The notes below the pieces were generated by a model. It saw nothing but the letters and a program-made list of their open reading frames with translations. It did not search any database and had not been told where the DNA came from. The position numbers were made by a program, and so were the translations under genes. This document shows positions 1 to 64,000 of a stretch of 64,000 nucleotides of DNA, one piece after another; position 1 is the stretch's first letter, and every line of letters starts with the position of its first letter. This DNA is from Syntrophales bacterium. Lineage in GTDB: Bacteria; Desulfobacterota; Syntrophia; Syntrophales; UBA2185. The DNA lies in NCBI GenBank assembly GCA_049521775.1, contig JBEKOL010000016.1, forward strand, positions 753 through 64,752. The letters are read 5' to 3'.

Positions 1-417
1 TTTTTGAGCGAGCCTACCCATGACGTCAGGGAAAAGATAACAGAATACCACATCTGCATCCCCGACATTCACATCCCAGAAATTCCGCAACCTCACCTCA
101 ATCCCTTCCACCCCGATGGTGCGCAGGCGCGCAAGTGCATACGCCAGAGGGTTTACCTCGAACCCGAGCGCCCTGACACCATAGCGCCGCTTCGCAGCAT
201 GGAGAACTCTCCCGTCCCCGCACCCGATATCAACAAGAAGATCGCCCGCCTTCATCGGCACATGATCGAGGAATGTCCTTACCCTGACATGGGCGGAGGC
301 GTGAAACATGGCTCCCTGCGTAATCGGGAATACAGAAAGAAGGGAAAAGGCGAAGAGAAATTTGCAGACAATGAGAATTCCCATTGCAACAAGAAGTATT
401 ATAATCCAGGATGGCAT
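1..417 (-). CDS. Class I SAM-dependent methyltransferase, N-terminal part (3' end runs off the window)
   Basis: Absent from the ORF track because it has no stop inside the window. A reverse-strand ATG at 417 gives MPSWIIILLVAMGILIVCKF (TM helix), then LLVDIGCGDGRVLHAAKRRYGVRALGFEVNP (SAM motif I GxGxG), then DADVVFCYLFP. The frame stays open to position 1. The + ORF 4..573 is its antisense shadow. Confidence 0.6.
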   Translation of the reverse strand, partial: MPSWIIILLVAMGILIVCKFLFAFSLLSVFPITQGAMFHASAHVRVRTFLDHVPMKAGDLLVDIGCGDGRVLHAAKRRYGVRALGFEVNPLAYALARLRTIGVEGIEVRLRNFWDVNVGDADVVFCYLFPDVMGRLAQK

Positions 418-493
418 ATTTATTCCCTTTATCATGGGAGCCCCGTCAGAGCTACAGTCATAGATTGGCGTAGCGCCCCCAGGGTAGATTTGT

Positions 494-1294
494 CTACTTC
501 AGGATGCGTTCGAGCTCTTCATGATAGAGCGGGAAGTCGCCCAGATTGTTATGCCCGCCGCCGGGAATTTTGATTAACCGGCTTTGCGTTCTAATAAGTT
601 TGAGGAGACGTTCACTTGAATTGTAAGGAACAATATCATCCTCTGCCCCGTGAAATAAGTGAACAGGACAGGGGACATCAGCAATCGACAAGTCGGTGCG
701 CATTGGATACTTGAGGATCAAAGCGACGAGCGTTGACGGCATGAAAGGATAGTGGTACTTGACCAGGTCCCGCATGTTGAAAATGGGCGACTCTAAAATG
801 AGCATGCGCGGCCTCGTCTCTTTTGCCAGATATGCTGCAATCCCCGTCCCGATTGATCTGCCATAGATGATAATCTGATTTTCGCGATAGCGCTCCTTGA
901 GATAGTTGTAAGCGACTGCAGCATCTCGGTGCAGCATTTCCTCGTTGCGTATCTTTCCTGTACTTTTTCCATAGCCCCTGTAATCCGGTATGAGCACATC
1001 GTAACTCAGCCTTGTAAAATCAAGGGCAACTTCGCCCCAGCCGCGGAGGTTTCCCGCGTTCCCGTGAAAATAGATGATGGCCCCTTTGGGATTGTCTGTC
1101 TTGAAATGCAGCGCATTGATGGTAGCACCGTCGACAGTGAGAGTCACTTCGTCGAAACGGGCGGGAAAACTGTATTGGAAGTCGGGCGGGAGGGCTTCAG
1201 GATAAAAAATCATGTTCTCTTGGCGGAAGTAAAAGACACCGCAGCCCACGACGAAGCCCAAAATAACTACTAATAGAATTTTCACGATCATCAT
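494..1294 (-). CDS. Alpha/beta hydrolase with N-terminal membrane anchor
   Basis: 266 aa. It has an N-terminal hydrophobic helix, an HGNAGN oxyanion region, a GRSIG nucleophile elbow (GxSxG), and C-terminal AEDD and GGGHN (Asp/His). AAGGA lies upstream of the ATG. Confidence 0.8.
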   Translation of the reverse strand: MMIVKILLVVILGFVVGCGVFYFRQENMIFYPEALPPDFQYSFPARFDEVTLTVDGATINALHFKTDNPKGAIIYFHGNAGNLRGWGEVALDFTRLSYDVLIPDYRGYGKSTGKIRNEEMLHRDAAVAYNYLKERYRENQIIIYGRSIGTGIAAYLAKETRPRMLILESPIFNMRDLVKYHYPFMPSTLVALILKYPMRTDLSIADVPCPVHLFHGAEDDIVPYNSSERLLKLIRTQSRLIKIPGGGHNNLGDFPLYHEELERILK

Positions 1295-1329
1295 CTTAAA
1301 TATCCTTAAGGTGGATGAGGTGAATATTT

Positions 1330-1920
1330 TTATCTATGGTATTTCCTTATCACTGCCGCAACGACGCCGCCGAGACGCAGTTCTGATTTCGGTCTGATGG
1401 CCTTATATTTCGGATTGGCTGCCTCGAGGATGATGTTCCTTCCTTCTTTCTGGAAGTATTTTATCGTCCATTCGCCATCCACTTCAGCAATAACAATATC
1501 GCCGTTTCGCGGTTCCCGCCCCCTTTCCACAATGACGAGATCGCCCTCCATGATCCCAGCTCCTGTCATGGAGTCGCCACTGACTGTGAGGAGAAAGGAA
1601 GATCCAGGCTGGGCAATAAGATACTCATCGAATGAGATTACATCACGGAGTTCTTCTTCAGCGGGAGAGGGAAAGCCGGCGGCGACTTCTCCGACCATAG
1701 GCAGGGCAAGAGAGCGACGAGTTGGCCTTAAAAACCCCCGCGCATCTTTTTCCAGCAATCCATTGGCAAGGAGCTTGTTTACCCAGAAATGGACAACGCT
1801 CTTAGACCTCACACCGAGGATATGGAGCATTTCGGAATAGGTCGGCATCCGCCTGTTCTCCCGGAAAAAGGCGGCAATTTTTTTCTCTACTGTCCTGATT
1901 GTTCTCCTTCCTTCTTGCAT
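1330..1920 (-). CDS. lexA: LexA repressor (S24 peptidase)
   Basis: 196 aa. It has an N-terminal wHTH, a VAAG cleavage region, the catalytic Ser in VSGDSM and the catalytic Lys in WTIKY. A LexA-type palindrome sits in its own promoter. Confidence 0.92.
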   Translation of the reverse strand: MQEGRRTIRTVEKKIAAFFRENRRMPTYSEMLHILGVRSKSVVHFWVNKLLANGLLEKDARGFLRPTRRSLALPMVGEVAAGFPSPAEEELRDVISFDEYLIAQPGSSFLLTVSGDSMTGAGIMEGDLVIVERGREPRNGDIVIAEVDGEWTIKYFQKEGRNIILEAANPKYKAIRPKSELRLGGVVAAVIRKYHR

Positions 1921-1926
1921 GATGGG

Positions 1927-1956
1927 ATTCTATTAGAACTGCCGTTCTAATGTCAA
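1927..1956 (-). promoter_or_regulatory. lexA promoter with embedded LexA box; probably leaderless
   Basis: Read on the - strand: TTGACA (1956-1951), T, TAGAAC-GGCA-GTTCTA (1949-1934), A, TAGAAT (1932-1927), cccatc, ATG (1920). The perfect -35 and the 5/6 -10 are separated by 18 nt. The GAAC-N4-GTTC palindrome fills the spacer. Only 6 nt separate the -10 from the ATG and there is no SD. Confidence 0.65.
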
Positions 1957-2192
1957 GAAATATATTCTTGCGAATACTGCATTGCCTCCATAAGGAACGG
2001 CGTGATAAATACTCGACAGCCCCGTGGGAGACAGATTTATTGAAGCTCTCCGCAGCAAGCTGCGTAGGATGATCGATTTTTAGGGAACGGCATCGTTCGA
2101 CATTCGCTCGCTACCGAATTCATGATGGGTTTAATCACTGATGATCTTGACACAAGACAAAATATCAACAACAAATTGGGTGGCAATACCAG

Positions 2193-3419
2193 GTGAAATA
2201 TCTTAACAAAAGGGCGGCAATCCGGCCAATTATGGGACAATTTGACCGCAACCGGAGCTACCGGCGGGCAGTCGTGATTCCGGCATTAGCGGAAAGAATG
2301 TACCTGCCTTTAACAATCGAATCGCTGTCGAACACTGTGCCGGCTGATATTCTCGACGATACCCTTGTTCTGGTGGTCGTGAATAATCGCCCGCCGGAAT
2401 TGGGTGACGCGGTAGATCAGATTGAACTTATGGAACAGACAGATGATAACGCGCAGACGCTGAAGTGGCTTGAAGATAAAGGTCATAATAGAGCGTTTCC
2501 TCTCGCCTGGATCGATGCATCTTCCGCCGGACATGAACTTCCACACTGGGGGGGTGTAGGACTTGCCCGAAAGATCGGATGTGATAGTGTGCTTGCTTTT
2601 CTATGGGCGTCGAATAAAACAATTGCCCTCGATGACTTTATTTTCTTCAGTCTTGACGCAGACACCATCGTATCTCCCGACTACCTGGACACTGCCGGAC
2701 ATAAGCTCCGCAAGAGCGGATGCACGGGAGGGGTCATATCTTTTAAACACCAGGAGGCGGACTCTCCTGAAAGGCAGGCTGCCATTGATGAGTATGAAGC
2801 ATTTCTGAATTACTATGTCGCGGGTCTCCGCTGGGCCGGTTCACCTTACGCCTTTCACACCATTGGCTCCTGCCTGTGCTTTACCGCTTCCGGTTATATC
2901 CGCGCCAACGGTTTTGCGGCCCGCAGGCAGGCGGGAGAAGACTTCTACTTCTGCGTGGAGATCGCGAAAACTGGCGCTATCTGTGAAATACAAAATACCA
3001 TGGTCTTTCCCTCGGCCCGCATCTCCCGACGTGTGCCATTCGGCACCGGCAAGCGCATGGCTGAAGCGACACTCAAAGGCGGAGAGGCACTCCTCGCATA
3101 CGATTTCCGTGTGTTCGTCTGTCTGCGTGAACTCCTTGCAGCAGTATCTACCCACGCTGATGAGGGGGCTGCACGGATCTTCGCCGAACTTACGAGTCCC
3201 GACACCAGGGGATTTTTGGAGAGTCGCGGATTTCGGGACATCTGGGGACGCTTCCAGAGGCAGTATAAGACCAGAGATGCATTGCTGGCAGCTTTCCACC
3301 GCTGGTTCGATGGATTCGTCACTCTTAAGTATATCCATTGGCTGACGGAAAAACAATGGCCACGGCGGCCCTTGGAGGAAATTTATAAGGCAGATTTTTA
3401 CCGGAGCCGTAATGCATGA
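2193..3419 (+). CDS. Glycosyltransferase, GT-A fold (family 2-like)
   Basis: 408 aa. The sequence reads VVIPALAE...LVLVVVNNR... with a LDADT (DxD) motif and then AGEDFYF. The start is uncertain: GTG at 2193 or ATG at 2232. Confidence 0.55.
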   Translation: MKYLNKRAAIRPIMGQFDRNRSYRRAVVIPALAERMYLPLTIESLSNTVPADILDDTLVLVVVNNRPPELGDAVDQIELMEQTDDNAQTLKWLEDKGHNRAFPLAWIDASSAGHELPHWGGVGLARKIGCDSVLAFLWASNKTIALDDFIFFSLDADTIVSPDYLDTAGHKLRKSGCTGGVISFKHQEADSPERQAAIDEYEAFLNYYVAGLRWAGSPYAFHTIGSCLCFTASGYIRANGFAARRQAGEDFYFCVEIAKTGAICEIQNTMVFPSARISRRVPFGTGKRMAEATLKGGEALLAYDFRVFVCLRELLAAVSTHADEGAARIFAELTSPDTRGFLESRGFRDIWGRFQRQYKTRDALLAAFHRWFDGFVTLKYIHWLTEKQWPRRPLEEIYKADFYRSRNA

Positions 3420-3431
3420 TTTGAACCTGTG

Positions 3432-3448
3432 CCTGCCGTACCGGCAGG
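3432..3448. terminator. Hairpin between convergent genes (possible bidirectional terminator)
   Basis: CCTGCCG-TAC-CGGCAGG is a perfect 7-bp stem. It lies between the glycosyltransferase stop (3419) and the stop of the 108-aa gene (3459). There is no clear U-run. Confidence 0.35.
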
Positions 3449-3458
3449 AGGAATATCA

Positions 3459-3785
3459 TCAGCCTTGATATATCCCTGGTATTATGCCTGTCAATTCGAC
3501 GTCTACACCATGCTCCGCGAGCATCCTGAGAATATCCAGAAGTCCGTATGACCCGTCCGGAACTACTTCTACGGCATCGGCCGTCTGCTCGAAGATCAGC
3601 CCCTTTTTCTTAAGCACGTCCGCGGCCTTATCAAGATTGCTCACCATGAGCCTGAGGATGCTGAGATCCGAGGTATAGGCGAGAGGCAGAATCCTCGCAT
3701 TAATACGCGCATCGGCGTGCATCCAGGTGCCGTTCACGCATCCATTCTTCCTCTCAAGGAATATGGGTATATATTCTGTTTCCAT
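3459..3785 (-). CDS. Hypothetical protein, possibly ACT-like small-molecule-binding fold
   Basis: I prefer the ATG at 3785 (METEYIPIF..., 108 aa) because GGGAGA lies 8 nt upstream. The track start at 3839 would overlap the rubrerythrin stop. It is the last gene of the perR-rbr string. The fold call is a weak impression only. Confidence 0.45.
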   Translation of the reverse strand: METEYIPIFLERKNGCVNGTWMHADARINARILPLAYTSDLSILRLMVSNLDKAADVLKKKGLIFEQTADAVEVVPDGSYGLLDILRMLAEHGVDVELTGIIPGIYQG

Positions 3786-3835
3786 GTTTCCGTCTCCCTT
3801 GGAGACTGTGTAGTGATGAAGCTTTGCATTCAGAA

Positions 3836-4333
3836 TCAATCAGCCCGCCGGAACAATGACCCTTTGGTTCCACACACGGGACATATGGCCGGCGCTTCCT
3901 TTTCCGCCGTCAATCCGCAGACGGGACAGATATAATAGGGATAGGTCTCCTGAGATTTCCCCAGGCTGTCCAGAAGACTTTGATAAAGCTGGGCGTGAAT
4001 CTTTTCCACCTCATTGGCATAGCTGAACGATCTTTGCCCTACCTTATGTCCTTCCGCCTTGGCCGCTTCGATCATCTCCGGATACATCTTCGTAAACTCA
4101 TGGGTCTCGCCGGCAACAGCCTCCAGAAGATTTTCCCTGGTGCTCCTTATGCCGTTGAGTGCCCGAAGGTGACTGTGGGCATGGATTGTTTCAGCCTCCG
4201 CCGCAGCCCGAAAGAGACGTGCAACCTGTGGATAACCTTCCTGGTCAGCCTTAGCTGCAAAGGCCAGGTACTTGCGATTCGCCTGGGATTCCCCCGCAAA
4301 TGCTTCTTTCAGATACTGTTCTGTCTTGGACAT
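3836..4333 (-). CDS. rbr: Rubrerythrin
   Basis: 165 aa. It has the diiron four-helix motifs (EAFAGESQANRKY, ExxH twice) and a C-terminal rubredoxin-type CPVCG...CPVCG. AGGAGGTGG is the SD. Confidence 0.92.
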   Translation of the reverse strand: MSKTEQYLKEAFAGESQANRKYLAFAAKADQEGYPQVARLFRAAAEAETIHAHSHLRALNGIRSTRENLLEAVAGETHEFTKMYPEMIEAAKAEGHKVGQRSFSYANEVEKIHAQLYQSLLDSLGKSQETYPYYICPVCGLTAEKEAPAICPVCGTKGSLFRRAD

Positions 4334-4351
4334 TATTCCACCTCCTGAAAA

Positions 4352-4765
4352 TTATTTTTTGGACTTTTCCCTCCGTTTACACTTCAGGCAAACTCCGTAG
4401 AAATCGACATGGTTTCCCATTATTTCATAGTCACACCTTTCGCCATCCGTTAAATCGAGCGCAAAATTCCGATGAATATCAGTAATCGCCTTGCATTCCA
4501 TGCATATTAAATGATGATGCGGTTTTGTGTTCGGATCGAAGCGCTTTTTCTTGGAGTCAATGGATAATTCGAGAACCTGCATTTTTTCCTTCAGGGTATC
4601 CAGGGTATTATATACTGTTGCAAAGGACATCATAGGGTACTTTTCAGATACCGCCTTATATATATCGCTTGCGGACGGATGCGCTTTATTGCCCTCGAGG
4701 TATTCGAGGATGGCAAGCCTCTGAGGGGTAAGTCTTATGGGGTATTTATTTTTCTTGTATGTCAT
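4352..4765 (-). CDS. Fur-family transcriptional regulator (PerR-like)
   Basis: LTPQRLAILEYL is the DNA-binding helix. The HHHLIC metal site and two CxxC pairs (CMEC, CLKC) are present. I prefer the ATG at 4765 (137 aa) because the track start at 4792 lies inside the promoter -10/operator. Confidence 0.85.
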   Translation of the reverse strand: MTYKKNKYPIRLTPQRLAILEYLEGNKAHPSASDIYKAVSEKYPMMSFATVYNTLDTLKEKMQVLELSIDSKKKRFDPNTKPHHHLICMECKAITDIHRNFALDLTDGERCDYEIMGNHVDFYGVCLKCKRREKSKK

Positions 4766-4782
4766 TCGCCGTACCTTATACT

Positions 4783-4818
4783 CTATAATCATTATAATAT
4801 AAGAATCATTCTTGTCAA
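4783..4818 (-). promoter_or_regulatory. Consensus sigma-70 promoter of perR-rbr overlapped by two Fur-family 7-1-7 boxes
   Basis: On the - strand, TTGACA (4818-4813) and TATAAT (4796-4791) are separated by 16 nt. Box 1, cTATAATcATTATAa (4783-4797), matches the B. subtilis PerR-box consensus TTATAATNATTATAA at 14/15. Box 2 is TAAGAATcATTCTTG (4800-4814). Confidence 0.6.
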
Positions 4819-4910
4819 GAACTCTTAAGATTTTTTTGACCGTTAAGGAAAGGCCATCAATTCCAAATGCTTGTTCTCTGTTATGTGTTTTTTGACATAA
4901 TTACAATTAC

Positions 4911-4938
4911 TTGACAATTTTTACATAACAGATAAAAT
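4911..4938 (+). promoter_or_regulatory. Candidate sigma-70 promoter for the AOR gene
   Basis: TTGACA (4911-4916), 16 nt, then TAAAAT (4933-4938) in an AT-rich intergenic region. This implies a leader of about 160 nt. Confidence 0.4.
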
Positions 4939-5107
4939 ACTCATATGTACGTATCAACTGTATCAGTTCATTTCTTCTTTTAATATTCTTATTTATTAGA
5001 AACTTGATGGTTGATAGTCTCTTAGGTTTATCTAAAAATCTTGCCGGGATTCAGGACCTCAGTGGCCCTAAATTGCTGCGCAATCCTACTGCGAAAGGAG
5101 GGTGTCG

Positions 5108-6844
5108 ATGGACAAAATTCTTAGAATCAACATGGGGGCCGAAGGCGGTCCAAAAGTAAGTGTCGTTCCATTGGGGGAGTATGCCGGGTTGGGGGGCAGG
5201 GCCATGACCTCCTCTGTTATTTCCAAGGAAGTGCCACCGCTGTGTCATCCATTGAGCGAAGATAATAAACTTGTTATCGCGCCGGGAATGCTGAGCGGAA
5301 CAAGTGCCTCCCAGTCGGGGCGCATTTCAGTGGGCTGCAAGAGCCCGTTGACAGGCACGATCAAAGAGTCCAATTCGGGAGGGCAGCCCTCACAGGTGCT
5401 GGCGCGATTGGGCTATGCCGCGATCATCCTGGAAGGAAAGCCCAAAGAAGGCAATCTCTATAAGATCTTCATCAACAAGGACGGAGTGAAGATAAAACCC
5501 GACAGCAGCCTCTCTATGCTGGGCAATTATGACCTGGTGGAAAAGATGAAGAAGGAGTATGGCGACAAGATCGCGTGCATCTCCATCGGACCGGCGGGCG
5601 AAATGAAGATGTCCGCCGCCTCAGTGGCCTTTACGGATATGGAACAGCGGCCTACCCGCCATGCCGGGAGAGGCGGACCCGGGGCGGTTATGGGCGCCAA
5701 GGGAGTGAAGGTCATAGTCCTCGACGACACGGGTTTGTCGAACCGTACTGCCAAAGACCCGGAGAAGCTCAAAACGGCCAATAAGGCATTTGTTGATGGT
5801 CTGAGGAAACATCCTGTTACCGGCGAGGGACTTCCCGCGTTTGGGACCAACGTACTGGCCAATGTAATCAATGAAGCAGGCGCATATCCGACCAATAACT
5901 TCCTTGTGGGACGCTTTCCGGGAACCTCCAAGATCAGTGGGGAAACGCAGGCTGAAACGGAAAAAGCCCGCGGCGGCATTCCCACCCACGGCTGTCACCG
6001 GGGATGCGTGATCCAGTGTTCGGGAGTTTACATGGACAAGGATGGTCATTACCTGACCAAGCAGCCGGAATATGAGACGGTCTGGGCCCACGGCGCGAAC
6101 TGCGGTATCGACGATCTGGATGCGATTGCCATGATGGACCGCCTGGACGACGATTACGGCATTGATACCATCGAGATGGGAGCAACCATTGGGGTCGCCA
6201 TGGAGGCAGGGCTGGCAAAATTCGGCGATGGCGAGGCAGCCATCAGGCTCGTCAAGGAAGTAGGGAAAGGCACGGACCTGGGACGCATACTGGGGAACGG
6301 GGCCGCCGTGACCGGTAAGGTGTTCGGCATCGAGAGGGTTCCCGTGGTCAAGGGGCAGGCCATGCCTGCGTACGATCCACGCGCTGTTCAGGGTATCGGG
6401 GTCACCTATGCCACCAGCACTATGGGCGCCGATCATACGGCGGGATACGCGGTTGCCACAAATATCCTCAAGGTTGGGGGGTATGTGGATCCACTGAAGC
6501 CGGAAGGGCAGATCGACCTCTCCAGAAATCTACAGATTGCGACTGCGGCCATTGACTCAACAGGCATGTGCCTTTTCATTGCCTTTGCGGTCTTGGATCA
6601 GCCGGACACATTCCAGGCGCTCATCGATATGCTCAATGCCTTTTATGGCCTGAACTTGACTGCCGATGACGTGGTTGCACTCGGCAAGAGTGTGCTGATG
6701 ATGGAGCGGGACTTCAATGCCCGTGCAGGTTTCACGGCAAAACATGACCGGCTGCCCGAGTATTTCAAGAAGGAACCTCTTCCGCCCCATAATGTGACGT
6801 TCCAGGTGACAGACGCAGATCTGGACAGGGTGTACAACTGGTAG
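5108..6844 (+). CDS. aor: Aldehyde:ferredoxin oxidoreductase (tungstopterin AOR family)
   Basis: AOR hallmarks are present: GRGGPGAVMGAKGVK, the Cys cluster GCHRGCVIQC, and DSTGMC (the fourth 4Fe-4S ligand region). The ATG at 5108 is preceded by AGGAGGG. The GTG at 5102 in the track is unlikely. Confidence 0.9.
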   Translation: MDKILRINMGAEGGPKVSVVPLGEYAGLGGRAMTSSVISKEVPPLCHPLSEDNKLVIAPGMLSGTSASQSGRISVGCKSPLTGTIKESNSGGQPSQVLARLGYAAIILEGKPKEGNLYKIFINKDGVKIKPDSSLSMLGNYDLVEKMKKEYGDKIACISIGPAGEMKMSAASVAFTDMEQRPTRHAGRGGPGAVMGAKGVKVIVLDDTGLSNRTAKDPEKLKTANKAFVDGLRKHPVTGEGLPAFGTNVLANVINEAGAYPTNNFLVGRFPGTSKISGETQAETEKARGGIPTHGCHRGCVIQCSGVYMDKDGHYLTKQPEYETVWAHGANCGIDDLDAIAMMDRLDDDYGIDTIEMGATIGVAMEAGLAKFGDGEAAIRLVKEVGKGTDLGRILGNGAAVTGKVFGIERVPVVKGQAMPAYDPRAVQGIGVTYATSTMGADHTAGYAVATNILKVGGYVDPLKPEGQIDLSRNLQIATAAIDSTGMCLFIAFAVLDQPDTFQALIDMLNAFYGLNLTADDVVALGKSVLMMERDFNARAGFTAKHDRLPEYFKKEPLPPHNVTFQVTDADLDRVYNW

Positions 6845-6871
6845 GTAAAATTCTCTCAGAGTGTGTATTCG

Positions 6872-6909
6872 ACGGGGTGGCCTGAAACGGGCCGCCCCGT
6901 TCGTTTATC
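6872..6909 (+). terminator. Stem-loop after aor (terminator/attenuator)
   Basis: ACGGGGUGGCC-ugaaacg-GGCCGCCCCGU is an 11-bp stem with one G-U pair, followed by UCGUUUAUC. Confidence 0.5.
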
Positions 6910-6929
6910 AGGAAGAGGAAGTGTCATAG

Positions 6930-7568
6930 ATGACCCGTCATGAGAAATCCAATGGGAAGACGATTTTCAAGAGTACCTCTCCAAGACATATTTCACTGAC
7001 AGTCGAGGCCAGCCTGATCCCGGCCTTTTCTCAGCTCTTGCAGAACGGATTTTGGATCAAGGGATATGTGGGATGCAGCGTTAAATCATTTCTCTGTGAA
7101 CAATTCGGCCTGTCACCTGAATATCTTGAAAAGAGGATCCAAACGATATTCCTGGATGGAGACGCTGTTGATGATGTGGAGAGAGCTACAGTCGAGGATG
7201 GCGCCACGCTTTCCCTTTCCGCCGCCATGCCGGGCTTGGCCGGGGCGGTGTTGCGCAAGGGGGGCTACTATGCGGCAATGCGCGACCAGATCTCTTTCAA
7301 GGGGGAGACAACGTCAGCTTCCATGCAGGCCGGCAGGGTTTTAGTGAAACTATTCAACATGCCGCTTCAGGAACTGGGGCCGATCTTTTTAAAAGATGGC
7401 GTCTGGGTCGAAAGTGACAAGTTTAAGGATATCCTCAAAGCTCGGGCAGATGATTTCCAAAGAGGCTGTGGGCAGGTCCTTGCAGATGGCCGGCAATTTG
7501 AGTTCAAACAATTTCTGGAAATGGATTGGGGAAGGGGAGATATTTTCTTACAGGTCAAAGCAGTCTAA
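6930..7568 (+). CDS. Hypothetical protein (212 aa) in the AOR cluster
   Basis: No family recognised. The segment IFLDGDAVDDVERATVEDGATLSLS resembles the C-terminal strand pattern of beta-grasp carriers but has no terminal GG. The stop TAA (7566-7568) overlaps the stop of the convergent MoaD-like gene. Confidence 0.5.
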   Translation: MTRHEKSNGKTIFKSTSPRHISLTVEASLIPAFSQLLQNGFWIKGYVGCSVKSFLCEQFGLSPEYLEKRIQTIFLDGDAVDDVERATVEDGATLSLSAAMPGLAGAVLRKGGYYAAMRDQISFKGETTSASMQAGRVLVKLFNMPLQELGPIFLKDGVWVESDKFKDILKARADDFQRGCGQVLADGRQFEFKQFLEMDWGRGDIFLQVKAV

Positions 7569-7807
7569 CCACCGGCTACCGGCGGAAAAACACCCACCCT
7601 GTCCCCGTCTCTTAAGACTTCATCGCCTGTGGCATGCAGGCCGTTCAAAAAAATCATTTTGATTTTATCAATGGGGAGCTCCATGCGGTTTAGGAGTTCC
7701 ATGATCGTTGTCCCTTCGGCCACGTCCAGCATACGATGACTATGGCTTCCGGTCTTATCCGGTGCATATCGTGCGAGGGAAGCAAATAGATTTATTTCAA
7801 CTTTCAT
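7565..7807 (-). CDS. MoaD/ThiS-family beta-grasp sulfur carrier (C-terminal GG)
   Basis: MKVEINLFASLARY...LRDGDRVGVFPPVAGG followed by a stop is the classical MoaD pattern, and the 80-aa length fits. The track start at 7921 would add 38 non-homologous residues. Confidence 0.85.
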   Translation of the reverse strand: MKVEINLFASLARYAPDKTGSHSHRMLDVAEGTTIMELLNRMELPIDKIKMIFLNGLHATGDEVLRDGDRVGVFPPVAGG

Positions 7808-7984
7808 ACCGTGCGGTAATGACAATTTTTTTGAAGTATCAAGATCATTATAAACCTTATCTCTCCTTTCCTCAAATATTTTGTGGAGTGGAGAGGATAA
7901 CTGATTTATATTATTGCCCATAGGTCAGGAATAGTCTGTGACATATGCCGCATGGTAAAATCCCCGCATTAACGAGGAACGAAA

Positions 7985-8878
7985 GTGAATCAGTATAAGA
8001 AAAAAGGATTGCAAGGATCGATTCGGGAAAAAGCTGCAAGCATCACGGACCAGGCGGGTCGCCGTTTGCAAACCCTGAAGGATCATGTTTCCCTTGTGAT
8101 CGCAGATGAATATCATATCAGCGTTCATGATATCTACATAGAGATGCTGAAAATGGGTATCTATCCGTACCGCTACATCCGGAACCTGGATTCAATATCC
8201 ACGGAAGAGCAGCTTAAGCTGGCCGAATCGAAGATAGCCATAATCGGTGCGGGGGGCTTGGGCGGTAATGTCATTTTGTTGCTTGCGAGGGTTGGCATCG
8301 GGTCTCTGATGGTGGTGGATCAGGACGTTTTTGATGAAACGAACCTGAATCGCCAGACTCTCTGCAATATGAAGACTCTGGGAAGTCCGAAAGCGCACGA
8401 AGCAGTCTCTGCCGTTCGGGTCATCAATCCGGGAGTAAATGTTTTTCCCCACCAGATTAAACTCGATGCTTCGAATGCCGAAGGGATTCTTGCCGGATCG
8501 GATGTAATTGTCGATGCGCTGGATAATGTACCGGATCGATTTCTTCTCGAGGGTACCGCCAAGAAGCTGGGGATTCCTCTGGTGCACGGCACGCTGGCCG
8601 GTTTTGAAGGCTGGATCATGACTATTTTCCCCGGAGATCCGGGGCTTAAGAATATCTATGGGGCCGAGGAGACAAAACGTATCGACCTGGAAAGTCCGCA
8701 GGTCGTTCTTGGCGTCCCTGGTGTTACGCCTTTTCTTATAGCCGCCTTCCAAGTAATGGAAGTCCTCAAAATCCTGTTGGGGCGCGGAAATATTTTCAGG
8801 GAAAGGATGATCCATGTTGATCTGGAGCGCGGCTGTTTAAACGAGTTTTTCTTTCGCGTCCCTGATTCCTTGAAATAA
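7985..8878 (+). CDS. ThiF/MoeB/HesA-family adenylyltransferase (E1-like)
   Basis: IAIIGAGGLGGNVILLLARVGIGSLMVVDQDVFDETNLNRQ is the nucleotide-binding signature. There is an N-terminal extension of about 75 aa. It is divergent from the GG carrier gene. Confidence 0.85.
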   Translation: MNQYKKKGLQGSIREKAASITDQAGRRLQTLKDHVSLVIADEYHISVHDIYIEMLKMGIYPYRYIRNLDSISTEEQLKLAESKIAIIGAGGLGGNVILLLARVGIGSLMVVDQDVFDETNLNRQTLCNMKTLGSPKAHEAVSAVRVINPGVNVFPHQIKLDASNAEGILAGSDVIVDALDNVPDRFLLEGTAKKLGIPLVHGTLAGFEGWIMTIFPGDPGLKNIYGAEETKRIDLESPQVVLGVPGVTPFLIAAFQVMEVLKILLGRGNIFRERMIHVDLERGCLNEFFFRVPDSLK

Positions 8879-8915
8879 AAGGTCAGCCGCGGAATCTTAG
8901 AGAAAGATTAATCTC

Positions 8916-10217
8916 ATGGAATTTAAGTACGGCCTTGAAGATCGGCCGCCTCTGGGAGAGTCTCTGCTCATGGGACTTCAGTGGTGCGCACTGATGTTAC
9001 CTTTCCTGATAATATTGGGCAAGATCGCTGCTGCATATCACTTGGCCGATCCCACCGACCAAACGACATACTTGCAAAAGATGGCCTTCATCATTGCCAT
9101 CTTCCTCTTTCTTGAAGTTCTCTGGGGTCACCGCCTGCCTCTCATCATGGGCCCGTCCTCGGTGATTCTCATCGGCATTATTTCCAGCCATGGATTCGAC
9201 CTGAATGTCATATCTACGGCTGTAATGAGCGGAGGAGTGATCCTAGCGCTCGCGGGCGTAACTGGTGTTTTCGGGCATCTCCAGCGGCTCTTTACACCCC
9301 GTGTCGTGGCAGTAGTGCTTTTGCTGATTGCCTTTACGCTGACACCAACCATCCTAAGACTTGTGACAGACCCGCAGGGGACGACTCCGCAGATAAATAT
9401 GGTTTATGCCCTGGCGCTTACAGCAGTTACACTGATTCTCCATAGGCTCCTTATGGGAATATGGAAATCTGTTCTGATAATGCTCTCGATGCTGGTCGGG
9501 AGCGCCGTCTATTTTCTTATCCTCCCGGAAAACATCAATATGACTGCAGTAGTATCTGCGAAATTGATCGCACCATTTTTTACGAACATGATAGGCCATC
9601 TGTCTTTCGATGCGGGGCTTTTGATTTCCTTCTTTATCTGCTTTGTGGCTTTGTCGATTAATGATCTCGGTTCGATGCAGTCCATGAATGCTCTTGTAAA
9701 TACTCAAGACATGGCAAAGAGGCTTAACCGTGGTGTTTTCTTTACAGGCTTGGCTAATGTCACGGCAGGAATTTTCGGCGTCATAGGTCAGGTTAATTAT
9801 TCCATGAGCGTCGGCGTTGTCGCTGCTACGGGTTGCATGTCGCGATTCACTTTACTGCCGGCAGCGGCGGTCTTGTTGCTGATATCCTTTTCTCCTATGA
9901 CGATAGGCTTCTTGGGGATCGTTCCTCCAGTTGTGATCGGCAGCATCATGTTTTACGTGCTGTGCTCACAGGTGTCAGCCGGCCTGATAGTAGCCTTTGA
10001 GTCCCAGCGACAATTTACTTTTGACGACGGAATGATTATCGGCATGCCTATCCTGATTGCAACAGTGATAGCTTTCATGCCGCCCGCCTTCTTCCGAGAA
10101 TTCCCCCAAGTCTTACGTCCCATTGTCGGAAACGGGTTCGTCGTGGGAGTCATTATCGTCCTTCTCATGGAACATGGTATATTTAGAAAATACGGCAGTC
10201 AAGCGAACTTCAGATGA
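8916..10217 (+). CDS. NCS2-family (xanthine/uracil/vitamin C type) permease, divergent
   Basis: 433 aa and polytopic. LQWCALMLP...IMGPSS near the N-terminus and GLANVTAGIFGVIGQVNYSMSVGVVAATGCMSRF align with the NCS2 signature region, although the canonical QN pair is not conserved. Confidence 0.65.
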   Translation: MEFKYGLEDRPPLGESLLMGLQWCALMLPFLIILGKIAAAYHLADPTDQTTYLQKMAFIIAIFLFLEVLWGHRLPLIMGPSSVILIGIISSHGFDLNVISTAVMSGGVILALAGVTGVFGHLQRLFTPRVVAVVLLLIAFTLTPTILRLVTDPQGTTPQINMVYALALTAVTLILHRLLMGIWKSVLIMLSMLVGSAVYFLILPENINMTAVVSAKLIAPFFTNMIGHLSFDAGLLISFFICFVALSINDLGSMQSMNALVNTQDMAKRLNRGVFFTGLANVTAGIFGVIGQVNYSMSVGVVAATGCMSRFTLLPAAAVLLLISFSPMTIGFLGIVPPVVIGSIMFYVLCSQVSAGLIVAFESQRQFTFDDGMIIGMPILIATVIAFMPPAFFREFPQVLRPIVGNGFVVGVIIVLLMEHGIFRKYGSQANFR

Positions 10218-10876
10218 AAGTGATTCAATGCTGGGATGACGGAATCGTTGATGATGTCCGTCTGACTGACATACTGCGTCGTTACAATGCCAGAGCCACA
10301 TTCAGTCTCAATCCGGGACTATATCGGGAAGAGAGATCGTTCGGTTGGATTCATGATAACAGGGAGGTTTGGCGGCTCCGTGTCGGTGAGCTGCCCGACA
10401 TATACAGCGGATTTGAGGTTTGCAGCCATTCCATGACCCATCCATGCCTGACCGAAGTTTCAGCAGACCAATTGGATTGGGAGATAAGGGCAAGCCGTGA
10501 TATCCTACAAGGTATTTTCAGAAAACCAGTTCTAGGATTCTGCTATCCATTCAATGCATGCAATGAAAAGGCAAAGGCTGCCCTCCAGTCTGCCGGCTAT
10601 ATATGGGCCCGGGGTGGTCAAAATGACGAGAGCATCTTCCCGCCCCACGATCCTCTCGAATTTAATTTTAGTTGTCATTTTCTGTCTTTCGATTTTTGGC
10701 CCAAGTTTAAAATATCGAAAGAGAGGGACGGTGTTTTTTCCTTCTGGGGGCATAGCTGTGAAATTAAGAACGAAGCCATGTGGCAGGATTTTGAAGCGAT
10801 GATAGAAAGAATTTCGTCATGTGCAAAAACAGAGTGGTCATTCATCAATGATCTTTTTATAGATGGTTCTTTTTGA
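10214..10876 (+). CDS. Polysaccharide deacetylase (NodB homology) family protein
   Basis: The WDDG and HSMTHP motifs are present. The start overlaps the permease stop by 4 nt. Confidence 0.7.
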   Translation: MKVIQCWDDGIVDDVRLTDILRRYNARATFSLNPGLYREERSFGWIHDNREVWRLRVGELPDIYSGFEVCSHSMTHPCLTEVSADQLDWEIRASRDILQGIFRKPVLGFCYPFNACNEKAKAALQSAGYIWARGGQNDESIFPPHDPLEFNFSCHFLSFDFWPKFKISKERDGVFSFWGHSCEIKNEAMWQDFEAMIERISSCAKTEWSFINDLFIDGSF

Positions 10877-10972
10877 TTACGACCGGACATCTCTCAAGTC
10901 AGACTTCCCCCTCTTTATTATACAGATGCACAGAAGCATGTCGGATAATTTTAATGTATCAGGAGGTGTACT

Positions 10973-11155
10973 ATGGCAGAGATGGTGAAAGTCTGCAATT
11001 ATGACAAGTGCGGCAATGAAGCGGGAATGACGATAACCTGTAAAACGATTGATGTCGAAGAATTATCCGGCGTTAGAAAGATGATGCAGGAAGAGACCAG
11101 AGTCTGCAAGGTCTGCGGTAACGAAGCCAACGTGATAATTGATTTTGGCTCATAG
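10973..11155 (+). CDS. Small Cys-rich protein (60 aa)
   Basis: Strong SD (AGGAGGTG). It contains an internal duplication, C(N5)CGNEA...CKVCGNEA. Confidence 0.5.
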   Translation: MAEMVKVCNYDKCGNEAGMTITCKTIDVEELSGVRKMMQEETRVCKVCGNEANVIIDFGS

Positions 11156-11304
11156 CGGACGATATTTGCCCCCCATAAATATCAAACAGACCCATCCAAT
11201 GGCGAGATGTCTAACTATGCCCAAACCGAAGCCGGTTCTTTTTCCTTGATATATAAACCGGTCATGGATATCCTGTTATCATCCCCGATGCGTAAGATTT
11301 ATGT

Positions 11305-11508
11305 ATGAAAAAGTGTCCTTTCTGTAGAGGAACAATCGAAAGAGATTTGCGGGTCTGTCGGTTGTGCGGCAGGGATCTGCCAAGATACAATGCCCATATC
11401 GAAAGCATTTTTTATTGCCCTATTTGCAACACGGAAGATACCTATTGCGACTCCACAAACAGAATATTTTGTCCCCGCTGCCGCAATTACGTGAAAGAGC
11501 CTGAGTGA
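11305..11508 (+). CDS. Double zinc-ribbon protein (67 aa)
   Basis: Four CxxC pairs (CPFC, CRLC, CPIC, CPRC) are spaced as two zinc ribbons. There is no obvious SD. Confidence 0.55.
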   Translation: MKKCPFCRGTIERDLRVCRLCGRDLPRYNAHIESIFYCPICNTEDTYCDSTNRIFCPRCRNYVKEPE

Positions 11509-11723
11509 CGCCTGACTCTCTGTGTATCGGTATTTTGGAGTTCAGGCATAGCGAAGGGCTGGAAGTGGAGAGGCGTTTTGGGAAAAGCATTCAGAATGGA
11601 GAGGGAATAATCGCGATTATCCGGAAAATTTGCTAAGACGCAAGAAGCGATTTTCGAATGCAGCGGTTAAATGGGACAAGATGGATTTAATCTATTACCA
11701 AAGTTTATTCATCACCGGCGGGA

Positions 11724-12923
11724 TTACTGCTTGAACGTGCCGTCTGCGTAGATGAGAAGCTTTTCACCTGTGGCAAGGGCGGCTGTTACTGTCTTATTTT
11801 CCGTATTGACGAGGTCCCAGTGAAGTGCTGAGTCATTGAAGCCCATTTTCTTTTTTGCTTCTTTTGCGAGTTCTGATGGATCTCCATTGTATGTAACGCT
11901 GTAGGAAGAACCAAGGGCAAGATGACAGTTCCCATACCTGCCGCCGTGATTTTCATCGTAAAGCGTATCGGCCATAAATCGGTCGATCCGGGAGAAACGT
12001 CTGTCCGTAAGGGAAAATTCTCCGATCCGGCGCGCTCCCCTGTCCATGGAAAGCTGCTGAACGGCAAAATCCTCGCCGGTATCCGCCCCGATCTTAGTAA
12101 CCGCGCCTTTATAAAAGGTCATGCGTACCCCCTCCACATAATTGCCGCTGCGGAAAGAAGGCAGATTCGCAAAATACCGACCTTCCGTTCCCCGCCAATC
12201 AGGCGAAGTGAATATTTCAAAGCTCGGTATATTATGCCCAGATATGCCTATCCAAAGTCTTCTGTCCCCCGGCCTAATCGTAAGATCAATATTTTCTGAT
12301 TCGATATGAAGGGATTTCACGTTGAGGCTGTTCAACCATCTCTTGATGCCCGTGACTTCTTTGAGAATCGACTGCCAGCGGGAAACGGGATCGTCAAAAT
12401 CCAGGTAGCAGGCCTTGATAATCTGTTCCGTATACTTGTCAAGCGACATTCTTGCCTGCTTCGCGAGCTCATCCGTGGGGAGTGTGCTGAGGGTCCAGCT
12501 ATAAAGGCCGTCCTCCTCCCGCTTGTTGAGAAGGTCCCGGAAAGGCTTTCTTGCCACGAGGACCTTCCCGATTCTCATCGGGTCGATGTCCTTCATATGT
12601 GTGAGGGCGTCCGGTGCATGGAGAAATATCCTGCCGTTTATGCTATTGTATAATTCCTTATCTCCCGGAGGCAGATAGACGAGTTGTCTGTTGTTCGCAA
12701 TCCCGTAGAAGCCGCGTTCCATGGGAACCGTTAGGCCCATCCTTTGAATCGGGTTCATACCCATGTCCAGTATCCTGTTATAAAGGATTTCTGCAAGTCC
12801 GAGGGCCTGGCGATCATATTGGAGGAGAACGGTATCCTGTCTCTTGAACGGATTTTTCCTTGCCACCTTCAATGCCCAGATGAGCACATCGGCATATCTG
12901 TTAAGTTGAATTTCCGACAGCAT
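11724..12923 (-). CDS. Aminopeptidase, M29 (AmpS/PepS) family
   Basis: The family-typical N-terminus LNRYADVLI and the C-terminal ENHGGRYGNCHLALGSSY...ALHWDLV are present. I prefer the ATG at 12923 (AGAGGAAA SD) over the TTG at 12947. Confidence 0.75.
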   Translation of the reverse strand: MLSEIQLNRYADVLIWALKVARKNPFKRQDTVLLQYDRQALGLAEILYNRILDMGMNPIQRMGLTVPMERGFYGIANNRQLVYLPPGDKELYNSINGRIFLHAPDALTHMKDIDPMRIGKVLVARKPFRDLLNKREEDGLYSWTLSTLPTDELAKQARMSLDKYTEQIIKACYLDFDDPVSRWQSILKEVTGIKRWLNSLNVKSLHIESENIDLTIRPGDRRLWIGISGHNIPSFEIFTSPDWRGTEGRYFANLPSFRSGNYVEGVRMTFYKGAVTKIGADTGEDFAVQQLSMDRGARRIGEFSLTDRRFSRIDRFMADTLYDENHGGRYGNCHLALGSSYSVTYNGDPSELAKEAKKKMGFNDSALHWDLVNTENKTVTAALATGEKLLIYADGTFKQ

Positions 12924-12953
12924 GGTATTTCCTCTTTCCAGGATCAATAGAAA

Positions 12954-14525
12954 TTAATGCCTTTGATAGCCATACCGTTCTTCGAAGATGGGGGCTATCA
13001 AATTGTCTACCGGCACATAGTCATCGGTGAGGACAACGGAAGGCCGCTCGGTGAGATATTGCTGGAGTTGCTCCTGGGACATAACGTGGGACATGACACT
13101 TTTGCCGCCCTTTTCCCCGATGAATTGAACGAAGTCATCCATATCAACACCACGCTTGCTCGCCACGATAACACGGGTGCTAATGCCCGTATTTTCTTGA
13201 TCGGACTTCGGGGAAACAAGGTAGACATTTCCCTTGCCGAACACATCTTCCAGCGTCCGGATGTAGGAAGGCATAAAGAGTCCCCTCTCGTAACTGTCAA
13301 TAACATTGGCCATGAGTATGCCATGTGGTTTCAAGAGCCTTGCCATTTGCAGGGCAAATTCCTTAGTTGTCAAATGGTAGGGAATTGAAAGGTCATTAAA
13401 GGCGTCTCCCACAATGAAATCATATTTTTCTATTTCGTTGCTATTCATGACAAACCAGCGGCCGTCCTCATTGAAGGATCTGATCCGCGTGTCCTTGGGC
13501 ACTCCCAGGTATTCATGAACCACCCGCGTTATTTCCGGATCAATCTCCACAACATCGATCTCTGACGTCGGATACATCAATTCAAGGCAGCGGGGCAGCG
13601 TATAGCCCCCACCGCCAATGAACAGGGTCTTCAGTGTTCCCGACCTATTCATCCTCCACCTCATAAGTTCTTCGTATATCCTGATGTATTCATAATCCAG
13701 ATAAAAGGGGTCATTGTAGACATTTATGGAGTGTATGAGATGGTCTAAGACCAGCGCATCCGCCCAAGCCCGCTGATCTCTTGTGAGGCACTTCCTTATC
13801 TGGAGAGAATAGTAGTCACTTTCTTTAAAGAAATAGGTCTTGTCATCGACAGGCATTTTGAAGGCATAGCCGTAGAAAGTCCAGGCGAGTGAAAGAAAAA
13901 TTAGAATGCCCACGGCAAAGAAAATTGCAGATGTTTTTTTTCTCGTAAAAAGTCCTCCAAAGATCATAGCAGAAATTATTAGAATAATCCCTATGGTCAA
14001 AAGTATATTCCTTGTTCCCATCCAGGAGATGAGGAAAAAGCCCGTGGCAAAGGTCCCGATGATCGAGCCGAGTGTGGAGAAAGCATAGATCTTCCCCACC
14101 ACATTGCCTGTCTTCGCGAGGTTGTGAAGTGTAAGTTTAACCACGACGGGGGAAATCATGCCTAATATGCAAGACGGGACAAAGAAGATAAAGGTTGTGA
14201 GGACTAATATCCGTATCATCAGCGTCGTCTGAAAATGGGTCGCGCCAAGAAGATTTGTGAGCGGTGAAATGGAAAGAGCCCCTATGCCGGAAAGAAAGAG
14301 GAGCCAGCCGAGTGTCGAGGGCCGGGGAAATCGGTCGGCAATCAAACCGCCCACATAAGCGCCTATGCTGATACCGGCAAGGACAACACCGATAATGCTT
14401 GTCCATGTATAGAGTGATACACCCACATGCGGCGCCATGATCCTTCCGGCAACTAGCTCAATGACCAAAGTGCAGAAACTGGCGATGAAAACGACAATGT
14501 TAGCTTTAATGACTTCTTTCTGCAT
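12954..14525 (-). CDS. Fused membrane (MFS-like) / spermidine-synthase-like protein
   Basis: About 230 aa of N-terminal TM helices are followed by an aminopropyltransferase-type fold (LFIGGGGYTLPR, VVEIDPEI, GDAFND). The ATG at 14525 has an AAGAGG SD. Confidence 0.75.
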   Translation of the reverse strand: MQKEVIKANIVVFIASFCTLVIELVAGRIMAPHVGVSLYTWTSIIGVVLAGISIGAYVGGLIADRFPRPSTLGWLLFLSGIGALSISPLTNLLGATHFQTTLMIRILVLTTFIFFVPSCILGMISPVVVKLTLHNLAKTGNVVGKIYAFSTLGSIIGTFATGFFLISWMGTRNILLTIGIILIISAMIFGGLFTRKKTSAIFFAVGILIFLSLAWTFYGYAFKMPVDDKTYFFKESDYYSLQIRKCLTRDQRAWADALVLDHLIHSINVYNDPFYLDYEYIRIYEELMRWRMNRSGTLKTLFIGGGGYTLPRCLELMYPTSEIDVVEIDPEITRVVHEYLGVPKDTRIRSFNEDGRWFVMNSNEIEKYDFIVGDAFNDLSIPYHLTTKEFALQMARLLKPHGILMANVIDSYERGLFMPSYIRTLEDVFGKGNVYLVSPKSDQENTGISTRVIVASKRGVDMDDFVQFIGEKGGKSVMSHVMSQEQLQQYLTERPSVVLTDDYVPVDNLIAPIFEERYGYQRH

Positions 14526-14702
14526 GGATAAACCTCTTTTCGAAACTGCAATGAAAACCAAAGCTCTCCGTGATCGAGATAATTTATGCTGAAAAACTAT
14601 TCTAATTAAGCGGCGTTGATATATAGCACGTGAAAGTAAATATGCAAAGTCGATTTATCTGCAGGTCATGGATAGGCAATTCCTATTGATCCTCTTTGCT
14701 TC

Positions 14703-14731
14703 TTGACATCTTGTGTTCATTTACCTACGAT
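14703..14731 (+). promoter_or_regulatory. Candidate sigma-70 promoter of the UPF0182 gene
   Basis: TTGACA (14703-14708), 17 nt, then TACGAT (14726-14731). The GGAGG SD and the ATG at 14754 follow. Confidence 0.5.
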
Positions 14732-14753
14732 AAAGACCTGGAGGAAAAGAAAA

Positions 14754-17486
14754 ATGGCTAATTTCAAGGTTCCCTATCCCCGGTTACAAAACTTCAGGGT
14801 CGTACTTCTCTTCATCGTTGTTTTTGGCATATTCGCTGTCTCCATGCACGTGATCATGCTTATCGCAGACTGGCTCTGGTTTCAGGAAGTGGGCTATCAG
14901 GATATTTTCTACATCACCCTCTTGACAAAGTTGAAGATGGCAACCCTCTTCGGCATCGCCTTTTTTATCATCTTCTATTTAAATCTTTTCCTGGCCGTGA
15001 GAATGTCCTCACCGATAGTTGTCTTCGATGCGGGAGAAGCCGTCCAAGTGCCGCCGTGGGAGATAGAGAGCAAGAGACTGCAAGTGCTCATCTTGGCTGC
15101 TTCCGTTTTGCTGGCGCTTTTTGCGGCTTCATACGGGACCGGCCAGTGGGAGAATTTCTTGCTGCTTACCAACGCCACTTCTTTCGGCATCTCCGATCCG
15201 CTCTTCCATAAAGACATCAGCTTCTATATCTTTAGTCTGCCCTTTTTGACGCATGTCTATAGCTGGCTTATGTTTACGATCATCTTCACTATCATAGCAA
15301 CTGGATTTATATATATTACACGCCGTTCCTTCCGCTTTATACCTCCCAGAAATTGGCAGGTTGCGCCGCAAGCCAGAATGCACCTCGCCATTCTGACGGC
15401 TGCCCTGTTCTTCTGGGGCACATTTGGCGTCTGGCTGGAGTTGAACGAGATACTCTTTTCGAAACGTGGGGTGGTCTTCGGTCCTGGCTATACGGAAGTC
15501 ACTACACAGCTTTGGGTCCTCAAGACCCTGATGGTGGTCTGTATCCTATGCGCTCTGTCGGTGATTTATTATGCATTCCGCCCCAATTGGCGTGTTCCTG
15601 CGGCAGCCATACTTGCATTTCTATTAGTTACCATCGCCGGCCGGAACATATATCCTGCACTCGTACAGAAATTCAAGGTGATTCCCAATGAGATTGTTCT
15701 CGAAATGCCGTACCTTGAAAAAAACATACAGTATACAAGAATGGCGTATCAGCTTCATGATATTGAAGATCGGGAATTTCCGGTAGAGGAAAACCTTACC
15801 CGGGAAGACCTGAGAAAAAATGACATTACCATGAAAAATATCCGCCTGTGGGATCATGCCCCTCTTCTCCAAACGTACGGCCAGCTTCAGGAGATGCGCA
15901 CCTATTATAAATTTACCAGTGTACACAATGACCGCTACATAGTTAACGGCGAGTACCGTCAGGTTATGCTCTCCCCGCGGGAGCTTTCCTACCAAGCGCT
16001 GCCTTCAAAAACGTGGGTCAATGAACATCTTACATACACTCACGGCTATGGCGCTGTTCTTGGCCCCGTGAATCGCATATCCGGCGAAGGTCTTCCGGAA
16101 TTCTTTATCAAGGATATTCCACCGGTCTCAACAACAGACATCAAGATTACCCGCCCCGAGATCTATTACGGTGAAACGTCAAATGAATACGTCTTTGTCA
16201 AAGGAAAACGCCAGGAGTTTGACTATCCTGTGGGAGACAAAAACGTCTACTCCAACTATGGCGGCAGCGGCGGCGTTCCCCTCTCATTCTGGAAAAAACT
16301 GCTTTTCGCAGCGCGTTTCGGCTCTTTCACCATTCTTCTTTCCGACGACATCACTTCCGACAGCCGTGTCATGTACTACAGGAAAGTCACGGAACGGATA
16401 TCCCATATTGTCCCCTTTATCGAGATAGATGGTGACCCATACATGGTAATATCCCCGGAGGGTCGTCTTATCTGGATATTAGATGGCTATACGGTGACGG
16501 ATCGTTTTCCCTACTCCGAACCGAGCTCCAAGATGGGCAACTACATCCGCAACTCCCTCAAGGCAACTGTTGATGCCTATGATGGATCGGTAAAGCTCTA
16601 TGTAAGCGATGCAAAGGATCCCATAATACAGACCTACTCCAGAATATTTCCGGGGGTCTTCAAGACAATGGATGAGATGCCCGGGGAAGTGAGAAGCCAT
16701 ATCCGTTACCCCCGCGCCATGTTAGCCTTGCAGGCCCGGATGTATGGGGCGTACCACATGCAGGATCCACAAGTCTTTTACAACAAAGAAGACCTCTGGA
16801 CGATACCGGGTAAACATGATCCCGGCCATGACTGGGAAATGGAACCATACTATACGATCATGAGGCTTCCTGGGGACAAGAAAGAAGAGTTCATCCTCCT
16901 GTTACTCTTTACTCCGAGCAAGAAGGACAACATGTCTGCCTGGATGGCTGTTCGCTGCGATGCCGCGAACTACGGTAAGATGATCGTTTACAAATTCCCC
17001 AAACAGAAGCTGGTCTACGGGCCGAGCCAGATTGAGGCCAGGATAGACCAGGATACGGAGATCTCCAAACAGCTTTCCCTTTGGAACCAGAAGGGCTCTC
17101 AGGTCATACGGGGGAGGTTGCTTGCCATTCCCATCGAAAAATCAATTATATATTTTGAGGCTCTTTACCTGGCGGCGGAAAAGGGGCAACTTCCTGAATT
17201 GAAGAGAGTCATAGTGGCTTATGGTAACTCGATCGCCATGGAGGACAATCTAGAGACATCTCTGCAGCGAATCTTCGGAGCCAAGGTGATGAAAGAAGAA
17301 AAATATCCCGCTGCTGAGACAAGAATGGCTCCTGCGGGAGAAAAGGCGGACAGGCAATTGGCTTTAGATGCCCTCGGTCATTTTAGAAGGGCGCAGGAGT
17401 ATCTGAAGCTCGGCAACTGGGCCAGTTATGGAGAAGAGCTCAAGAAAGTGGATGAGATATTGAGAGCCATAGAAAAAAAGAAATAA
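14754..17486 (+). CDS. UPF0182-family large membrane protein
   Basis: About 910 aa. An N-terminal block of 7 or so TM helices containing LIADWLWFQEVGY is followed by a large soluble domain, as in the UPF0182 (COG1615) family. The track start at 14703 is the promoter -35. Confidence 0.7.
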   Translation: MANFKVPYPRLQNFRVVLLFIVVFGIFAVSMHVIMLIADWLWFQEVGYQDIFYITLLTKLKMATLFGIAFFIIFYLNLFLAVRMSSPIVVFDAGEAVQVPPWEIESKRLQVLILAASVLLALFAASYGTGQWENFLLLTNATSFGISDPLFHKDISFYIFSLPFLTHVYSWLMFTIIFTIIATGFIYITRRSFRFIPPRNWQVAPQARMHLAILTAALFFWGTFGVWLELNEILFSKRGVVFGPGYTEVTTQLWVLKTLMVVCILCALSVIYYAFRPNWRVPAAAILAFLLVTIAGRNIYPALVQKFKVIPNEIVLEMPYLEKNIQYTRMAYQLHDIEDREFPVEENLTREDLRKNDITMKNIRLWDHAPLLQTYGQLQEMRTYYKFTSVHNDRYIVNGEYRQVMLSPRELSYQALPSKTWVNEHLTYTHGYGAVLGPVNRISGEGLPEFFIKDIPPVSTTDIKITRPEIYYGETSNEYVFVKGKRQEFDYPVGDKNVYSNYGGSGGVPLSFWKKLLFAARFGSFTILLSDDITSDSRVMYYRKVTERISHIVPFIEIDGDPYMVISPEGRLIWILDGYTVTDRFPYSEPSSKMGNYIRNSLKATVDAYDGSVKLYVSDAKDPIIQTYSRIFPGVFKTMDEMPGEVRSHIRYPRAMLALQARMYGAYHMQDPQVFYNKEDLWTIPGKHDPGHDWEMEPYYTIMRLPGDKKEEFILLLLFTPSKKDNMSAWMAVRCDAANYGKMIVYKFPKQKLVYGPSQIEARIDQDTEISKQLSLWNQKGSQVIRGRLLAIPIEKSIIYFEALYLAAEKGQLPELKRVIVAYGNSIAMEDNLETSLQRIFGAKVMKEEKYPAAETRMAPAGEKADRQLALDALGHFRRAQEYLKLGNWASYGEELKKVDEILRAIEKKK

Positions 17487-17515
17487 GATGTAATTTTGGA
17501 AGGAAGGAAAGGGCG

Positions 17516-18019
17516 ATGCAAAAGAAAAGGAAAATAATCCTTTATGCCCTGTGCATTTTGAGCCTGCTTCCATGTGCAGGGTGTGCCACTATGCTTTTCA
17601 AGAATTACGGCAGTATAGTGCCTGACGGACGCGTGACGGATGCTTTTGATAAGTATCAAGTCAACCTCAACTATAACTATTATTACAGCGGGTCCGAAGT
17701 CTATCCCAGTGCGATTATAGGTTTGGATAAGGCCTACGCACTCGATTCCGACCTGTGGAAGAAAGTCGATATGATGCCTGTGAAGCTGCGGGAACTTGTC
17801 ACATACATGAAGGACAAGGCCGCAACCGTGAACTTCAAGGGACCTCTCCACGGATTTGCCATGTTAGATGACAAAGGTAAACAGATCGGAGTGTGGTATT
17901 CCATCCTCGAAGCCAAGACATCCCTTAAGATGAAAGACAGCAACACTGTGATAATCGTTACGCCGGACATCGATACATGGTTGAGATTCGAAGATGGCAA
18001 CCGTCTTCATGTGAAATAA
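17516..18019 (+). CDS. Lipoprotein, function unknown
   Basis: The signal peptide carries the lipobox LLPCAGC. A good SD is present. Confidence 0.6.
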   Translation: MQKKRKIILYALCILSLLPCAGCATMLFKNYGSIVPDGRVTDAFDKYQVNLNYNYYYSGSEVYPSAIIGLDKAYALDSDLWKKVDMMPVKLRELVTYMKDKAATVNFKGPLHGFAMLDDKGKQIGVWYSILEAKTSLKMKDSNTVIIVTPDIDTWLRFEDGNRLHVK

Positions 18020-18053
18020 GTATGATCTAACGCCTGATTATTGAAAAAACGAT

Positions 18054-18107
18054 AAAAAACCCCTTGCTCCTAATTTATTAAGGTAATCGGGAACAAGGGG
18101 TTTTCTT
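18054..18107. terminator. Bidirectional rho-independent terminator
   Basis: AAAAAA-CCCCTTGCTCC...GGGAACAAGGGG-TTTTCTT lies between the convergent lipoprotein gene and alaS. Confidence 0.75.
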
Positions 18108-18134
18108 ATTCTGGGGCCTGCATTGATAGGGACG

Positions 18135-20768
18135 TCAGATCATCTTGGCGAGCTTATCCAGGGCCTTCTTCACATTTTCGGGCTTTGGCCCTCCGGCCTG
18201 GGCCATGTCAGGCCTGCCACCACCGCTTCCCCCGATGATGGGGGCGATCTCCTTGATGATATTCCCCGCATGGTATCGGTCAGTCAGGTCTTTTGTGACC
18301 ATACAAAGGAGCATGGCTTTATCTTCCCCCTTGCTCCCTAGGAGGATGATGCCCGATTGGATTTTATCTTTAAGTCTGTCGCCCAGGTCGCGCATGGTCT
18401 TCGCGTCAGTCGCGTCCACCGCAGCGGCGAGGAAGCGTATCCCCTTTATGTCCTTGACCTTCTTGACTAGATCAGCCACGTCCTTTGCGGCAAGCTTAAC
18501 CTTCAGCGCCTCAATCTCTCTTTCCATATCTCTCTGATGCTTGAGGAGCTTCTCAACCCTTTCCACAAGTTCCAGGGGATTAGCCTTCAATAGCGATGCC
18601 GTTTTTTTCAGCTCTCCTTCGACATCATGCACGTATTTCAGCGCCTCCTTCCCCGTCACCGCCTCAATTCTCCTCACGCCTGCAGCTATGGCTGATTCAT
18701 GGATAACCTTCAGAAGACCGATGTCCCCTGTTTTCAGCACATGGGTGCCGCCACACAGCTCCATACTGACGTCGCCCATTTTGACGACCCTGACCTCTTC
18801 CCCGTATTTCTCATCAAAAACAGCCTGGGCTCCCGTTTTCATCGCCTCTTCGCGAGGAAGAATATTGGTTTGAACGGGCACATTGCTCCTGATGATTTCA
18901 TTGGCGATGGACTCAATCCTGTCCAGCTCATCCTCTCCGACCTTGGAAAAATGGGTATAGTCAAAACGGAGCCTTTCAGTATTGACCAAGGAACCCGACT
19001 GCTTGACATGATCGCCGAGGACGCTCCGTAGCGCGGCGTTCAGGATATGGGTGCCGGAATGATGAGCCTCTGTCGCCTTCCGGGAGGCAACATCCACTAT
19101 CAGGAGAACATCCACACCCGTCTTCACCGTTCCTTTCTTAAGTTTCCCGATATGCGTAATCAAATCCTCGACGGGACGTTGCGTGTCCCAAACCTCGAAA
19201 AGGAATCCTTCTCCTTCGATGGTCCCCGTATCGCCGATCTGGCCGCCCGCCTCGCCGTAAAAGGGGGTCTCTCTCACAAATATCTCCGCCTGTTCCCCTT
19301 CTCCTAACGTATCCACCAATTCATCATTCTTCATGATAGCTAAAATATTCGAATGGGCCTCTGTCACGCCTTCGTACCCGACAAATTGGGTCTTGATGCC
19401 TTTAAGGGTCAGTTTCTGATAGGTCGCTGATACGGCCTTTTCGCCGCTCCCCTTCCATGATTCCCTTGCCTTCTCTCGCTGGACTTCCATGGCCTTCTCA
19501 AATCCTTCCACATCGAGGGTGAGGCGGTCTTTCTTAACGATATCCGCCGTCAGATCGACGGGGAAGCCAAAGGTGTCATAGAGCTTGAAAACGACATCTC
19601 CGGGAACGATTGTTTCCCCCGCTTTTTTGAGCGCTGATACTTCATCGCTCAATATTTTCAGACCCGCATCGAGGGTCTCGATAAAGCGCTGTTCTTCATT
19701 GAAAATAACTTTTTTCACATATGCTTCTTTATCGATTAAATCGGCATAGACATCCTTCATCGCGTCTACAACCACAGAGGCAACCTCATGCAAGAATGGT
19801 TTATTTATGCCGAGGAGCTTGCCGTGGCGGGCGGCTCTCCGCAGGATCCTGCGCAGGACATAGCCTCTCCCCTCATTGCTGGGAAGAATCCCGTCTCCTA
19901 TCAAAAAAGTCACTGCCCGGCTATGATCGGCAATGACTCTGGTCGAAATATCGGTCTCCTCGTTTGCCCCGTATTTCTTCCCGCTTATCTTTTCCACAAA
20001 CCGTATAAGGGGCTGGAAGAAATCCGTGTCATAGTTGCTTTTCACTCCTTGAACGACCGCCGCTAGGCGCTCAAGCCCCATGCCTGTATCGATATTCGGT
20101 TTCGGCAGGGGATTGAAATTTCCCGCTTTATCACGATCGAACTGCGTGAATACATGGTTCCAGATCTCCAGATGGCGATCGCATTCGCAGAGCACGCTGC
20201 ATTCCTTCCTGCCGCAACCAACTTCCGGTCCCTGATCATAAATTATTTCCGAACAGGGACCGCATGGACCGGTTTCACCCATCATCCAAAAGTTACTGTC
20301 CATCCCCATACGGATAATCCTTTCGGCAGGAACGCCCATTTCCTTATTCCAGATCTCAAAGGCCTCATCGTCATCCTTGTATATGGTAATCCAGAGTTTC
20401 TCCTTCGGGAGCCCCATTTTAATAGTGAGAAAATCCCATCCCCAGAAAATAGATTCTTTCTTGAAATAGTCGCCAAAGGAAAAATTTCCGAGCATCTCAA
20501 AAAAAGTGTGATGGCGGGCAGTATAACCGACGTTTTCCAGGTCATTGTGCTTTCCACCGGCGCGGACGCACTTCTGGGAGCTCGTCGCCCTCGTATAACC
20601 CCGATCCTCTAAACCCAGAAAACAGTTTTTAAACTGAACCATCCCCGAATTAGTAAAAAGGAGCGTAGGATCATCTTTGGGGATAAGCGATGAACTCGGC
20701 ACGACGGTATGTCCATTCTCCTCAAAGTATTTTAAGAACCTCTCCCTGATTTCACTCCCCTTCATCAA
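18135..20768 (-). CDS. alaS: Alanine--tRNA ligase
   Basis: 877 aa. It has a canonical AlaRS N-terminus (FLKYFEENGHTVVPSSSL), the editing-domain HxxxH/CxxxH region and a C-terminal DHHA1 domain with GGGGRPDMAQAGG. Confidence 0.97.
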   Translation of the reverse strand: MMKGSEIRERFLKYFEENGHTVVPSSSLIPKDDPTLLFTNSGMVQFKNCFLGLEDRGYTRATSSQKCVRAGGKHNDLENVGYTARHHTFFEMLGNFSFGDYFKKESIFWGWDFLTIKMGLPKEKLWITIYKDDDEAFEIWNKEMGVPAERIIRMGMDSNFWMMGETGPCGPCSEIIYDQGPEVGCGRKECSVLCECDRHLEIWNHVFTQFDRDKAGNFNPLPKPNIDTGMGLERLAAVVQGVKSNYDTDFFQPLIRFVEKISGKKYGANEETDISTRVIADHSRAVTFLIGDGILPSNEGRGYVLRRILRRAARHGKLLGINKPFLHEVASVVVDAMKDVYADLIDKEAYVKKVIFNEEQRFIETLDAGLKILSDEVSALKKAGETIVPGDVVFKLYDTFGFPVDLTADIVKKDRLTLDVEGFEKAMEVQREKARESWKGSGEKAVSATYQKLTLKGIKTQFVGYEGVTEAHSNILAIMKNDELVDTLGEGEQAEIFVRETPFYGEAGGQIGDTGTIEGEGFLFEVWDTQRPVEDLITHIGKLKKGTVKTGVDVLLIVDVASRKATEAHHSGTHILNAALRSVLGDHVKQSGSLVNTERLRFDYTHFSKVGEDELDRIESIANEIIRSNVPVQTNILPREEAMKTGAQAVFDEKYGEEVRVVKMGDVSMELCGGTHVLKTGDIGLLKVIHESAIAAGVRRIEAVTGKEALKYVHDVEGELKKTASLLKANPLELVERVEKLLKHQRDMEREIEALKVKLAAKDVADLVKKVKDIKGIRFLAAAVDATDAKTMRDLGDRLKDKIQSGIILLGSKGEDKAMLLCMVTKDLTDRYHAGNIIKEIAPIIGGSGGGRPDMAQAGGPKPENVKKALDKLAKMI

Positions 20769-21246
20769 GTAAACCCTCCTTCGATCTATTCAATATGTCA
20801 AAAACCAGACCCGGCGAAAAACCCCTCCCCATCAGGCTCTGGGCTAATCTCCTTCTTTCTCTATCATCAATCTTCCTGGCGCCGTTGACCACCTTTTTTC
20901 TGATCAAAAGGATGACAGCCTTCTGCTCCGTCAGTTCTTCGCGCACCTCGGTCACAACCTGCCTGATCAGAGGCTGTGGAATTCCCTTTTCCATGAGACT
21001 TGCTTCAATCCTTCTGTCGCCAAAAAGCTTGTTCACCGCAAGATTCCGGGCCCACTGCCTGGCAAATGATTCATCATCGAGATAGTTGAGTTCCCGGAGC
21101 CTTGCTGCGACTTCGTTTACTACGGATTCGTCGAACCCTTTTTCCTTCAATTTGGCCCGTAATTCTTTTTCGCTCCTTGCCCGCATGGCAAGGAGCCGAA
21201 AGGCCCGTTGCTTTGCTTTTTCCTGAGGGGGGGCTTCCTTCGGCAT
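20752..21246 (-). CDS. recX: RecA regulator RecX
   Basis: 164 aa with a helical-repeat pattern (LLAMRARSEKELRAKL...). It lies immediately downstream of recA. Its stop overlaps the alaS start. Confidence 0.85.
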   Translation of the reverse strand: MPKEAPPQEKAKQRAFRLLAMRARSEKELRAKLKEKGFDESVVNEVAARLRELNYLDDESFARQWARNLAVNKLFGDRRIEASLMEKGIPQPLIRQVVTEVREELTEQKAVILLIRKKVVNGARKIDDRERRRLAQSLMGRGFSPGLVFDILNRSKEGLLDEGE

Positions 21247-21260
21247 GCCTTCGTCGACCC

Positions 21261-22262
21261 TTAGCCTGCGAAACCGATCTTTCCCCGAACTTCATCTTCA
21301 AGCTGTTTCAGAAGCTCCTTATTCTCTTTGAGGAAAATACGTGAATTATCCCTGCCCTGTCCGACCCTGTCGCCTTTATAGGAATACCAGGCACCACTCT
21401 TTTCGACAATGCCATTTTCTACGGCAAGATCGAGAATATCTCCCTCTCTCGAAATACCCTCTCCGAAGATGATATCGAATTCCGTTTCCCGGAATGGCGG
21501 GGCGACCTTATTCTTGACTATCTTGACCTTTGTTCGGAATCCCACGATCTCCTGCCCTATTTTAATGGATGTCATTTTCCTGATATCGAGGCGCATGGAA
21601 GAATAAAATTTGAGGGCATTGCCTCCTGTCGTGGTTTCGGGACTGCCGAAGAAAACGCCTATTTTCATCCTGATCTGGTTAATAAAGATCACCGTGGTCT
21701 TGGATTTGCTGATACTGCCTGTGAGCTTGCGGAGCGCCTGCGACATTAACCGGGCCTGGAGTCCCATCTGGGCATCCCCCATCTCTCCCTCAAGTTCCGC
21801 CTTAGGGACTAAAGCGGCTACAGAATCGATGACGAGGACATCCAATGCCCCGCTTCTCACGAGCGTCTCTGCAATCTCCAGGGCCTGCTCACCTGTATCC
21901 GGCTGGGAAATGAGGAGATCGTCCGTATTCACACCGATTCTCTTCGCATAGGCTACATCGAGGGCATGCTCTGCATCAATGAAAGCAGCGAGACCATTCT
22001 TCTTCTGAGCTTCCGCGATAATATGGAGGGCCAAGGTTGTCTTGCCGCCCGCTTCCGGACCGTATATTTCTATGACCCTCCCGCGGGGAACCCCTCCTAC
22101 GCCGAGGGCGAGGTCAAGGCTCAGTGATCCCGTCGGAATAACGGCAACATCAGATATGTGTTCACTCCCCCCTAATCTCATGATGGAACCTTTTCCAAAC
22201 TGCCTCTCGATCTGTGTGATGGCCAGATCGACTGACTTTTCTCTATCGATATCTGATCCCAT
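21261..22262 (-). CDS. recA: Recombinase RecA
   Basis: [15 protein letters not shown], the Walker A motif GPEAGGKTT, and the L1/L2 regions are present. I prefer the second ATG (22262) because GGAGGTG lies 5 nt upstream. Confidence 0.97.
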
Positions 22263-22318
22263 AATCACCTCCATAAAAAATAAAAAGAAATCCTATTAGC
22301 AATCCTCAAGCCTCCTGT

Positions 22319-22900
22319 TCATTCGGGGAAAGGGAAGTAGCCCAGTTTTGTGTAAATCGCCCCCGTCGGCTTCAGATCACTTTTGAAGAGCGTGAGGCCA
22401 CTGATAGTAAAGCTCCCCGCAGTGTAGCCTTCATTCTTTTTGACAGTCTCTGCTAGTCCAACCAATCCCTTGGATTCCTTAATCCTCGCCAGGGTGAGAT
22501 GCGGCCGGAAGGGCCTCTCCTCTTTCTTGAAACCGTAATCCTGAAGCCTTGTATCGATCTCCGCCTGAAGGTTGATCAGTGCATCTGTGTCGCCATCAAT
22601 TCCCAGCCACAGAACCCGGGGCCGGTTCACGCTCGGAAATGCCCCCAGATTTCTTACGTTCAGCATCAGCGCTTTCATGGCTGCAACGTTATTTTCGACC
22701 ACATTGGAAATATTTACAATATCTGATTCATAAACATAGCCAAAAAATTTCAGCGTCAGATGGATGCCTTCCGGTCTTACCCAGCGTATATCTCCCTGGA
22801 TGGCCTTTCTTAAATGCTCCTGAATCTTGATAATCTCGTCGAATATTTCCTCGGGAGGGTCGATAGCCAGGAATGCCCTTATGGCTTTCTCATCGCTCAT
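22319..22900 (-). CDS. thpR: RNA 2',3'-cyclic phosphodiesterase (2H family, ThpR/LigT)
   Basis: It has two HxTx motifs, HLTLKF and HLTLAR. Confidence 0.85.
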   Translation of the reverse strand: MSDEKAIRAFLAIDPPEEIFDEIIKIQEHLRKAIQGDIRWVRPEGIHLTLKFFGYVYESDIVNISNVVENNVAAMKALMLNVRNLGAFPSVNRPRVLWLGIDGDTDALINLQAEIDTRLQDYGFKKEERPFRPHLTLARIKESKGLVGLAETVKKNEGYTAGSFTISGLTLFKSDLKPTGAIYTKLGYFPFPE

Positions 22901-24149
22901 GTTGAAGTTCGCCTGTAAGGTATCTTTTAAGCATCATGAGTGCCGACTGGGACATCATCGTCTTGTTTCTCCGTCGGTCCCACCGGAAGGTGTGATGCCG
23001 GCAGAAAGTTTTTGTTCCATCTGCAAGGGCAATGAAAACAGTTCCCAGCGGCTTCTCTGCCGTTCCGCCTGTGGGGCCGGCAACCCCCGTTGTTGAAAGC
23101 CCGAGATTGCATTTCCCGAGTTTTCTTACGCCCTCCGCCATAGAGACGGCAGTCTTTTCGCTTACGGCGCCGAATTCTCTCAGCACATTTTCCGGCACTC
23201 CCAGGAGGTCCACTTTACAATTATTACTGTAGGCAATGACACCTCTTTCAAGAAAGACCGAACTGCCGGACACGTCCGTAAGGCGATCGGTAATCAGGCC
23301 GCCTGTGCACGACTCGGCAACAGCAAGGTTCAGATTCTTATCCGTCAGTAGCCCGGCAACGATGCCTTCCAGGGTATCCTGATCATAGGCGAAAATATAC
23401 TGCCGAAGCCTCTCCGATACGCGACTGTCGGCAACTGTGATTCTTTCTTTCGCGTCTCTTTCCGTTGCGGCTATCGCCGTGAGGACAATCTGTATCTCCG
23501 GAAAATTCGGATAAAAACCGATATTCACCCCGAGGCTGCCGAAATCAAAATCAGCAAGAACCTGATCCACATTGGCCTCGGTGATGCCGGATAATTTGAT
23601 TGTCCTGCTTTCCACATGCCCTGAAGCGTCCGAAAATTCCTTCCTGAGGATAGGGATGATGCCGTCGGGAACCATCCTTTTCACTTCTGACGGCACACCG
23701 GGAACGATAGCTATTATCTTTCCATATTTCTTAAGAGAGTATCCCCAGGCCATTCCCACAGGATTCCTTATTGTCTCTGCCCCTTCCGGAACGTGGGCCT
23801 GCTTCTCATTGTTCGCCGTCCATTTGAGATGAAATTTTTCAAATCTGTCCCGGATATGTTTAAGGGCAGCCTGATCGGTATATATGCCCAGACCAAAAGC
23901 CCTGGCGATGGCGGAAGTTGTGATATCATCCGCCGTAGGACCTAGACCGCCGGTGACAACCACGGCGTCAGAGAGGGACATGATGTGATCAAGTCCTGTC
24001 TTTATTGCACCCTCATCATCGGGAACCGACATTATGACCGATGTCTGCCATCCCTGTGCATGCAGCTGGCGGGCAATGAAAGAAGAGTTTGTATCCTGGG
24101 TCTTGCCGCTGATCAATTCGTTGCCGATGGTCAATATACCGACTTTCAT
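22890..24149 (-). CDS. cinA: CinA-family protein (MoCF-binding domain + nicotinamide-nucleotide amidase PncC domain)
   Basis: 419 aa. The N-terminus MKVGILTIGNELISGKTQDTNS is typical, the C-terminal CinA domain has ESCTGG, and the gene has the usual position upstream of recA. Confidence 0.9.
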   Translation of the reverse strand: MKVGILTIGNELISGKTQDTNSSFIARQLHAQGWQTSVIMSVPDDEGAIKTGLDHIMSLSDAVVVTGGLGPTADDITTSAIARAFGLGIYTDQAALKHIRDRFEKFHLKWTANNEKQAHVPEGAETIRNPVGMAWGYSLKKYGKIIAIVPGVPSEVKRMVPDGIIPILRKEFSDASGHVESRTIKLSGITEANVDQVLADFDFGSLGVNIGFYPNFPEIQIVLTAIAATERDAKERITVADSRVSERLRQYIFAYDQDTLEGIVAGLLTDKNLNLAVAESCTGGLITDRLTDVSGSSVFLERGVIAYSNNCKVDLLGVPENVLREFGAVSEKTAVSMAEGVRKLGKCNLGLSTTGVAGPTGGTAEKPLGTVFIALADGTKTFCRHHTFRWDRRRNKTMMSQSALMMLKRYLTGELQHER

Positions 24150-24198
24150 ATGAACATATCTTCAATCAGAAAAACGTTCCGCCATATAACGGGAGGTT

Positions 24199-24714
24199 TT
24201 ATATGCCCCAGAATTTAATGATAAGCAAGAGGGCGATGTTGGCGTACATGCCTGCAACGACATCATCTATCACGACTCCATAGCCGCCGGGGAGTCTCCT
24301 ATGGACATAGCCCGCGGGAAATATTTTAAGAATATCGAATAACCGGAAAAGGATAAATCCGATAAACACGTGCAATACTGTGGGAACAATCAGGAACATG
24401 GCCCATTGAAAACCGACCATCTCGTCGATAACAATAAGGGGTGTGTCCTTTTCACCAAACATCCTCTCAGCCCTACCGGATACATAACATGCCAGGCAGG
24501 TGAAGGCCACTACAAATACAAAATACTGGGTCCAGGACAATCGGGACAAGGCCAGATATATCGGTATGCCGACGATCGTGCCGGCAGTCCCCGGAGCAAA
24601 AGGGACAAGCCCGCTGCCGAAACCGGTGGCAACAAACTTGATTAGTCGGTCAAACAGAAAGGCACCTCTTCTTAGATTAGATATGCGACAGGTTTGTCTT
24701 TTTCGTAGCAACAA
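24199..24714 (-). CDS. pgpA: Phosphatidylglycerophosphatase A
   Basis: ATGFGSGLVPFAPGTAGT and IVIDEMVG are PgpA signatures. Confidence 0.85.
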   Translation of the reverse strand: MLLRKRQTCRISNLRRGAFLFDRLIKFVATGFGSGLVPFAPGTAGTIVGIPIYLALSRLSWTQYFVFVVAFTCLACYVSGRAERMFGEKDTPLIVIDEMVGFQWAMFLIVPTVLHVFIGFILFRLFDILKIFPAGYVHRRLPGGYGVVIDDVVAGMYANIALLLIIKFWGI

Positions 24715-24825
24715 TACCTTCTTTTCATAACCCTGTCAACGGCATTGAAAAGCGTTTTGGCATCCTTTTCTTGACACAAAGAGGAATTTTCCCATATACT
24801 TGGCCACTATAATGTTTATGCGTGA

Positions 24826-25401
24826 GTGATGAGAATCAGGATAACAACAGAATCACTGGATAACTTGAGCCGTGAAGGCTTGGCCCTGGGCTTCTTTCTT
24901 GATGAAAGGCCCCCGAAAGGTCACTGTGGCTTCGTGGACTGGCGCCTCAACGGGATGATTTCCAGAGAGCTCGCCTATGGTCACATCGCCGCAGCGTTCA
25001 TGGAGAAAATTATGATTGCCTCCCCCCCGCGTATTCCCGCCTCTAAGATTCTGCTTCTCGGCATGGGTACATTAGCTGAACTTACTGACGATAAGCTTTA
25101 TCAGGCGGGATATCATCTGTCGGAGGCAATGGATGGCATCCTCTGTAATGATTTTGCTTTTGATCTTCCCGCCGCCGGGCGGTGCCATTTGCCTGTATCT
25201 ACAATAACAGAATCGATGATTCGCGGATGTTTTGATTTTCTGTCGAGAGACATTGAAAAATGGGCGACCTCTTCTACGACGATCCTTGCCGATGAGTCCT
25301 ATCTCGATGACGTTGTCAGCGGTTTGCATAATTTCAGGATCAACGCCAGAGACATATCCATTATCGAAATTGAAGGTTCTCCGGAGAAAACAATTATCTG
25401 A
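24826..25401 (+). CDS. Hypothetical protein (possibly peptidase-M17 N-terminal-like domain)
   Basis: 191 aa. The assignment is a weak resemblance only (KILLLGMG...). TTGACA (24771-24776), 18 nt and TATACT lie upstream, plus a perfect TATAAT at 24808-24813. The start is GTG 24826 or ATG 24829. Confidence 0.4.
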   Translation: MMRIRITTESLDNLSREGLALGFFLDERPPKGHCGFVDWRLNGMISRELAYGHIAAAFMEKIMIASPPRIPASKILLLGMGTLAELTDDKLYQAGYHLSEAMDGILCNDFAFDLPAAGRCHLPVSTITESMIRGCFDFLSRDIEKWATSSTTILADESYLDDVVSGLHNFRINARDISIIEIEGSPEKTII

Positions 25402-25487
25402 TCCCGCCTTCGCTATGAATGATAACTCCCCCCTCAAGTCCATTTCCCAATGATCTTCGTGCATTCCTTCCTTTCAAAAAAATCTTC

Positions 25488-25516
25488 TTGACAATAGAAC
25501 GATAGTTCTATTAATC
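25488..25516 (+). promoter_or_regulatory. SOS-type promoter: -35 TTGACA followed by a LexA box
   Basis: TTGACA (25488-25493), A, TAGAAC-GATA-GTTCTA (25495-25510), then TTAAT. This is the same architecture as the lexA promoter. Confidence 0.65.
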
Positions 25517-25547
25517 TGCTTCTGTGAAAAAAAACGGAGGTCATCCT

Positions 25548-26855
25548 GTGAGCGAAATCCTCTTCAGCCTTTATTCATGGCCCCAGGCCATTATCCATAT
25601 CGATGGCGACGCCTTCTTTACATCCTGCGAGGAAGCAATTCATCCGGAGCTTAAAGGGAAGCCCATTATCACAGGGGGAGAGCGGGGGATTGTCGCCTGC
25701 GCCAGCTATCCCGCAAAAAGGCTGGGGATCAAGCGCGGCGTTCCCCTCCATAAGGCAAGAGCCCTCTGCCCGGAGCTTGTTATCCTCCCATCCGACTATG
25801 AGACCTACAGCCTCTTTTCCCGGCGGATGTTCAACATCATAAGGCGCTTCACCCCCCAGGTGGAGGAATACTCCATCGACGAGGCCTTTGCAGACATCAC
25901 GGGCATGTGCAGGGCCCACCATGCATCATACAATACCATCACTATCCGGATAAAAAGCGAGATTCAACGGGAGCTGGGCATTACCATATCGGCAGGGCTG
26001 AGCCTTACCAAGGTGCTCGCCAAGGTGGCTTCCAAGCATAAGAAGCCGGATGGTTTTACCGTCATTCCAGGAAGATTGATTGCCCGGTATCTCAATGACC
26101 TGCCGGTGGAGAAGATATGGGGCATAGGCCACGCCACAGCCAGTTATCTGGAGAAAATGAAGGTCAGGACCGCCCTCGAATTTGCCAAGCTCCCGGAGCG
26201 CATCATGGAAGAACGCTTCACGAAGCCCGGGGTGGAAACATGGAGAGAACTGCGGGGCGAATCCGTATACCCTGTTTCACCGGCAGAGAAGAGCATCTAT
26301 GCCTCCATCAGCAAGACGAAGACCTTTTCACCCCCGACATCCAACCGGGAATACCTCTTCGCCCATCTCCTGAGAAATCTGGAATCCGCCTGTATCAAGG
26401 CGAGGCGTTATGCCCTGGCTCCTCGGAAGATCATCCCCTTCCTGAAGAAAAATAATTTCGATACGGCGGGCTGTGAAGCAAAGCTAACACGTCCCTCCGT
26501 GTATCCCCTGGAACTCTCCCCCCTTCTGCAGGAGCTTTTTGACCGGCTCTATGAGGAAAAGGAAAGCTACCGGTCCACAGGTATCGTCCTTGTCGACCTC
26601 GCACCCGATACCCCCGTTCAGTACTCCCTCTTTGAAGATCCGCTGAAAGCGGAGAAAATCAGGCAGCTCTATGAAGCGGCCGATCTACTGAGCGGGAAGT
26701 ACGGCAAGCACACCCTTCACCTGGGCGGCTCGCACCCCATCGAGGTATTCGGCAAAGGCAGACGGGGAGTGCCTACGGTCAGGGAACAAACCCGCATGTA
26801 CGGTGAGACAAAGCGCAAACACGTGGGACTTCCCATCCTGCACGTAAAAGCTTAG
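25548..26855 (+). CDS. dinB: Y-family translesion DNA polymerase (DinB/UmuC-like)
   Basis: HIDGDAFFTSCE and SIDEAFADIT are the catalytic acidic motifs. I prefer the GTG at 25548 because GGAGG lies 7 nt upstream. No umuD-like partner is adjacent. Confidence 0.85.
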   Translation: MSEILFSLYSWPQAIIHIDGDAFFTSCEEAIHPELKGKPIITGGERGIVACASYPAKRLGIKRGVPLHKARALCPELVILPSDYETYSLFSRRMFNIIRRFTPQVEEYSIDEAFADITGMCRAHHASYNTITIRIKSEIQRELGITISAGLSLTKVLAKVASKHKKPDGFTVIPGRLIARYLNDLPVEKIWGIGHATASYLEKMKVRTALEFAKLPERIMEERFTKPGVETWRELRGESVYPVSPAEKSIYASISKTKTFSPPTSNREYLFAHLLRNLESACIKARRYALAPRKIIPFLKKNNFDTAGCEAKLTRPSVYPLELSPLLQELFDRLYEEKESYRSTGIVLVDLAPDTPVQYSLFEDPLKAEKIRQLYEAADLLSGKYGKHTLHLGGSHPIEVFGKGRRGVPTVREQTRMYGETKRKHVGLPILHVKA

Positions 26856-26931
26856 AACAAAAGTTCCAGAACCTGCGTACCTTTTATCAGGCATCGGATG
26901 GAAATAATAAGATTGGGGTCCGCAATATGCG

Positions 26932-27675
26932 TCAGGATATTGATTGGATGGTATCTGTGTAGAATTTTATGCCGATCTCGATGCCGCGGTCGATAAAATC
27001 GGGACCGTATATTCTGCCTGTTTGTGTGCGAAAAGTTTCCCGGATGCGCTTTATCCCTTCCATGCCTCTCAGGAACCGCTTGAGGAGGGCATCCAACGAG
27101 GACTTTCTGTATTCTACCATGTCCCACAGCATTTCCGTAAAGTTGTCCGGCCCCCAGCGGAATTTGTCGGCGTCGTAGAGAGCATCGGAAAGAAACTGGG
27201 CCAGCGGGTCTTCGAATATTTCGGCGGGACGAAAAGCCTCGTGATTCCTGATGGCGCCGGCGATGGCCAGCACTTCCCTATCTGACAGATCAAAGCGTGT
27301 AAGGAACATCCCCGCTTCCCCGGCGCTCGCTTGGGCGTGATCCTTCTCCAGTCGTCTGATGTCATGAAGTACACCTGCCACATGGGCCAGAAGAACTATC
27401 CGCCGGACTTCCGACCTCTGTCGGAGAGGGGCATACTCTACCAGGGAGATAGCTCCCGCATCGATTGCGACCTTCCTGCTGTGGCCGATGCCGTGACCGA
27501 TAACGTCTTCCCGTTCACTCACAAGATTGAGGCACTGCCTGACCAGAGGAGAAGCTCCAAACAACCGTCGAGAACCCTCCATCTCTCTTCTCTTTTCCGT
27601 GTAAAACGTAGGAGACCCTGTGGAGTGGGCGATCTTCCTGGCTAGTCTCTTCGCTTCCTCAAGTTCCCTGTCCAA
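26932..27675 (-). CDS. HD-domain phosphohydrolase
   Basis: The motifs HGIGHSRKV and LLAHVAGVLHDIRR give the H...HD pattern. Confidence 0.7.
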   Translation of the reverse strand: MDRELEEAKRLARKIAHSTGSPTFYTEKRREMEGSRRLFGASPLVRQCLNLVSEREDVIGHGIGHSRKVAIDAGAISLVEYAPLRQRSEVRRIVLLAHVAGVLHDIRRLEKDHAQASAGEAGMFLTRFDLSDREVLAIAGAIRNHEAFRPAEIFEDPLAQFLSDALYDADKFRWGPDNFTEMLWDMVEYRKSSLDALLKRFLRGMEGIKRIRETFRTQTGRIYGPDFIDRGIEIGIKFYTDTIQSIS

Positions 27676-27757
27676 ACTTCACCTTTGATAGATAGCTATT
27701 CTACCTTTTCAGTTTTGGTATTTTCTTCGGTACTGACGCATCCGATTTGTAGCGTTG

Positions 27758-27955
27758 TCAATTGCCATGGGCAGGCTGCCAGTAATCGCAATCACGCGAG
27801 TTCTCATTTAACAAGTGATCGACGAAGCGGGCAAAGCGTAAACATTTCTCTTTTTCCATGGCGCCTTCCTCGCAGGCGAGGTATATACATGTCGCGCAGT
27901 TACGGCTGTCCAGACTTCCATCGAGATTTTTCATTTGTTTGAGACCTGATATCAT
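27758..27955 (-). CDS. Small Cys-rich protein (65 aa), translationally coupled to the VWA gene
   Basis: Its ATG lies 2 nt after the VWA stop (TAAccATG). It has five Cys, including CATC. No family recognised. Confidence 0.45.
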   Translation of the reverse strand: MISGLKQMKNLDGSLDSRNCATCIYLACEEGAMEKEKCLRFARFVDHLLNENSRDCDYWQPAHGN

Positions 27956-27957
27956 GG

Positions 27958-29307
27958 TTACCGGTTATGGACGCGGAGCAGATATTCCACTACCTTCTCG
28001 AGATGGCGGAGCGTGCTGCATTCCCGTGCGATGCTGCAGTAAGGTAGGTATTTTTTCATCTCCGAATCCCCCGACCCCCAGAGAGAAGGCGTTTCGGGAT
28101 TGAGCCATATTAATCTCTTGCACCTTTCGGAAATGAACCGAAGCACTTCGGTATGCGGCTCCGAATAGTTGTTACGGGCGTCCCCTAGGATAATTACCGT
28201 TGCTTTCTTTGTCAGGCAATCTGAATATTGATCCTTGAAATCAAGAAGAGAGCCTCCGTAATCGGTGCGGCCCAGGAGAATCGGAATACCGGCTCCCGAG
28301 CGAAGCATCGCGAGAGCCTCGTGAAGCGGGTGCATTTCAAACAGAGGGCTCACTTCAACTAGGTTCGTACAGAATACGAAGGAGCGGATCCGGGAGATAA
28401 CCTCGTTTAAGCTGTATAGGATGAGAAGAAAAAAACGTACTATGTTCGAAACAGAACGGCTCACGTCGCAGATGACGACTATTTCCGGGCGATCAATCTT
28501 CTTCGATTTCCAGTGGGTGTCAAACGGAAGACCTCCGTAGGTGATGCTCTTACGGAAAGTCTTCCTGAAGTCCAGGTGCCCCCTCCGGGCAGCCCTTGGC
28601 CTCCTCGAATAGCGGTCCTTCAAGTGTTTTACCATCCTCTGTATAATTTTATGGATCCGGGCGAGATCCCGCTCATCCAGCGCGGAGAGTCTTGCATTTC
28701 TGATGTAGCCCTCGGATAGCTCATACTGCCGCCTCGCGGCGTAAAGTTCGAGTTGTCTTTCAACCAGATTTTTTACCTTTTCCATAAGATTGTCCCGCAT
28801 GGATTCCAGGGCTTTCGCCTGATCGAGGGCGTCCTGACCTCCAATTTCGGCAAGCCTTCGGATGTCCCTGTTTAGACCCTCCAGGCCGAGCTCCTGAAAA
28901 AGCCTCTGCATGAAGAGGCCCTTCTGCGTCCATGATTGAATGCTGCGGATGTCTGCCCTCTCCCCGGCAGCTCTAAGCGCCATGGCAAGCCCGCCTACGT
29001 CACCTGACAAGAAGATCTGCGTCAGTGGCGCTTCCCCCTGAAAGGTCGGAGGGAGGCTTTCATTCTCCAAGAGGAAATCTTCTCCTGTAATGTAATCCAG
29101 GGCAAAAAAGCGGCTGAAACAGACATCAAAGATCTCTTTCTCCGGCATGGACTTGGCAAGTGAGGCAGACAGAAAATCTTTCAACACCCGCCTATCACTA
29201 TATCCTGACAGTTCCACCGCGCGCAGGGCATCCATGGTTTCCGCGACGGATATCCTCACGCCGGAGCGGCGTAGCGCAGTGATAAAATTCTCAAGAGTAC
29301 GATCCAA
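27958..29307 (-). CDS. VWA-domain protein, CoxE-like
   Basis: The CoxE-type N-terminus FITALRRSGVRISVAETMDALRAV and the MIDAS motif DVSRS in VVICDVSRSVS are present. It abuts the MoxR gene with no gap. Confidence 0.8.
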   Translation of the reverse strand: MDRTLENFITALRRSGVRISVAETMDALRAVELSGYSDRRVLKDFLSASLAKSMPEKEIFDVCFSRFFALDYITGEDFLLENESLPPTFQGEAPLTQIFLSGDVGGLAMALRAAGERADIRSIQSWTQKGLFMQRLFQELGLEGLNRDIRRLAEIGGQDALDQAKALESMRDNLMEKVKNLVERQLELYAARRQYELSEGYIRNARLSALDERDLARIHKIIQRMVKHLKDRYSRRPRAARRGHLDFRKTFRKSITYGGLPFDTHWKSKKIDRPEIVVICDVSRSVSNIVRFFLLILYSLNEVISRIRSFVFCTNLVEVSPLFEMHPLHEALAMLRSGAGIPILLGRTDYGGSLLDFKDQYSDCLTKKATVIILGDARNNYSEPHTEVLRFISERCKRLIWLNPETPSLWGSGDSEMKKYLPYCSIARECSTLRHLEKVVEYLLRVHNR

Positions 29308-30252
29308 TCAGTTTGCCTCCCGGAGGGCATGTTCCGTTAACGTGTACAGTTTTTCTTCAGTAACCCGGATGTCTTCCTGGGCCTTGAGAAACGTGTTCAG
29401 CGTTTCCCTGACCATTTCTTTGTCCAGGGTTTCTGCATGGAGTATAACAAGCGTCTTCGCCCAGTCGATGGTTTCACTAACGGACGGTAGTTTCTTAATA
29501 TCAAGTTTTCTGACCTGGTGTATGAAGGATACTAACTGTCTGGTCAGCCTCTCCGATATGCCCGGAACGCGTGTCATGACAATTTCCCTTTCGAGTCCCT
29601 GCTCGGGAAATGAGATGTACAGATGGAGGCAGCGCCTTCTTAATGCCTCTCCGAGTTCCCTTGTGCTGTTGCTGGTGAGAAAAACGAAAGGTTTCGACGT
29701 GGCCTCTATGGTACCAATTTCGGGGATGGAGACCTGAAAGTCCGAAAGGATTTCAAGAAGAAAGGCCTCGAACTCGTCATCAGACTTATCCACCTCATCT
29801 ACGAGAAGCACTGCCCCGTCCTTTTCCTGGATGGCCTTAAGCAACGGCCTTGGTTCGAGGAATTGGGGGGAGAAAAAGATATCGTCGTATTGGTGAAGCT
29901 TATCGATGGATTCGGCGAGACTCGTTTCCCCCTCGATGACGCGGTCGAGTTTGTCTTTCAAAAGCTGGGTATAGAGAAGCTGCTTTCCATACTTCCATTC
30001 GTACAGTGCCTTCGACTCGTCGAGCCCCTCGTAGCATTGAAGCCGGATAAGGGGAACTCCCATGAAGGCGGCGGCCGCCTTGGCGAGTTCCGTCTTCCCC
30101 ACTCCTGCGGGTCCCTCCACAAGTACAGGCTTTCCCAGATGGTAAGCCAGATAAACCGTGTGGGCGATCTGCGTCGTGGCAATGTAGCCCACGTCCTTGA
30201 GGCCCCTGCGCACCACCTCCACGGTGGCGAATTTAGCGTTCAATTTGCTCAT
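29308..30252 (-). CDS. MoxR-class AAA+ ATPase (CoxD-like)
   Basis: Walker A (GPAGVGKT) and Walker B (LLVDEVDK) motifs are present. It has the typical size of about 310 aa and is paired with a VWA protein. Confidence 0.85.
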   Translation of the reverse strand: MSKLNAKFATVEVVRRGLKDVGYIATTQIAHTVYLAYHLGKPVLVEGPAGVGKTELAKAAAAFMGVPLIRLQCYEGLDESKALYEWKYGKQLLYTQLLKDKLDRVIEGETSLAESIDKLHQYDDIFFSPQFLEPRPLLKAIQEKDGAVLLVDEVDKSDDEFEAFLLEILSDFQVSIPEIGTIEATSKPFVFLTSNSTRELGEALRRRCLHLYISFPEQGLEREIVMTRVPGISERLTRQLVSFIHQVRKLDIKKLPSVSETIDWAKTLVILHAETLDKEMVRETLNTFLKAQEDIRVTEEKLYTLTEHALREAN

Positions 30253-31393
30253 TTGACTCCTTTCTTACAAAAATCTTCTCACCTATCTTTTTCTGCCTTG
30301 ATGGGTCTGCGCCGCTCAGCAATTCCAGAGTGCGGCGGATATCTTTTGTCATGGCCGCCAGTTCCCCGTCCATGCAGATAGCCGATCTCTCCATGACTTG
30401 CTCTGCCAGGGATTGGCAGTCCGCCGCCATAGTTCGAAAAGACATGAGTAATGTCTCAGATTTGCTCTTACCGCTCCTCCCATCCATCCATTTCGCTGCT
30501 TCACAGGCCATCCATCGCAGCGTCTTCCGCCATGTTTCCATTTCGCCGAGGCCTCTCATTACGTCATTGTCTCGCGCCACATCCTGTTTACGGAGTTCAG
30601 CCAGCATGAGTTCCATCTGCCTTCCTATTCCCCCCAAGATAGGACCGTTCAAGAGCGCATCCTCCAGTGCACGGCAAGGCTGCGCCATTTCTTCCAGAGC
30701 CGTTCCCTCCCTGCCAAGTTTTCCGGAAGACGGCACAAGACAGTTTTCAAGCCTGATTATGCAGTGGGGGGATGGCCTGAGGAAATCCAGTTTCATCGTT
30801 TCCGTGACTGTTAGATTCCGGTTTTCTCTCGAAACAACAAAGGCCGTAAACTGTTTCTTCCCTCCAGCCATACCGGTCACAGCATAAACCACAAAGAAGT
30901 CCGCTAGGGGTCCGTTGGTCAGATAAGCTTTTTCGCCGTTCAAAATAAAATGATCCCCTTCTCGATGGGCTGTCGTGCTCAGATGGCGGGGGTCTGCTCC
31001 TGCCCGGAGTTCGGAAAAGGCGATGGAGGCCTTAATTAGGCCATCTGCCATCTTCGGCAGATACTCTGCCCGCTGAGACGGAGTCCCGAATTTCCCGATC
31101 ATGAAACCTGAGGCCAGCAGATGGATTATCCAGGACAGAGCCAGCCCCATGTTATGTCCTTGATTGACCAAAGTCTCACCGACAAGGACGAGCGTGTCAT
31201 AAGCGATTTTTGTCCCTCCGTATTTAACAGGGATCCCGAGGCTTAGGAGCCCTTCCTGCGCCATCTTTCTCCATATTTCCAGGGGAAAATCATCACTATT
31301 ATTCATATCAGGCCTGGTGGCTATTTCCTTCCCGGCAAATACGGCCACCTTCTCGATCAGAGAGGGGACATCTTTCTTATTGATTGCGCGCAT
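30233..31393 (-). CDS. Acyl-CoA dehydrogenase family protein
   Basis: 386 aa with ACAD N-terminal, middle and C-terminal domain pattern (GYDTLVLV.., FSELRAGADP, GEKAYLTNG). The 3' end overlaps the MoxR start by 20 nt. Confidence 0.8.
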   Translation of the reverse strand: MRAINKKDVPSLIEKVAVFAGKEIATRPDMNNSDDFPLEIWRKMAQEGLLSLGIPVKYGGTKIAYDTLVLVGETLVNQGHNMGLALSWIIHLLASGFMIGKFGTPSQRAEYLPKMADGLIKASIAFSELRAGADPRHLSTTAHREGDHFILNGEKAYLTNGPLADFFVVYAVTGMAGGKKQFTAFVVSRENRNLTVTETMKLDFLRPSPHCIIRLENCLVPSSGKLGREGTALEEMAQPCRALEDALLNGPILGGIGRQMELMLAELRKQDVARDNDVMRGLGEMETWRKTLRWMACEAAKWMDGRSGKSKSETLLMSFRTMAADCQSLAEQVMERSAICMDGELAAMTKDIRRTLELLSGADPSRQKKIGEKIFVRKESNEQIER

Positions 31394-31403
31394 CTCTCAA
31401 TTC

Positions 31404-31847
31404 TTAGGTCGGATCGGAATCGAATTTATGAAAGAAACTTCTTAGAATCCTGTTGAAGGATTCGAGCTCTTCCGGTGAAAACCCATTCTTTACTTCCTGG
31501 TTAACCCTTCTGATAACCCTTTTCGCCTTGTCCACTTCTTCTATCCCTTGCGGATTGATAAAGACGTGTGACGCCCTGCGATCATGGGGGCTGGCATTTC
31601 TCCGGACCAACCCCGTTTTCTCAAGCCGGTCCACCAGGCCGGTGATGGTGGAATTGTCAATAGACAGGATCTGGCTCAGCTCGCTCATTGTCCGGCCGTC
31701 CTTCTGCTTCAGCAGGAACAGGATGCCGGCCTGTGCCGTGGTCACCCTGACATTCTCCTTGGTCATCATTTTTTTCAAGTAGGTGCGGAGCTTCTGCTGG
31801 GCTGTAAAAAGCAGATAAATGAGTCTGTCATCAGGAGGCATCTCCAT
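31404..31847 (-). CDS. MarR-family transcriptional regulator
   Basis: The wHTH TTAQAGILFLLKQKDGRTMSELSQILSIDNSTITGLVDRLEKTGLVRR...DRR is present. Confidence 0.88.
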   Translation of the reverse strand: MEMPPDDRLIYLLFTAQQKLRTYLKKMMTKENVRVTTAQAGILFLLKQKDGRTMSELSQILSIDNSTITGLVDRLEKTGLVRRNASPHDRRASHVFINPQGIEEVDKAKRVIRRVNQEVKNGFSPEELESFNRILRSFFHKFDSDPT

Positions 31848-31872
31848 AACCTCAACGGAAGGTCTCCGTCGG

Positions 31873-31902
31873 ATTATTTATTTGGCATACCAAATAATAA
31901 AT
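31873..31902. promoter_or_regulatory. Imperfect palindrome upstream of marR (candidate MarR operator)
   Basis: The core TTATTTGGCA/TACCAAATAA consists of abutting 10-nt arms with one mismatch. It lies 30-50 nt upstream of the marR ATG. Confidence 0.5.
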
Positions 31903-32223
31903 GTCAATTAAAAATATTTATGGCACACATGACGATCAGTTAACATTTTGATTTATTTTGAGAGTATAGAACCAGCCATTCCTCCGAAAATAGATTTCAA
32001 AATGCCACCCCCGACTCGATTGGCAATCAAGTCTTTACTGAATGGAATCACACTGGCGCCTACCCTCGAGTGTTTTCTGACAAATATGGCAAGTACTTTA
32101 GCCAGTGTGTTGACGCTGATAAGCCGCGGGTATCTGCAGCTGGAGGTGTTTGAGATCATCGTAAACTGGAAGATTATGGTAAGATAAAAGGAGGTCGTGA
32201 AATGAGATTTCTAATGCGAATAT

Positions 32224-32421
32224 TTAGAACCTCCTGTAAGTATCTGCGGCTGTAAATAGGTGCACGACCTCTTCTTTTTGGGGATCCCACATTATTTTTA
32301 TGTAATCGCGGCTCAGCACTTCATTACCGTTAGGCAAAGTCATAAACAAAGTCCAACCCCGCTTCACTAATTCTTTTCTGCTTATTTTTTCTCCAATCTT
32401 CAATGCGATATTCTTAGCCAT
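32224..32421 (-). CDS. Hypothetical small protein (65 aa)
   Basis: The SD AAGGGTGGA lies 5 nt upstream of the ATG. No family recognised. It sits in an AT-rich gap. Confidence 0.4.
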   Translation of the reverse strand: MAKNIALKIGEKISRKELVKRGWTLFMTLPNGNEVLSRDYIKIMWDPQKEEVVHLFTAADTYRRF

Positions 32422-32666
32422 CTTTATCCACCCTTATTAAATCTACATATTTTCGATATAGGGTCCGCCATTCTTCATAATTTGGAATATAATCTTATGG
32501 CTGTCGGCCTTCTCTTTTGCAGGAAGAACCGTTTCCGTGACCACGTATCCGGGTTAGATATCTTTTTTGGAAACGGCTGTCGAAACGGCGTTTGTGGATT
32601 ATGAGCGTCCTTGAGAAATTCGAAGACCAGCACCGCTCGAATGAAAGAACGATGCATGCAGAGTAA

Positions 32667-33287
32667 TCAAGCGTGTTTCAGGACGATGCCTTCCACAATG
32701 TTAGCAACATCCTCACAGACATCGATGGCCTCTTCTATCCTCTCAAATATTTCCTTCCACTTGATCAGTTCGATGGGATCTTTTTCCTGCTCGAATAGGC
32801 GGGTCATCGTCATCCTCATGACAATGTCCCCTTCGTTCTCCAGGGTGTTGATTTCCACGCAGGCGTCGATGATCATCTTGGCGTTTTTCATGTTTTTCAT
32901 GGCGTGGACGATATATTTCACCTTCTTGATTGCTTCATTTAATATCTTAGACTGATCGATGATTTCTTTGGCAGGAATCTTAACCTTGTACAGAGACATT
33001 CTGGCTGCTGACGCCTCAATCATATCGAGGATACTGTCCATTTTATTGACCAATGCATAGATGTCCTCACGATCGATGGGGGTAAGAAAAGTCTTGTGCA
33101 TCTTTTCATAGGTTCTATGGGTGATGACGTCAGCTTCATGTTCCAACTCTTTTAGCTTCACAATCTTCGGTTCTGAATATTCATAATGCTCGACCATGTC
33201 GAGAAAGAGTTCTCCTCCCTCTTCGATCTTGGTGGCCAGCTCATAAAATAGATCAAAAAATTTCTCTTCTTTGGGGATTATTCTCAT
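32667..33287 (-). CDS. DUF47 (PhoU-like, TIGR00153-type) protein
   Basis: 206 aa. MRIIPKEEKFFDLF...LEHEADVITH...REDIYALVNKMD...LENEGD matches the helical DUF47 pattern that normally precedes a PiT-type phosphate transporter. No such transporter follows here. Confidence 0.8.
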   Translation of the reverse strand: MRIIPKEEKFFDLFYELATKIEEGGELFLDMVEHYEYSEPKIVKLKELEHEADVITHRTYEKMHKTFLTPIDREDIYALVNKMDSILDMIEASAARMSLYKVKIPAKEIIDQSKILNEAIKKVKYIVHAMKNMKNAKMIIDACVEINTLENEGDIVMRMTMTRLFEQEKDPIELIKWKEIFERIEEAIDVCEDVANIVEGIVLKHA

Positions 33288-33636
33288 TTGACATACTCTC
33301 TAGAACTGATTTATCGGAAATAATACTTGAATGATATGGTTGTTATTAAGATGTTGCCTTAATATCACAGATTCTATTTTCCTTCTATACCACATTTCAT
33401 ATCGGAGTTCCGCAGTTTTTAATCTTTGTGGGTCTAATTCCCCGCCGCTTGCGGTGGGGAGATTCATTTCAATAAGGCTTTGCCTTTTTGAAGCTCATCA
33501 TCCTCAGGGCGAGACTTCCCGGAAAGGGAGAGATGTTTGCATTGCTCCCCTTATCGTCGCCGAAAGGGCGGGGCTTGCGGGAAGTGCCCCCGATCAGGGT
33601 TATGCCGCAAAAGGCGAACCATAAGCGCCGCAATAA

Positions 33637-34680
33637 TTATTTTTCTCTTTCATCAAACGGGACGCCATCGGAATTGCCCTGGCGAGTTTGTGTCTCCTGT
33701 TCCTTCTCGCGTAACCTGATGATTATTTTTCGGATTAGAATATCTGCTGGCGGTTCGAATAATCGCCGGAATGTTCCTGAGAAGTTCCTGGCGGAACTTT
33801 CGGTGTAGGAAAAATTAACCTCCTTGAGATCCAATGAACTCTTATAAAGATCGAAGTCCTTTTCCTCTTTCAGCACTTGCCAAAATGTCCTTCCTCCGGA
33901 ATTTAGGGCGGAAACCGTTAGGCCCGCGAGTAAGGAGACGTTAGGAAGAGCAGATAGAATGACGCCGCCGCTTAATCCCGCAGTATCTTTCATGTCCTGA
34001 TCGGCTTTTTTAGCTGCCGATCTCTCGCGAGCATCTTCCAGAGTAAGTTCAATCTCTATTTCCTGGTTGTCATCTTTAATATATTTGGGATAGTCTGTCG
34101 CTATTTCTTGCAGAATAGGCAGAGCCTTCTGGATCGCTTCTATGAGAGCTCCTATATAATAATGGCGAGGCAAGGCAAATTCGCCCCGGTCGCGTTGCGC
34201 TTTGGCAGTCCTAAAAAAGTTGGACTCGTCTCCTCCTAAACGAATCTTGACATGATACAGCACGCAACTATGCAAGACGACTGTATCATCCGCAAATATC
34301 TCAAAATCAGCCAGCAACTCAAGGCCTTTGCAGTGCTTGAAGTTGGTATCCAGATTGCAAAGGGGTACTCCGGGTTGGACCGGAAGGTAAAGCTGCGGAT
34401 AGGAGATGCGAAACAGTTTTTCCAGCCCTTGCATGTCAAAATCCTTCAGCTCGGAATTTTGGGATTTCTCATTTAATAAATATTCAGCTAACGTACCCTG
34501 TCCATCTAAAAGAAATTTGAGACGGTAACTCCCCGGGTTCGCAAACCCTGTTTCTTTATAAACAGTAGCTACCTGCGACCGGGCTTTCGCCGCGCAACCA
34601 GTGATCAAGCACAGAGACAGGATTAATCCAGGCAGCATCACCATTTTTCTTCGCACGCCTAAACTCCCCTCAGAGATCAC
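33637..34680 (-). CDS. Lipoprotein, function unknown
   Basis: The signal peptide carries the lipobox LITGC. The start is uncertain: GTG 34680 or ATG 34644. Confidence 0.55.
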   Translation of the reverse strand: MISEGSLGVRRKMVMLPGLILSLCLITGCAAKARSQVATVYKETGFANPGSYRLKFLLDGQGTLAEYLLNEKSQNSELKDFDMQGLEKLFRISYPQLYLPVQPGVPLCNLDTNFKHCKGLELLADFEIFADDTVVLHSCVLYHVKIRLGGDESNFFRTAKAQRDRGEFALPRHYYIGALIEAIQKALPILQEIATDYPKYIKDDNQEIEIELTLEDARERSAAKKADQDMKDTAGLSGGVILSALPNVSLLAGLTVSALNSGGRTFWQVLKEEKDFDLYKSSLDLKEVNFSYTESSARNFSGTFRRLFEPPADILIRKIIIRLREKEQETQTRQGNSDGVPFDEREK

Positions 34681-34804
34681 TAGATACTTTCGGAATACTT
34701 GACTCGCACAATAGATGACCTGTAAGAACTGCCAGCATGATTCCGGCTATACAAGTCTGAATTGAGTGCACTGAAGACGTTTATATCCCTGTACCGATAT
34801 TATT

Positions 34805-35611
34805 TTATGGTTCTACCGCAATTAGTTCAAAAACAAAATACCCCACTTTTACCTTGCTCTGGATTCTTACGGGGATCCTTTTGTCATCGGCAGTAAACCA
34901 GATTATGAGCTCGGGCACATCGCCTTTTCTCATCACATTTTGCGATTCCAGCCTCTCCATGTCGGGTATGACCTCGAAGGTGTCATAAATTCTTTCATCA
35001 ATCTTGAGCATCTCTCGCCTGGCTACGCTTGCCTTCACCATTATATTGTTATCACCCTCGGAGATAGGTATTTCAATTAGGCTGTTCTCCTTGATGTCTT
35101 TAAGGCGAATGACGTAATAGAGGGAGACTGTATCGAATGTCCCCGGTACGATATGAACGGGCGCCATTTTCTCTCCGAAGTTAGAACGGGTGGCTTCAAG
35201 TTTTTCCCAGTAAAAATTTACGATGACATCGCGTGGGTGTTCCCCTTCACTTACTTTTTTATACAGGATGCTATGGGTCATATCTGTGTCACAATAGGAA
35301 TCCTGTCTTTCCCGAACCTTGTAGATATGATCGATAGTAGAACTAGTATTCATGATCATTGCAAAGTGGTATGCCTTGACGCCATCGATAGTCTCCATGG
35401 GAAGAACTTCTAGGGTCAGTTCTCCAGCATGTATGAAACCCCACTTTGCCCGGTAAGTCAATTTTTCGCCGGGATGAAAAGGGAAGGGATTGGCAGAAGC
35501 CCTGGTGCCGCCGATAATGGGGGGAAAAAATGGAAACATGACCAGGATTAAAGCAAACGCAATGTACTTCGCGCGGTTTCTATAGATTCCACTTCCTTTG
35601 GACCGAGTCAT
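34805..35611 (-). CDS. DUF3108-domain protein
   Basis: An N-terminal anchor is followed by GEKLTYRAKWGFIHAGELTLEV and a beta-rich body typical of DUF3108. Confidence 0.6.
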   Translation of the reverse strand: MTRSKGSGIYRNRAKYIAFALILVMFPFFPPIIGGTRASANPFPFHPGEKLTYRAKWGFIHAGELTLEVLPMETIDGVKAYHFAMIMNTSSTIDHIYKVRERQDSYCDTDMTHSILYKKVSEGEHPRDVIVNFYWEKLEATRSNFGEKMAPVHIVPGTFDTVSLYYVIRLKDIKENSLIEIPISEGDNNIMVKASVARREMLKIDERIYDTFEVIPDMERLESQNVMRKGDVPELIIWFTADDKRIPVRIQSKVKVGYFVFELIAVEP

Positions 35612-35942
35612 ATTTTCTTTGACATTTCAGAAGACAGAACGTTTATGATGAATATTAAATACCGCACGGGAAGGTCTTCAGCTTAAGTGAAATCAAGCGG
35701 CTCTGACCTGTATCGTTGATTTGAGCCACAAAGCACCCAACAACATGCCCATGGTATCTTGCTAACATCAACCATCCATAGTTTCTAATGTGCTTCTATG
35801 GCCGCCACCGTTATGCAGTAATCCACAAACGGGCTATCGACCTGTCCAGTATTCAATAATATTGTATCACATATCAATTTAGAGTTCCGCCATTTTTATT
35901 CCTTGAGATATCCTGATGAAACAAGAATTGCTCAGAACACTC

Positions 35943-35971
35943 TTGACTCATAAACACCTCTTGCTTATAGT
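35943..35971 (+). promoter_or_regulatory. Candidate sigma-70 promoter of the DedA-rhodanese gene
   Basis: TTGACT (35943-35948), 17 nt, then TATAGT (35966-35971). This implies a leader of about 130 nt containing an imperfect 17-bp hairpin (36035-36077). Confidence 0.5.
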
Positions 35972-36106
35972 AAAAAGAAACACTGCAAGATCTTTGGAAT
36001 ATTAGCCCATATCCCATGATCACTTGTCCCTGTATTCTCACAGGGAACACGCATTTGGAAGCGCGTTCTCTGAGAACGGAATGAAGTAAAAGGTGTTATC
36101 TCACCA

Positions 36107-37057
36107 ATGCATGAGATCATCCAAAACCTGATTCACCACGGGTACATTCTTCTTTTCCTCTGGATGTTTTCGGAGAGACTCGGCATTCCCATCCCTGCAA
36201 CCCTCCCACTGATTGCTGCCGGTATTCTTACCGAGATGGAGTACATGCAGTTTGCCTATGCCATAGGTTTGGCTTTCGCTGCCGTCATGCTCGGGGATAT
36301 TGCATGGCTTTCTATCAGCCGGGTTCGCGGAATTCATGTCCTCTCTTTTCTCTGCCGCATAAGCCTTGAACCGGATGCGTGCGTGAGGAAGACGCAGAAT
36401 TTGTTCGCAAAGCATGGGCCTGCTTTTCTGCTGTTCGCAAAGTTCATTCCGGGGCTCGGCAATCTGACGGTAGCTCTTGTCGGTATTGTGAGATTGCCGC
36501 TTAAGACTTTTCTGCTTTTCGACAGCATCGGTTCGCTCCTCTGGGTAGGATTCTTCATGGGCGCCGGTTATATTTTCAGCCGTGAAATACAACTCGTAGG
36601 GATTGCCCTACCTGACTGGGGAGAAGGAAGTGTTCTTATAGCCGTTCTTATGCTCGTTGCTTTTTATATCGCATGGAAATATTTACGCAGGAGGCGTCTT
36701 CTTAAGGAATTATTTTCCAACCGCATGAGCGCTGAAGAGCTCAAAGGGAAGATCGATGCTGGTGATGAGATCGCCATTTTAGATGTAAGACATCCCTTGG
36801 AGTTTGAGGCTGATCCGTATGTAATTCCAGGCGCCCTTTACTTTCCCCTGGAGAATCTGGAACGGTTTTCCGCCGTTCCCGTCGAAAGGGAAACTGTGAC
36901 TTACTGCTCCTGACCAAACGACGTGTCGAGTGCCCGGGCGGCATTAATACTGAAGAAGAAGGGATTTATCAACGTGCGGCCGTTGGCCGGTGGATTCAGC
37001 GGTTGGCAGGAGCATAATTATCCTGTTGAAGCTCGCAGAGAGAGCAGTGAGCCGTGA
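36107..37057 (+). CDS. DedA-family membrane protein fused to a rhodanese domain; in-frame TGA (36911-36913) at the catalytic position, so a candidate selenoprotein (or a nonsense pseudogene)
   Basis: The DedA core is residues 1-190, followed by one TM helix and then rhodanese (ILDVRHPLEFE...). The track ORF stops at ...TVTYCS-TGA. The same frame continues PNDVSSARAALILKKKGFINVRPLAGGFSGWQEHNYPVEA... to TGA 37055-37057, which completes the rhodanese fold. Confidence 0.7.
36929..36945 (+). other. SECIS-like hairpin 15 nt downstream of the in-frame UGA
   Basis: AGUGCC-CGGGC-GGCAUU gives 6 bp including one G-U pair. The loop has G at its second position, and the apical loop sits about 20 nt from the UGA. 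Confidence 0.45.
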
Positions 37058-37284
37058 AAAACGACAGGAGAAATCGAAAAATAATCAGAGGTGCTACCTT
37101 CTCAAGGACACTTCCAAGAAAAGAAAAGGCGGCTGAAAAAATCTGCAACCGTCGGTGTGTAGAACTAAGTGGGTTATGGCTCAACTTCAAGAAACGACAA
37201 ATCTCCGAACGGGGTATGCTGTCTCACGAATCATCCGTAAGCAGGTTAGAAAAGGAATTATATACTTATCTTCTTACGAAGAAA

Positions 37285-37863
37285 TCACTGCCTGCACTCC
37301 CCGACAGAACCTTCCTTACACGTTGTGCCATCCAACCAGGAAGCATTATCCATCCTGGCGCCGGTAAGTCTTGTATTAGTAAGATTTGCACCTCTTAGAG
37401 ACGCATTGTTCATCCTGGCATTCGTCAGGTTTGCGTTCGTCAGATTTGCATCGGTCAATCTTGCGTCACTCAGCTTTGCATTAGTAAGGTTTGCATCGGT
37501 CAAATCTGCACCGGTGAGGCTTGTCTTAATCAGGCTTGCACCGCTCAAGTTCGCATTGGTCAGTCTCGCACCGCTCAAGTTTGCATTTGAAAGTTTTGCA
37601 CCTGCTAATTCCACATTCCTCATGTTTGCACCGGAAAGATTTGTTGTAGATAGATTTGCACCGGTCATGTTTGCACCTTGCAAATCCGCTCCATTGAGAT
37701 CTTCGCCGCTTAGATCCGCACTGGTTAAATCGCAATTCTCGCATTTTTTTAAATTCTTAACTTGCAATAAACTGCCCGGTCTAAATGCAAATGACCCCGT
37801 ATTTGCAAGGACAAATATGACAATGCTTATGCCAAGAATGATAAGTGTCTTTTTCCCAATCAT
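37285..37863 (-). CDS. Secreted/anchored pentapeptide-repeat protein
   Basis: An N-terminal signal/anchor is followed by about 26 consecutive A(D/N)LxG-type pentapeptides (ADLSGEDLNGADLQGANMTGANL...). Cys pairs flank the repeat region (CENC, C...C). Confidence 0.85.
   Translation of the reverse strand: MIGKKTLIILGISIVIFVLANTGSFAFRPGSLLQVKNLKKCENCDLTSADLSGEDLNGADLQGANMTGANLSTTNLSGANMRNVELAGAKLSNANLSGARLTNANLSGASLIKTSLTGADLTDANLTNAKLSDARLTDANLTNANLTNARMNNASLRGANLTNTRLTGARMDNASWLDGTTCKEGSVGECRQ
37330..37740. repeat. 15-nt periodic coding repeat (pentapeptide-repeat DNA)
   Basis: The units (g/a)TTTGCAcc(g/t)gt(c/g)a.. recur every 15 nt over about 400 nt. Confidence 0.8.
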
Positions 37864-37986
37864 GGAGATATCTCCTTTTTATCTTTTTATGGTGTAAAGC
37901 TCTCACGAAAGACTATGATGAATTTATATCAGGAAAATAAATTATGTGCAATGGCATATCTGGTTCCTGTATTGCTAAATTTTCAA

Positions 37987-38544
37987 TCAATTAGCTGGCA
38001 GAGACGGAAGCCGACAAAAACCCTGTGCGGGTACGTCGAGGGCGCTGTTGAACTTGCTGGATAAATTCTGAAAAGCAACCAATCCCGTAAGTTCGACGAG
38101 CGCATCTTCGTCAAAGAAGTCACGTAGTCGCGCCATTAATTCATCGCTCACTTGTTGACCCGGATAGGTAATTGCCTCAGCGTACTCCAAAACAGCCTTT
38201 TCTTTCCCGCTGAAAAGCTCACTTTCCCGCCATCTTTCCAAGGCTTCCAGCTTTTCCACAGAGCCGGCTCGCTCTGCAAATATACATGCATTGATATCAA
38301 TACAAAAGGGGCACCAGTTTATTTGTGACACCCTAAGCATGACCGAAGAACGCAAAACAGGATCGATGGGGCTTCCGCTCCTGTCCAGCACACCATATAG
38401 AAATGCCACCGCCAAGAAAAGCTTTGGCACTCTCGCCCAGAGGAGGGCGGACTTCAGGACCTGACCGAACTTTCTTTCTTGGTTCCAGAACAATGGACGA
38501 AGGTACCATGGATACTTATGTATGGGTTTTTCTGAAATTTTCAT
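37987..38544 (-). CDS. Carboxymuconolactone decarboxylase / AhpD-like family protein
   Basis: 185 aa, helical, with a CxxC motif in QINWCPFCID. Confidence 0.55.
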   Translation of the reverse strand: MKISEKPIHKYPWYLRPLFWNQERKFGQVLKSALLWARVPKLFLAVAFLYGVLDRSGSPIDPVLRSSVMLRVSQINWCPFCIDINACIFAERAGSVEKLEALERWRESELFSGKEKAVLEYAEAITYPGQQVSDELMARLRDFFDEDALVELTGLVAFQNLSSKFNSALDVPAQGFCRLPSLPAN

Positions 38545-39083
38545 TGCGCATTCCCTTACGATGGAGTTTCATAAAGAGTGGAGCTGCGGTGGATGGACAA
38601 CCGCTGGAGCAATTGTAATCATCAAGTGACTTAATAACTATATGGAATTCTTTCACCGAAAGGACCAAAGAATCATTTGACTTACCCTTTCATATATTAC
38701 ATATATGACAAAACTCGTCAACTTGATACTTCGGTCTTCAGAGTCAGCAAACGGCGAAACTAGCGATTTCGATCTGGATGCGCGAATATCGTCAAGATCA
38801 ATATATTGTTATCCGGACATCTTGACTTCAGTAATCGAATATTTCTTTCTGTAAATTGTATTGCTCTGGTCTGACAAAGCATGCGTGCTGACTGAAAATA
38901 GTTGTTATTATCGATTCGTGACGGCTATTGCCAATTTGAATCGATCAATCTGTAGGATGCGTGACAGTAGGCCAACGAACGGCCTTTCGGTTCTTGACTG
39001 TGATTGCATATCATGCGCTTGCATTTCAGATGTACCGATGGTATTTGTGGGCCCCGGATGGGCGCAATGCGAAAGCATAACCC

Positions 39084-39974
39084 ATGAAAAGACAGGCGGC
39101 GGTCAAAAAATTGAAGAAAAAAAGCGATCAGGACGAACATGGGTCAGGAAAAGTGCGCGAGGGCGAGCAGCTTTTCCGAACATTGACGGAGAGATCTCTC
39201 GTAGGCATATACGTAGTGCAGGATGGCCAGTTTCAGTCAATAAATCCTAATGCCGCTTCATATTATGGGTGCGCACCGGAAGAGCTGATGGGGAAAAAAT
39301 CGAACTCCATTGTCCACCCCGAGGACAAGGAGCGGCACAAGCAGTGTGCAATAGATATGCTCAAAGGGAAACGATCTTTTCCTCATGAATTCAGAATCAT
39401 CAGCCGGAGCGGTGATATTCACTGGATCATGGAATCAGTTACACCTATTATTTACAAGGGCAGACCGGCCATTCTGGGCAACTCCATGGATATCACGGAA
39501 CGCAAGCGGGCAGAGGAGGCACTGGAAAAGAGGGAGATGGAGCTCGAGGTCAAGACGCATGAACTCGAAGACATGAACTCGGCCCTAAGGGTCTTGATGA
39601 AACAGAGAGATGAGGATAGAAACGAACTGGAACAAAAAGTTTTGTCGAACATCAAAGTACTCATTCTGCCGCACATGGAAAAATTGAAAACTCATGTGGA
39701 CCTGCAGGGAATGTCTTATGTGAATGTCCTTGCATCTAATCTAAGGGACATCATGTCACCCTTCGCTCAGAAATTGTCAGTCACGTATCTGAATCTTACG
39801 AAAAGAGAAGTACAGGTTGCCAATCTAATAAAAGAGGCAAAGACAACCGAAGAGATATCGGCATTTTTGAATATTTCCATCAGTGCAGTCAATGTGTACC
39901 GCTATCATATCAGACATAAACTGGGCCTGTCAAAAAAGCAAAATCTGCGTTCCTATCTTTCGTCCCTTACTTAA
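39084..39974 (+). CDS. PAS-domain LuxR-family transcriptional regulator
   Basis: The PAS domain (FRTLTERSLVGIYVVQDGQF...GNSMDITERKRAEE) is followed by a coiled coil and a C-terminal LuxR HTH (LTKREVQVANLIKEAKTTEEISAFLNISISAVNVYRYHIRHKLG). Confidence 0.85.
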   Translation: MKRQAAVKKLKKKSDQDEHGSGKVREGEQLFRTLTERSLVGIYVVQDGQFQSINPNAASYYGCAPEELMGKKSNSIVHPEDKERHKQCAIDMLKGKRSFPHEFRIISRSGDIHWIMESVTPIIYKGRPAILGNSMDITERKRAEEALEKREMELEVKTHELEDMNSALRVLMKQRDEDRNELEQKVLSNIKVLILPHMEKLKTHVDLQGMSYVNVLASNLRDIMSPFAQKLSVTYLNLTKREVQVANLIKEAKTTEEISAFLNISISAVNVYRYHIRHKLGLSKKQNLRSYLSSLT

Positions 39975-40039
39975 GAAATTAATATTCAACGGTGAGGAAT
40001 AGATGTTCCGAATGGCGAGTTTCATGCGAGGTGACTTCG

Positions 40040-40960
40040 ATGATTAGATCACTTGATGATGTCTCCAGAATAGCCGGGGAAAAAGGGCCGAAAAAGCTTG
40101 CCGTTCTCGCCCCTGAAGATGAGGAATTCATGTTGGCGGTGAAAAGAAGCTGGGAAGCTGGGTACATCGAACCCGTCCTCATCGGGAATTCGGAGAAGAT
40201 GGATGAACTGGGGGAGAAGGTCGAGTTCGACATCAGCAGGTTTGAGAGGATTATTGAAAACGACAGGCAAAGGATATCCGATCTCGGCATCGGCATGCTC
40301 TTTTCGGGGAAACTGTCTATCGTGAGCAAAGGCCAGATTCCGACCTCCTACGTCTATCGCTCGATCATTCGGGCGGAAGGGAAGGCGGCCTCCGGCATGA
40401 CAGTGAGCGTCGTCTCCTTCTGGGAGATACCGGGACTCGGCCATCTGACTGCCTTCACGGACACCGGCGTCAGTATAACGCCTGATTACAGGACGAAGGC
40501 GGACATTCTCAGGAATGCCGTCTTTCTGTACCATTTGCTCGGGTATGAGAAACCGAGGATCGTTGTTATTTCCGGCCAGAGGAAATTCGGCAGGACACTC
40601 GATTCTTACCGCGATTACAAATTACTCAGGGAGGCCGCAGATGCGGGAGAGTTCGGGGAATGTGAGGTTGTCGGTGCGACCTCCTTCACGGAGATATTCC
40701 TGGGGCCGAGGGGCCGCCTGAGAGATTACCGAGATATCGATTTAGCGAAGATTCCGCATATTATCCTCGTCCCCCGCCTCGACACGGGCAACATCATGTG
40801 CAAGCTTGATTTTTTCCTGGATGTGACTCGCTGCTCAATCGCAGTGACCTCAAGAGGGGCAGTCTGTATTCCCTCGCGCGCGGACTTCAGCGATTCCATT
40901 ATTACCGAGCTTGCAATGGGTGTTGTGGTGGCCGACAGGCTGGAAAAGGGGGTGAGGTGA
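40040..40960 (+). CDS. Phosphate acetyl/butyryltransferase-family protein, divergent paralogue
   Basis: PTA_PTB-like N-terminus (KKLAVLAPEDEEFMLAVKRSWEAGYIEPVLIGN). The ATG at 40040 has a GAGGTG SD. The region equivalent to the GPL.D.A motif of its neighbour is not conserved. Confidence 0.65.
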   Translation: MIRSLDDVSRIAGEKGPKKLAVLAPEDEEFMLAVKRSWEAGYIEPVLIGNSEKMDELGEKVEFDISRFERIIENDRQRISDLGIGMLFSGKLSIVSKGQIPTSYVYRSIIRAEGKAASGMTVSVVSFWEIPGLGHLTAFTDTGVSITPDYRTKADILRNAVFLYHLLGYEKPRIVVISGQRKFGRTLDSYRDYKLLREAADAGEFGECEVVGATSFTEIFLGPRGRLRDYRDIDLAKIPHIILVPRLDTGNIMCKLDFFLDVTRCSIAVTSRGAVCIPSRADFSDSIITELAMGVVVADRLEKGVR

Positions 40961-40961
40961 A

Positions 40962-41855
40962 ATGGCCGGCACATTCGCGGATATTATAGAGGCAGCGAGG
41001 AAAAAGGCAGCGAAAAGACGGCTGGCGATCTCATCGGTGAAGAAGTCGGATCTGGAAATTATCTCCAAGGCGGCGAAAGAGGGACTTATCTTTCCGGTGT
41101 TGGTCGGTGACGGCAAGGCGATGGAGACCCTGGTAAAAAAGAGCCATCTTGCATCTCTGGAACATGAAATCATGGACGTGAAAGATGCCGGCGGGTTTCT
41201 TCGGGCGGCAGTCGCGCTCGTCCGGGAAGGGCGTGCGGATATGCTTATGCAGGGAGCTGAAGATTTGAAGAGTTTCATGAAAGCAGTTCTCGATGCAAAC
41301 ACGGGACTCTTGAAGGGGAAGCTGGCAAGTTATGTATCGGTCTTCCAGTTGCCGAAAAGCGACAAACTGGTTCTAGTGACCGATACGTTCGTGAATAACT
41401 ATCCGGGCGTTACTGAAAAGCAGGTAATCCTTGAACAAGCAATAAATCTGGCGGGCCTGCTGGGGATAGAGGCGCCAAAGGTCGCCGTCCTTGCCGCCAT
41501 TGAACAGGTTAATCCCAGCATCCCCTCGACGCTTGATGCCGCCGTTCTCTCCAAGATGGGGGAGAGGAAGCAATTCGGAAACGCGATTGTCGAAGGCCCC
41601 CTAGATATTGATTGCGCCTTGAGCCATGTAGCGGCGGCAAGAAAAGGGATTAAAAGCGTCGTCACCGGAAACGTCGATATCTATCTCGTGCCCGATATCG
41701 AGAGCGGGTATCTGCTTGCGCAGTCCCTCGTTTTTATCGGAAAGATGGAAATGGCGGGTGTTCTCATGGGAATGACGAAGCCCGTGATCCTGAATATTCC
41801 CTTCGTCTCCCGGGGAAACCGGCTTGTGGAAATCGCTCTGGCATCCTTGATCTGA
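40962..41855 (+). CDS. ptb: Phosphate butyryltransferase-like
   Basis: Canonical PTA_PTB features are present: KEGLIFPVLVGD, RADMLMQG, VEGPLDIDCALS, YLVPDIESGYLL. The start codon lies 1 nt after the preceding stop. Confidence 0.8.
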   Translation: MAGTFADIIEAARKKAAKRRLAISSVKKSDLEIISKAAKEGLIFPVLVGDGKAMETLVKKSHLASLEHEIMDVKDAGGFLRAAVALVREGRADMLMQGAEDLKSFMKAVLDANTGLLKGKLASYVSVFQLPKSDKLVLVTDTFVNNYPGVTEKQVILEQAINLAGLLGIEAPKVAVLAAIEQVNPSIPSTLDAAVLSKMGERKQFGNAIVEGPLDIDCALSHVAAARKGIKSVVTGNVDIYLVPDIESGYLLAQSLVFIGKMEMAGVLMGMTKPVILNIPFVSRGNRLVEIALASLI

Positions 41856-41864
41856 GGGAAAGAA

Positions 41865-42953
41865 ATGATGCATAGGGAACATCACCTGCTTGTCATCAAT
41901 GTAGGCTCGACGTCGACTAAGGTGGGCTGGTTTTCGGGCAGAAACAATGCCGTGCTCGAAACGATCCGATACAGCAGTGAAGCGCTGGCTTCTTATAAAT
42001 CCATCGGTGAACAGCTTCCCCGCCGGGAAGAGGACATTCTTAAATTTCTCGAAAGAAACGGTATCAGCCTGAAAGAGATCGATATGATCGTCAGTCGCGG
42101 CGGACTGGGGAAACCGGCGCCCGCAGGCGCTTACAGGATCGATGAGGATATGTGCCGGGATCTTCTGGAGGGTAAATACGGAATGCATCCCTCGGCACTG
42201 GGACCGGCCATGGCCCTTGATATTGCGAAAAAATACGGCATGCCGGCCATAGTCATCGACCCGCCGAGCACAGATGAATTCCAGCCTCTCGCGAGAATAT
42301 CCGGCCTTCCCGAAATTGAGAGGAAGAGCGCTTTTCACGCCCTGAATCAGAAGATTGCGGCAAGGCGACTTGCCCGGGAGATGGGGAAAAAATATGAGGA
42401 GCTGAACCTCGTTGTGGCCCACTTGGGCGGGGGCGTCACCATCGGCGCTCATCAAAAAGGCAGGGTGATTGACTGTACCAATGGACTCGGTGAAGGGCCT
42501 TTCACGCCGGAGAGAGCCGGCTCCCTTCCCACAATAGATTTGCTCAATCTTGCATTCTCGGGAAAGCTTGACAAGAAAGAGATACAGGGACGGCTTGTGG
42601 GGCAGGGAGGCCTCTCGGCATATTTCTCCACAACAGATGGGCAGAAGATCCGCGACATGATCAATACGGGAGACGAAAGGGCGAAACTTATTTATGAAGC
42701 AATGGCCTATCAGGTTGCAAAGGACATCGGTTCCATGTGTGTTGTCTTGAAAGGCGCAGTCGACGGAATTATACTGACAGGCGGACTGGCCCATTCAGAG
42801 TTGCTGATTGACTGGGTCAGGGAGAGGGTCGGTTTCCTTGCACCTGTCTTCGTCTATCCAGGTGAAGACGAGATGTCGGCCCTGGCCGAAGGCGGCCTTC
42901 GGGTCCTGCTGAAGGAAGAAGAAGTAAAAAGCTACCTGCAAAACGGGGAATAA
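41865..42953 (+). CDS. buk: Butyrate (short/branched-chain acyl) kinase
   Basis: LLVINVGSTSTKVGWF is an ASKHA phosphate-1 motif, and the length of about 360 aa fits. It follows the ptb genes. Confidence 0.88.
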   Translation: MMHREHHLLVINVGSTSTKVGWFSGRNNAVLETIRYSSEALASYKSIGEQLPRREEDILKFLERNGISLKEIDMIVSRGGLGKPAPAGAYRIDEDMCRDLLEGKYGMHPSALGPAMALDIAKKYGMPAIVIDPPSTDEFQPLARISGLPEIERKSAFHALNQKIAARRLAREMGKKYEELNLVVAHLGGGVTIGAHQKGRVIDCTNGLGEGPFTPERAGSLPTIDLLNLAFSGKLDKKEIQGRLVGQGGLSAYFSTTDGQKIRDMINTGDERAKLIYEAMAYQVAKDIGSMCVVLKGAVDGIILTGGLAHSELLIDWVRERVGFLAPVFVYPGEDEMSALAEGGLRVLLKEEEVKSYLQNGE

Positions 42954-43048
42954 GATAAAACAAAAGTGGATGTTAGACTCTGCCGGTGCAGGCTTTCTTT
43001 GTGAACCGGCAAGAACATTTTATACGGTTATCCGGACGAACGACACTC

Positions 43049-43822
43049 TTATTTCAGACTCGTGGCCAGGAAGGCGGCGCCGATAGCCCCGTTCACCTGG
43101 GCATATTCCGAGACCTCGACGGCCATCCCGATCTTTCTCTCGATGGCCTTTACAACACCGATATTCTTTGCCACGCCGCCTGTCATCACCACGAGAGGTG
43201 CAATCCGCAAACGGTTTGCCATAGCCGCTACCCTTGCGGCGATGGACTCGTGTATGCCTGCAATAATGTTCTCCCGCTTTTCGCCCTTTGAGATGAGCGA
43301 GATGACCTCCGATTCGGCAAAGACCGTGCAGAGGCTGCTGATTCTGGAGGGATCGCTTGCTCTCAGGGAAAGGGCTCCAAATCCGTCAAGGTCCACTTCC
43401 AGTGCCCTCGCCATCACCTCCAGGAAGCGTCCTGTGCCGGCGGCGCACTTGTCGTTCATGGCGAAGTTTTTTACCTTCCCCTTTTCGTCGAGGACGATGG
43501 CCTTGCTGTCCTGCCCGCCGATGTCAATGACGGAGCGGACACGGGGATTCAAATAATGGGCGCCCACGCCGTGACAGATAATCTCCGTCATAGCCTTATC
43601 CATAAACTTCACGCTGTTCCTGCCGTATCCTGTGGACACGACTCTCCTGACATCGGACTTCTCAATGCCGAGTTCTTTCAGCAGTTCCTCGTACACATTT
43701 GTACCGGCCTGTTCGGCGTTGTACCCGGTAAAGATGACCCTTGTGCCGCGTATCTTCCCTTCGGCCATGACGGCTGCCTTTGTGGTGATAGATCCGATAT
43801 CAATTCCTGCTGTAATCATCAA
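43049..43822 (-). CDS. 2-hydroxyacyl-CoA dehydratase activase (BcrAD/BadFG/HgdC-type ATPase)
   Basis: MITAGIDIGSITTKAAV is present, together with NDKCAAGTGRFLE and SSLCTVFAESEVI, which provide the bridging 4Fe-4S Cys. Confidence 0.9.
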   Translation of the reverse strand: MMITAGIDIGSITTKAAVMAEGKIRGTRVIFTGYNAEQAGTNVYEELLKELGIEKSDVRRVVSTGYGRNSVKFMDKAMTEIICHGVGAHYLNPRVRSVIDIGGQDSKAIVLDEKGKVKNFAMNDKCAAGTGRFLEVMARALEVDLDGFGALSLRASDPSRISSLCTVFAESEVISLISKGEKRENIIAGIHESIAARVAAMANRLRIAPLVVMTGGVAKNIGVVKAIERKIGMAVEVSEYAQVNGAIGAAFLATSLK

Positions 43823-43831
43823 TGACCCTCA

Positions 43832-45109
43832 TCAATCTGCTGCCTGAGACCCTTTTCGTTGCTTGACTATTTCCATGAAGGCATCGATGCGCGTGGAAAC
43901 CTGGCTCTCTGAAAAGCTCCGCTCATCCACCATGTCGGCCTCAATCATCAGGCAGGGAATCCCTCTTTCCTTCTCGACGATCTTCTGGATATCATACTGG
44001 CCCAGGGAGTAAGGTTTGCAACTCCGGTTCGAATGCATCACGATGCCGTCGACCTTATACTTATCCACCATTTCAAGTACTATATGGGCCATCTCATCCA
44101 CGCCGATATTGAGATAGATGCGCGTATAGGCCTCGGCCATGGAGTCAAAGAAGTTATTCTCGTCTATGTATTTCGTCGTGCCGCACCAGGCGGAAGTATA
44201 TGTATCCGCCACGAGGCAGGCGTTGTGTGAAGCCAGCTTTTCCGAGAGCCAGCGCGTCCGGGGCCAGATGGGGATGTTGTCCCAGAGGAGCCTGTACTTC
44301 TCATTGGGAATAGCCCCGATCCCTCTGGCCACGCGGTCTTTCATCTTCTCTAAGAGCTGGGTGTAATAGTCGATTACGAGTGGTGTTCCTCTCAGTGTTA
44401 CTATCAACGCCAGGTGGTAAAAGGCATCAAAGGCCGTCATGGGCGCGGGACTGTTTGCGGTCGTTGCCAGTACTGCCTGCCAGAGCCGCTGTCCTTCAAG
44501 GGAAAGCTTTCCCACAGCCTTTAGATGGTCGCTATCCATTTTCCTTCCGCATGTCTTTTCCAGGAAAAGGACATATTCATCGAGCTGCCTGCGGACATAT
44601 CTTCGGGCCTCTTCGGCATAGCCTACATGACAGAATGGTGTATCGAAGATGAAAAGGGGGACGTTGAAGTAGCGGGCCTGAACTTCATACCATTTCAGAA
44701 CTGTCCCGCAGATATTGTTGCAGCATATGAGCATGTCGGGACGGGGAAGACCGCCGATAGGGCCGCCGTTTACCGTTGCGCAGGCGATATCAGAACGGGC
44801 GTAGGAGCAGAGGTCGCTCGAATATCCCATGGATTCCGACTTTTCACAAAGGTCCGTCCCCATCTTACTCGCCCCGATCATTGCCCCGTGGTTTTCCGGA
44901 TAAACCGGAATTACATCCATCGCTATGAGGGGTTCGACTGGGCCGCCGCTTGTAATCCAGGCAACCTTCCTGCCACTGATACGGGCGCTCTTTGCCTCCA
45001 TATAATAGACCATCATGATCTCTTTCATCTTTTTTTTCTTCTTGAAATGGAGGGCAATTTTCTTGATCTTCGCAAGAAAGAAGAGCAAGATCTCCGGCAT
45101 CTTATTCAT
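43832..45109 (-). CDS. 2-hydroxyacyl-CoA dehydratase / BcrC-BadD-HgdA family subunit
   Basis: GRKVAWITSGGPVEPLIAMDVIPVYPENHGAMIGA is typical of HgdA-like subunits. The start at 45109 has the SD GGAAGTGAG. An alternative ATG lies at 45028. Confidence 0.8.
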   Translation of the reverse strand: MNKMPEILLFFLAKIKKIALHFKKKKKMKEIMMVYYMEAKSARISGRKVAWITSGGPVEPLIAMDVIPVYPENHGAMIGASKMGTDLCEKSESMGYSSDLCSYARSDIACATVNGGPIGGLPRPDMLICCNNICGTVLKWYEVQARYFNVPLFIFDTPFCHVGYAEEARRYVRRQLDEYVLFLEKTCGRKMDSDHLKAVGKLSLEGQRLWQAVLATTANSPAPMTAFDAFYHLALIVTLRGTPLVIDYYTQLLEKMKDRVARGIGAIPNEKYRLLWDNIPIWPRTRWLSEKLASHNACLVADTYTSAWCGTTKYIDENNFFDSMAEAYTRIYLNIGVDEMAHIVLEMVDKYKVDGIVMHSNRSCKPYSLGQYDIQKIVEKERGIPCLMIEADMVDERSFSESQVSTRIDAFMEIVKQRKGSQAAD

Positions 45110-45147
45110 AAACGTCTCACTTCCGTTTGTTCATTGAAGAAAATATT

Positions 45148-46266
45148 TCATAACATATCGACGAATGTTTCAAACCGCGTGCGCAACTGGCCTTCCGAGG
45201 GGAGCTGGTCCTCCACTTCAAACATCATGCTCGGGATTCCTTCTCTATCGAGGAATTCCTTCATGTAGGGATAATCAAAGGCATGGGGGTCGCAGAACTT
45301 GAGGAAAAAGAAGACGACACCGCCGGCGCCTTTTTCTTTCGCAATTCTTAAGAGATTTTCACCCCTGGTGAATATCCCGGCATGCTTTGCGGGGCATACG
45401 GGCCTGTTCATATAACGTCCGGCTATAGCGGCGATGGGATCTGCGTTATCTTTTACCGATTCCTCAAAATATCTTGAGCCGGTGCAGAAATCATCCCAGA
45501 CGACGGCCGCGCCGGCTTCTTCAATGATCCGGTAGATATCGGGGTGGTTGCAGACGCCTCCGGCCAGGACTATACGTTTGCCTGCATATAATTCTGCATT
45601 CCCCTTCTTCTTTTCCAGTTCCTCGATAACTGCAGGAAGGGCCTCCGTAAGATGGTCCCGGTCCATCATCATGGAAGCCTTAACAATGGCATAGAGATCG
45701 CTGCCGCTGATGATTCCGGGGTTTTCGGCTTTCAGTTCGTACAGCCTCTTGAGAGAACCCCTGATGGTGTTGAAGGTCTTAATGGCGTTCTTCAACTTGT
45801 CGTCGGTGATCTGCACGCGCAGGTGCGAGGCAAGGTCATTCCCGAATTTTTTCAGGATGTCGATCATGTATGCCCTGGCGCTTTCTGTATCCAGCTTCAC
45901 AGGCAGCACCACGTCAACGTGAAAAGGTCCTTTCACATTCATACGCCAGATATCGGAGAGCCGCTGGATAGAATCGCAGGTGTGTGGGAAAACGGCCCCA
46001 TCGAGGAAATCAAGATTGCCCGCAAGGGCCCCTTCGAGGGCTCCCCGCACCAGAGAGCAGCAGTAGGATTGGAAATGGGCGTCGGCAAAGTGAATATTTC
46101 CCCCTGTAGCGAAAATCCTGAAAGGATGCGCTCCCGCGGCGTATATGATTTCTTCCGGTGTATAGGAACAGAAGTATCCAACGATCTTCCGTCCTTGTTC
46201 CTTCATTTTCCTGCCGTATGATCCCGGATCTTTCAAAATCTCGTAAAATTCATCACATTGCTTCAT
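45148..46266 (-). CDS. 2-hydroxyacyl-CoA dehydratase / HgdB family subunit
   Basis: 372 aa. GRKIVGYFCSYTPEEIIYAAG is the HgdB-type N-terminus. The SD is AAGGGGA. Confidence 0.8.
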   Translation of the reverse strand: MKQCDEFYEILKDPGSYGRKMKEQGRKIVGYFCSYTPEEIIYAAGAHPFRIFATGGNIHFADAHFQSYCCSLVRGALEGALAGNLDFLDGAVFPHTCDSIQRLSDIWRMNVKGPFHVDVVLPVKLDTESARAYMIDILKKFGNDLASHLRVQITDDKLKNAIKTFNTIRGSLKRLYELKAENPGIISGSDLYAIVKASMMMDRDHLTEALPAVIEELEKKKGNAELYAGKRIVLAGGVCNHPDIYRIIEEAGAAVVWDDFCTGSRYFEESVKDNADPIAAIAGRYMNRPVCPAKHAGIFTRGENLLRIAKEKGAGGVVFFFLKFCDPHAFDYPYMKEFLDREGIPSMMFEVEDQLPSEGQLRTRFETFVDML

Positions 46267-46283
46267 TCACGGATCCCCTTGTT

Positions 46284-48002
46284 TCACTCTCCCGCATATT
46301 TTCCTGAACGCTTTAGAGTTGCGATCTCTTCCTCTTCTAGAACCTTATAGGCGATTTTGCCGACAATGGTCCTAGGCAGGGTCTTGCGGAATTCAATCTC
46401 ACGCGGGCAGCTCCACTTGATGAGATGCTCCCGGCAATGATCAATGAGCGCGTTCTCCATCTCCATGCCCGCCTTTCCCGGGTCCTTCAGAACCACGAAG
46501 CCCTTTACGCGCTGCACCTGGGCTTCGTCGGGAACACCGATGATGCATGCCCCTTCTACCTCGGGATGCAGGCACAGGATGTCTTCCACCTGGGCGGGGT
46601 AGACGTTCATGCCGGAAGATTTGATCATCCGTTTCTGTCTGACCTTGAAATAAAAGAATCCGTCCTCATCCATGGTGCCTATATCGCCGGTGTGAAGCCA
46701 TAACTTTCCATCGGGGTGCCTCTTCAGTGTCTGCGCCGTTTCTTCCGGGTTATCAAGATACCCGAGCATGACCGCAGGGCCATGGATGCATATCTCGCCT
46801 TCTTCCCCTGCATCGGCTTCTTCCAGTGTTTCGGCTCTCACGATCTTGGCGAGCATATCCGGGAAAGGGACTCCGATGCTTCCTTCCCGGTAGTGGTCAA
46901 AGGGAGTAACCATGATGGCCGTCACCGCTTCCGTAAGGCCGTATCCTTCGAGCAACTGGCATGTTCCCCCCTGTTGTTTAACGATCTTCTCAAAGCGCTC
47001 CTTGACAGTTCGCGGAAGAGAGTCGGCGCCGCTGAAGGTGGCTCTGAGACAGCCGAGATCGGTCTTCTGGAAACCGGGATTCCTGCTCAGGGCATCAAAA
47101 AGTGTGGGCACTCCGATCACGAAAGTGGGACGCCTCTTCTTGATCAGTTTGGCAACAGTGTCCGGCGTAAACTGGGGAACGAGGAGGCTCCTGGCGCCGC
47201 CCATGAAGCAGGCGTTCACACAAACGCCGAGGCCGAAGCCATGAAAGATAGGGAGGATTGCGAGGATGGTATCCTTTTCTGAGAGGCCTCCGGTAACAGA
47301 GACCTGCATACCTTCGCTGATAAAGTTCATGTTGGAAAGCATGATTCCTTTGGGGATGCCCGTTGTTCCGCCGCTGAAGAGGATTACTGCCATCTCATCC
47401 GTATCCATCCGGGCCTTTGCAGCCTTTGGGTAGGGGCCTTTCATAAGGTCCACCCACCACTTCACCATGGGGTCTTTGGGTACCGGCGGTATCTTCCTTC
47501 CCTTCGTAAGCTTGAAGCCGATCTTTTTTATTCCCTTGAGATAATCGGGTATACGGGTCAAAAGCAAAATTTCGAGTGGTGTTCTGTCTTTGACCTCCCT
47601 GAATTTGCCGTAGAATGCGTCTAGGGTGAGGGCAAAGCGGCTCTTGCTCGAATTTAGATAGAACTCGATCTCCTTTGCCGTGGAGAGAGGATGAATCATG
47701 GCCGCTACGGAGCCGAGTTTGTTCGCTGCATAAAAGCAGATGATCCCTTGCGGTGTCGTAGGCATGGCGATGGTAATCCTATCTCCCTTCTTCATGCCGA
47801 ATGAGGCCAGTGCATCAGCACACCGGTCGATGTGGTGGCCGAACTGCTTGTAAGTTGAGGAATACCCGAAAAAATCATAAGCGGTGGCCTCCGGACAACG
47901 TTCCACGGTCTTCATGACCGCTTCATACATTGTTACTCGCGGGTAACTTATGGATTCCGGAATGTGGCCGTAAAATTTCAGCCAGGGTTTCTTTTCGTAC
48001 AT
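46284..48002 (-). CDS. AMP-forming acyl-CoA synthetase/ligase (ANL superfamily)
   Basis: FSGGTTGIPKGIMLSN (P-loop-like A3 motif), GYGLTE, and TGDIG...DEDGFFYF...R.KRMIK are present. I prefer the ATG at 48002 (MYEKKPWLKFY). Confidence 0.88.
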   Translation of the reverse strand: MYEKKPWLKFYGHIPESISYPRVTMYEAVMKTVERCPEATAYDFFGYSSTYKQFGHHIDRCADALASFGMKKGDRITIAMPTTPQGIICFYAANKLGSVAAMIHPLSTAKEIEFYLNSSKSRFALTLDAFYGKFREVKDRTPLEILLLTRIPDYLKGIKKIGFKLTKGRKIPPVPKDPMVKWWVDLMKGPYPKAAKARMDTDEMAVILFSGGTTGIPKGIMLSNMNFISEGMQVSVTGGLSEKDTILAILPIFHGFGLGVCVNACFMGGARSLLVPQFTPDTVAKLIKKRRPTFVIGVPTLFDALSRNPGFQKTDLGCLRATFSGADSLPRTVKERFEKIVKQQGGTCQLLEGYGLTEAVTAIMVTPFDHYREGSIGVPFPDMLAKIVRAETLEEADAGEEGEICIHGPAVMLGYLDNPEETAQTLKRHPDGKLWLHTGDIGTMDEDGFFYFKVRQKRMIKSSGMNVYPAQVEDILCLHPEVEGACIIGVPDEAQVQRVKGFVVLKDPGKAGMEMENALIDHCREHLIKWSCPREIEFRKTLPRTIVGKIAYKVLEEEEIATLKRSGKYAGE

Positions 48003-48203
48003 GCCACGAATTCTCTCTTTCGAATAGGTGTGTGCTGTAGCCGTGGGAGACAATAATGCAGAAGACAAAAAAATGTCAATGAAAAAGGCTCTATAAAATT
48101 ATGGCGCAGCGTTCAGTCCTTCAATCAATGGTTGCCGATCTGATAGCTCCAAAACGAATTTCTCGACCTCGCGATCGAAGGACGGTATTGCCTGGATGGA
48201 GAG

Positions 48204-48332
48204 TTATCTTTTGCGATGATCACATTCTTCGGCCATGACGACATCGAACCTTTTGGATTTCAGGTCCTCCGGGGAGATGATGATAGGACAACCGACATTG
48301 GGACTCAGGATGCGAGGCAGCTCTTGATTCAT
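48204..48332 (-). CDS. Candidate small ORF (42 aa) upstream of the ligase operon
   Basis: Below the track cutoff. The sequence is MNQELPRILSPNVGCPIIISPEDLKSKRFDVVMAEECDHRKR. A strong SD, GGGAGGAAG, lies 5 nt upstream of the ATG. Confidence 0.3.
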   Translation of the reverse strand: MNQELPRILSPNVGCPIIISPEDLKSKRFDVVMAEECDHRKR

Positions 48333-48745
48333 CTTACTTCCTCCCTTGAGTCATCAGATTAAATCAACGAAGGACTCTCCTGACAGTCACATGATCTGCA
48401 ACATATCTGCAAATTCAGGGGCAGGTGCAAAGTGACGAAGGAGTACAGTACAACTTGATTTTTCTATACAAGGATTCTTCTCAAATTAAATAATTGATAT
48501 TCGATCCTTGCAATTTCATAGGTACGAAGATCTCATGATGAATTTAGATAGCGCCATTCCTGATGCTGCACAGGGCACGCATTATTGCTATCTTCCAATT
48601 TCTCATTTCATTCAATGTCGTTGAATGTTTCTTTAAATACTTCCCTCTTTTCAGGGTCCCAATGCCCCATCTCAAGATCTCGGCAGTTCGAGATACACTT
48701 GTATAATAAGCACGTTACAGAGAATTACACAGAATCTCATGAAAC

Positions 48746-48760
48746 TGGCACGGATATTTC
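48746..48760 (+). promoter_or_regulatory. Sigma-54-like -24/-12 element
   Basis: TGGCAC-ggata-TTTC compared with the consensus TGGCAC-N5-TTGC. It lies 46 nt upstream of the ATG at 48807. The -12 GC is imperfect. Confidence 0.3.
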
Positions 48761-48806
48761 ATTTATATAATAGCAGATAGATTAGAAACAGAGGAGGAAA
48801 CGGATC

Positions 48807-49082
48807 ATGAAAAAGATAGTTAAGACATTAGGCCTGGCGGTATTTGTGGTATTGATGACCGCAACATTCGGCTTTGCCGAGTATGCAACAGCCAGTGTGA
48901 GCGAGTTCCCGTATTTTCAGCTTGGATGTCTGATTATTGGCGGGATGATGGTCATCTCCCTGAAGCAAAAATATCCGAGGTTCTATGCGGGTGAGCTGAT
49001 GGGCGTGTTCACGATGTATACGCTTCTTGTTGCCCTGTTTACCGCACCGGTTTTCAATGCGATTAAGAACCTGGTAGGCTGA
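48807..49082 (+). CDS. Small membrane protein (91 aa)
   Basis: The SD is GAGGAGGAA. It has a signal-like helix and two TM helices. Confidence 0.55.
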   Translation: MKKIVKTLGLAVFVVLMTATFGFAEYATASVSEFPYFQLGCLIIGGMMVISLKQKYPRFYAGELMGVFTMYTLLVALFTAPVFNAIKNLVG

Positions 49083-49150
49083 GGAGACCAGCGAACATCA
49101 CATTCATAACAGTATGTTGATCAACCCTGGAGGGAAAGGAGGTTAAGGCC

Positions 49151-49387
49151 ATGTTAATGACGCACAAGGCACACCAAGACCGCAAGATGTACAGCGCGAT
49201 TTTCATGCTGAGTTCCTGGGGGTTTGTCATCGTGATTGCCTCATTCCTCTTCCTCTATGCGGGTCACAAACTGGACGAGTTTTTGGGCACGTCTCCCAAC
49301 TTTATGTTCGGGTTATTTTTCCTGGCCATATTTGCCTGTATCGGCAGGTTATATCAGGATGCCTGGTTGAAGCGAAAGGATGTCTGA
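49151..49387 (+). CDS. AtpZ/AtpI-like small membrane protein
   Basis: AGHKLDEFLGTSPNFMFGLFFLAIFACIGRLY resembles the G.WLD..LGTSPW..L.G...G motif of ATP-synthase gene-1 (AtpZ/AtpR) proteins. The SD is AAGGAGG. No atp operon is nearby. Confidence 0.5.
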   Translation: MLMTHKAHQDRKMYSAIFMLSSWGFVIVIASFLFLYAGHKLDEFLGTSPNFMFGLFFLAIFACIGRLYQDAWLKRKDV

Positions 49388-49446
49388 GATCATCCTTCCC
49401 ATGCGGAAAACATAAAAGATATTTTCACGATCTGTGATCCTCGCCA

Positions 49447-49485
49447 AAGCCCCTCTGCTCAGCTTCGCAAAGGGGCTTATTTTAT
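49447..49485. terminator. Rho-independent terminator between convergent genes
   Basis: AAGCCCCT, a 16-nt loop, then AGGGGCTT followed by ATTTTAT. Confidence 0.6.
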
Positions 49486-49525
49486 GGTTCGGGATTATGA
49501 AGAATAAACGGGGGATAGATTAGGT

Positions 49526-52045
49526 TCATAATCTATCAAGTTCATTTCTCACGGCCAAACCGATCCTTTCCAGCACATAGGGTTTCTTAACATAGGCGCC
49601 AGCTCCCAACTCCTGGGCCTTCTTGACCCGATCCGTTTCGGCAAATCCGCTCACAATGAGGGCCTTCTGCTTCAGGTTGATTTTGGCAACCCGTTGATAT
49701 GTCTCCAGACCATCAATACCGGGGTCCATTATCATGTCCAGGACCATAAGATCAACGCGGTGCGTCCTGAGGTATTCGATAGCCTCTTCCCCACTTGCAA
49801 CAGCGTTGACATCATAGCCGAGCCTCGTTAGCATGTTCGTGGCCAATTCCCTTTGCTCCTTCACATCGTCCACAACCAAAATCGACTCTCCCCTGCCGGC
49901 GTATGATTCAGTCAATACCGCCTTTTGATCATTGACCATGTCCTCTCTGGTAACCGGGAAGTAGAGCGTGAAGGTGCTTCCCTTTCCTTCCTCGCTGCAG
50001 ACGTCAATATAGCCGTCATGGTCTTTCACCGTTCCCCAAACCACAGCCAATCCTAATCCGGTTCCACTTCTTCCCATAACCTTTTTCGTGTAGAATGGCT
50101 CGAAAATACGCTTCAAATCGACAGCCGGTATGCCTTCTCCTGTGTCGGACACGGAAAGAACAACGTAGTCACCCTCTCTGACAGCATCATAGCCTTGGAT
50201 GGGTTTTTCCAGGTACTGATTGTTCGTCGCAATAGTCACCGTACCTCCCTTCGGCATGGCCTCGGCAGCATTGGAAACGAGGTTCATTACAGTCTTCTCG
50301 AGATGAATAGGGGAGCCCATTATATTCAACAAGTCCGCCTCCACGCTGGTCTTCACCTGAACATTTGGATGAAATGAAGATATCTTCATAAACTCGGGAG
50401 ATTTTTGAAAATTAATCACTATGTTGTTTAGATTGATAACCTTGCCGGTGTGGACTCCCCTTCGTGCCAGAGTCAGCAAATCTTGAACTATGGCAGCAGC
50501 CTTCTCGCCACTAGTCATGATATTAACGACATGGGGTCTTATAGCGCTTGATTCGTCGATCCTCTCCAGCAGCAGCTCTGAATAACCAACTACGACGCCC
50601 AGCACATTGTTGAGATCGTGTGCGACTCCGCCCGCCAATGTGCCTAATGCTTCCATTTTCTCCGCTCGCTGCAAGCGCTCCTCCAGCACCCTTCGCTCCT
50701 GTTCGGCTTGCCTGCGCTCAGTAATGTTGAACAATGTGGAGCGGCTCATGATATAACGACCTTTATCATCTTTAATGGCCGTTGCATACAATAGCACGGG
50801 TAATCTGGTGCCATCCTTGCGGATGAGTTCGAACTCAAGATTATCCATCCATCCTCGCTCCTTGAGAACAGGAAAGGTCTCACGGAAAACGTCCAGAGAC
50901 TCAGGGGGCAACAGTTCACTCCATTTCATCTTTCCGATAACTTCTTCCCGGGTATAGCCCAGCCACCGGAGCTCCGTGTCATTCATCTGCAGGAAGGTGC
51001 CGTCCGGTCCCAGAGAATGATAGCCACAGGGGGCGTTGTTATAGAGATCGCTGATTTCTTCAGAATATTTTCTTAACTCATCTTCTGCCCGCGTGCGTAT
51101 TGCCACCTCCTGGCGTAATTCCTCGTTTGCCTGTCCCAACTCCGCGGTACGCTGATCAACGCGCTTTTCGAGGGACGCATGTGAGGCGCGCAGTTGTTCG
51201 AGCAGCTTGTTGAAGGCAGAACCAAGCATGCTTATTTCGTCGTTGCCCGTGACCTTCACCGGTGTCATCCATGGACTCTCGGTGTGCGAAGCAATGTCCT
51301 GAAAATGTCCGGAGATTGCCGCCAGACGCCTCGTAACCAAGAATTTGAAAACGACTATGATCAATCCAAAGAGGAGGGCAAGGCCTGCAACCAAAATGAG
51401 TGTCTGGTGACGCATCTCGGAGGCGAGGGCCGCATTCACCTTCTCGATGGGAACTGCGACCATATCAAGTCCTGCCACGTCTCCCACCTTCCGGTAGAAA
51501 CTTGCTTTCGATCCATACCGCTTCACAAGGTCCGCCGGAGCGTCTTTAGGGTTGCCATGGCAGCGCATGCATTCGTCCTTCAAGAATCTGGGTGTGAAAT
51601 GAACCAGGTAAAGTCGGCCGTTAATCTCGACCTTGTCGGTTCGTCTCTTGAATTGTGGATTCGCGCGGAAGTAATTGATCATCTTCAGTTCTTCCGTGTC
51701 GGCCAAATTGGAAGGGTTACGTGGGTTTTCGGACGAGAAGCGGATGATGTAATCGGGGAATTTCTTTCTGACCTCCTCAAATATGTGCCTCGAAATATAG
51801 GAGGTGGACATTGTCTCGGGGTCGAATCCATTCCTTCCAACCAATCGCTCCATGTTGGGGCGGATCTTCTGTGCCACATAGTTGCGAATCGCCAGATCAA
51901 ATTCCAGAGCCAGGTCAGCCTGCTGGTTAACGAGTTCATTGGCGTGTCTCCGGCTTGCGTCGTATGTCTGATAGAGAATAAACACGGAAAACAGGACTGC
52001 GAGCAATCCAAAAGGCAGAAGGAAACGCGTGCCCAGACTTTTCAT
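49526..52045 (-). CDS. Hybrid sensor histidine kinase/response regulator with periplasmic heme-c (DUF3365-like) sensor domain
   Basis: A TM helix and an extracytoplasmic domain with CMRCH (CxxCH) are followed by a second TM helix, HAMP, a coiled coil, PAS, HisKA (GGVAHDLNN), HATPase (DTGEGI, GTGLGL) and a C-terminal REC domain (VVDD...LDMIMP). Confidence 0.88.
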   Translation of the reverse strand: MKSLGTRFLLPFGLLAVLFSVFILYQTYDASRRHANELVNQQADLALEFDLAIRNYVAQKIRPNMERLVGRNGFDPETMSTSYISRHIFEEVRKKFPDYIIRFSSENPRNPSNLADTEELKMINYFRANPQFKRRTDKVEINGRLYLVHFTPRFLKDECMRCHGNPKDAPADLVKRYGSKASFYRKVGDVAGLDMVAVPIEKVNAALASEMRHQTLILVAGLALLFGLIIVVFKFLVTRRLAAISGHFQDIASHTESPWMTPVKVTGNDEISMLGSAFNKLLEQLRASHASLEKRVDQRTAELGQANEELRQEVAIRTRAEDELRKYSEEISDLYNNAPCGYHSLGPDGTFLQMNDTELRWLGYTREEVIGKMKWSELLPPESLDVFRETFPVLKERGWMDNLEFELIRKDGTRLPVLLYATAIKDDKGRYIMSRSTLFNITERRQAEQERRVLEERLQRAEKMEALGTLAGGVAHDLNNVLGVVVGYSELLLERIDESSAIRPHVVNIMTSGEKAAAIVQDLLTLARRGVHTGKVINLNNIVINFQKSPEFMKISSFHPNVQVKTSVEADLLNIMGSPIHLEKTVMNLVSNAAEAMPKGGTVTIATNNQYLEKPIQGYDAVREGDYVVLSVSDTGEGIPAVDLKRIFEPFYTKKVMGRSGTGLGLAVVWGTVKDHDGYIDVCSEEGKGSTFTLYFPVTREDMVNDQKAVLTESYAGRGESILVVDDVKEQRELATNMLTRLGYDVNAVASGEEAIEYLRTHRVDLMVLDMIMDPGIDGLETYQRVAKINLKQKALIVSGFAETDRVKKAQELGAGAYVKKPYVLERIGLAVRNELDRL

Positions 52046-52164
52046 CGCTTTTCTCCAAGGTGTTCAGATATTCCCGGTGTTCCCGGCAAGGAATGGGTGG
52101 TGCGAGTATAAAGAGAAGCCGATAGTATGTCAAGTAAAGCCGACCGCAGTGTTGCCCTTTCCTC

Positions 52165-52193
52165 TTGACGCACAACCGACTTTTTCCTACAAT
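52165..52193 (+). promoter_or_regulatory. Candidate sigma-70 promoter of the aldo/keto reductase gene
   Basis: TTGACG, 17 nt, then TACAAT. Confidence 0.5.
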
Positions 52194-52240
52194 TTCTCGT
52201 CAAGGGAGCAGCTTTTTCATCAACACGACTCGGTGCCCAT

Positions 52241-53071
52241 ATGATCCCGAAACGAAAACTCGGCAAAACCAACGTGGATGTGACCATCCTGGGCCTTGGT
52301 GGCGAGGGTGTCCTTCGGACATACGGCCACGAACGAGAGGCTTATGAGCTGATCAACCGGGCCATTGATCTCGGGATTAATTACTTTGATTCGGCCAAGG
52401 CCTATGCAGGATGTGAATCATACCATGGAAAGGCGTTGAAAGAGCGGAGGAAAAACATCTTCCTTGCGGGCAAGTCCCACGCTCGCGACTGGAAAGGGGC
52501 TTATGCACATCTCCGCGATACCCTAAAGACCATGAACACCGACCATCTTGACCTCTGGCAGATGCATGACATGAGAACCCAAGAAGACATTGAAGAAGTC
52601 ACCTCGCCGCGTGGCGCACTGGAGGCGTTTGCAGAGGCGAAGGAAAAGGGTCTTGTGCGTTTCATCGGTGTCACCGGCCATGAAAATCCATCGATCCTAA
52701 GGCGCTGTATTGAGCTCGCCGACTTCGATACAGTACTTATGCCCGTCAATCCCGCAGAACCGCAATATCTAAATTTTATCGACGACCTCATGCCGTTTGC
52801 CCAGCAAAAGAACATGGGGATTATTGCAATGAAGGTCTATATCAGAGGAATGGCGTCAAGAATTCCCGGAATCGGTGCGATAGGGCCCTTCTACCGGTTT
52901 GCTCTGTCTCATCCCGTGACAACGGCGATCATCGGGTGCGATAATATCGCACAGCTTGAAGAAAATGTGAGGTGCGCCTGGTCATTTACTCCGATGAAAG
53001 ACCAGGAGATGGGCCATCTCAGTGAACTTGTCGCTCCCTACGCCCGCCCGCTCATGTATTATAAGCCATAA
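52241..53071 (+). CDS. Aldo/keto reductase
   Basis: LGKTNVDVTILGLGG, INYFDSAKAYAG and DLWQMHD are AKR signatures. Confidence 0.85.
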   Translation: MIPKRKLGKTNVDVTILGLGGEGVLRTYGHEREAYELINRAIDLGINYFDSAKAYAGCESYHGKALKERRKNIFLAGKSHARDWKGAYAHLRDTLKTMNTDHLDLWQMHDMRTQEDIEEVTSPRGALEAFAEAKEKGLVRFIGVTGHENPSILRRCIELADFDTVLMPVNPAEPQYLNFIDDLMPFAQQKNMGIIAMKVYIRGMASRIPGIGAIGPFYRFALSHPVTTAIIGCDNIAQLEENVRCAWSFTPMKDQEMGHLSELVAPYARPLMYYKP

Positions 53072-53190
53072 ATACAGTCTCCGCCCTCTTCACTACACGC
53101 GCATATAAAAGAATAAAAGAAGACCGTAAAGCTTGCTTCGTTGCTTTGCTGTTGTTTATGCAATTGCGGGAATACTCTGTTGGCCAAGCA

Positions 53191-54966
53191 TCATGCCGGC
53201 TGCGCCGTAAGGCCATGGATTGGGAAGACGTTTGTCTCGAGATAGGCTATGACGCGGCTGGCTTCGGCGCGGGCCTCGGCAATCTTGGTGGGAGAGATGA
53301 AAGGGTATGGATCCCGAAGAGAGGCGCCTTCGATGGCCGTGGCGCCGCGGGCGCCCATCTGGCCGAAGTAGTCTCCATCGGGTTCGGCGTTGTGAAGCAC
53401 AGCCCAGGCGAGTGTCCAGTTGCGGGCGATGCTCCGGGGGTTGTAGCCACCCGCGCCCAGCATGAGCGTCTTCGGCACGAGCCGATGAATCCCGTAAATG
53501 ACTTCGGCATAGATATTGTTCGTCAGAGAGAGATGCGACATGGGATCGGTATACATGGCGTCAACGCCTGCCGAGAGAATGCAGACATCGGGTTTGTATG
53601 TGCGAGCCAGGGGCGAGACGATGCGGCGGAATACTTCGCCGTAGATTTCGTCCTCTGTGCCGGGTGCAAGCGGGACGTTCACATTGTAGCCGTAGCCGGT
53701 GCCTTCGCCAAGTTCATTCTCAAATCCGGAGTTCCAGGGAAAGAGGGTGCGCGCGGATTCGTGGAGGGATATCGTGAGGACACGGCTCTCGTCATAGAAG
53801 GCGAACTGGACGCCGTCGCCGTGGTGCGCATCGATATCAAAGTAAAGGACACGGAGACCCTGCTGGAGGAAATACTTGATGGTTATGACAACGTCGTTGA
53901 GGTAACAGAATCCGGAAGCATAATTGGGGCCGCCATGGTGGAAGCCGCCTGTGGGACTAAAGACGAGGTCGATGTTCGGCTGTGAAATCAGCAGATCGGC
54001 GCCCATGACGGAAGCGCCAACGGCGAGCATGGAGTATTCGAGCACACCTCGTGAGACGGGGTTGTCGCCCGTGCCGATGCCGTATGAGAGGAGGCGAGTG
54101 TTAAATACGCCCATGGAGGCCATGACGAGGTAATGATAGTAATGGGAGTCGTGGAAGGCGAGGACCGAGTTTTCATCAATGGGCGCGGGCTCCATGATCT
54201 GCGTGCCGGGCAGGTGGAGGAGGCCGTGGCTCTTGCACATGTCAAGGAAGAGACGGGAGCGGGCGGTGACGAAAGGATGGCCTTTCTCGATGGTGAATTC
54301 CTCGAACCGGGGCGAGTAAATGATGACGGAGCGCGTGTTGGGCAGCACACGTTGGCCTTCGAGGTAGTCGGGAGATTTGATGAATCCCGTTGACGGCGCC
54401 ACGGGCGTGATTATGTCGGACAGCTCCGGCGTTTCAAGGACACCCGTGAGGTCGAGTTCCAATTCCAGTTCATTGCCCTCGCGACTGGCCTCGCGGAAGC
54501 CGACCTTATAATATATGCGAAGGGCACGCGCGTTGTTACGGCTTTCGAAAACCCAGACTTTTCTGTATCCCAGACGTTTGACCGCTGCAAAAAGCGGGTA
54601 GGCGACGATGCTGCCGATGCCTCGGTTCTGGACCTGGTTGTGGACGAAGAGGGTAAACTCGACTATATCCGGGTTTGGCATGGGGAAGAGCATGCCGTGG
54701 GCGACGACGACGCCACCTAGTTCGGCCTTGAGATTCATCGCAGTGCGGAGGCAACTGCGAATCCACTCGATGCGCGTGTTCTGGTCGACGGGTGGCAGAC
54801 CCTGGATGGCGGCCTTTGGTTCATAGGTGTCGTACATCCGCGCGAGCGGTTCGAGATCATCATAGCCGCATGGCGACACGGTCACGACATCTTTTTTCTT
54901 ATCGAGAGCCGAACAGGGCCATAAGTCGAGCTCGGCAAATTGCTTCATTATGTCCGGCCAGTTCAC
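53191..54966 (-). CDS. Fusion protein: N-terminal GNAT acetyltransferase + C-terminal class I HDAC/AcuC-type zinc deacetylase
   Basis: The GNAT part spans residues ~30-175 and has motif A QNRGIG. The HDAC part has GGFHHGGPNYASGFCYLND (HH dyad), DIDAHHGDG (Zn ligands), GVDAMYTDP and GAGGY (catalytic Tyr). Confidence 0.85.
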   Translation of the reverse strand: MNWPDIMKQFAELDLWPCSALDKKKDVVTVSPCGYDDLEPLARMYDTYEPKAAIQGLPPVDQNTRIEWIRSCLRTAMNLKAELGGVVVAHGMLFPMPNPDIVEFTLFVHNQVQNRGIGSIVAYPLFAAVKRLGYRKVWVFESRNNARALRIYYKVGFREASREGNELELELDLTGVLETPELSDIITPVAPSTGFIKSPDYLEGQRVLPNTRSVIIYSPRFEEFTIEKGHPFVTARSRLFLDMCKSHGLLHLPGTQIMEPAPIDENSVLAFHDSHYYHYLVMASMGVFNTRLLSYGIGTGDNPVSRGVLEYSMLAVGASVMGADLLISQPNIDLVFSPTGGFHHGGPNYASGFCYLNDVVITIKYFLQQGLRVLYFDIDAHHGDGVQFAFYDESRVLTISLHESARTLFPWNSGFENELGEGTGYGYNVNVPLAPGTEDEIYGEVFRRIVSPLARTYKPDVCILSAGVDAMYTDPMSHLSLTNNIYAEVIYGIHRLVPKTLMLGAGGYNPRSIARNWTLAWAVLHNAEPDGDYFGQMGARGATAIEGASLRDPYPFISPTKIAEARAEASRVIAYLETNVFPIHGLTAQPA

Positions 54967-55281
54967 CGCTCCTCCTGCATTTCTTCTGTCATACCCGCCC
55001 CGATAAGTGCGCTCGCAGGCGGGCTCCGATCGGGAATCCAGTTTTTGTCGCGTCCTGTGTGAAAGTATAGGAGAATAAGTTCCTGCATGTCAACATTATT
55101 AAAAGCACGTGAAGGTTTCTTAGCTTTTCCAATTGCAAAGGAATGCGTCGTCTGTATTTTGTTCAGGTATGCATAACAACGCGCCGCTGAAATTATATTG
55201 TGAATAGCGGCATAATCAAGTACACTGTCTTACAAATGCAGTTATCATAATCACATAAATTAAGAATAGGAATAGCGTCAC

Positions 55282-56505
55282 ATGGTGGAAGAAAAAAAGA
55301 ATGATTCAAATGAAGAAAAGAGTTTCGCGGAACTGTTCGAGAAAACCCAGGTGCGGAAAGATTTCTTGAAGCCGGGGCAGAAGATTGAAGCTACCATCGT
55401 CAAGATCACCCAGGACTGGATTTTCCTTGATCTGGGAGGGAAGAGCGAAGGCTATCTGGACAGGAAAGAATTGGCCGATGAAAATGGCAATCTTTCTGTA
55501 AAGGAAGGCGATTCCATTGAAGCCTATTTCCTTTCATCTAAGCATAACGAGAAACTTTTTACGACGAGGATAGGAGCGGGTGATTCCGCTCGAACCCATA
55601 TAGAAGAAGTCTGGCGAAGCGGGATTCCCATTGAGGGCGTCGTGGAAAAAGAGATCAAAGGTGGCTTCGAGATCAGACTGGCTGGCGATATGCGGGGCTT
55701 CTGCCCATATTCCCAAATAGACATCAGGCGTACTGACAATGCGAAAGACTATGTCGGCCGCCGCCTGCCTTTCAGAATTACTGAATATGGAGAGCGGGGG
55801 CGCAATATTATTTTGTCTGCTAGGGCCATTCTGGAGGAGCAGAGGAAAAAGGATGAAGATGCACGGAAGGCCGAATTGCACGAGGGAATGCTCGTAAAAG
55901 GGACCGTCGTTGCCATCCGGGATTTTGGCGCTTTTCTGGATATCGGCGGTTTACAGGGTCTCCTTCCGATTTCGGAGATCGGCTGGGACCGGGTGGAGGA
56001 TATTTACGCGCGCTTGTCCGTCGGTCAAACATTCGATGTAGTCATTGCCAAGATGGATCCGCAAAACAACCGTATCAGTTTATCTCTGAAACAGACATTG
56101 TCCGATCCATGGAATGAGGCAGAGGCAAAATACCCGGTAGGGACTTTTCATACGGGAACCGTAGTGCGTCTGATGAAATTCGGCGCCTTCGTCAACCTGG
56201 GCCCTGGTGTTGACGGCCTCCTCCACATCTCCAAACTGGGAAAGGGAAAGCGGATCGTTCATCCCGGTGATGCAGTAAAATTGGGCGAAGCAATCGAAGT
56301 GAGGATTGATGCGATAGAACGGGATCAAAAGCGGATATCCCTTTCCATACCGGAGGCGGAAGCGCATGCTGACGCACCACGTAAGATAGCAGAAACACCT
56401 GAAGATGGCTATCATGAATACATTGGGGAGGTTCCAACATCGCTGGGTTCATTGGGCGATGTTATGAAGCGGAATGCGGCGAAAAAGAAAAAAGTCAATA
56501 CATGA
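55282..56505 (+). CDS. S1 RNA-binding domain protein (four S1 repeats, Lys-rich tail)
   Basis: Repeated OB-fold S1 motifs are present (G..IEG.V, G.LVKGTVV.I.DFGAFLDIGG.QGLLPISE, G.VVRLMKFGAFVNL). At 407 aa it is shorter than the six-domain RpsA. Confidence 0.75.
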   Translation: MVEEKKNDSNEEKSFAELFEKTQVRKDFLKPGQKIEATIVKITQDWIFLDLGGKSEGYLDRKELADENGNLSVKEGDSIEAYFLSSKHNEKLFTTRIGAGDSARTHIEEVWRSGIPIEGVVEKEIKGGFEIRLAGDMRGFCPYSQIDIRRTDNAKDYVGRRLPFRITEYGERGRNIILSARAILEEQRKKDEDARKAELHEGMLVKGTVVAIRDFGAFLDIGGLQGLLPISEIGWDRVEDIYARLSVGQTFDVVIAKMDPQNNRISLSLKQTLSDPWNEAEAKYPVGTFHTGTVVRLMKFGAFVNLGPGVDGLLHISKLGKGKRIVHPGDAVKLGEAIEVRIDAIERDQKRISLSIPEAEAHADAPRKIAETPEDGYHEYIGEVPTSLGSLGDVMKRNAAKKKKVNT

Positions 56506-56714
56506 TGCCCGCGCGGGATTTACAGAGGCGTTGAAGTCGGAATGACGGGTATTGATATAAAATTACCGCGCATTGGCTGCTCAATACGCTAAGAAATTTT
56601 GCGACGATATTCTCATTGACAGTTGAAGGGAGAAGTTTTAAATAAGCGCTTAACATCGAACCCACAAATTCATCGACCCCATTTCCGTTAAGGGAAGTTT
56701 CTTGCGAGAAGGCC

Positions 56715-57494
56715 ATGGATATTTCTGTAGATATTAACTGCGACATGGGGGAATCTTTCGGAGCTTACAAAATCGGCAGAGACGAAGAGATCATCCGTTA
56801 CATCACCTCTTCCAATATCGCCTGCGGCTTTCATGCATCGGATCCTAATGTCATTGAAAGAACGGTGGGGCTCTGCAAAGACCACGGGGTCAGAGCAGGC
56901 GCACATCCCGGCTATCCTGACTTGCTAGGTTTCGGACGACGGTTCATGGACATGGACCGGAAGGAAGTAATAAACGCCATCGTATACCAGGTGGGAGGCC
57001 TGCAGGGATTTCTCGCCGTTCATCAAATGCCGTTGCAGCACGTAAAGATGCATGGCGCCCTATATAATCACCTAATCAAAGAGGAAAGCCTTTTTCTGGA
57101 GATCATTGAAACGGTTAAGAGCGCCTTCGGAGATGTGATATTTCTGACACTTACCACGCCTGAGGCGGCGGTGCTGAAGAAGGCCCTGAAAAAGAAGGGC
57201 GTGAGAATCGCGCTGGAGGCTTTTCCGGACAGGAACTATGGCGATGATGGAGAACTTCTGTCGCGAAAACACAAAGAGGCGGTGTTGAAAGATCCTGACG
57301 TAATCGCAAATAGGGCGGTACGCATGCTCAAAGAAAGGGGAATTGAGAGCGTCAGTGGACATTGGTTGAATATGGAAATAGATACCTTGTGTATGCACGG
57401 CGACAACCTGGAAAGCATTGACGCTGCGAGAAGGCTGAAGACATATTTTAAACAGGAAAACATTCACGTTAAGCCACTGGCAGATCTCTTATAG
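56715..57494 (+). CDS. pxpA: 5-oxoprolinase subunit A (LamB/YcsF family)
   Basis: DINCDMGESFG, IACGFHASDP and HVKMHGALYN are present. Confidence 0.88.
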   Translation: MDISVDINCDMGESFGAYKIGRDEEIIRYITSSNIACGFHASDPNVIERTVGLCKDHGVRAGAHPGYPDLLGFGRRFMDMDRKEVINAIVYQVGGLQGFLAVHQMPLQHVKMHGALYNHLIKEESLFLEIIETVKSAFGDVIFLTLTTPEAAVLKKALKKKGVRIALEAFPDRNYGDDGELLSRKHKEAVLKDPDVIANRAVRMLKERGIESVSGHWLNMEIDTLCMHGDNLESIDAARRLKTYFKQENIHVKPLADLL

Positions 57495-57497
57495 CGT

Positions 57498-58139
57498 ATG
57501 AACATTTCAAGGCATGGCGAAGAAGGGATACGAATCCTATTCGGAGAAAAAATTGATTTGGAGATCCATGAAAGGGTAAGGCGATATTATTTTTTTCTGA
57601 AGTCCCTCCAATTGGAAGAAATTACCGACATAATACCCTCCTTCAGATCCTGCCTCATTCTCTTTGACAGGAAGAAAACTTCATACGAAGCGCTGACGGC
57701 CTCTTTGCGGGATAAGGAATTCTTGATGACCCATATCAATATTCCGGAACCGAAAACCCACCATGTTCCCGTAGAGTACGGCGGTGAAAGCGGCTTCGAC
57801 ATTGATTTTGTGGCGTCCCACACGGGATTGTCTGAAGACGAGATAATAGAGATCCACACCTCCGTCACATACAAAGTTTTTGTGGTGGGGTTCCTGCCCG
57901 GGTTTCCGTATTTGGGGATCCTAGATCAGAGGCTGTATGTTCCGAGGCTTGAGACGCCTCGCTTAAGAGTTCCCGAGGGCTCCGTCGGCCTCGCTCAGCT
58001 TCAGACAGGAATATATTCCTTCGAGTCGCCGGCGGGGTGGAGAATAATAGGAAGGACGAACAAGAAACTCTTCGATTACAATAAGGAGCCTTACAGCATC
58101 TTCCAGATTGGTGACAAAGTGAGATTCATACGCGCATGA
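57498..58139 (+). CDS. pxpB: 5-oxoprolinase subunit B (KipI / allophanate hydrolase subunit 1 family)
   Basis: VGFLPGFPYLG and PRLRVPEGSVG.A...GIY are present. Confidence 0.85.
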   Translation: MNISRHGEEGIRILFGEKIDLEIHERVRRYYFFLKSLQLEEITDIIPSFRSCLILFDRKKTSYEALTASLRDKEFLMTHINIPEPKTHHVPVEYGGESGFDIDFVASHTGLSEDEIIEIHTSVTYKVFVVGFLPGFPYLGILDQRLYVPRLETPRLRVPEGSVGLAQLQTGIYSFESPAGWRIIGRTNKKLFDYNKEPYSIFQIGDKVRFIRA

Positions 58140-59074
58140 TCGAGATGATCCATCCCGGAATCATGTCACTTGTCGTTGACGGCGGCAGGCGTGGATACAG
58201 GGAAGTGGGCATACCGACTTCTTCTGCTCTGGACCTTTATGCGTTAAGCTCCCTTAATCATCTCCTGGGCAACGAGGGCAATGCCCCGGCCATCGAGGTA
58301 TTCGGCGAAAAATTTTCTTTGAGATTCGGTCGGGACGTCTGTTGCGCAATTACGGGAGCAAAGGTGAGAGCCAGCCTGGAGGGTAGGCCGTTGCACTCTT
58401 GGATGTCTTTCGAGGCGAAGGCTGGGGAGACATTAACGGTCGATGAGACAAGAGAGGGTTTCAGATATTACGTGGGATTTTCCGGCACTCCCGTTCTGGA
58501 GAAAATCATTGGAAGCTATGCGACCAATCTGGAGTGCCGGTTCGGCGGCTACCGGGGAAGGGCTCTTCAGAAAGGTGACAGAATTGACTTCGAGGATATC
58601 AGGATGGTGGATGTTCAGCGCATTCCGGAAGAGTTCATACCGCGCATGATGCAGCCGCACACGCTGAGAGTAGTGGAAGGTCCTGAAAGCAATTATTTCA
58701 CTGACGAATCCTGGGAAGAATTTCTGGGCAGCAAGGGAAAGACGGCCTTCACAGTTTCCACGAAGTTGAACAGGACAGGTATCCGGCTGAATGGCAAACC
58801 CCTGGCATTCAGAACGGATGCAGAAGAGAGCATCATATCAGATGGTCTGCTGCCCGGCAGTATCCAGGTTCCGGGAGATGGCTTGCCCATCATCCAGCTT
58901 CATGAACGCACTCTTGGGGGATATGCGAGGCCGGCCCTGATAGCAAAAGTGGATCATGACCTTCTTGCCCACCTGAAGCCTGGCGATTCCGTGATGTTCG
59001 AGATGATAGGAATGGAGGAGGCGGAACTTCTTTTCGATATGAAGACAGAAATCGCAACATCAATCAAGAACTGA
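58136..59074 (+). CDS. pxpC: 5-oxoprolinase subunit C (KipA / allophanate hydrolase subunit 2 family)
   Basis: GIMSLVVDGGRRGYREVGIPTSSALD and the C-terminal GGYARPALI are present. There is a 4-nt overlap with pxpB. Confidence 0.85.
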   Translation: MIEMIHPGIMSLVVDGGRRGYREVGIPTSSALDLYALSSLNHLLGNEGNAPAIEVFGEKFSLRFGRDVCCAITGAKVRASLEGRPLHSWMSFEAKAGETLTVDETREGFRYYVGFSGTPVLEKIIGSYATNLECRFGGYRGRALQKGDRIDFEDIRMVDVQRIPEEFIPRMMQPHTLRVVEGPESNYFTDESWEEFLGSKGKTAFTVSTKLNRTGIRLNGKPLAFRTDAEESIISDGLLPGSIQVPGDGLPIIQLHERTLGGYARPALIAKVDHDLLAHLKPGDSVMFEMIGMEEAELLFDMKTEIATSIKN

Positions 59075-59088
59075 TATAGGAGGCAGCC

Positions 59089-60348
59089 ATGTGGAAATTT
59101 CTGAGAGTTTTTTTTACGGCGGTCATGGTTTTATCTTTTACCTCTCTGGCATGTGCGCAGAATGAGATCCGGATCGGTGTCATCTTTCCCCTGACAGGGC
59201 CTTTGGCAACCACGGGGCAGGGTCTGTTAAAAGGCGCCGAGTTAGCAGCCGACATCATTAATAACAAGTACAATCTGAACATGCCGTTAGCAAAAACTGC
59301 GGGACTGCCGAATCTGAAAGGCGCCAAGATCAAGATTGTCCCCGGCGACCATCAAGGCAAGCCGGAAGTCGGCATGGCAGAGGCGGAGCGTCTCATCACA
59401 CAGGAGAAGGTCGTTGCCATCATCGGCTGCTATAACAGTGCTGTCACTGCCACGGCCGCTCAGGCCGCAGAACGCTATGGTGTTCCCTTTCTGAACGACA
59501 GTTCCTCATCACCTGGGCTTACGGACAGGGGTTTCAAGTGGTTCTTTAGGACGACGCCGCATGACGATATGTTCAGCGAAAACTTCTTCATCTTTCTCAA
59601 TGATCTGAAAAAGAAAAAGAAGATCACTGTAGGGCCCATTGCACTGCTTTATGAAAACACGCTGTTCGGCACGGACTCCCGCAAATATCAGGAAATGTAT
59701 GCAAAAAAGTATGGGTACGAAATCAGCGGCGCCGTGCCTTATCCCGCTAAGAGCACCCAGTTGACGTCGGAGATTCAGAAACTCCGCAGTTATAATCCGT
59801 CCATCATCATGCAGACGTCTTATACGGCAGACGCCATCCTGTCCATGAAGACGTACAAGGAACTCAATTTCGCGCCTACTGCACTGATTGCAAACAATGC
59901 GGGCTTTAACGATCCTGATTTGATCAAGTCCCTTGGCAAAGATGCAGACTACATCCTGAGCCGAGAAGTTTGGGCAAAGGACCTTTCCGCGAAAAAACCG
60001 ATGATCAAGACGATTGCCGACATGTTTGAAAAAATGGCCGGGAAACCCATGTCGGGCGACTACGCTCGTTCATTTACAGGCATGATCGTTCTGGCAGATG
60101 CTATCAACCGTGCCAAATCCACGGAACCGGCGAAAATCCAGAAGGCGCTCTTGGAAACGAACATCAAGGCCGACCAGTTGATCATGCCGTGGGACGGTGT
60201 CAAATTCGACGCGAAGACTCACCAGAACGTACTTGGCAAAGGTATCATTGTTCAGATACAGAAAGGTGAGCGCTACACAGTATGGCCCTTCAATGTGGCC
60301 ACGAAAGATGTGATCTGGCCTTTCCCGAAGTGGGACAGAAGGAAGTAA
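59089..60348 (+). CDS. ABC transporter substrate-binding protein, LivK/branched-chain amino acid type (type I PBP)
   Basis: A signal peptide is followed by IRIGVIFPLTGPLATTGQ, typical of the Leu/Ile/Val-binding family. Confidence 0.85.
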   Translation: MWKFLRVFFTAVMVLSFTSLACAQNEIRIGVIFPLTGPLATTGQGLLKGAELAADIINNKYNLNMPLAKTAGLPNLKGAKIKIVPGDHQGKPEVGMAEAERLITQEKVVAIIGCYNSAVTATAAQAAERYGVPFLNDSSSSPGLTDRGFKWFFRTTPHDDMFSENFFIFLNDLKKKKKITVGPIALLYENTLFGTDSRKYQEMYAKKYGYEISGAVPYPAKSTQLTSEIQKLRSYNPSIIMQTSYTADAILSMKTYKELNFAPTALIANNAGFNDPDLIKSLGKDADYILSREVWAKDLSAKKPMIKTIADMFEKMAGKPMSGDYARSFTGMIVLADAINRAKSTEPAKIQKALLETNIKADQLIMPWDGVKFDAKTHQNVLGKGIIVQIQKGERYTVWPFNVATKDVIWPFPKWDRRK

Positions 60349-60415
60349 CATCTGACCACCTGGCTTGAATGCGTTAGGTGCAGGCAAAGAAGACAACAGA
60401 AAGTAGGATACATCC

Positions 60416-61279
60416 ATGGAAGGCGTATTTGCGCAAACCCTGGTGAGCGGCATCCTGATCGGTTTCCTTTATGCGCTGATTGCCGTTGGTCTCACCATGA
60501 TTTTTGGGATGATGGATATAGTCAATTTTGCCCATGGCGAATACCTCATGGTTGCAATGTATTTCGCTTACTGGTTTTTTGTTCTCTTCGATATGGATCC
60601 ACTCTCTTCACTTCCCTTGGTGATGGTTCTTCTGTTCCTACTGGGAATTATCACCTACTACGTCTTCATCAGGCCGATCATCAACGCTCCCATGCTTTCC
60701 CAGATCTTCGTGACATTCGGCATTCTGATTCTTCTGAGAGGCGTGGCCCAGTATCTGTGGAAGGCAGACTACCGCATGATCCCCCAGACCCTGACGAGCG
60801 GCAATGTCAGTATCTTCGGCGTCTATATCGGAGTTTCGCAACTTATCGCAGCAGCGGGCGCAATCATCTGCAACGGCCTTATCTTCTGGTTTCTTAAATC
60901 TACCAAGATGGGTATGGCCCTGGAAGCAGTTGCCGAAGACAAGGAAGCGGCAAGACTCATGGGGATCAACAGTGACCGGATGTTTGCCCTTGCCTGGGGA
61001 ATCGGCATCGCCACCGTTGGTGTGGCCGGATCCTTGCTTTCGAGTTTCTATTATGTGTTTCCAGAAGTAGGCTCCAATTTTTGTCTGATGGCTTTTGTTG
61101 TTGTCGCTCTCGGCGGTTTCGGCAGTGTGCCGGGGGCATTTATTGCGGGGATTATCGTCGGACTGGTTGAGGTGTTGAGCGGCTATCTCATTGCGCCTTC
61201 TCTGAAGTTCATGTTTGTCCTGCTGTTATACCTGGGAGTGATATTCGTCAGACCTCAGGGGTTCATGGGAAGAAAATGA
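60416..61279 (+). CDS. livH: Branched-chain amino acid ABC transporter permease (LivH type)
   Basis: 287 aa. The sequence includes GILIGFLYALIAVGLTMIFGMMDIVNFAHGE. Confidence 0.85.
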   Translation: MEGVFAQTLVSGILIGFLYALIAVGLTMIFGMMDIVNFAHGEYLMVAMYFAYWFFVLFDMDPLSSLPLVMVLLFLLGIITYYVFIRPIINAPMLSQIFVTFGILILLRGVAQYLWKADYRMIPQTLTSGNVSIFGVYIGVSQLIAAAGAIICNGLIFWFLKSTKMGMALEAVAEDKEAARLMGINSDRMFALAWGIGIATVGVAGSLLSSFYYVFPEVGSNFCLMAFVVVALGGFGSVPGAFIAGIIVGLVEVLSGYLIAPSLKFMFVLLLYLGVIFVRPQGFMGRK

Positions 61280-61280
61280 T

Positions 61281-62231
61281 GTGGTCATGAAAAAGGGTTT
61301 CCTCGTATTTATTTTGTTCATGTGTGTCCTCGCGGTGGTCCCGCTATTTTTGCGCGACCCATTTCTGTGTCATATCCTCATCATGATCATGATGTACGCC
61401 ACAATGAGCATCGGCTGGAACGTCATAGGCGGATATGCGGGTCAGGTTTCGTTCGGCAATGCCGCATTTTTTGGTCTGGGGGCTTATACGACGGCTATCC
61501 TCCTGGTGAACTATAACATCAACCCCTGGCTGGGAATGCTGGCTGGTTGCATCCTTTCCGTAGGTCTTGCCGTCGTCGTCGGATACCCATGTTTCCGTTT
61601 ACGGGGACATTACTTTGCTATCGCCACAATCGCGGTGGGCGAAATCATGGTGGTGGTTTTTACAAACTGGGACTATGTCGGCGCCGCAGTTGGCATCTTC
61701 ATGCCCATCCTGGAGGAGTCGTTTACGAACTTTGAATTCCACTCCTCGAAAATCCCGTACTACTATATAATCCTCGTAATGCTGCTGTTTGCCATCGCCG
61801 TTTCCTATGTCATCGAGCGAAGCAGGCTGGGTTATTATCTCCGTGCAATAAAGGATGATCCTGAAGGGGCGCGGAGTGTCGGGATCGATATTCAGAAATA
61901 CAAATTGATCGCCTTTTCCATCTCCGCCGTATTGACCTCGATATGCGGGACGTTTTATGGCCAGTACGTGTTATATATCCATCCGTCAAGCACGATGGAC
62001 CTTATGATGTCGATCCATCTATGCATCATCACGCTGATCGGCGGCATCGGAAAACTCTTCGGGCCAGTTGTCGGGGCCTTCGTATTTATCCCGCTCATGG
62101 AGCTGACTAGGGTGTATCTCGGAAGTGAAGGACAGGGAATCGATATGATCATTTACTCCCTCCTTGTCATTATGATCGCCATCTGGCGGCCTCAAGGACT
62201 ATGGGCATTGTTTTCAAAAGGTGACAAATGA
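61281..62231 (+). CDS. livM: Branched-chain amino acid ABC transporter permease (LivM type)
   Basis: The sequence includes GYAGQVSFGNAAFFGLGAYT. The start is GTG 61281 or ATG 61287. Confidence 0.85.
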   Translation: MVMKKGFLVFILFMCVLAVVPLFLRDPFLCHILIMIMMYATMSIGWNVIGGYAGQVSFGNAAFFGLGAYTTAILLVNYNINPWLGMLAGCILSVGLAVVVGYPCFRLRGHYFAIATIAVGEIMVVVFTNWDYVGAAVGIFMPILEESFTNFEFHSSKIPYYYIILVMLLFAIAVSYVIERSRLGYYLRAIKDDPEGARSVGIDIQKYKLIAFSISAVLTSICGTFYGQYVLYIHPSSTMDLMMSIHLCIITLIGGIGKLFGPVVGAFVFIPLMELTRVYLGSEGQGIDMIIYSLLVIMIAIWRPQGLWALFSKGDK

Positions 62232-62983
62232 GTTCTGATATCCTCGTCGTTGATAATGTGACCAAACGCTTCGGCGGACTTACGGCCAATGCGAATATTT
62301 CCTTTTCCATGAAAGAAGGGGAAATCATCGGTCTCATTGGGCCTAACGGGGCGGGGAAATCCACACTGTTCAATTGTATATCCTGTTTTTACAACGCCGA
62401 CGGCGGGAGAATCGTTTTCCAAGGACAGGAGATCACGCGCAAAGACCCAGAATCGATCTGCAGGATGGGTATAGGTCGGACATTTCAGATAGTCCGGATC
62501 TTCAAGGACATGAATGTGCTGGAAAATATCATGATTGGGGCATTCCTGAGAAATCCAAGACGAAAGGATGCGCGAGCGAAGTCGGAGGAAGTGGCGGGCA
62601 TATTCCGGTTCACGGACAAATTATATTTGAAAGCGATGTCTCTGACTATTTCTGAACAGAAAAGATTGGAGGTTGCCAGGGTCTTTGCAACAGGACCGAA
62701 AATCATGCTGTTGGACGAAATGATGGCGGGTTTAAATATACATGAAATTAAAGAATCGGTTGAGCTTGTTCTGCGGCTGAGTGAGATGGGCATAACACTT
62801 GTCCTTGTCGAACATGTGATGGAAGGCATCATGCCGATTGCAAATCGCGTCGTGGTTCTGGACTACGGGGAGAAGATAGCAGAAGGAACCCCTGATGAGG
62901 TAATTAACAACGAGAAGGTAATTGCGGCGTATTTCGGACAAAAATATGCTAAACGTAGAGAAAATAAAGCTCGGATACAATAA
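62228..62983 (+). CDS. livG: ABC transporter ATP-binding protein (LivG type)
   Basis: Walker A GPNGAGKST, the signature-region equivalent and Walker B MLLDEMMAG are present. Confidence 0.88.
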   Translation: MSSDILVVDNVTKRFGGLTANANISFSMKEGEIIGLIGPNGAGKSTLFNCISCFYNADGGRIVFQGQEITRKDPESICRMGIGRTFQIVRIFKDMNVLENIMIGAFLRNPRRKDARAKSEEVAGIFRFTDKLYLKAMSLTISEQKRLEVARVFATGPKIMLLDEMMAGLNIHEIKESVELVLRLSEMGITLVLVEHVMEGIMPIANRVVVLDYGEKIAEGTPDEVINNEKVIAAYFGQKYAKRRENKARIQ

Positions 62984-63650
62984 TATTCCTGTGATTCATG
63001 ACGTTTCTTTCCGCGTTGAGAAAAGTGAAATAGTGTCTCTCATCGGAGGCAACGGAAACGGGAAATCGACCATATTGAAGGGTCTCAGCGGCATCATGCA
63101 CCCTTCAGCGGGGAAGATCGTCTTCAATGGGCAGGACATCACCATGGCTGAGGCGCACAGGGTCGTGGCTATGGGTATGTCCCACGTGCCGGAAGGCAGG
63201 CGGCTTTTTCCCAGTCTTAGTGTGTATAAGAATCTGATGCTGGGCGCCTATCTCACGGATGACAAAAGAATAATTGAAGATCGGCTGGAATACGTCTACA
63301 GCATCTTCCCGATGCTGAAGGACAGGAGTCAGCAGAAGGCAAGTACCCTCTCCGGCGGCGAGCAGCAGATGGTGGCCATCGGTCGCGGCATGATGAGTAA
63401 GCCCAAGCTCCTGATGCTTGATGAACCGTCCTGGGGCATTGCACCGAAGCTTGTCGAAAAGATTTTCGAGGTGATTCAGGAAATCCGGAAGGATGGTGTG
63501 ACCATTCTCCTTGTCGAGCAGGACGTCCAAGAAGCCCTTGATATCTCAGATCGAGCCTATGTAATCCAGACGGGCAGAGTTGCCCTTGAGGGAACAGGCA
63601 AAGAACTTCTATCATCAGAACTCATACAAAAGTCCTTCCTCGGCCTGTAA
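62946..63650 (+). CDS. livF: ABC transporter ATP-binding protein (LivF type)
   Basis: MLNVEKIKLGYNN..., Walker A GGNGNGKST, the signature LSGGEQQ and Walker B LMLDEPS are present. The ATG at 62946 overlaps the livG end by 38 nt. Confidence 0.88.
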   Translation: MLNVEKIKLGYNNIPVIHDVSFRVEKSEIVSLIGGNGNGKSTILKGLSGIMHPSAGKIVFNGQDITMAEAHRVVAMGMSHVPEGRRLFPSLSVYKNLMLGAYLTDDKRIIEDRLEYVYSIFPMLKDRSQQKASTLSGGEQQMVAIGRGMMSKPKLLMLDEPSWGIAPKLVEKIFEVIQEIRKDGVTILLVEQDVQEALDISDRAYVIQTGRVALEGTGKELLSSELIQKSFLGL

Positions 63651-63747
63651 ACCGGAGAAGGGGATCGAAACGACAAAGAGGGAATGCAGGAAATGGAGTA
63701 TACTGATTAAGGTCTTTAACTGTTTTCCCCAGCGCGTTCCTGACTCT

Positions 63748-64000
63748 CTATGACAGTTCGGCAGTCCTCGCCGGCATTTGAATAAAACCCTTACAGCCCC
63801 TCGCAATGATCCCGGACGCCTCACCGTTCAGGCTGTACACGCTCGCGAGGATCACCTTGATCTCTGGGTTAATATCTTTAAGGCGGTCGAAAGTCTCTCC
63901 TCCACCCATCTCAGGCATGATCATGTCTGAGATCACCAGATTGATTTTGCTTTTATTCCTCTCATAGACCTCCAGAACCTCCCGGCCGCTCACGGCAGTG
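63748..64000 (-). CDS. Response-regulator receiver domain, C-terminal part (5' end outside the window)
   Basis: The sequence reads ...GREVLEVYERNKSKINLVISDMIMPEMGGGETFDRLKDINPEIKVILASVY...GFIQMP. The frame is open to the window edge. Confidence 0.7.
   Translation of the reverse strand, partial: TAVSGREVLEVYERNKSKINLVISDMIMPEMGGGETFDRLKDINPEIKVILASVYSLNGEASGIIARGCKGFIQMPARTAELS

Follow-up and report, generated by a model that had tools for sequence, protein, structure and literature searches.

A DedA-rhodanese fusion with an in-frame UGA at its catalytic position: a probable selenoprotein in Syntrophales and other bacterial lineages

Rhodaneses with a C-x-U active site can be considered an established kind of selenoprotein, since they have their own NCBIfam model (NF041203, "rhodanese_LYCAU (seleno)protein"), for which a 2026 review lists "rhodanese-like form 3, CxU" (PMC13188914). 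The NF041203 proteins are short (~126 aa) and stand alone; their single rhodanese domain has selenocysteine (Sec) or Cys as its catalytic residue, preceded two positions earlier by a Cys (…YC[AST]U…). There is also a precedent for a rhodanese selenoprotein fused to a membrane-protein-like module: TsoB (NF045694; Haft & Tolstoy 2025, as listed in PMC13188914) is a rhodanese/DsbD fusion-like selenoprotein, whose module is DsbD-like and which carries two Sec in a UxxxxU arrangement. Rhodaneses using Cys are represented by GlpE, which lacks both an upstream C-x partner and a fusion to DedA. YgaP and PspE are further Cys rhodaneses, membrane-anchored or single-domain, likewise without the C-x partner or the DedA fusion. 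The DedA/VTT superfamily, finally, consists of helical, multi-spanning membrane proteins, among them the E. coli DedA equivalog (PRK10847) and the undecaprenyl-phosphate transporter UptA (NF052604/NF052605).

Here we analyze a gene from a 64-kb stretch of Syntrophales DNA (hereafter, the window) that combines features of these systems. Its predicted product has 316 residues and shares with NF041203 the single rhodanese domain, the catalytic Sec/Cys and the Cys two residues upstream, but differs from it by an N-terminal DedA domain of ~200 residues and by an invariant CX8C motif. NF041203 is nonetheless the best NCBIfam match to its rhodanese half (76.6 bits), as it is for five other such fusions (70.5-95.6 bits); these matches have E values of 1e-19 to 1e-27, and all of them fall below the 115-bit cutoff of the model. 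The TsoB model scores only 21.8 bits against a cutoff of 805, and the window protein differs from TsoB in having a DedA module and one Sec, in C-x-U. With GlpE it shares the fold and the register of the active-site loop. The N-terminal domain is helical and multi-spanning and passes the Pfam VTT threshold, as expected of the DedA/VTT superfamily, from whose members the protein is set apart by its C-terminal rhodanese selenoprotein domain; it lies far below the equivalog cutoffs both for E. coli DedA (40.7 versus 236) and for UptA (29.2 versus 250 and 26.6 versus 300). Full-text literature searches returned no paper joining selenoprotein, rhodanese and DedA, and the papers naming both selenocysteine and DedA describe no such protein. 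A first-pass annotation of the window had regarded rhodanese selenoproteins as predictions from metagenomes and had known of no characterised fusion of one with DedA. The C-x-U type is in fact already known, and the novelty appears to lie in the DedA fusion architecture alone, which looks undescribed.

Direct reading of the sequence shows a 268-codon open reading frame that starts at ATG 36107 and is closed by TGA 36911-36913 (...ERETVTYCS-TGA). Past this TGA, the same frame continues for 47 further sense codons, PNDVSSARAALILKKKGFINVRPLAGGFSGWQEHNYPVEARRESSEP, up to TGA 37055-37057; the coordinates and sequences given in the first-pass annotation for frame, TGA and extension were all correct on re-reading. 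The features are collected in Table 1. With U replaced by C, the product passes the Pfam gathering cutoffs for both VTT/DedA (PF09335; 44.1 bits versus 33.9) and Rhodanese (PF00581; 49.2 bits versus 22.2, E 7.5e-13). The rhodanese match, residues 208-302, crosses codon 269, and thus the TGA lies inside the rhodanese fold and the tail supplies the missing half of the domain, as had been proposed. Hydropathy places the last transmembrane helix of the DedA half at residues ~175-193. Homologues of 311-327 aa with Cys at this position (~45% identity) align with the 316-residue product over their full length, end to end, and read C-x-C-PNE at the point of the UGA. A confident AF2 model of one Cys-form homologue (pLDDT 82.5, pTM 0.64) consists of a helical membrane domain and, after it, an alpha/beta domain; in Foldseek searches against the PDB, the rhodanese half alone was matched, to rhodaneses.

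Table 1. Features of the predicted DedA-rhodanese selenoprotein gene, in window coordinates
Feature	Position	Strand	Basis or remarks
Possible Shine-Dalgarno sequence AAGGTG	36090..36095	+	11 nt 5' of the ATG; inferred from reading the sequence
Predicted DedA-rhodanese selenoprotein CDS, 316 residues	36107..37057	+	ATG 36107; putative Sec-UGA = codon 269; true stop TGA 37055-37057
DedA/VTT membrane domain, residues 29-155	36191..36571	+	Pfam PF09335; hydropathy; K/R distribution; AF2 model of Cys homologue
Cys83-X8-Cys92 (CRISLEPDAC), predicted cytoplasmic loop of DedA half	36353..36382	+	Invariance; K/R content
Single rhodanese domain split by UGA, residues 208-302	36728..37012	+	PF00581; NF041203; PDB rhodaneses by sequence and fold
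C-S-U motif: Cys267 (TGC 36905-07), Ser268, predicted Sec269 (TGA 36911-13)	36905..36913	+	Catalytic Cys position of the rhodanese loop
Post-UGA tail, 47 codons, C-terminal half of rhodanese fold	36914..37054	+	Conserved in all loci; dN/dS
SECIS-type hairpin: 5' arm 36929-36934, loop CGGGC 36935-36939, 3' arm 36940-36945	36929..36945	+	MFE; covariation; codon resampling

The UGA had been thought to occupy the position of the active-site Cys, with a second Cys two residues before it. Two alignments agree on this: U269 falls on the Cys of the CGSGFRS active-site loop in a solved rhodanese (6mxv), and also on Cys65 of what we take to be the GlpE sequence. At the upstream residue, column 267, all 147 distinct sequences have Cys; the window motif reads TYCSU, that of the forms from Acidobacteriota ILYCTU. 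Altogether four Cys/Sec columns are invariant in this set, the two others, C83 and C92, lying in the DedA half (CRISLEPD[AS]C) and being also invariant among 70 Cys forms. The loop that contains them (residues 70-105) has 6 K/R, and the linker after the last helix (190-210) is K/R-rich as well; by the positive-inside rule, we therefore predict that both pairs, C83/C92 and C267/U269, are on the cytoplasmic side of the membrane.

To see how codon 269 varies, we collected the DNA of 164 related loci, both from metagenomes and from genomes representing species, and followed the reading frame of each across the aligned column. Some 460 species genomes carry the gene. At the 162 loci readable there (the other two are cut off), the codon is TGA in 119 and Cys in 43 (TGC in 33, TGT in 10); none has TAA or TAG. 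Carriers of the TGA form are Syntrophales/Syntrophaceae (whose proteins share 62-88% identity with that of the window), several lineages of Acidobacteriota (Acidoferrum, Terriglobia, Bryobacteraceae, Solibacter-like bacteria and one Pyrinomonadaceae) and Methylomirabilota/Rokubacteria; TGA is found at the identical column across phyla and down to 36% protein identity. One TGA orthologue, 84% identical, lies on the complete chromosome OY970063.1. Cys forms are found in Terracidiphilus/Acidobacteriaceae, Verrucomicrobia, Nitrospirota and some Bryobacterales. A neighbour-joining tree of the 147 distinct sequences requires at least eight switches between Sec and Cys. Codon 269 thus shows Sec/Cys pairing, with TGA homologues in other organisms; with so many switches, the family lends itself well to use as a natural experiment on when selenium repays its cost. 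A protein search returned ~48 clusters of 58-99% identity whose members, with few exceptions, have a length of exactly 268 aa in the databases, and are therefore cut at the same codon. At NCBI as well as JGI, the TGA forms are entered as proteins of 268 aa, either "VTT domain-containing" or DedA. A family with TGA in most of its sampled loci, widespread in abundant lineages of soil, peat and sediment, is in this way routinely truncated and, as a consequence, selenoproteomes are undercounted and the active site is lost from the annotation.

The tail behind the UGA evolves as protein-coding sequence. Its frame is open and free of frameshifts in every locus long enough to show it, the 47 codons of the window included, and a common peptide is kept, PN[DE]x[ST]SARxAL…G…VRPLxGGxxxW…P, which corresponds residue for residue to the C-terminal half of the Cys-form homologues. 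Within the Syntrophales clade, dN/dS is 0.14 over 38 codons of the tail, versus 0.22 for 62 codons upstream of the UGA, indicating purifying selection. Within the tail there is no separate start codon, its conservation is confined to the frame of the upstream ORF, and sequence conservation collapses beyond the second stop codon. Coding potential is thus conserved past the UGA, and these substitution patterns argue that it is translated.

The first-pass annotation had also pointed to a hairpin at 36929-36945 as a candidate SECIS element. This hairpin, AGUGCC-CGGGC-GGCAUU, is indeed the minimum free energy (MFE) structure of the region (-9.6 kcal/mol), with G at the second position of a loop that starts 21 nt from the UGA. 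A lower helix of 4 bp extends it to 36923-36950. Its stem has 6 bp, the outermost pair (G/A) having been lost, versus 7 bp in most orthologues. By itself, the window hairpin does not exceed shuffled sequence in stability (z -0.11), and for this reason its significance comes from comparative data only. We aligned the 48 nt from the TGA onwards for 95 distinct TGA forms and 39 Cys forms; the alignment is gapless, as the region has no indels. In the TGA forms, columns 18-24 pair with columns 30-36 (the U of UGA being column 1) in a fixed register, around a 5-nt loop that reads CGUGU, CGUGC, CGGGU or CGGGC. Standard pairs fill 95.8% of the cells in these 95 sequences, versus 23-61% in registers obtained by shifting the 3' arm 1-3 nt; in the 39 Cys forms they fill 63.4%, no better than in a shifted register. 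Pair 18-36 is C-G in 41 TGA forms and G-C in 30, and pair 21-33 is C-G in 76, U-A in 12 (among them the window, AGU…GCA) and U-G in 6, these being counts of sequences and not of independent events. All four columns concerned (18, 36, 21 and 33) are synonymous third positions.

Since the hairpin lies within coding sequence, we separated RNA constraint from protein constraint with a resampling control, in which each peptide was held fixed and synonymous codons were redrawn from the gene's own codon usage. The TGA forms keep 6.71 of the 7 pairs versus 4.17 expected, whereas the Cys forms keep 4.44 versus 4.17. The comparison therefore points to a hairpin that is conserved in the TGA forms through compensatory changes and is largely absent from the Cys forms. 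The bSECIS model, as quoted in PMC13188914, has a loop of 3-9 nt with a G within its opening two positions followed by G/U, a stem of 4-16 bp, a UGA-loop spacing of 16-37 nt and an MFE <= -7.5 kcal/mol; with its 5-nt loop, loop-position-2 G, 6-bp stem, 21-nt spacing and -9.6 kcal/mol, the window element falls within all of these bounds. Like the E. coli fdhF-type SECIS and the bSECISearch consensus, it is a coding-region stem-loop just 3' of the UGA that obeys the same constraints; its sequence is unrelated to that of the fdhF element, and its binding by SelB is presumed. Rfam returned no SECIS-like family, either for the whole window at the gathering threshold or for 36850-37000 under permissive settings, and a general bacterial SECIS model is apparently absent from that collection.

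Taken as evidence from sequence comparison, these results make it very probable that 36107-37057 is a genuine Sec-decoded gene; and we hold with similarly high confidence that UGA-269 is decoded by SelB and tRNA-Sec, directed by the hairpin. The alternative named in the first-pass annotation was a recent nonsense mutation, by which the gene would be a pseudogene and the tail decaying former coding sequence. Seen singly, a gene whose frame is stopped within a domain does look so, and one relative (L013) has an additional TAA eight codons upstream, which may mark a real pseudogene or an assembly error in that relative. However, a mutation of this kind is at odds with a TGA at the same column in 119 loci, across phyla and down to 36% identity, with a stop that is always TGA and never TAA or TAG, and with a tail without frameshifts or stops under a dN/dS of 0.14; there is next to no chance that it accounts for the locus. 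The comparative results on codon and tail exclude sequencing error together with the pseudogene, and the identities among the related loci, 36-88%, exclude that these are assembly chimeras of one sequence. It is also highly improbable that the UGA is a genuine terminator, with a 268-residue DedA protein and half-rhodanese stub as the functional product and the tail kept for other reasons, as a small ORF or an RNA element. Gene callers, and with them NCBI and JGI, do annotate exactly this 268-aa product and, because Sec decoding in bacteria is usually inefficient, a truncated protein is probably made as well. But half a rhodanese would probably not fold, as it lacks the active-site loop and the last beta-alpha units (the UGA falls within the match to Pfam model positions 1-101); and the tail lacks a start codon, is conserved in the upstream frame only, matches the Cys homologues and loses its conservation at the second stop codon.

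The remaining explanation is read-through or recoding that does not involve Sec, either by near-cognate suppression (Trp, Cys or Arg) aided by the hairpin or by a reassigned code, giving a full-length product without selenium. Downstream hairpins can stimulate read-through in general, which speaks for this explanation, and so does the lack of Sec machinery in the window: none of selA, selB, selD and tRNA-Sec is present in its 64 kb, nor were they found in the flanks read around related loci. ARAGORN found no tRNA-Sec in the window or in 60 loci, Pfam found no sel genes among 20 of the large ORFs of the window, and tblastn with E. coli SelD, run on the window and 1.66 Mb of loci, gave no match in the window and a single one elsewhere, adjoining a Cys-form locus (L071). 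On the other side, the genetic code is standard, since TGA is the commonest true stop of the window (19 of the 40 long frames are closed by it) and also serves as the stop of the present gene, 47 codons further on. The codon alternates with Cys codons only, as expected for Sec; in the size of its loop, the loop G and the spacing, the hairpin agrees with the SelB-type bSECIS; and among curated families, the one nearest to the domain is a family of selenoproteins sharing its C-x-U motif. Use of Sec is documented for the lineages concerned, with 19 predicted selenoproteins in Syntrophus aciditrophicus and some in Acidobacteria (PMC1794560). We therefore regard read-through without Sec as unlikely, and retain decoding as Sec. 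A scan of the window and the Syntrophales loci for independent evidence of Sec gave only one recurrent TGA-split candidate, …IPLIQR-U-EPC…, which was rejected as the antisense shadow of a VWA/CoxE gene.

Under Sec decoding, the one gene would encode a 316-residue (~35 kDa) inner-membrane selenoprotein whose N-terminal two thirds are DedA/VTT and whose rhodanese domain would be put in the cytoplasm by the K/R-rich linker after the last helix. The SelB/tRNA-Sec pathway would read UGA-269 by means of the coding-region SECIS loop (C-G-G/U-G-Y) 21 nt downstream, and Sec would then replace the catalytic Cys of the rhodanese active-site loop (U-P-N-D/E-x-S-S-A-R). Cys267 and Sec269 (C-x-U) could form a selenenylsulfide, with Cys267 as the resolving Cys. 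The protein might thus be a membrane-tethered chalcogen (S/Se) transferase or reductase, with a C-x-U site that acts at the DedA domain's cytoplasmic face and possibly relays to or from Cys83/Cys92. This biochemical role, S/Se transfer or reduction at the cytoplasmic DedA face with a possible C83/C92 relay, is proposed tentatively, as one possibility that the data suggest. The fusion of DedA to a redox-active Sec/Cys rhodanese, together with the second invariant Cys pair, does yield a specific hypothesis on substrate chemistry, which mutations could put to the test.

A further-reaching and doubtful proposal is that the DedA domain moves an S/Se anion (selenite, thiosulfate or a polysulfide/persulfide carrier), which the C-x-U rhodanese and Cys83/Cys92 would capture or reduce at the membrane face; the protein would then be the first selenoprotein of the DedA superfamily and a widespread, unannotated relay. 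Ledgham and colleagues reportedly linked DedA to selenite in 2005. The link is also mentioned second-hand in a review (PMC11422209). Tying the window protein to DedA-dependent selenite uptake is speculation; if the relay were real, that old observation would be connected to a concrete catalytic module.

The gene neighbourhood was examined for further indications. In the window, the gene stands by itself, flanked on one side by a divergent DUF3108 gene and on the other by a convergent pentapeptide-repeat gene. The AhpD-like gene to which the first-pass annotation had drawn attention does exist downstream (AhpD-like/CMD, 37987-38544, with a CPFC motif), but it is on the strand opposite to the DedA-rhodanese gene and is not a conserved neighbour, the arrangement being common to very close relatives only; a functional link between the two genes would be speculation. 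Across the related loci we found no family-wide conserved neighbourhood, and most of the recurrent clusters of neighbours were discounted as synteny within one Cys-form clade of Acidobacteriaceae. The only adjacencies that span lineages, all outside the window, are a nitroreductase-family gene, directly adjacent and on the same strand in nine TGA-form loci of several lineages, a DoxX gene directly upstream in ~8 loci, and an MFS transporter gene downstream in 8 loci. These neighbours hint at redox chemistry.

Some loci with the TGA form of the DedA-rhodanese gene, which has TGA where the Cys form has TGC or TGT, carry a nitroreductase-family gene (PF00881) on the same strand, no more than about 60 nt away; these loci come from several lineages. 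At other TGA-form loci, the immediate neighbour is a DoxX membrane protein gene on the upstream side or an MFS transporter gene on the downstream side. Within the window, no nitroreductase, DoxX or MFS neighbour was found. In E. coli, the nitroreductase-family gene ydjA immediately precedes selD; this order resembles the nitroreductase placement beside the Sec-form genes, perhaps by coincidence. A further observation related to selD comes from a Terriglobia MAG, in which a 687-aa ORF about 8 kb 5' of a Cys-form DedA-rhodanese gene matches E. coli SelD in its C-terminal part (35% identity, with a CGGCGSK motif). In three Acidoferrum-type loci, the tRNA gene 1.2-2 kb 3' of the TGA-form gene is a tRNA-Cys(GCA) and not a tRNA-Sec.

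Every one of the 147 distinct sequences, Sec and Cys forms taken together, keeps the Cys83/Cys92 pair in the DedA half. It is a second conserved Cys pair, in addition to the C-x-U motif (Cys267-Ser268-Sec269 in the window protein). A few relatives are irregular. The gene of the Syntrophaceae MAG fen_1164 has a TAA eight codons 5' of the Sec-UGA, at a position where all other relatives have a Glu or Asp codon; this probably reflects either a genuine pseudogene or faulty assembly in that one genome. The close relative P0044, only 281 aa long, departs from the family sequence past approximately residue 222, and locus L115 matches the family only up to approximately residue 169; both are probably frameshifted or partial copies.

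A conserved frame, IPLIQR-TGA-EPC, present in four relatives, resembled a second selenoprotein, of the UxxC type. We rejected this candidate, as the frame is the antisense shadow of a VWA/CoxE gene; in the window itself the codon is GGA, not TGA, and a stop lies elsewhere.

The AhpD-like CxxC protein that the first-pass annotation had placed about 1 kb downstream is indeed present, with a CPFC motif, on the strand opposite to the DedA-rhodanese gene, and its position is kept only in very close relatives (L166). The wider neighbourhood includes two PTA_PTB phosphotransacylase genes with an acetate/butyrate-kinase-like gene, as well as 2-hydroxyglutaryl-CoA dehydratase (HGD-D) genes, an acyl-CoA ligase gene and an aldehyde:ferredoxin oxidoreductase gene. 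This metabolic gene set fits a syntrophic degrader of fatty acids or aromatic acids. The public contig closest to the window is ERZ25039480 contig_17374 (888 kb).

Coordinates of features in the window and in related loci
Feature	Location	Strand	Remark
CX8C pair, Cys83…Cys92	window 36353-36382		CRISLEPDAC; K/R-rich loop
IPLIQR-TGA-EPC frame	window 28420-28872	+	within VWA_CoxE gene 27958-29307 (-)
Same frame, relatives	L005:2568-3023 and equivalents		
CMD/AhpD-like protein	window 37987-38544	-	
Metabolic gene neighbourhood	window 39992-42953 and 43832-46266		
Aldehyde:ferredoxin oxidoreductase gene	window 5102-6844		
Neighbour genes, adjoining	L012, L015-L017, L022, L023, L027, L029, L063		
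Neighbour genes, upstream	L018, L024, L025, L044		
tRNA-Cys(GCA)	L015:7230-7306; L016:12026-12102; L017:12718-12794		
TAA codon	L013:10627-10629		fen_1164
687-aa ORF	L071:169-2232	-	
ydjA-selD	L165 (NZ_CP023820.1 2041242-2043811)		E. coli
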